Below, one piece after another: positions 1 to 28,665 of a DNA stretch of 28,665 bases. The stretch is from Histomonas meleagridis 2922-C6/04-290x (Eukaryota > Protista > Parabasalia). Each line of letters begins with the position of its first letter. The stretch's first letter is position 1. The notes below the pieces were generated by a model. It searched no databases. It saw only the letters and a list, made by a program, of their open reading frames with translations, and was not told where the DNA came from. Made by a program: the position numbers and the translations under genes. The DNA is taken from positions 1 through 28,665 of the forward strand of contig JAANOX010000215.1 of NCBI GenBank assembly GCA_020184695.1. Direction: 5' to 3'.

Positions 1-1
1 T

Positions 2-265
2 TGTTTTATTTCCTTCGGTCCTTCTTCCAATAATTATTTTCTTTAGCTTTTGTTTCGCAACGTTTTCTGATGTATAACTTACTTTAACATAATCATTCAC
101 TGCGTCATAATCTTTAAACATAAATACTTCAGGTGTTGAATCACATACTAAAAAACATTTCTTTAAATCATTTATTGCTTCATCTCCGTTTAAATCATAG
201 TTTTTATTTTTTCTAATGTCCATTAAACAGAATTTGTCGTTTATGTCGATTGTAACTTCTGACAT
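2..265 (-). CDS. 5' part of a Maverick-associated ORF running off the window (MSEVTIDINDKFCLMDIRKNK...DSTPEVFMFKDYDAV...); possibly primase/helicase-linked
   Basis: Manually translated: 88 open codons from ATG at 265 to the window edge, pointing into the element. The product call rests on recalled resemblance to trichomonad Maverick proteins only. Confidence 0.5.
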   Translation of the reverse strand, partial: MSEVTIDINDKFCLMDIRKNKNYDLNGDEAINDLKKCFLVCDSTPEVFMFKDYDAVNDYVKVSYTSENVAKQKLKKIIIGRRTEGNKT

Positions 266-317
266 CTTTTTAGTTGCATTAAAAAATCAAATTACTACTT
301 TAAAACTAGACTTAATT

Positions 318-425
318 TATAACCTGTAACGTAACGTAACCTTGGTTTTTGCATCTCATGTTCTTTATTCTTCTTCTTTTTTCCAAAATGTCAAAGTTAC
401 AGGTAACGTTACGTTACAAGTTATA
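318..425. repeat. 25-bp inverted repeat of TAAC(G/C) pentamers (318-342 / 401-425)
   Basis: TATAACCTGTAACGTAACGTAACCT vs the reverse complement of AGGTAACGTTACGTTACAAGTTATA: 2 mismatches in 25, 58-bp spacer. Confidence 0.85.
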
Positions 426-1559
426 GTTAGATTTTTCGCACATGCTTATTTTAAACTCGACCGTTAATCCTAATTTTCAATCATCCTCTATCGTTAATGC
501 TTTCTTTTATGTAGCGCGGCTTGAAGCGAGCGTATCACGCGAAGCTTCAATAGCGCTGTGTGTGTGTGTGTAAAATTTATATGCGAAGCAATTGATATTA
601 TTGATCAATTTATATGATATTAATTAAGTCAAAAATGAATTTTAATGTAACATTGATATAAAATTTGTGTTGTAATACAAAGACGATTAAATATTTTACG
701 ATATTCTAATTCTTAATCGTGATTTAGTTTAATATATAATGATTGTTTCTTTTGATTCATTTTAATTAATTCAATGTATGCAATATAAGCTTACTACTTC
801 GAATCAAACATGGCGAAAATTGTAAATCATTCAAAATGAAATCTAATGAAAATTTCTTTAGAAAACAAATTGAGAGTATATTTTTGAATGCAAATTACAC
901 CTTATTCATAGTCTGCATATTGATTGAATGGGGCCTCCACTATTTGAATACTACCTATTATAAATTACCCATTGTTGTAGAACAGTACCGAAAGTGTCTA
1001 CGCCATCTAACTAACTTATAGTTACTGTAAAAAATGGCATACTGCGTAAAAAGTGGCAAACTCAATTCAAATATTCAAAAATCTACAAACTGACAATTAA
1101 ACAATAAACATTGGCAGTTACAATTCAAATATATGTACAAAAATAGAAGTCAATTTAATTACTAACATTATAGTAAAAAAACTTTTATTCACGATTTTTT
1201 TCACACTCTATATGACACATTGAAGCAATATTTCTTGCAATATTATGATGGATTTTCGAATTCGTCAAATATTCTGATGCCAAATTACATGCTGAAAGCA
1301 AATCAGGGTGAATTCCCATTGACTTGCATGTAATAGGTGAAGGTCTTGCCAAACAATTCGATTTTCTCCTCAAAATTTTCTTGTGGATTTATTTCATAAT
1401 TATTATTTTCTATTATTTCTTCTTCTAATGAATACGATAGTTTTCTATCCGATATGGTTTATATTTTTGCAATAAAAAATGTTGTAAAATCAGAAAAATA
1501 ATTCATTAAGGCATCTATCATTAAAGTTAAACGTGAAAAGATTTCATTAAATTTCGACA

Positions 1560-2800
1560 GGTCTTTAGGTACTATTATCGATTTTCCATTGTTTTTTTTC
1601 AAATTGACAAGAATAATCATTAGATCTTCAATTTTTATTAAATCTCCTACAATTGATATTCGATTTTTGTCTCCTAGAAAATAAAATCATCTTCAGGAAC
1701 GGCAAAAACGTGTATCAACTAAAGCTCTATTAAACATCATCTATGAATCCCAAACTGATATGATTCCTGCTTGTTCAAAAAATTTAATAATATTATTAAG
1801 AGTTGATCCCATTTGGATAGCTATAGAACTTTTTTGATTATAATACTTTGTTTGTTTTCTTAATCAATTTTTTCAATCCTTGATGCATAAGATTTTGTTG
1901 CGGAAAATACGCAGAGATCGAGAGCTTGAACTTGGTCCGGAGAGTGAGGGGGAGGACAATGTATTTCAATTTTATGTGAGAAACAAAAATCATCAAGTGC
2001 ATCACTAAAATGTGCTGTCATACTATCCATTAACAAATAAAATCTTAATGTGTTATCATTGAGTTACTCACGGTATGCTTCTAGGCGTTTTATTATTGCT
2101 GGAACAAAATTATTCATGCAATAATCTTCGAATATTAATTTATTAATGGAGCCATTTTTCTTAAAATAAAAAATGATTTTATTATTTGTGAAACCATTTC
2201 TCAAAACTTCTTGTTTAATTGTTTTTCTTCGATGGTTTTGCACAAGTTCCGTCACCAAAAATTGTTTCTATAAGTGTAAGACAATTATTCACTTTTTCAT
2301 ATGGGAATTGTAATGTTTTATTTTTATGTTATGATGGAACAACAACTGTTATTTGTCTCGTATCAGTCGCATCTGCATAACCCATTTCATCTAAATTTCA
2401 TATATATCCCATTGGTACTCCATCTAAACGATTTTTTATATGGAAAGAAGATATTGATCAATATTTTCTTTAGGACACATTACTCTATTATTTTCCAAGG
2501 GTTGAGCAATAGCAGATTTGATACGATTGTCTGCACGTAAAATCTGACCAAGTGAATCACCAGTAAGACCTATTTCTGTATATATAAATATGATGTCTGC
2601 TAGTTGTGAATATGTATAATGTTCACCTTCATAATATTTGACTTCAAACTAACTTGAATGTTAATTAAATGATCCATTTCATTATTTGTTAATATCCTGG
2701 GTCTTCCAATCTCTCTTTTCCCTTCAACTTTATCTTCGATTGCTTTTTGATATTGATCATATACGGATTATTTAGATCGGTGCAAAATACTACCTATCTG
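1560..2800 (-). pseudogene. pogo-type (DDE_1, DD35D) transposase pseudogene
   Basis: Manual translation gives GRPRILT (HTH), NLDEMGY (D1), LLMDSMTAH (D2), PPPHSPDQVQALD (D3, 35 residues after D2) and NIIKFFEQAGI. Several stops and frameshifts; boundaries approximate. Confidence 0.8.
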
Positions 2801-2929
2801 TTGAAATATAAGTTAAAATATATTTTCATTTTTGATAATTTTTGCTTCCCTTAAATAAAAAATCTGCTCTCGAATTGTTTTTTAAGTTGTCCAACTCAAA
2901 CATAATGATGTTACAGGAAGTTTGAGTTC

Positions 2930-3800
2930 TTCTGGTAAATTGTTGATCTTGCTCAATCTTTTAGCAGTGTTTACCAATGGAAAATGAAATTAATCTTTGA
3001 CCAAGGAGTTTTGACATCAATTATTTATTTTACACCATGGATTGCATCAATGTGTTTATATTATTCGTCACCACTTATTGTTGATTCAACTTTTACATCT
3101 GAAGGATTACCGATGATTTCTGTTGTCATTATTGATGGCTAACAACACACACAATTGATTGATATTGTAATTCGATTCACGGAAAATTTTAAAGGTTATA
3201 AATTTTCATTTGAATTTGTCAAAGATATAATAGGTGATATAAAAATCACTATTATAGCTGATATGGCAAAATGTATTAAAAAAGCATAAGATATAGTTTT
3301 TGGTTTATGTATTAATGTATTGTTTTCATTATATTAACGAAAATTATTCGAAAAACAACTTTCAGCTGAATTGTGGCATAACTTTGAAGATTTTTGTAGA
3401 TCTGAAATCCCATATGACGATTTTCAAAAATTCTGGATTGATGAAGAATCAGAAGTCAATAGTGAGTGCAAAGGATTATTATATTCGATGAATAATGCTA
3501 TTAATTTTGCGCCACTAAATAACATTCATGTCATAGAAGAGGTGTAATTTCATCACATAAAATCGAAATGTTTAATGCGGTACTCAAACAAAATGGTAAT
3601 GATGCTGTGCAAATGCTTTAACAAGCATTTACTGTTTCGACTTTATAATTCAATGAAGGACTTTTATTAAAACATGATGTAAATCAGATCATTACATTTA
3701 AGGCCAAAGAATTAGTTGATAGTTTTATACTACGTGGGGCAAATAATGAATATTGTCCATGTTATCTAAATAAATTAAATAATTTTATATGCAGCTGTAA
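2930..3800 (+). pseudogene. Mutator/MULE transposase remnant
   Basis: LIVDSTFTSEGLPMISVVIIDG (D1), ITIIADMAKCIKKA (D2) and YCFH (CxxH), with a Cys-rich tail near 3750. Heavily degraded; boundaries approximate. Confidence 0.7.
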
Positions 3801-4026
3801 TATATTAGATGTTTCAATGTATAGATTCGTAATTTATAAAGACTTCTATCCATTCAAAAAAAGTGAGTAAACAATTCAAAATTAAATAATATTAATAAAG
3901 TATTGCAACATAAAATTGATACAGAAAAATCATAAATAATATTTTAATTATCTTGGTAAATCGAAATTCTAAAAATTAAACTCATGTGCAAAATTGGAGA
4001 TTTAGTAAAAAAGGGTAAATTTAATA

Positions 4027-4983
4027 GTGACTAGGTGTATTCGATTTTTTTTCGTCAAATCAATGGGTTCAGCTCAAAGTGTTAATCAAAGCATAAAAAA
4101 AGCCCTTGATGAAGACTGGTCAATTAATCAGGTAAAAAAAGAATTTCATGTAAGTTATAAAAGAGTACATGCAATATCAGAGAACTCATCTCAAAATCAT
4201 CAAAAAGAGCGTCCATCAAAGCTAACGCCTGAAATGATAGATTATATAGAGATCAACTCATTGGCCAATGCAAAACTTACGGAAAGTGAACTTACAGCAA
4301 TGTTGAATAAAAAATTTGATGTTAATCTTAACAGAACAACAATTTCAATAAAAAGAAATGAGTTAGGATTCATATATAGATTTCCTTTAACTAGGCAAGC
4401 TGTTTCAGAACAACACAAAAAATAATAAGTCTCGAATTTTGCCAGTGGCTTCTAAATAATCAATCACAAATCTCAAACATAGTTTTTTCAGATGAATCCA
4501 GATTTTGTCAGTGTCCTGACAATTCCTGGAGGAGGATAAAACGCGGAAATTGGAATAGTACGTGTTTTGTCGAAAAGAAAAAGTATATTAATTCAATTAT
4601 GGTATGGGGCGCTATTGGAACATCATTTAGAACCTCATTATTGAGGTGTTCAAATGGTGAAGATTCAGATGAATATTTGACAATAATTGAAAAAAGTGGC
4701 CTGATTGAGACATGCGATATTCTTTATGGTAAACATAAATGGATGTTTATGCAAGGGGGTACTTGGCCATAATTCAGCATCAACTTTGAATGTCTTACAT
4801 GATGATTATTCCAGGGTGGCCACCAAACTCCCTATATCTCAATTCAATTGAGATCATTTGGGCGATAATTAAGAAAAAACTGAAAGAAAGAATAATATCA
4901 AAAGAAAATGATTCATAAAAAAATAATTCAGTACATATGGGAAGCATATGATGAGAATGTAATTAATAATTTAGTTAGGATTT
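4027..4983 (+). pseudogene. Tc1-like (DD34E class) transposase pseudogene
   Basis: HTH ORF 4027-4425, then IVFSDESRF, IMVWGAIG, WMFMQGG (D2 mutated to G) and WPPNSLYLNSIEIIWAIIKKKL. Frameshifted; no TIR found. Confidence 0.8.
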
Positions 4984-4988
4984 AATCC

Positions 4989-5355
4989 GGCGTTGCCAAT
5001 TGGTGCTGGATCTTGGAGGCGGAAGTATATTCCAATATCTTTCCAGTCACAAGAAAAAAGTTGCAACTGCTACAGCATTGACATTTCCGGGCTAAGAATC
5101 TGGAGCACCGAAGAAGATGAAAAGCTTTTGCAGCTGTGTGAAATGTATGGAAATTGATGGAGAGATATAGGTGATTAACTGGAAAGAACAAGGAACGAAG
5201 TGAAAAACGAATATCAAAACCTAATGCAAAGGAAAGCGAATGAAGGTTATGCTTCTCGGGCTGAATTATTTTTAATTGATCAATTAGATCGATTAGATAA
5301 TCAAACTAACTTTTACCAAGGTTTTGAGAGTTGGGAGCCTGTTCGGAAACTGTAA
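4989..5355 (+). pseudogene. Myb/SANT-repeat gene fragment
   Basis: IWSTEEDEKLLQLCEMYGN*WRDIGD*LERTRNEVKNEYQNL is a Myb repeat with two in-frame stops. A second degenerate repeat (GVANWCWIL...) lies upstream, across a frameshift. Confidence 0.7.
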
Positions 5356-5750
5356 CGTCTGAACCACCTGATATACGATTGTTGCTTTTGTATGTGCTAA
5401 CATAAATTGAATATGATTGTGCTTAAATGATAATTAATATTGACTAGTTTACACTAAAACCGTTTAAACTACAAAATCTCACATTATTCAAGTTCTTCTC
5501 GAGTTTCGATGATATTCTAGTAACAAGTTTTGATTTATGCACATGAGTGAATACATTTTTATGACAGTTTTTATGTATAGTTATCAAATAGGACCTATGT
5601 GTTTTTGATTGCTTTACATTGACGACCGTTTATCGACCGTTAATCCGGAGACCAAATCGGGTTAGAACATGAATTTTGATCGTTTTTTGTATTTTTTGCG
5701 AATAATTTGCGATTTTCTCAATCAATAAAGCAATATCATCAATCATAATA

Positions 5751-7003
5751 TAGGGAGGACGGAAATGTTATATCCTAAATATAATAGAATCGAAATAAAA
5801 GATTTTGATTATTTTTTTTTAGGTTTACTTATGATAGTAGTTACCTTTGTTCTTCATCACCCATTGACATCTTTCAATCCATCTATCAAAAACTTTTGCT
5901 AAAGTATCCTATGAAATTTCACACAAAATTTCAGTTATTTTATCGTGCAATTGTTGAAAATCATCGAATTTTTCTCTATCTAGTTGATTTTCTAAAAAAC
6001 CAAATAAAAAGAAATCTGAAGGAGCAAGATCTGGTGAATATCGTGGCTGTGGAGCTCTTTTAAAACCATTATCAACCAAATATTTAGTTGAAGCATTAGA
6101 GGTATGGGGAGATGCATTATCGAAATGTAAAACATATGGGTTTTCATTGAGCTTTTTTCTTTGTGTATATACAATTTGCTTCAAGGGTTTAATTATATCA
6201 TAAATAAAATACTTTGAGTTAAATTTTTCACCATCTTTCATAATATCAACTATAAAGAATTGATCAATATTCCAAAAGATAGTTACCATATATTTTATCG
6301 TGTCAATTTTTGTATCGATAATTTCAGGTAAATTATCTCTTGATTGTGACCACATATGCTTGTGATCATATGATAAGAAAAACCATGATTCATCCCCAGT
6401 TATGATTCTATGGAAACCTTTTCTCTTACTAACTTTTAAGATATCAAGAAGCTCAGTTCATATGGAACCACTCTTTAATTATTATAATGGAAGGTTAATT
6501 TATTGAGGTGATCATTTATTGTGGATCGTGGTATAGATAAGGCTACACTTAAAGTATATGTCGAATGAAATGGTTCCATTTCGAGTGCAGCCAAAATTTT
6601 TGAATCAATGAAATCAAGTACTGGTCTTCCTGGACTTTGAATGTTTGTTATTTCAAATCTCCCTAATTTAAATTGATGCACCCAATATTTTATGGTATTA
6701 ATATCGAGTGCATCTTGGTGATAAACATCATCTAACTTTTGTTTAATTTGGCTGAGTTTAAAGCCTTTACTTTTCGAAAAAAATATGACTGCTCTTTGTT
6801 CGACTTCCAGTAAAAATGAAAAATGTTTAAAAAAAATGACAATATGATAGTTTATTTTTGACATTTTCTTGATATATAGAATATTTCTGATCTCAAAAAT
6901 TATATCATTATTATTACAATCTTTTGTATTTATATATATATAATTCTTATTATAATAAAAATAAAAGGATCATATTTAGGATAAAACATTTCCGTCCCCC
7001 TTA
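5751..7003 (-). mobile_element. mariner element, 1253 bp, ~32-bp TIRs, TA TSD
   Basis: TAGGGAGGACGGAAATGTTATATCCTAAATAT at 5751 vs the reverse complement at 6972-7003 (3 mismatches); TA on both sides. The flanks rejoin to match the intact pogo TIR at 12216-12244. Confidence 0.9.
5825..6864 (-). pseudogene. mariner transposase (DD34D), frameshifted
   Basis: HTH with GRP, IITGDESW, LHFDNASPH and YSPDLAPSDFFLF; 34 residues between D2 and D3. Confidence 0.9.
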
Positions 7004-7229
7004 TATGACAATATTGTTCATTATTGACGAGGAATATACTGGCAAAATTATTTTGATTACATGTATAGATTTATGAATTTTGATATCATTTAAAAATTTG
7101 TAGTTATTGAATTATTATTATTATGTTCGAAATATTGCCAATATCACAGTCATCATTAAATGGCATATTTTAATCATATAAAATTTGCTCAGAGTTTATT
7201 TATTCTCATTAGTTTTTGAGCCGGAAACT

Positions 7230-7578
7230 TCTGATACATAGGTTTCGTATTGTCGTAAAATAAGGCGCCAGAATATTTTCGATTCAATATATCATTGATG
7301 CTTGAGTCATATATTATTTTAAAGTCTGATAATATTTTGCCCATCTGGGGAAAAATATATTATTAATGTCTGCACCTAAATGTACATGTGTTGATAGAAA
7401 AAGAAGATAGAGTTTAGTGTATTCAGCTGTGATACATGTTACTACAGAAATATAATGTAAATCTTGAGTTTCTTTCGAAATAAATATGGAATTATGTCAC
7501 ATTCTTTTTCCTATATCAGGCCTCCTTCCAAAACCTGTTTCATCAAAATTTAATAGAAGACTCGGGTGTGGTAAATTT
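7230..7578 (-). pseudogene. 3' fragment of the split pogo transposase (DDE start)
   Basis: LPHPSLLLNFDETGF...HYISVVTCITA...YMTQASM, with in-frame stops; D2/D3 region absent. Confidence 0.8.
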
Positions 7579-7733
7579 GGGTACACTTCCAGAGCACACG
7601 GCGCTCATAAACAAATAGCACCCTCTTTGAATAAGTATCAGTACTGATATAAACGTATTTATGTAAAGCTAACGGAATAACAAAATTATCATATAAAATA
7701 AATACAATACAAATAAAATTAAGCAAAACAAAT

Positions 7734-10032
7734 TTATTCAATCGGAGGGAGTTCACCCTTTCGAATAGCTTCTAACCATGCTTCTTTAGCTTTGCATTTT
7801 TTATAATTATGCCCAGTTTGATTACATATTGAACAATGCTTTAATCCAAACATTGAGCCACCTTCTTGAACAAATTTAAGTACTTCACCTTTTCTGGGGC
7901 ATCTTTTAGTATTATGCGGCTTTGAACAAATGAGACATTGACGCGGATTAACTTTTTTCGTATTTCTATGAATTTTACCTCTTCCGGCTCTAATTCCTAT
8001 TTCATCAGTAGCAATCTGTTCTATTGATTCATTATTTAGTTCTTTTCCTAGAGAATCTAAAGAAGCCATAGCTTTTTCGAATTTATCCTGACTTCTACTT
8101 GCCAATTCATATAATGGTGTTCCCTTTGCTTGAAGTAAAACAAATCTTTCTTGAGGACTTAAATGTGTGTGATTCTATAAATAATTTCTACAAAAGATTT
8201 TGAACCTTCATGATGATAAATAAAGTTTTGCTGATTTAGTACCCATCTGTTTGCTATTTTAATATTATCTATTACGCTTAAATTATTCATTTCTAGAACA
8301 TTAATTATATGTGAACATGGGATACCAACTTGTAATTGTTTATTGCAATTACAGATTAGATCACGGACTTTAAATATCTCATAATATTTTTCTCCATTTT
8401 TTAATGTGTATTCTTCATTGAATATATAATCATCACAGAGAAGCATTCCTTTTAATGTTTTGGCCTTTTTCCATGATCCTGCGATCGCTTCTGCAATTGC
8501 TTCAGAAACATTTAATTTTGACATAATTGTAATTACATTTGGTTTTTTTAATTTATGTGGTTTTACTCCTATAATATACTTCCTTTCATTAAATGATTGT
8601 TGATGACTTTCAGTAATAAATAAACGAACTTCTTTTAAACTTAATTTTCTATCTGGTAATATGTTTTTTAGTTGACGATTTGATGACTCTGCAATTGAAC
8701 TAGTATTATAGCAGCAAGTAAAACTATTAATGAGACTTTTGCATATTGAATTCAACTTTTTTGATACATTATGCCAAAAACAAATAACACGCTGTATTTT
8801 ATTGATCTTTTTTTTTTTACTCATTATCATCTCCCTTTTGTATTAAAGTAAATGCTCCATCAAGACCAACATCATCATCAGAACAAATTGTTTGTAAAAT
8901 TCCTGCACTTGAAAGTTCAGTGCATATTAATTTTAATATCCAATAAAATATTTCGGCCTTTAACGAATATGTATAAATTATACCTGCACTTCTAATTTCT
9001 CTCTCAGGTCCAATGACTGTTAGAGGAATAATAGACCAATTTGTTGTCAAACTGGCAAATGTTGGATCGATTGCAAGAAAATCAGAATATAAAGATAAGT
9101 TTTGAAGTTGATATTTAGTAAAAGTTGCAACTGGTTTTCTATGAATAATATTTTCATCATCTACATTCTCAAGAACAAATGTTTGTCCTTCAATTGAATC
9201 CAAATAATCAATTAATTCCTGAGTTTCTAAATATTTATTATGACATTTTAATTTTTTATTTTTGAAAATAAATACTATTAATTTGTTCCTGAGACAATCT
9301 AACCAAATATTGAATAGAAATAAATTGTAAAACTTTATTTGGTTTAATCCCAATATCTAGCATATTGCATATTGATTTTTGGATTTTATCATCTAATGCT
9401 AAATGAGCATATATAAATGGATTAAGATAATGATTGTGATGTAAATTGAAACTTGTAACATGGTATTTTTATTTATTATCAATTATATATGAGCCGATTC
9501 TTATTTTAAACTCGCATCCACTATTTAAATCATCATTTTTTCCATAATTTGTATGCTGATTGCAAAATAATGTTAATCGTTCTTCTTTAATTGATCTTTT
9601 TCGAACTAACTTAAAACCTTCTTCACAAGTTTTTTTAGATAATATTTCAACAATACCCGACATTGTATCCTCAATTAAAATTTGTAAATTATTTGGGTTA
9701 CAAAACGAATTTATTTTTGAAATAAGGTGAATATCTGCTTCTTCTTTAGTAATAATTTTCACACTCTTCACCTCAATATAAATTTCCTTCAATTGTTGAT
9801 TGAATTTAACAATTCCATCAACTTCAACATAGTCTTCTATGTTAATTTCTATATCAACTAGTTTGTCATACGAACAGAGGATGCATTTCGGAAAATCATT
9901 TGAATTGGAATCATATTCTTGTAATCTGAATTTATTCTTCGTTACGTTGCTAATCCTAACAATAACACCACGCATTTTGATTTCAGTGTTAATATTTAAT
10001 GCCTTGATGCTAGATATTGGGTTAATTTCCAT
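7734..10032 (-). pseudogene. MULE transposase: putative OB fold + FAR1/WRKY-GCM1 Zn finger + DDE + SWIM + 2 CCHC knuckles; disrupted
   Basis: TLFC...SGCEF...NLHHNH; LAIDPTF (D1), ICSDDD (D2), ICFWH, IAESSN (E); CNCNKQLQVGIPCSH (SWIM); CLICSKPHNTKRC and CSICNQTGHNYKKC. Split over four ORFs by stops and frameshifts. Confidence 0.88.
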
Positions 10033-10519
10033 TCCTAAAAAAATAATCGAAAATATCAGTCATAGTTTTGAGGTTTTTGATAATATTCAAATTATATGTT
10101 TTATTTCAATTAAGAGGGTGCTTGTTTCTGTTGTTGTAGACGGAAAAGATTCGAAATTATTTAATTCCTGTGTAAAATATTCAAAAAGTGGAAATTAAGC
10201 AGTTAAATGGTCGGGGGTTACCGATAAAGCAAAGTGGCAAAATAATATGAATTTTTGCTGTTTACCAGATGGACAGAAAAGATTCGAAATTATTCAATTT
10301 TCGTAAATAAACTATTCAAAATAATTTAAATGTATATTTGGTCTCTTTATCGATGGCAAAAGTGTCAATGAATTTGATGTGTCTACCATCTGGACAGATA
10401 ACATTCGAAATTATTCAATTTCGGTATAAAGTATTGAAAAATAAAAATAAATCGAAATTCACATCAAAATTTTAATAAATTGAAAATATTTCAATATCAA
10501 TAATAAATAAATTATACAA

Positions 10520-10525
10520 TCATTT
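10520..10525 (+). promoter_or_regulatory. Trichomonad-type initiator (Inr) TCATTT
   Basis: Lies 6 nt before the ATG at 10532 and matches the TCA(T/C)T(T/A) Inr consensus. Short motif in AT-rich DNA, so chance occurrence is possible. Confidence 0.45.
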
Positions 10526-10531
10526 TTAAAA

Positions 10532-11176
10532 ATGAAAGCTGGAAGAAAAGCAATGCAATTTGATACTGATTGGCTCATTCAAACTGCCGTTGACATCGAA
10601 AACGGAGTTACGACATTAATGGAAGCCTCCAAAAATGCCAAAATAGTACAAAAGGACAGGTCAGGGTTCACGCGCATAAGGACACAAATTGTTAGCCCAG
10701 GAGCTATTAAAAGAGGTTTTGAAAAACTGGGGCTAAAAGTCGATTTTCGAAGAGGAAGAAGAGAGACCGTTATCTTGGAGCAGTTTAGAGGAACGATACT
10801 ATCGGTGCAAAAAGAATCGGGAATGGGAGCAACCAAAATTTATGAACAACTCGTTGCAAAAGCTCCCAATAACCAATTATTCAAAAAGATTACTCATAAT
10901 ATGGTATATAAGACCTTAAAGAGTAATTCTCTTTTGAAATATACAAAACCGAGTCAAGTTCCTCAAAAACAACGGTGCCGATACGAAGCCGATAACCCCG
11001 ATTTAATATGGCATACGGACCTTCACCACTTTGATGGTCAATATCTTATAGCATTTATTGATGACTATTCAAGGTATGTTGTTCATCATGAATTGATTCC
11101 AGCTGGTAGACACATCAAATTCATTGACACTTTTGCCATCGATAAAGAGACCAAATATACATTTAAATTATTTTGA
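10532..11176 (+). pseudogene. IS481-family DDE transposase, C-terminally truncated
   Basis: HTH (MGATKIYEQL) and RYEADNPDLIWHTDLHHFDGQYLIAFIDDYSRYVV (rve D1). The native sequence stops at ~11098; the last ~25 codons come from an inverted copy of non-coding subterminal DNA. Confidence 0.85.
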
Positions 11177-11426
11177 ATAGTTTATTTACGAAAATTGAAT
11201 AATTTCGAATCTTTTCTGTCCATCTGGTAAACGACAAAGAAACAAAATTCACATTGTATGCATATACAGCCAAACCAGGCCTTGTCAATTCAAATACGAG
11301 AAACCATTTATGTATTCAATTAGACTTTTCGAATACTTTACACAGAAATTGAATAATTTCGAATGTTTTCCGTCCATAACAGGGTGCTTGTTTCTGTCAA
11401 GCACACGGTGCTGCAAACAATTTCTC

Positions 11427-12011
11427 GGTAAATTTTTCATCATTTCTACCACATCTTTGATGTATCTATCAGCTCCTTCATGCGATATTTTCGTTCTAAT
11501 TTCTTTTATACTTTTTTCTTCTTGTTTTTCGATTTTTTCGAAATGTCTTTTGATTATATTTCTTACCCAATCACGAGAAAAGCTTCGTTCTACTCCTGTA
11601 TGTGTTGTATATAAGATAGAAGCATTTTCTTGTACATCTCGTGTTAAGCAATCGTTTTCCAATTGATATTGATGAATAATCTGTATTAATTTTTCTTCTC
11701 CTTCAGATAATAATCGAGTTGTTGGCACTTTTTTATATCTATTGTTTGTCGGAACTGATTTATAAATAATTTTGTAATATCCTCTTGTACTAATTGATAA
11801 AACCTTACAGATTTGAATGACTTTTATATCTGGAACAACATTATTTAGAAAATCTATTTGATTTCAAATTGTTTTCGCATTTTCGAATTAGGGAAAAAGA
11901 AATGCTTCATGAAGCATGTACTTGCTTTTCTTTTTCGAAACCAAATGTTTCAATGCATTTGGATTCGCTAGGCTTGGGGACTGGAATCATATTGAAAAAT
12001 AAAGATGTCAT
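11427..12011 (-). pseudogene. 5' fragment of the split pogo transposase (CENP-B-type HTH)
   Basis: RLLSEGEEKLIQIIHQYQLENDCLT...FSRDWVRNIIKRH...MMKNLP. The upstream part is degraded and the start at 12011 is tentative. Confidence 0.75.
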
Positions 12012-12694
12012 AGATTATTTTTTTTTCACGAATGACTGACATGATAAAAATCCTTTTAAAGTATAAGATCAATTTATTTCAGTATATGCTTGATGTTTTA
12101 ATGCAAATTATTAAATTTACTACAAATTTTTAAATGATATCAAAATTCATAAATCTAAATGTAATCAAAATAATTTTGCCAGTATATTTCCCGTCAATAA
12201 TGAACAATATATTCATATTATGATTGATGATATTGCTTTATTGAATAGGAAATTTCTGTCCACTTCAATTAGAAAATAAAAAATCTCAATTTTACCCTAT
12301 TTATTTCTATAAATATAATTGATCATAAACTAATGTTATTTATTGCATATATTGAGTCTTAGGAAGATAATTTCAAAAAAATTTATATTTTAATGCTTTT
12401 CCGATTTTATTTACTAAAAATGGGGGTGGTTATAGCTTTTTGAATAGCTTATATATGAATGGATAAATGATGCTCATCAAATAAAATTATTACTCATGAA
12501 AATCAAGTGATTTTGCTATTATATATAGAGGAGGAATGAAATATGATTGGCAAAATTTAATATAATTTTAACTTAAAAGTAAATAATCTAGAATAAAATA
12601 TAATTAAAAATAGTGAGCTGGCTTCAAATAGTTAGATAATAAATAAAATATTTTCTCTCCCCTGTATGTTACTTGTTATATTAAATGGTGCATT

Positions 12695-12718
12695 CACCCA
12701 TGGTCTACGCCATGGGTG
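12695..12718. other. GC-rich perfect hairpin CACCCATGG-tctacg-CCATGGGTG
   Basis: 9-bp perfect stem and 6-nt loop in very AT-rich surroundings; function unknown. Confidence 0.6.
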
Positions 12719-12780
12719 GAAAAAAATTTAGCATTGTAACTGAATATAATTCCATTTTTTATTTAAGAATTAAAAAAATT

Positions 12781-12956
12781 AAGTTATGTGTTGGCAAATT
12801 TTGATTAAGGTACGCATAACATTCGAAAAAATGAGGAAGAAAAAATACATGTAACATTTATTCAAATATTAACACAGGATATATATTGAAAAAGTCATTA
12901 TGTGTGACTAAAAAAAATGACTTTTCCAATGATCAAAATATGCCAACACATAACTT
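12781..12956. mobile_element. MITE-like unit, 25-bp inverted repeats around ~125 bp
   Basis: AAGTTATGTGTTGGCAAATTTTGAT vs the reverse complement of 12932-12956 (1 mismatch); no clear TSD. Confidence 0.5.
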
Positions 12957-13119
12957 TTCAATTTTCGATTACTTCACTTGTTTATAAAAAATAAATAAAT
13001 AAACCATATAAATGCACTTGCATTTATGATAAATAAAACAAACTTCAAAAATAACACATATATGGAATAATAAAAAAAATCAATTAGAATGATTTATATT
13101 TCATCAGATGATTCTCTCA

Positions 13120-15039
13120 ACCTATAAGTAACTACTTTGTTTCTTAAGCAAACTTTCATTGCATTTTATTCTCTTAGATGTGATTGGTCAATATTTTTCG
13201 CTCATTTCAGAAATAGCGATCCATTTAGCGTATAATCTATTCGATTTTTTGACCGTGAACTTGATCTCTGCTTTCGCCCATTTTTTTTTGATTTCATTTA
13301 TCAGTAGTGTATTATCAAAAATGAAAGCTGTAGAATCAAAGTTCGCCATTTCCGTTATTTAGAAGCCTAAATATGCTTCAACGACATCATTCAAATGGTA
13401 CGGATGGGATTTCAGTGATTTTCATATTATTAATTGACATTTGGGTTTCGGATGTCTTATTAATACCTGAGCATATTGCCATTCTAATAAGATTTGTTAC
13501 TTCACGGATAAATACAGCATAATCGTTTATATTTATATCGTTTCCTTTGAACCACCTGGTTATGACATCGAACCCTGGGATGACACAGGTAAGAATTGAG
13601 AGTTCATGTTGTGCAAGGATTTCTTCCACAGCAGGAACTACTCCAATTAATGCATTAATTTATCTTTGATTGTATTTGGTAACAGTGGAACAACAGCCTC
13701 ATCCACGAACATAAATAAAACATTTGATAATTGTGCAATTTCCAAAACTATACTTGCCCAAAAAGCTCTTAGTATCATTTGTCCTATTGTATTTCTGGTC
13801 AGAGGGGAAAATTTGATTGATTTAGCACGGAAATGCAACTGTGATATCAATCGATTTACAGATCTAACTGAAATGCCACTACCTTTTTCAAATATACCTG
13901 ATCTAAGGTTGAGATATTCTGTTCTTTGAATCCCAGTCCATTGAGGATAATCCATAAGTGTTGTTATGACACATAGGATTACTTCCTCTGTAATCTTACA
14001 ACCTTTCCTCTTTCTAGGCGTTAAATATGATACTTTGAGTGTTTTCTTTGAATTTGCTATCTATGCTTTTAATGTTGATTTACTGGGTTTCCAATTACCT
14101 AACATTTGCTGTGCAACAGCTTGCCAATTTTCGATAAGTTTTGCGTCGCTTGAATACATTCTTCTGTTATCTTTGTGAAATTGAATAAATTTATTCTGAA
14201 TGCTATTTTTTTTGTTCTTTTTTGAATGTAATATTGGGATTTTTTATCTTTTTTTCTTCATTGATATATTTTTTTATCTCTTGATATAAATCAGCTATAT
14301 CAGGAATTATACAACCATCTCTCCAATCATATGTAAACTCATTATGATTGTCATCAAGACAATCTGTTTTGTTCTCATTTGTTTGTGCATTCTGTGTCAT
14401 GTATTGTATTTTGATGATCAATTTATCATCCAAAATATCGTCTATTTCAGTTTTATCTTTGTGTCTTTAATTAATATTTCAGAAGAAGAATATAATGGAT
14501 ATTCTTATTCTTCTTTAATATTTAATGATCAAAAATTAAAATAATTATTTTGTATAAAAACTCTCTAAATTTTTCACACTAATTGAAAATTTGATGAACT
14601 ACGTAAGCTCTCATATAATTGAATAAATATTTGAGCCTGTTCGGAAATTATATATATCATCATTAAATACTCTAAATGGCGTGCTGAATAATTTTCGAAG
14701 TGTTTCATTTATATTTTTGCACCCATTATTGCTAGTTTTCCATTCTACACTTGCAAAAACTTTTTGACCTGCTTTAATGAAACTAGTGAACAATTTTTAT
14801 TCAGGCTCAGTTAATGTATTAATTACACTTGTGGGAATTATACCACCATCTACGTATAATCTTCCACTAAGGGAAGGGAAATTACTTTTAATATTAATAG
14901 GTTCCGTATGAGGAACAAGTATATAATTTTGTGACTTTTTTGTAGTCATGATTATTTGTTCCTGATGTAAAGGACACACACACTTACCAGATTTCATTTG
15001 CTTCCGCGTGATACGCGTCGCAAATTCCATTTGGATCAT
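13120..15039 (-). pseudogene. IS630/Tc1-superfamily transposase pseudogene with long N-terminal region
   Basis: WKPSKSTLKA*I (HTH), KITEEVILCVITTLMDYPQWT, ISVRSVNR, FMFVDEA (D1), LSILTCVIPGF and PSVPF/NDVVEAYLGF (E region); D2 segment apparently deleted. Joining 14611-15039 to this ORF is tentative. Confidence 0.65.
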
Positions 15040-15855
15040 GAATGTTTCCGAACGTTGTGTGTTGGTCCGCTCGTTGCACTCGCTACCAAATGTTACAAGG
15101 ATGCAAAATCATTCAAAAATAAGTCATAGTTGAAAAACAGAAGTTAATCCTAATCTTTTGGTGGATAAAAATAGAAGAACGGAAGTCTGGTGGTAAAAAA
15201 ATAGCGCACTTTTTGACACTCCATTTTTTGATCGGTTTATGCAACAACTATGATGACAGTATAGTATGTTTTAGGAGGTGGTGAGTTTCGATCGAATAAA
15301 CGAAGTTTTTCAATGCATGCCGATCAAAACCGTTGGACATGTGTGGTGAAAGTTCGGGTGTTTATTACGGTTGTGGTCGAGCATAACAAAAGAAGTTGGC
15401 TGATTCTTATTTTATAAAAATTGGGAAATATATTTTCATTAGATAGGTGGTGGTGTTGATCGGCCTTCAACAGATCGATCAGTTGAATCGTTACGATTTG
15501 TTCGTAAAATATTACAACCAGTAAAACGAATTTAACAAAATATTTCCTATTGTTAAAAAAAGGTACTTTCCTACCTATTGGAACTTTTTGAATGCAAAGT
15601 TTACAAAAAAAGTGGTAAGTTCTCTCAATTAGATGGGATTTTTTGAATAGGCTTTAAATTATGATTCGAGTTTCGAATCGAAGAAAAGTTTTTTTTTTTT
15701 TTTGCGAAAAAATAAATTAGGTTCATATAATATGAATTTGAAGTGGTGGAGGTCAGATTAATAAAGAATAACTCATAATTCACATATAGATGCTACTTCA
15801 ACATAAAATGATTTTGAAATTGGGTATCCAGTATTCATAACAGGTGATGTTTATA

Positions 15856-17140
15856 TAGCCGGGGGAAAAAGTGCGTTCGTCAGCCTTTTTTTCAATGAAT
15901 AAAAAAGTAAAAGAAAATTCGTTTATTTATTATGCTATGTATTCACCTTGAGTTTCAATTGTAATCAAAAGTCTGTTCATCCATTCATTATATACGGCTC
16001 TGCAGGTGTCTTTAGAAATACTATACAGTAATGTTTCAACCTTTTGAAAAAGTTGATCTTCATTTTCAAACTCCTCACCTTCGAGCATTTTTTTTTAGAT
16101 ATCCGAACAGAAAAAAGTCAGACGGTGCGAGATCTGGCGAAAATGGGGGTTGCGGAGACCTTTTAATGCCCAATTCATTCAATTTTTCATGAACCAAATG
16201 AGGTCGGGAGTTATCCATATGCAAAAAATACCCCTTAGTTGAAATTTTTTTTGCCAAATCTCAAAGTACAACTTCAGATATAAAATTTCGATTAAATTTT
16301 TGACCTATTGGGAGCATTATCATTGATTTGATACCAGTTATAGACCATATAACAGATATCATTACTTTTTTGGAGGCAATGATTTGTTTGGGTTTGTTTG
16401 GTTTTTGCACTCCGGATTCAATTCACATCGAGTTTCTCCCGTTCACAAAATAAATCCAGGTTTCATCTTGCGTCAATATGTGCCTCAGCCTGTGGTCATT
16501 TGAACTAGAAAGGAATTCAAATAATTTAGAAGCAATGGCGGCTTTTTTGGCTTTAATTTCTGGAGTCGACTTATGTGGGATCCATTTGAAGTTATTTTTT
16601 TCATTTCTAAAATATTAATCATTATATTTTTCACTGTTTTTGGATCCGCACCTACATTCTTCGCAATTTTCTTCGTCGATGCATATGGATAACTTAATAT
16701 AAAATTGGTTATTTTTTGATCTAAATCTGATCTTCTTGGTCTCCCTGTTTTTTTTGATTCGAAAATTGAGAAGGTATGTTCATTCATTTTTTTTGTTAAT
16801 TTTTGAACTGTTCGAAGTGTGATAATATTATAACCATATACAGCACATAATCGTCTATATATGTCTTGATTTTCATTTGATTCTAACCAAAGGAAATGGA
16901 TTGACAACATAACGTAATTCCTTAATTCAAACTGACATAAGAATGATTAAACGTTCTTTTTCAAAGGGTATTCTGAAAAAAAGTTGTTTTACTTCATGCA
17001 TCATATTTATTTGGAAAAAAGTATCATTATTATAAAAATGATAATATATTTATTATAAATTTTATTTATATAATCTGATTTTATTAATATCTAATATAAA
17101 TCAATAGAAGGGTTGACGAACGGACTTTTTCCACCCCCTA
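15856..17140 (-). mobile_element. mariner element, 1285 bp, degenerate TIRs, TA TSD
   Basis: TAGCCGGGGGAAAAAGTGCGTTCGTCAGCC vs right-end reverse complement TAGGGGGTGGAAAAAGTCCGTTCGTCAACC; TA flanks. Boundary could shift by 2 bp in the TA run. Confidence 0.85.
15930..16938 (-). pseudogene. mariner transposase with DD31D spacing, frameshifted
   Basis: GRPRR, FKWIPH, LTQDETW, HMDNSRPH and FSPDLAPSDFFLFG, C-terminal GEYIA*; 31 residues between D2 and D3. Confidence 0.85.
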
Positions 17141-17142
17141 TA

Positions 17143-17460
17143 CGTTTGGATCACACAATTCATCAACACCATTCATGACAAAACCTTTTTTCTCAGTATG
17201 TTTCATTATTTCAACAGAATCTATTGTTGCAATTTTGGTTTCATAGAATACAACATGCATGGAAAAATAATTTTTGTCATCAGGAATTAGTCTAAATATA
17301 TATATTTCCATTTCTTTATCATTACAATATCCTCCATATGAATATTATCCCAATATATTTTTTAGTTGTTCAATCCATTTATACACTTCAAGAAATTCAT
17401 CTTCTGTTTTTATACTATCAAAATCAAAATACAAATGAAACTATTTTTCATTAATTAATA
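17143..17460 (-). pseudogene. Archaeo-eukaryotic primase (AEP)-like fragment, probably Maverick-derived
   Basis: Manual translation: FHLYFDFD (motif I) ... YFSMHVVFY (motif II) ... LCDPNV (motif III region); two in-frame stops; cut by the mariner at 17140. Confidence 0.6.
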
Positions 17461-17761
17461 ATTCGGTACGATTCTATTTTTTACGACTTTTTGTGTAATA
17501 TTGAAAAAATTGAAAAAATAGAACAATTCAAAAAAAAATATTTGTAATTGAATGATTTATATTTTCCGTCCGAAATTATATGAATGAAATCTGAAAATGT
17601 CGACGAATAAAAATCATAATAATATAATTTTTACATATATTTCATACAAAATAACATAAATAACATTGATATATTTCAATTATACACATGAATTATACAT
17701 ATAATTAAAATATATTATACAGTTCATGTGATCATAATATGTTATGCATAAATATGTAATA

Positions 17762-18851
17762 TGAGGTGTCCCACATTACCGTAGAATTCCAATGAATAAA
17801 CAATATTAAAATAATTTTTAATTATCATTTTATTCAGTGTGAAAATATTCACCATTGTGCTCAATTATCCAGTTGCATCTTATCTCCAATTATTTAGAAA
17901 CTTGGATCAAAGTTTCGTTTGAAATTTGAGCTAAAATTTAAATTACTGCTTCAAAAAGATTTTCTGGGGTATCGAACGAATGCTATTTAAGCTTTTCTTT
18001 TGCATACCCAAATAAGAATAAGTCGGATGGGGCAATATCTGGGAAATAAAGTGGGTGTGTAGTTATTTCATATGGTAATTTGTTGATGAAAGTTTTCGTA
18101 CGTCGAGAATTGTGTACTTTACAATTATCGAGATGGAGTTATATTTTATGTTTTTCCCTACTAGAACTCATTTTCCAGAAAATTGATACTTATATAATAT
18201 CGACGATTGATCCCCTGTTATAAGGTTACTAAAAGAATTGTGCTTGCATAAATTGATTATGCTTAAAAGTTTTGGATTCTCACATTTTTTTGATCAATAT
18301 TTGAAAAGTGGGGTAGCCAACGTGTATACCTATATACTAGCTTAAGATGTACTGTCATGTAGCGATGAATTGTAAATTTGGGTGCTCTAAGAACTGATGC
18401 AATACTTCGTATTGATGAAAGAGGCTCATCTTCTAAAATTTGCTGAATTATTAATAAAAGTTGTTCGTCTATGGTATTTTTAGCTTCTTCTGAATCGAGA
18501 CGACGATTTGCAAGTGGGAGATTGAACTTCGCTTCTTTCATCCATTTATATATTGTGGATGACATGTAGGCACTCTCACCAAACTTTATTTTAGATATGT
18601 CCGAAATATGTTGATGATTGCACCCTTGTTTGTAAAGATTACTGATTATATCCTTTTGACCCATATTATTTTTGACCCCTAACGGTCGTCGTACGAAATT
18701 TGAAAACACATTGTCTCAATAGATTATAAAAATCATGATATAATATTTACAGCATTTGAGAGATAATATATTAAAGAATTATTTGGAATAACGCGATTTC
18801 ACTAATTTTTTATATATGCATCGAGATTCTATGGAAAAGTGGGACACCCTA
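17762..18851 (-). mobile_element. mariner deletion derivative, 1090 bp, TA TSD (transposase remnant 17830-18664)
   Basis: TGAGGTGTCCCACATTACCGTAGAAT vs right-end reverse complement TAGGGTGTCCCACTTTTCCATAGAAT; HTH, RWLPH, TGDQS, SPDIAPSDLFLFG, NGEYFH; middle of DDE missing. Confidence 0.85.
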
Positions 18852-18974
18852 TACATTAATATGTCATACATTAATATGTCATACATTAATATGTTATACA
18901 TTAATATGTTATACATTAATATGTTATACATTAATATGTTATACATTAATATGTTATACATTAATATGTTATAC
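18851..18974. repeat. 15-bp minisatellite (ATACATTAATATGTY) x8
   Basis: 2 copies ending in C, then 6 ending in T; directly abuts the mariner TIR. Confidence 0.95.
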
Positions 18975-19059
18975 ACAACATTAGACATGAAATATGTTAT
19001 GCATAGATTAATATATCATATTAAATGAATGAATGTAATTAAAAATCACTAAATTTTTA

Positions 19060-19450
19060 ATGATTAATTCTTGCTTATTCTTGTTTATTCATTGTTTATT
19101 CATAGTTTGTTCTTGATTTTTCATTGATTATTCTCATCTAGTTATGTTTATTCGCATTTATTCATTATTTGTTCTTTCTTATATATTCTATATCCATGCT
19201 TATTAATTTGTTTGTTTATGCTTATTTTCATTTATTTTTGTTTGTTCTTGTTTATTCTTCTTCGGTTATTCTTTGTAATTGTTGAAATCAGAATAAATGA
19301 TAAATAAATGATAATAAACAAGAACAAACAAGAATTATTCAAGAAAATAAACAAGAATAAGCAAGAATAAATATGAATGAATTAAAAAAACAAACAAGAA
19401 TAAATGATGAACAAACAATGAGCAAACAAAAATCGAACAATGAAATAACA
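19060..19450. repeat. Low-complexity imperfect foldback (TTCTTGTTTA-like arm, then AATAAACAAGAA-like arm)
   Basis: Sharp strand-bias switch at ~19285; perfect 22-bp inverted match 19068-19089 / 19346-19367. Confidence 0.6.
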
Positions 19451-19961
19451 AGAATTCTATTAATTGCAATATTATATTATATTGAATTTACTAATATATA
19501 ATATTACAACATAATATTCATTTTTTGTTGATTAGAGTGAATAGTATATCAAGATATTTTAATTATGATTCATAATAAATGGAATCGTATGCATTCAGAA
19601 TTTGAGCATTATATTTTCGAAGAAAACTTTAGTATTTACGTGTTTCCGGACTGTTAGGATGCCAGGCCGTTCAAAAAGTGGAAAATTGAGGCGATAACCG
19701 CAAAAAGTGCGTACAAATAACGTATTCTACGTTCATTCATGATTATACTAATAATAATTCCATTAATGCTTCAATTGGGTCTGATTTATTCTGAAAATAA
19801 TCTTTTGATTTATTCGTCAAGTGGTAATAGTATGTTCAGTCAGCATGTTTTCCAATCCAATTTTCCGCTGATTTCAATAAATTCATGTTCAACTTTGAAT
19901 TTTTCAAGTTCATCTACAATAAATCCTTCGTTATTTAATAATAAGAAATCTCCCTCCGAAA

Positions 19962-20477
19962 CTAGCGCAAAATCATTTTGAATAATATATATGTACCATT
20001 ATTTTTAACTACTATTTTTTGTACTTCTTGTATACGTTCATGCACTTCATTCTCTTCAGGAGTATATTCAATAAAAGATTTTGTGTATTTCACTCTCTCC
20101 ACAAACAACGGCAACTTTTTTTTATCAGGAATAACAATCTTTCGACAACTATTATATTTTTCATTCTTATGCTCATAACTCCAACATAACTTATTTAATG
20201 TATTTTGATACATTGGAACTAATAATTTCTTTTCTTTCATGATCTCTATTAGTTTTTTAATGTCTAAGCCTTTCTTACTGAATGAATACCTTTTATCATC
20301 ATATTTTAATAACATCATCTTCCGCTGGTGATTTTTAAATCTTGGATCCTCATTCATTCTTTCATAAGTTCTTAAATAAAATTCAGTAACATTAACATTA
20401 TCATAAAACATATAGTGATCATCAATAATACCCTTCAGTCGCTTCATTTCGTGATTTTTTACCATATTCAAAAACAT
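19962..20477 (-). CDS. Hypothetical protein (171 aa), possibly a Maverick-derived fragment
   Basis: Long ORF with protein-like composition. The segment TEFYLRTYERMNEDPRFKNHQRKMMLLKYDDKRYSF recalls trichomonad Maverick proteins (unverified). Confidence 0.4.
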   Translation of the reverse strand: MFLNMVKNHEMKRLKGIIDDHYMFYDNVNVTEFYLRTYERMNEDPRFKNHQRKMMLLKYDDKRYSFSKKGLDIKKLIEIMKEKKLLVPMYQNTLNKLCWSYEHKNEKYNSCRKIVIPDKKKLPLFVERVKYTKSFIEYTPEENEVHERIQEVQKIVVKNNGTYILFKMILR

Positions 20478-20566
20478 TATTAATTTTTAACTTTTGTAAA
20501 CATTTTCAAATTTGATTTGAAGTTTTTTGTTTACAATGTTAATGATGACAAAAACAATAAAATATT

Positions 20567-21711
20567 ATGAATAGATTACCAAAGTTTTATTCCAAAAACC
20601 CTTATCGAAATCATCATTGTCTTATTTTAAACGATATTTGGATGCTAATTTGTCAAGAGCTCCAAAATGAGAGAAAAATACCATCAATTAACAATCGAAC
20701 AGCTATTCCAAAGTCAACACTTTATACCTGTAGCAATTTCTCCAGAAATGACCCTTACTCGTCATATCAAAAATATTACAAAAACCAAGATAGAAGAATT
20801 AATACTGAAAACGAAGAAAATGAATTAGCTGATTATATATCTAGTGTTATTGATGAAGGAAATCTCTTTACTAACGATGACTTTAAAGAAATAGCTATAG
20901 AATTTTATATGAACATACATGAAAATATTAAACAGTTTAATTGCTCCAATGGGTTTATTTCTGATTTGAAGGAACGACATAAATTTAAATCTAAGAAGTA
21001 CCATTATATATAAAGACCAAATGTCACAACAGAACAAGAAATAATGTGGATAAATGAAATTACTAATTCGTTAACAACTGTACCACATTCTCGAATAATC
21101 AATTGCGACGAAACTTCTTGTTGCCTTCATCTAAAAAATTTATTAATTTGGGCTATAATTGGGGAAGACAATATCAAAACTTTAATTCGTGGAAATGAAA
21201 AAGACAACATCACTGATTTGGCAAGTATAACTGCATACAAGCAGAAACTACGATTAATGTTTGTAGCGCGTGGTAAAACTGAAAGAGTTCAAGATTTGCA
21301 GATCGGTGATATAAGTCCTCATTGGCTAACCCACATTCACCAAATGGATGGATGACTAATGAAGCATTTGAAATCTATTTGAAAAAACTGAGGGAACACT
21401 TTGGAGACGAAGAACCCATTTACCTAATTTTAGATAGCTATCGTACCCACAAAACTGAGATGACCAAGAATTCTGCAGAGAAATTGAAGATATGTCTGTC
21501 CTTTATTCCACCTGGAATGACAGATGCTTTTCAACCTTTGGATCGAAAAATATTTGGTATAGTCAAAGCGCACGCCAAAAGATTTTATCGCCTATAGGTA
21601 AAAGAATCAAAAGGGCTAGTTGTTAAGCTGGATGCTTGTCAAGACATGATCAAATCGTGAAACCTAATCCATGATTTTTCTATTATAGATGCGTGGGATA
21701 TCTACTTTTAA
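20567..21711 (+). pseudogene. pogo-type (DD35D) transposase pseudogene
   Basis: IPKSTLY (HTH), FNCSNGFISDLKERH (CENP-B HTH), IINCDETS, NGWMTNEAF, LILDSYRTH and IPPGMTDAFQPLD; stops and frameshifts; no TIR found. Confidence 0.88.
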
Positions 21712-22543
21712 TAAATAATAAATCTAGAATTGGATGTGTTTTGTGTTTCATTTGTTATATTCATTAATATATTCATATTTTATGACTGAGCTCAGTTCTG
21801 TAACGATCATATCGCATTTAAAAAGTCCTAAATAATGATATAATGAAGTCTTAAAAAACAAAAATAAGGGAAAAATTTAAATAATTTTTTCTTCTTAATA
21901 ATCACATGTATGTCGTAATATCTTTATAACATCGTAGGGGTTTTCTCGCAGAAATATCATTTAGATGATGTAAGAAAATATAATCAAAAGATCTGATTAC
22001 ATTAAAATTTTTGAATTTATGAAATTTTTTGATACCATCAAAAAGAAGAAACTTTATAATATTTCTTATTAATAAACTCTAATTTGGCATAAACTTATTT
22101 TTTTATAGGTGCTAGTTACAAAAAATTTGAACGCGAAAACTAACATTGCTATTTTTTTTTATTATATGGAATATTATCTCGAACGAAAAAATTGTTGGGA
22201 GTAGTATTTATAAATCACAGTTCATTATTTCAGATTTCGGAATCATGATAAAGAAAAAAGTAAAAATTTTGATTTTTACATAATCATTAAAATTTAGCTC
22301 AATAAGTAATAAATACCATTATATGAATAAGAATCGCTAGTATAGTTAAATAAATAAGTGTAGTGAGTAGAAATGTTGCTGAAATTAACGGTCGATATAT
22401 CACCACTTTTTGCATAGTTTACATTTAGATATCTAACTTGATATTTAACGATCAAAATTTATCTAAAAAGTCGATGGAAATAAAATATTTATGATCTTTT
22501 TCAATACTTTATATTCGATGTTGACTATTCAATTTTTTACATT

Positions 22544-22567
22544 CATGTCACTTTTAAAAGTGACATG
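22544..22567. repeat. Perfect 24-bp palindrome CATGTCACTTTTAAAAGTGACATG
   Basis: Self-reverse-complementary with no spacer, centred on TTAA. Confidence 0.9.
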
Positions 22568-23310
22568 TTCAAAAAGCTCTATCGTATTGCTATCGTCGGC
22601 TTGTTCCATATTCTGGGGCACTCCACAAATTTAACAATCAATGACTTATATAAAAGTCGGATGATATCTTAAAATGATTTCTAATGGATGTATTATCAAT
22701 TAATAGTCAAGCAATAAATTGGTCAAGCATTTTATTCATACACTATATCTGATTATCTTTTTTTGACCTTAAATGATATATAAACTTTATTTTTCTTATA
22801 TTTATGTGACTGCCTGATTTAAATTATTAAGATATTAGGATATTCTAAAAATCTAAAAATTAAATATTACCAAGAATTGTACTTGATATTTAGTAACTTT
22901 ATCTATTTGTATAGATATGGATTTGTCACTTTTATTTTGGGATAAATTCTCTTTAAAATTTTTCGGGCAATCGCTTAATAACACGCGACTTTTTCTGAGG
23001 AAATTTGAATGCTTTATTCCCACTTTTGAGTACATGTATGAGAAAAGGAAAAATAACACGCCATTTTTGTGTGATTTATTCTGGCATTAAAGCAAGTCAT
23101 CTTGTAGCATCTTTAAATGAAAACATGGTGAAACATTCATTTGTGAACGCAACGGCGACATTTTAAAAAGGAGAATTTGGAATTCCAACAGTTTACAATA
23201 GATTCTCGAATATGCTTATTCTCACATGATTTATGATGTTCTTTTTTCATGAACTGTTAAACTGTATATTCACATTTTTGATATTATGAGTTTAATATAT
23301 TAAGTTTTTA

Positions 23311-23996
23311 TTAAGTAGCTAAAACATTTTTTGGACATCTAGGTGCAGTATGAGTATCACCTCCACATATACTGCAACGATATTTCTTCTTCACTTTTTT
23401 AGCGCCTGCTTTATCCACATTGTTTCTTAAATATCTTGAAGGCGCTCCAGAAATCTGTATGTGTTCTGGTGGAAGAATATCTCCATCTTCTCCTGTTTCA
23501 TGTTCAAGCGAGCATAAATCATTTAAGGCTTTGTCTAGAATATTTCTAATTTCAAGAGACCGATTCGCGAGGGAGAAAAAACGTTCAGATTTATCAATGC
23601 AATTACTGTAACTCCAATTGTTTTCTTTGTTTTTTGGCCGTAAATATCTTTCGATGGTATTTAGATTATCGATTTTATTTTCGTTAGTGATTATCCATCT
23701 ACAAGGTATGTCATTGATTGTTAAGAGTGGGTTCTTATCTTCTTTAATTCTCATTAGAATAAGGTGTTTACAAGGGAGATTGTATAATGTATGATTTTTG
23801 CAGCAGGTCTCAGAGTATGGGATAGACAATACACCATTTAGTTTGAGGTCCATATATTCGAAGAATATCATTGCTGACACAAATGTACCGAGTTTTTTCG
23901 AATCTTCTTTGCTCATTAATTCTCGTGGGATAATTGTTGGTTTATCCACTTTTAGATAATATTCTAAGTCTTTCACCTTTTAAATAAATTGCATAT
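23311..23996 (-). pseudogene. 3' part of a MULE transposase (SWIM + CCHC), cut by the Maverick insertion
   Basis: CCKNHTLYNLPCKH (SWIM-like) and CSICGGDTHTAPRC (knuckle); the coding sequence abuts the (AC)n terminus at 23997. Confidence 0.8.
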
Positions 23997-24192
23997 ACAC
24001 ACACACACACACAGCGCTATGTGAGCTTCGTGCTACGCACTCGCTCCCACTCGCGCTACATAAACTAAAGGATGAACGGCTAAAATCGATTGAATTCTCA
24101 TAAATCGGTTGGTTTTGATTGAAAGTAATAAAATATATTTAAATTCATGATGACATTTATATTTAAAATGTGTGAGGCATTAATCCGGCTGA

Positions 24193-24920
24193 GTTGTTGT
24201 TAATACTATGTGGATTTTAGTGTTTTGTTGTTAATCCTATGTGGATTTTAGTGTTTGGAGCTTAAAGTTTTATATGCTACTTAACAACCTAACCTAACTT
24301 AACTTAACCTATCATTAAAAATTCGAGAAAGCCTTTTCGTAAAAGTCCATATATTTTTGAGGTTGAATTCTAACTTGATGACTTGACGTGAATTTTACAT
24401 GTTTACTGCTGCTAACTATAAGTTCACGGAAAAGTTGCTGTTAATTCTATGTCGAAAGTTGTGTTTTGATGTTAATCCTATGTGGAAAGTTGTGTTTGGA
24501 GCTTAAAGTTTTATATGCTACTTAACAACCTAACCTAACTTAACTTAACCTACCATTAAAAATTCGAGAAAGCCTTTTCGTAAAAGTCCATATATTTTTG
24601 AGGTTGAATTCTAACTTGATGACTTGACGTGAATTTTACATGTTTACTGCTGCTAACTATAAGTTCACGGAAAAGTTGCTGTTAATTCTATGTCGAAAGT
24701 TGTGTTTTGATGTTAATCCTATGTGGAAAGTTGTGTGTTGTTGTTAAAATATTTCTACTGCTACTTAACAACCTAACCTAACTTAACTTAACCTACCATT
24801 AAAAATTCGAGAAAGCCTTTTCGTAAAAGTCCATATATTTTTGAGGTTGAATTCTAACTTGATGATATGACGTGAATTTTACATGTTTACTGCTGCTGAT
24901 GATGATTAATTGACGGAAAA
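24193..24920. repeat. Three tandem copies of a ~241-bp unit (starts 24193, 24434, 24675)
   Basis: Period 241 read directly. Each unit has two ~32-bp subrepeats and a TAACAACCTAACCTAACTTAACTTAACCTA pentamer tract. Confidence 0.95.
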
Positions 24921-25045
24921 GGCTTATTTTTATGTTGAATGTTGTATTTAGTGCTGTTTCTTGATGTTGTAGTTCAGAAAACGCTTGTTTGCTCAGAAAA
25001 AATAAAGTTAGTTTTTTTAAATTTAATTTTTTTATTTGTATATAA

Positions 25046-25754
25046 ATGTGTGATAAGTTAGTTCCACTTACTGCAACAACAACTCTTGAAAATTACGTTT
25101 ACGTTTACGGCAAAAGTTTAATGAAATGTACTATTAATGATTGTCCGATTGAGGTTTTCAAACCACAATCAAATTATTATAATTCTTTGTTGTGGAACAT
25201 AGAGCATTTCGAAAGCGTTATTAAACACAGTGAAGAAAAATTAAAACTATTCGACAAAGAAGCAATTGAAACTTACGTTAATGAAAATTTTGATGATTCA
25301 TATGATACTTTAGATCATAAAATCGAAAAGAAATTAAAACAATACGACGCTATTATCGGAAAATATGAATTAGATAAAGATGATTTAGAAGATATTGAAA
25401 ATTTAAAGAACATGCAAAAGAACCTTCCCGAAATAATTGAAGATAGATTAATAAATAAATATTATCGTGAGAATCACATATACAAAGAAATGGAACAAGA
25501 ACTCCAAGAGCAAATAGTAGTTTACGATCGATTAGCTCACCAACAAAAAAATTTACATTGGTTGAATGGAAAGAAAAAAATGTTTACAGAGAGAGCAAAA
25601 AGAAGAAAGAAAAAAATTGATTGAGTTTTTGTCGATTCCTCATTCAAACAAAGATGTTATAAGAAATCTTAATGAATTTGTTCATGAATTTGTCAATAAG
25701 AATTATACGGAATTGTTGGACGAAAACTATGACATGTATAAAAAAATGCTTTGA
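25046..25754 (+). CDS. Hypothetical coiled-coil-rich Maverick accessory protein, probably one gene frameshifted near 25570
   Basis: Overlapping ORFs 25046-25624 and 25566-25754 with A-rich runs at the junction; no recognisable family. Confidence 0.5.
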
Positions 25755-25976
25755 TGAAATCAGCCGAAACAAATACGAAAAAAACTATACGAAATGTATT
25801 TGACACTAAGTCATCACAAAAAAAGTAATTAAAGCGTTTACCGAACACAATCAAACTTTAATTAATAGATTACAATTTCTAATCGCAAAAAAATACAATT
25901 TAATGAAACAGAAGAGTATTTAACAATTGAACAATATTTAAAGAAATCATTTGAAAAATTTATTTCTGATCATTTT

Positions 25977-26423
25977 ATGACCATTTATAATTTTATGAAA
26001 AACTCCATCGGTTCAATAGCTAAAAGTTCAATAACATTTGAAAATTCAACTGCAATAAAAGTTTATGCTCAGTCAATCGTAAGAGATATAAATCAAATTT
26101 TAATTAGAGACTTACCGGAAGTATTAGAAAGTAGATTTTCCGATTATATTCAAACGTTAATGGAGAATTTAGGAATTAATACAGAAGAGAAACAAGAAGT
26201 AAAAACAAAAGTTCAGAGTATTGAATTAAGTTTTGATTCATTTCTTGCTTCAGTTCCTGACGGAGAATTAGAGATTGGTGAATTGTGTGATATGTATAAT
26301 AATTACTTCGGAACAGATTTAACAACAAGAAGCTTTTCATTATTGAAAGTCGTTAAAGAACACTTTAATAAAAGATCAACCGTTAGAAACAAGAAGAAAA
26401 TCACATACTATGCAAAATGCTGA
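25977..26423 (+). CDS. Hypothetical Maverick accessory protein (148 aa), possible C-terminal winged-helix-like DNA-binding domain
   Basis: Intact ORF with Inr TCATTT at 25970-25975 just upstream. Domain call is an inference from the segment VPDGELEIGELCDMYNNYFG...RSFSLLK. Confidence 0.6.
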   Translation: MTIYNFMKNSIGSIAKSSITFENSTAIKVYAQSIVRDINQILIRDLPEVLESRFSDYIQTLMENLGINTEEKQEVKTKVQSIELSFDSFLASVPDGELEIGELCDMYNNYFGTDLTTRSFSLLKVVKEHFNKRSTVRNKKKITYYAKC

Positions 26424-26430
26424 ATTTCAT

Positions 26431-26486
26431 AAAAGGCTTTCTCGAATTTTTTTTGTTAGGTTAAGTTAAGTTAGGTTAGGTTGTTA
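26431..26486. repeat. Inverted copy of the pentamer tract + AAAAATTCGAGAAAGCCTTTT motif of the 241-bp unit
   Basis: Reverse complement matches 24282-24337 with a perfect 30-bp pentamer tract; sits between two convergent stop codons. Confidence 0.9.
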
Positions 26487-26513
26487 GGTTTACTTCTAAA
26501 ATATTCTTCGGTC

Positions 26514-27698
26514 TTAAGACCTCAATGCTTCGAAGAAGCTTTTTTCAATTTCTGACTGTTTATGAGGAGTATTACCGCGGAGAAATGAAGCAGGAATTTC
26601 ATCTTGATATGAACGTTGCCCAGGAACGGTAAAAAGTACTTTATACTTATTCGTTTTAGGGTTAAATGACAAAATTGACTCAACAGAACCAACCCATTTA
26701 CCAGGAATAGTTGACGAGGCCTTTGTGCTCCATTCATTTAATATTATTTGGTTTATTCTTACCAATCGGTATTAGTTTGTATCTTGGTTTAGTAATTACT
26801 GTTCCGTCTTGAGCAATTAAAACGTACATATTTCCTTTCCGTTCATCAATTTTATAACATTCACGACTTATTTGAAATCTTTTTAGTTATGCCATTATGA
26901 CGCGGTAATATATAGCGTACAAAAAGAGCCAACAGGAAGAATTAAATTCTTAATACATTTTTTTGTTTTTTTCAGAAGATTCTAAACATTTAAATATATA
27001 TTCTTTTTTTATATTTTTTTTATCAGACATTTCTTTTGTAGAATAACCGTTTGCTCCATGGTAAGTATTATTATAAATATTTAGAAACTTTTTTTCATTC
27101 TTTCTGGAGTAATAAATGTGTATTTTTTTCATCATGTGATTGATGTTTAGATTTTTTTCCGTTGGAGTATTCATATCTCTTATTGTTCGCATGAATCTAT
27201 CAATAATGCCTAAAGACGAATGGTTTTTTTGTCTGATATAGTATGAACGGCAACTTTATTTTTTTAGAAAGAAGTTTTTAAATTATTCTTTTCAATAAAT
27301 GCTGGTTCTTCATCTGACGTTAATTTTACCGGATGGAATTTGACAATGAATTGGTTTTAATGTTTCATGAACAGCAGACGCTGATTTTGACATTAACGGC
27401 AGACAATAAACATATCTATTATTTGTGCCAATAAACACGTGCCAATAACGAGGATTTTTATTTTTTCCATTATCATATAAATCATGAAACCAACAATTTG
27501 GAATAGTTGAAAATATTTTTATCATATAAGGTTTTATATCTTTTTTGTTTTAATAAATTTATCCTTCAATCTCCTTGATATTACTTTTTTAATTTTCTTT
27601 TCACTAACATTTGGAAATTTATTTTGCACGTGTTTTTTAACGTGACTGTAAGTTTTAAAATGTGTTTTGTCAATTTCTTTATTGATGTTTTGACTCAT
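26514..27698 (-). pseudogene. Maverick retroviral-like integrase with C-terminal chromodomain, frameshifted
   Basis: WFHDLYD (D1), KLTSDEEPAF (D2), HSSLGIIDRFMRTIRD, YNNTYH, then VESILSFNPKTNKYKVLF...QDEIPASFLR (chromo-like). Frameshifts fall mostly at A runs. Confidence 0.85.
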
Positions 27699-27734
27699 TT
27701 AAGAGTTATTAAAACGTTTTTTTAATTATATTAA

Positions 27735-28198
27735 ATGGGATTAGGTCGTATATTCGGTGGAATAAGAAAATTTATTCAAAATGCAGGACGACTTGTAAGA
27801 AATGTTATTGATAAAGGAAAGAGAATTTACGGTAAGGTCTCGCCAATAATCAGTCGAGGAATTGAATTTGGTAAAAAGATTCCAGGAATAATTGATACAG
27901 TAAGAAAGCGTAAAGGAGATATAACAGATAAAAAAGATAAAATAGTTGATGCAGTTCCTGACGGTAAGATTAAAGACAAAAATTAAACGAGCCGTAGATA
28001 AAAGGCAAAGAAGTAGCCGAACGTGTTTTAGACACAGGTAAAAAGATTTCGGATAAAACTCAACCGTGGATTCAAGCAGGCGATAAATTTAAACAATGGA
28101 TCGAACACGAACAAAATTTAGGTAAGCAACAAAGATATCAAATGAAACCTGCGGTAATGAAACCTCAACCAAGAGTAATGATTCCTGGATTAATGTGA
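27735..28198 (+). CDS. Adenovirus pVI-like membrane-lytic/virion protein of Maverick; frameshifted near 27985-28005
   Basis: N-terminal basic amphipathic helix MGLGRIFGGIRKFIQNAGRLVRNVIDKGKRIYGKV. Coding continues in other frames (DKGKEVAERVLDTGKK...PGLM*). Confidence 0.55.
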
Positions 28199-28236
28199 TT
28201 CATTAAATGATTTTTTGATTTTTTTATATTTAATAA

Positions 28237-28557
28237 ATGGCAGAGAACGAGACTGAACGGCTCTACGAGCCTGAGCTCCTTCGGAGCGAAACAGAAATTG
28301 TTTTGGATGATGAAAACGAAAATGTGAATGAAGAAAAAACTTCGGATGTTAAGATAACAAAGAAAGCAGTCTCGCCGAGGCTCGATCCTTCCAAAAGGTC
28401 GGTAAAAGATTTAACACAAGAAGAAAAAGAAATTATAATTGCTAATGCTAAAAAAGGAATTGAAAATGAATTTTTTGACGTCAAATTTTTCAAGAACGGT
28501 AACGCTAGAGTTACAGCAAAGAAATCAAAAACTCCAACGGTTAGTCAAAAAAAGTAA
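28237..28557 (+). CDS. Hypothetical Maverick protein; probably continues past a frameshift
   Basis: ORF with acidic N-terminus and DLTQEEKEIIIANAKKGIENEFFDVKFFKNG; ends in an A run. Confidence 0.55.
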   Translation: MAENETERLYEPELLRSETEIVLDDENENVNEEKTSDVKITKKAVSPRLDPSKRSVKDLTQEEKEIIIANAKKGIENEFFDVKFFKNGNARVTAKKSKTPTVSQKK

Positions 28558-28665
28558 TTAAAAAAACAACAACTACGGTAAAGTTTATTTATCAAACGAT
28601 CAATTATTAATGGAGCATAAAATTTAAGTAAATTCACGATTAGATAAATAAACAAGTAAGCATAA

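Follow-up and report, generated by a model that had tools for sequence, protein, structure and literature searches.

The DNA analysed (the window, 28,665 nucleotides from the parabasalid Histomonas meleagridis) holds the outward-facing, multi-copy ends of two Maverick/Polinton-type elements, here called E1 (512-571) and E2 (23997-24058), together with the genes and repeats that follow them inward (Table 1). Both elements are cut off by the window edges, and the interior of E1 lies beyond the window. The two sequences that the first-pass annotation reported at 500..571 and 23997-24066 are both present there, and the gapless alignment it described, read toward the terminus, is borne out over a 47-nt core. 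The core contains 13 differences (9 among its 32 paired positions and 4 among its 15 unpaired ones), and homology between the two ends extends no further than ~80 nt inward from the terminus. The termini themselves are (AC)7A at E1 and (AC)8A at E2, so that a short-repeat end motif is present.

Table 1. Coordinates of the features at the two element ends
Feature	Position	Strand	Remarks
SF3 helicase of E1, D5/VapE-like	2..265	-	N-terminal part of ~460-aa gene; points away from the end
E1 subterminal inverted repeat	318..425	.	318-342 / 401-425, 92%; GTAAC pentamers
13 nt identical between E1 and E2	506..518	+	from sequence comparison
E1 three-tier hairpin	513..557	+	basal 513-517/553-557; outer 521-527/544-550; inner 530-533/537-540; loop 534-536; internal loop GA (528-529) opposite GAA (541-543)
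(GT)7 3′ tail of E1	558..571	+	T(GT)n end motif when T557 is included; this is the element's right end, its body leaves the window leftward
(AC)8 terminus of E2	23997..24012	+	left end, element leaves the window rightward; depth step
E2 three-tier hairpin	24013..24057	-	basal 24057-24053/24017-24013; outer 24049-24043/24026-24020, with one G.A; inner 24040-24037/24033-24030; GTA loop 24036-24034; GA 24042-24041 opposite GAA 24029-24027
E2 subterminal array, 241-bp x 2.9	24192..24897	+	runs of (C/T)TAAC pentamers; at 26431-26489 a partial copy, inverted
rve-type integrase of E2	26514..27698	-	broken into four reading-frame pieces
Two further conserved genes of E2	27717..28648	+	gene order as on L045-L048

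Since their flanks differ, E1 and E2 are separate insertions, and their derivation from a single one is ruled out. A single element over 512-24058 is likewise ruled out: the repeat tails point toward the middle region, where remnants of several transposon types (mariner, pogo, MULE-like, IS481-like) are mixed. A Helitron end is rejected too, as there is no CTRR end and integrase-type genes are present. Either E1 and E2 come from two families, or a single family has unequal ends of which these are the two. Both ends are multi-copy. In run X1 the summed contig depth is ~19-44 on the flank and climbs into the thousands within the E2 end, and 484 contigs in X1 and 1169 in X3 lie over the 501 bp of that end, though such depths and counts are not copy numbers and the best of these runs may stem from the source of the window itself. 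Two gut runs with small shares (X5, X9) covered 3 of 30 bins and carry no weight. For 181 bp at E1 there are 38-125 contigs per run, again not a copy number. Within the middle region, a decayed fragment at 17120-17437 (minus strand) has 44% identity to the N-terminal (primase-like) part of the primase-helicase of contig L044 and is thus a third Maverick remnant. There is also an array of 15-bp x 8.4 at 18850-18975, after which a long imperfect palindrome of 10-bp units occupies 19055-19455. At 10254-11238 is a small element in which 141-bp inverted repeats (98%) surround an ORF with a weak rve match; it resembles the eukaryotic IS481-like transposons (PMC10045372).

The earlier assignment of the termini to Mavericks is upheld by homologues of the integrase and SF3 helicase, by a capsid gene on related contigs and by the end motif, (AC)3A//T(GT)3 being among the published ones, which are 5′-(AGT)2, (AG)3 and (AC)3A (PMC8097293). 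The helicase ORF of E1, ~250 bp from the hairpin, has 12 homologues among 89 candidates, with up to 74% identity; full-length homologues carry PF19263 and PF05272, and the E1 protein has no primase part. The E2 integrase has 49 homologues among 96 candidates, most of them with PF00665. The first of the two genes beyond it encodes an amphipathic, putatively protein VI-like product, and the second is an unnamed ORF. Between the E2 array and the integrase (25046-26423) are two ORFs, of 192 and 148 aa, with no Pfam match; for the second, at 25977-26420, there was no homologue among 14 candidates. No double jelly-roll capsid gene lies in the window, at whose edges both elements are cut off. Runs of NTAAC pentamers occur in both subterminal regions, as an inverted pair at E1 (318-425) and at E2 in 24279-24337, 24520-24578, 24763-24821 and 26431-26489, where they lie inside the 241-bp array and between convergent genes. 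A run of this kind also closes a Maverick contig of pPolB type (L077:10007-10041). The runs are candidates for iterons, or for terminator or promoter sites, common to families.

The closest relatives are four near-identical gut-metagenome contigs of 3.5-9.6 kb (L045-L048) with integrase, capsid and SF3 helicase genes. On three of them (L045, L046, L048) homologues of the E2 integrase and its following genes, and of the E1 helicase, stand on one molecule. A 542-aa gene on the same three belongs to a family predicted to be a double jelly-roll capsid: a model of the L145 member (pLDDT 76.8), which is 58% identical to the L046 protein, has the mavirus capsid as its best match (E 2.5e-14), while the capsid candidate folded from a single sequence reached a pLDDT of only 28.5. 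A GC-richer hairpin follows the helicase stop codon on L045-L048. Many further protist Maverick contigs (L044, L050, L070-L188) are to be found in G001, a genome bin filed as a bacterium, in which the matches were 14 pPolB, 12 integrase and 7 helicase. One integrase cluster includes a protein of Tritrichomonas musculus, an indication that the host is a parabasalid.

There was no pPolB match in the window or in L045-L048, L050, L101 and L145, all of them incomplete. On contigs of G001 the capsid, integrase and helicase families of L045-L048 adjoin pPolB: L075 has the E1-type helicase family beside it, L077 has a related integrase and capsid with it, and L081 has it with related genes. For the putative packaging ATPases of L101 and L077, so labelled by motif, no counterpart was found in the window or on the incomplete contigs L045-L048. 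On L044 and L101 the E1-type helicase has a long N-terminal extension, which presumably holds an AEP-like motif.

The hairpin has three tiers. The first-pass annotation had seen two stems flanked by TAGCGC direct repeats; the repeats are there, but they are not merely repeats, as the hexamers pair with one another to form a 5-bp basal stem, the third tier, overlooked before. The T that precedes (GT)n is the outermost paired base of this stem, and beyond it, at the foot of the hairpin, lies a free 3′ tail, (GT)7-8, of 14 nt in E1 and 16 nt in E2, for which neither pairing nor fold-back was found in the 8 best folds of either end. The internal loop had been called invariant; it is GA opposite GAA in both E1 and E2, though in a third end type, described below, its left side is AA, so that what is kept is a loop of purines only. 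Tandem sheared G.A pairs are a typical stabiliser of DNA. The claim that both hairpins are of the very stable GNA type stands in part. The E2 loop is GTA, and a GNA cap is present in three of the four end types listed; in E1, the only one with GCGAAGC, the GAA of that motif is in the internal loop and the apical loop is ATC.

The strand ending 3′ in (GT)n is the better folder of the two under both DNA and RNA parameters, and the purine loop and GNA caps are exclusive to it. Its z-scores are -3.09 (E1) and -2.59 (E2), against -2.78 and -2.09 for the complementary strand, and the corresponding DNA energies are -14.6 vs -13.6 kcal/mol for E1 and -13.2 vs -9.3 kcal/mol for E2. The four best-folding of 11,448 sampled 47-nt segments are all at the E1 and E2 sites, partly because the GC content there is 57-62% and that of the window 29%. 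A motif search gave 2 matches in the window and none in 100 shuffled versions. With RNA parameters the basal stem gains 5 pairs, four of them G.U/U.G, between the tail and conserved bases upstream of the stem (fold energies -24.5 and -24.1 kcal/mol); these upstream bases are the 5′ part of the 13-nt identity, and only under these parameters could the stem grow through such wobbles with the tail. Positions 400-700, compared with 4227 Rfam families, gave one chance match (E 4.8) and no known RNA family. Because the genes beside both ends point away from them, the fold is not an mRNA 3′ hairpin of its neighbours, and a terminator for those genes is ruled out.

The central observation is how E1 and E2 differ within the stems. 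Four compensatory pair swaps, two in the 4-bp stem and two in the 7-bp stem, and one G.A in E2 had been claimed, and the count holds. When the minimum-energy fold is taken from E1 alone it has 16 pairs, of which E2 keeps 15; four are double-changed, the remaining one has turned into G.A, and no G.T or G.U is found among the changed pairs. Sliding the partners by 1-3 columns lowers pairing from 97% to 16-53%. A null in which 9 substitutions fall at random on the two variable stems (22 positions) produced 4 compensatory pairs in 136 of 1,000,000 trials, and it concerns two sequences only; the co-location of the changes by itself has p=0.015. A two-row shuffle gave 32/500, which is its floor (~1/16), and formal covariation is not established from two rows. 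Conservation of the fold between E1 and E2 beyond chance is nevertheless real. The evidence comes from one organism, with two full and two partial ends.

The partial ends are types 3 and 4, which were read by eye among the loose-end rows listed for public contigs. Type 3, a loose end behind 519, is present in three of the four runs (X1, X2, X4) and in both samples, and is in gapless register with E1 and E2. All its visible pairs in the variable stems are Watson-Crick (6/6 outer and 4/4 inner, thus 10/10), the apical loop is GCA and the internal loop is AA opposite GAA. Its third outer pair is T-A where E1 has G-C and E2 G.A, a fifth double change, by which E2 looks intermediate; with type 3 counted, double changes affect 5 of the 11 variable-stem pairs. 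Type 4, a loose end before 24052, comes from 3 contigs of X3 with a median of 17 letters. Its left arm is as in type 3, its inner stem is GAA-capped like E1's and there are three purines (GAA) on the left, but the matching outer right arm is absent from the 30 letters shown and the outer stem is not restored. It is either a result against the conserved fold or another fold.

Double changes of this kind could also be produced by copying of one arm onto the other through template switching in a quasi-palindrome, and the region would then matter only as a duplex site (for integrase, initiator or packaging) or not at all. The enzymes that copy element ends are strand-displacing, and the arms of inverted repeats correct each other. 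In keeping with such copying, the changes come in blocks, with the stems holding most of the core differences (9/13), and type 4 may be a rearranged product. Yet neither the 2x3 loop nor the 3x2 basal loop would be expected to survive arm-to-arm copying, and both are kept in E1, E2 and type 3; nor does such copying sit well with the G.A of E2 left uncorrected, with fixed lengths, or with loops that are purine-only on one strand. Overall it is an unlikely explanation. The earlier claim of a conserved fold gains from E1, E2 and type 3 and loses from type 4; selection rather than arm-to-arm copying is likely, though unproven.

A second alternative, less likely again, is that the lineage does without protein priming, and that the hairpin is either recognised by a primase-helicase or folds back to act as a primer. 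The proximity of the E1 helicase gene to the hairpin is consistent with this, as are the extended helicases of L044 and L101, with their putative AEP-like motif, and the lack of pPolB on the four closest contigs, each of 3.5-9.6 kb and incomplete. For other elements, inverted repeats have been proposed to be an origin recognised by an adjacent primase-helicase, in an end-module hypothesis (PMC11296320). Counting against it are the association of the (AC)nA end type with protein priming (PMC8097293), the pPolB beside the same helicase family on L075 and beside a related integrase and capsid on L077, the incompleteness of the close contigs, and the absence of a primase part from the E1 helicase.

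Retroviral-type integrases and A32-like ATPases work on duplex ends. This tells against a role of the fold in excision, integration, end protection or packaging instead of initiation, though its location is where integrase and packaging proteins must act. Mavericks have been modelled as excised ssDNA (PMC4046053) and compact purine loops are nuclease-resistant (PMC5449611); as the only explanation such a role is quite improbable, and it is compatible with the preferred one. That the fold functions as RNA, or that it is extruded as an N4-like promoter hairpin at the element end, is equally improbable: the basal stem is longer under RNA parameters and T. vaginalis Mavericks yield many small RNAs (PMC7845603), but Rfam has no match, the adjacent genes face away, the changed pairs include no G.U, and both 3-nt GNA loops (PMC5449611) and the tandem sheared G.A pairs mentioned above typically stabilise DNA.

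Several known ends offer a comparison. In the archetypal telomeres of Streptomyces (Tap/Tpg), where priming is by a terminal protein, short palindromic hairpins with GNA loops form on the 3′ overhangs, and this 3′-terminal strand is a model of how the E1/E2 fold might work (PMC5449611). The likeness is one of structure; those telomeres spread seven palindromes across ~180 nt, lack both a simple repeat tail and a family B polymerase, and serve end patching rather than strand displacement of a whole genome. E1 and E2 have one nested hairpin only, and no Tap/Tpg family was found among 30 window ORFs scanned in Pfam. The left-end hairpin of the parvovirus MVM has, like E1 and E2, a GA doublet opposite a GAA triplet in the terminal hairpin of a small DNA replicon (PMC1185569). 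There, however, the hairpin itself primes synthesis, and the bubble is a spacer that acts after copying into duplex, which the HUH protein NS1 nicks; E1 and E2 have a free (GT)n tail beyond the stem and no fold-back, and no HUH family was found among the window ORFs scanned. The GA/GAA likeness is most likely convergence. As neither Tap/Tpg nor HUH genes are among the ORFs scanned and the tail is not folded back, the fold belongs to neither the Streptomyces nor the parvovirus type of telomere.

To our knowledge the protein-primed origins of adenoviruses and tectiviruses are read as duplex or panhandle, with no local hairpin. Like E1 and E2 they end in a short repeat, suited to initiation by slide-back or jumping-back (PMC8097293). 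In the end module of PLVs the gene of a primase-helicase adjoins the terminal repeat, as the helicase gene does here, but the recombinase is of the tyrosine type, not an rve integrase, and no structure is described in the available text (PMC11296320). With Maverick/Polinton termini (PMC8097293) there is agreement in the (AC)nA//T(GT)n end, the rve integrase, the double jelly-roll capsid in relatives and the multi-copy state; the differences are the longer repeat of E1 and E2 (7-8 units) and the conserved fold directly inside it. The fold is best placed as a structural variant of such termini, with pPolB unproven for the lineage.

Searches for it elsewhere gave no termini from other hosts in IMG/VR, the JGI metagenomes or G001. 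IMG/VR had no match to the structured end pattern, 43 to a loose pattern (all 43 unrelated and without a (TG)n end) and one, unrelated, in a further end search, and it held no relatives of the E1 helicase or E2 integrase. The end pattern had no match in the JGI metagenomes, where 4 of 420 candidate stretches are real relatives, none extending to a terminus; from prokaryote genomes 1 of 39 candidates is real (L044, in G001). In G001, no terminus was found on the 120 contigs C21-C140, in whose 589,206 bases a shape descriptor matched 7 AT-rich sites (8 rows) without an adjoining (TG)n; (AC)5 is absent across all of G001 and the E1 end has no real match there. A subterminal fold like that of E1 and E2 is not described in the available text of the literature searched on Maverick, Polinton and virophage ends, nor in that of PMC8502044, PMC6431247, PMC3511435 and bioRxiv 10.1101/2022.05.25.493380. 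The three-tier Maverick end fold is apparently undescribed.

What remains is the reading to which about an even chance is given, that the end hairpin may be an ssDNA origin or recognition fold on the template strand, a signal for starting DNA synthesis. The (GT)n strand is the template for initiation at its end. On this proposal the end-facing strand would become single, as a displaced strand, an excised single-stranded copy (the Maverick ssDNA-intermediate model has excision as ssDNA; PMC4046053) or a melted end, whereupon the basal stem would form, its outermost pair exactly at the T preceding (GT)n, and the tail of 14-16 nt would be left free. The initiation complex, by analogy with other Mavericks, would be terminal protein-pPolB, possibly helped by the SF3 helicase. 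It would read shape, namely the 2x3 purine loop with its sheared G.A pairs and the short capped stem, and synthesis would start on the (GT)n tail with slide-back; in published work end repeats are expected to allow jumping-back when replication is protein-primed (PMC8097293), and slide-back on the repeat would account for 7 units at one end and 8 at the other. The compact purine loops would also shield the end from nucleases. Several observations count against this reading: the ends number two full and two partial ones from a single organism, type 4 does not restore the outer stem in the letters shown, the E1 loop is non-GNA, E2 tolerates a G.A in a multi-copy family, the window and L045-L048 gave no pPolB match, and the searches above gave no terminus from another host. 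A more specific version is doubtful: the origin of parabasalid Mavericks would be a single-stranded telomere in folded form, in which a GNA-capped hairpin with an MVM-like GA/GAA bubble offers the (GT)n tail to the initiator.

In some parabasalids about a third of the genome consists of Mavericks (PMC10120064). Maverick exit and the start of replication have been modelled (ssDNA intermediate, panhandle, jumping-back), with no cis-acting origin in the available text of the literature searched. The 45-nt fold with its tail, in four natural end types, provides ready substrates for binding and initiation by pPolB or helicase, and the end signal also helps in calling intact Maverick termini. If the telomere-origin proposal were true, no cis-acting origin structure would have been defined for a Maverick before this one, each end could initiate without panhandle pairing between the TIRs, and the lineage may replicate with an SF3 helicase and without a pPolB of its own.
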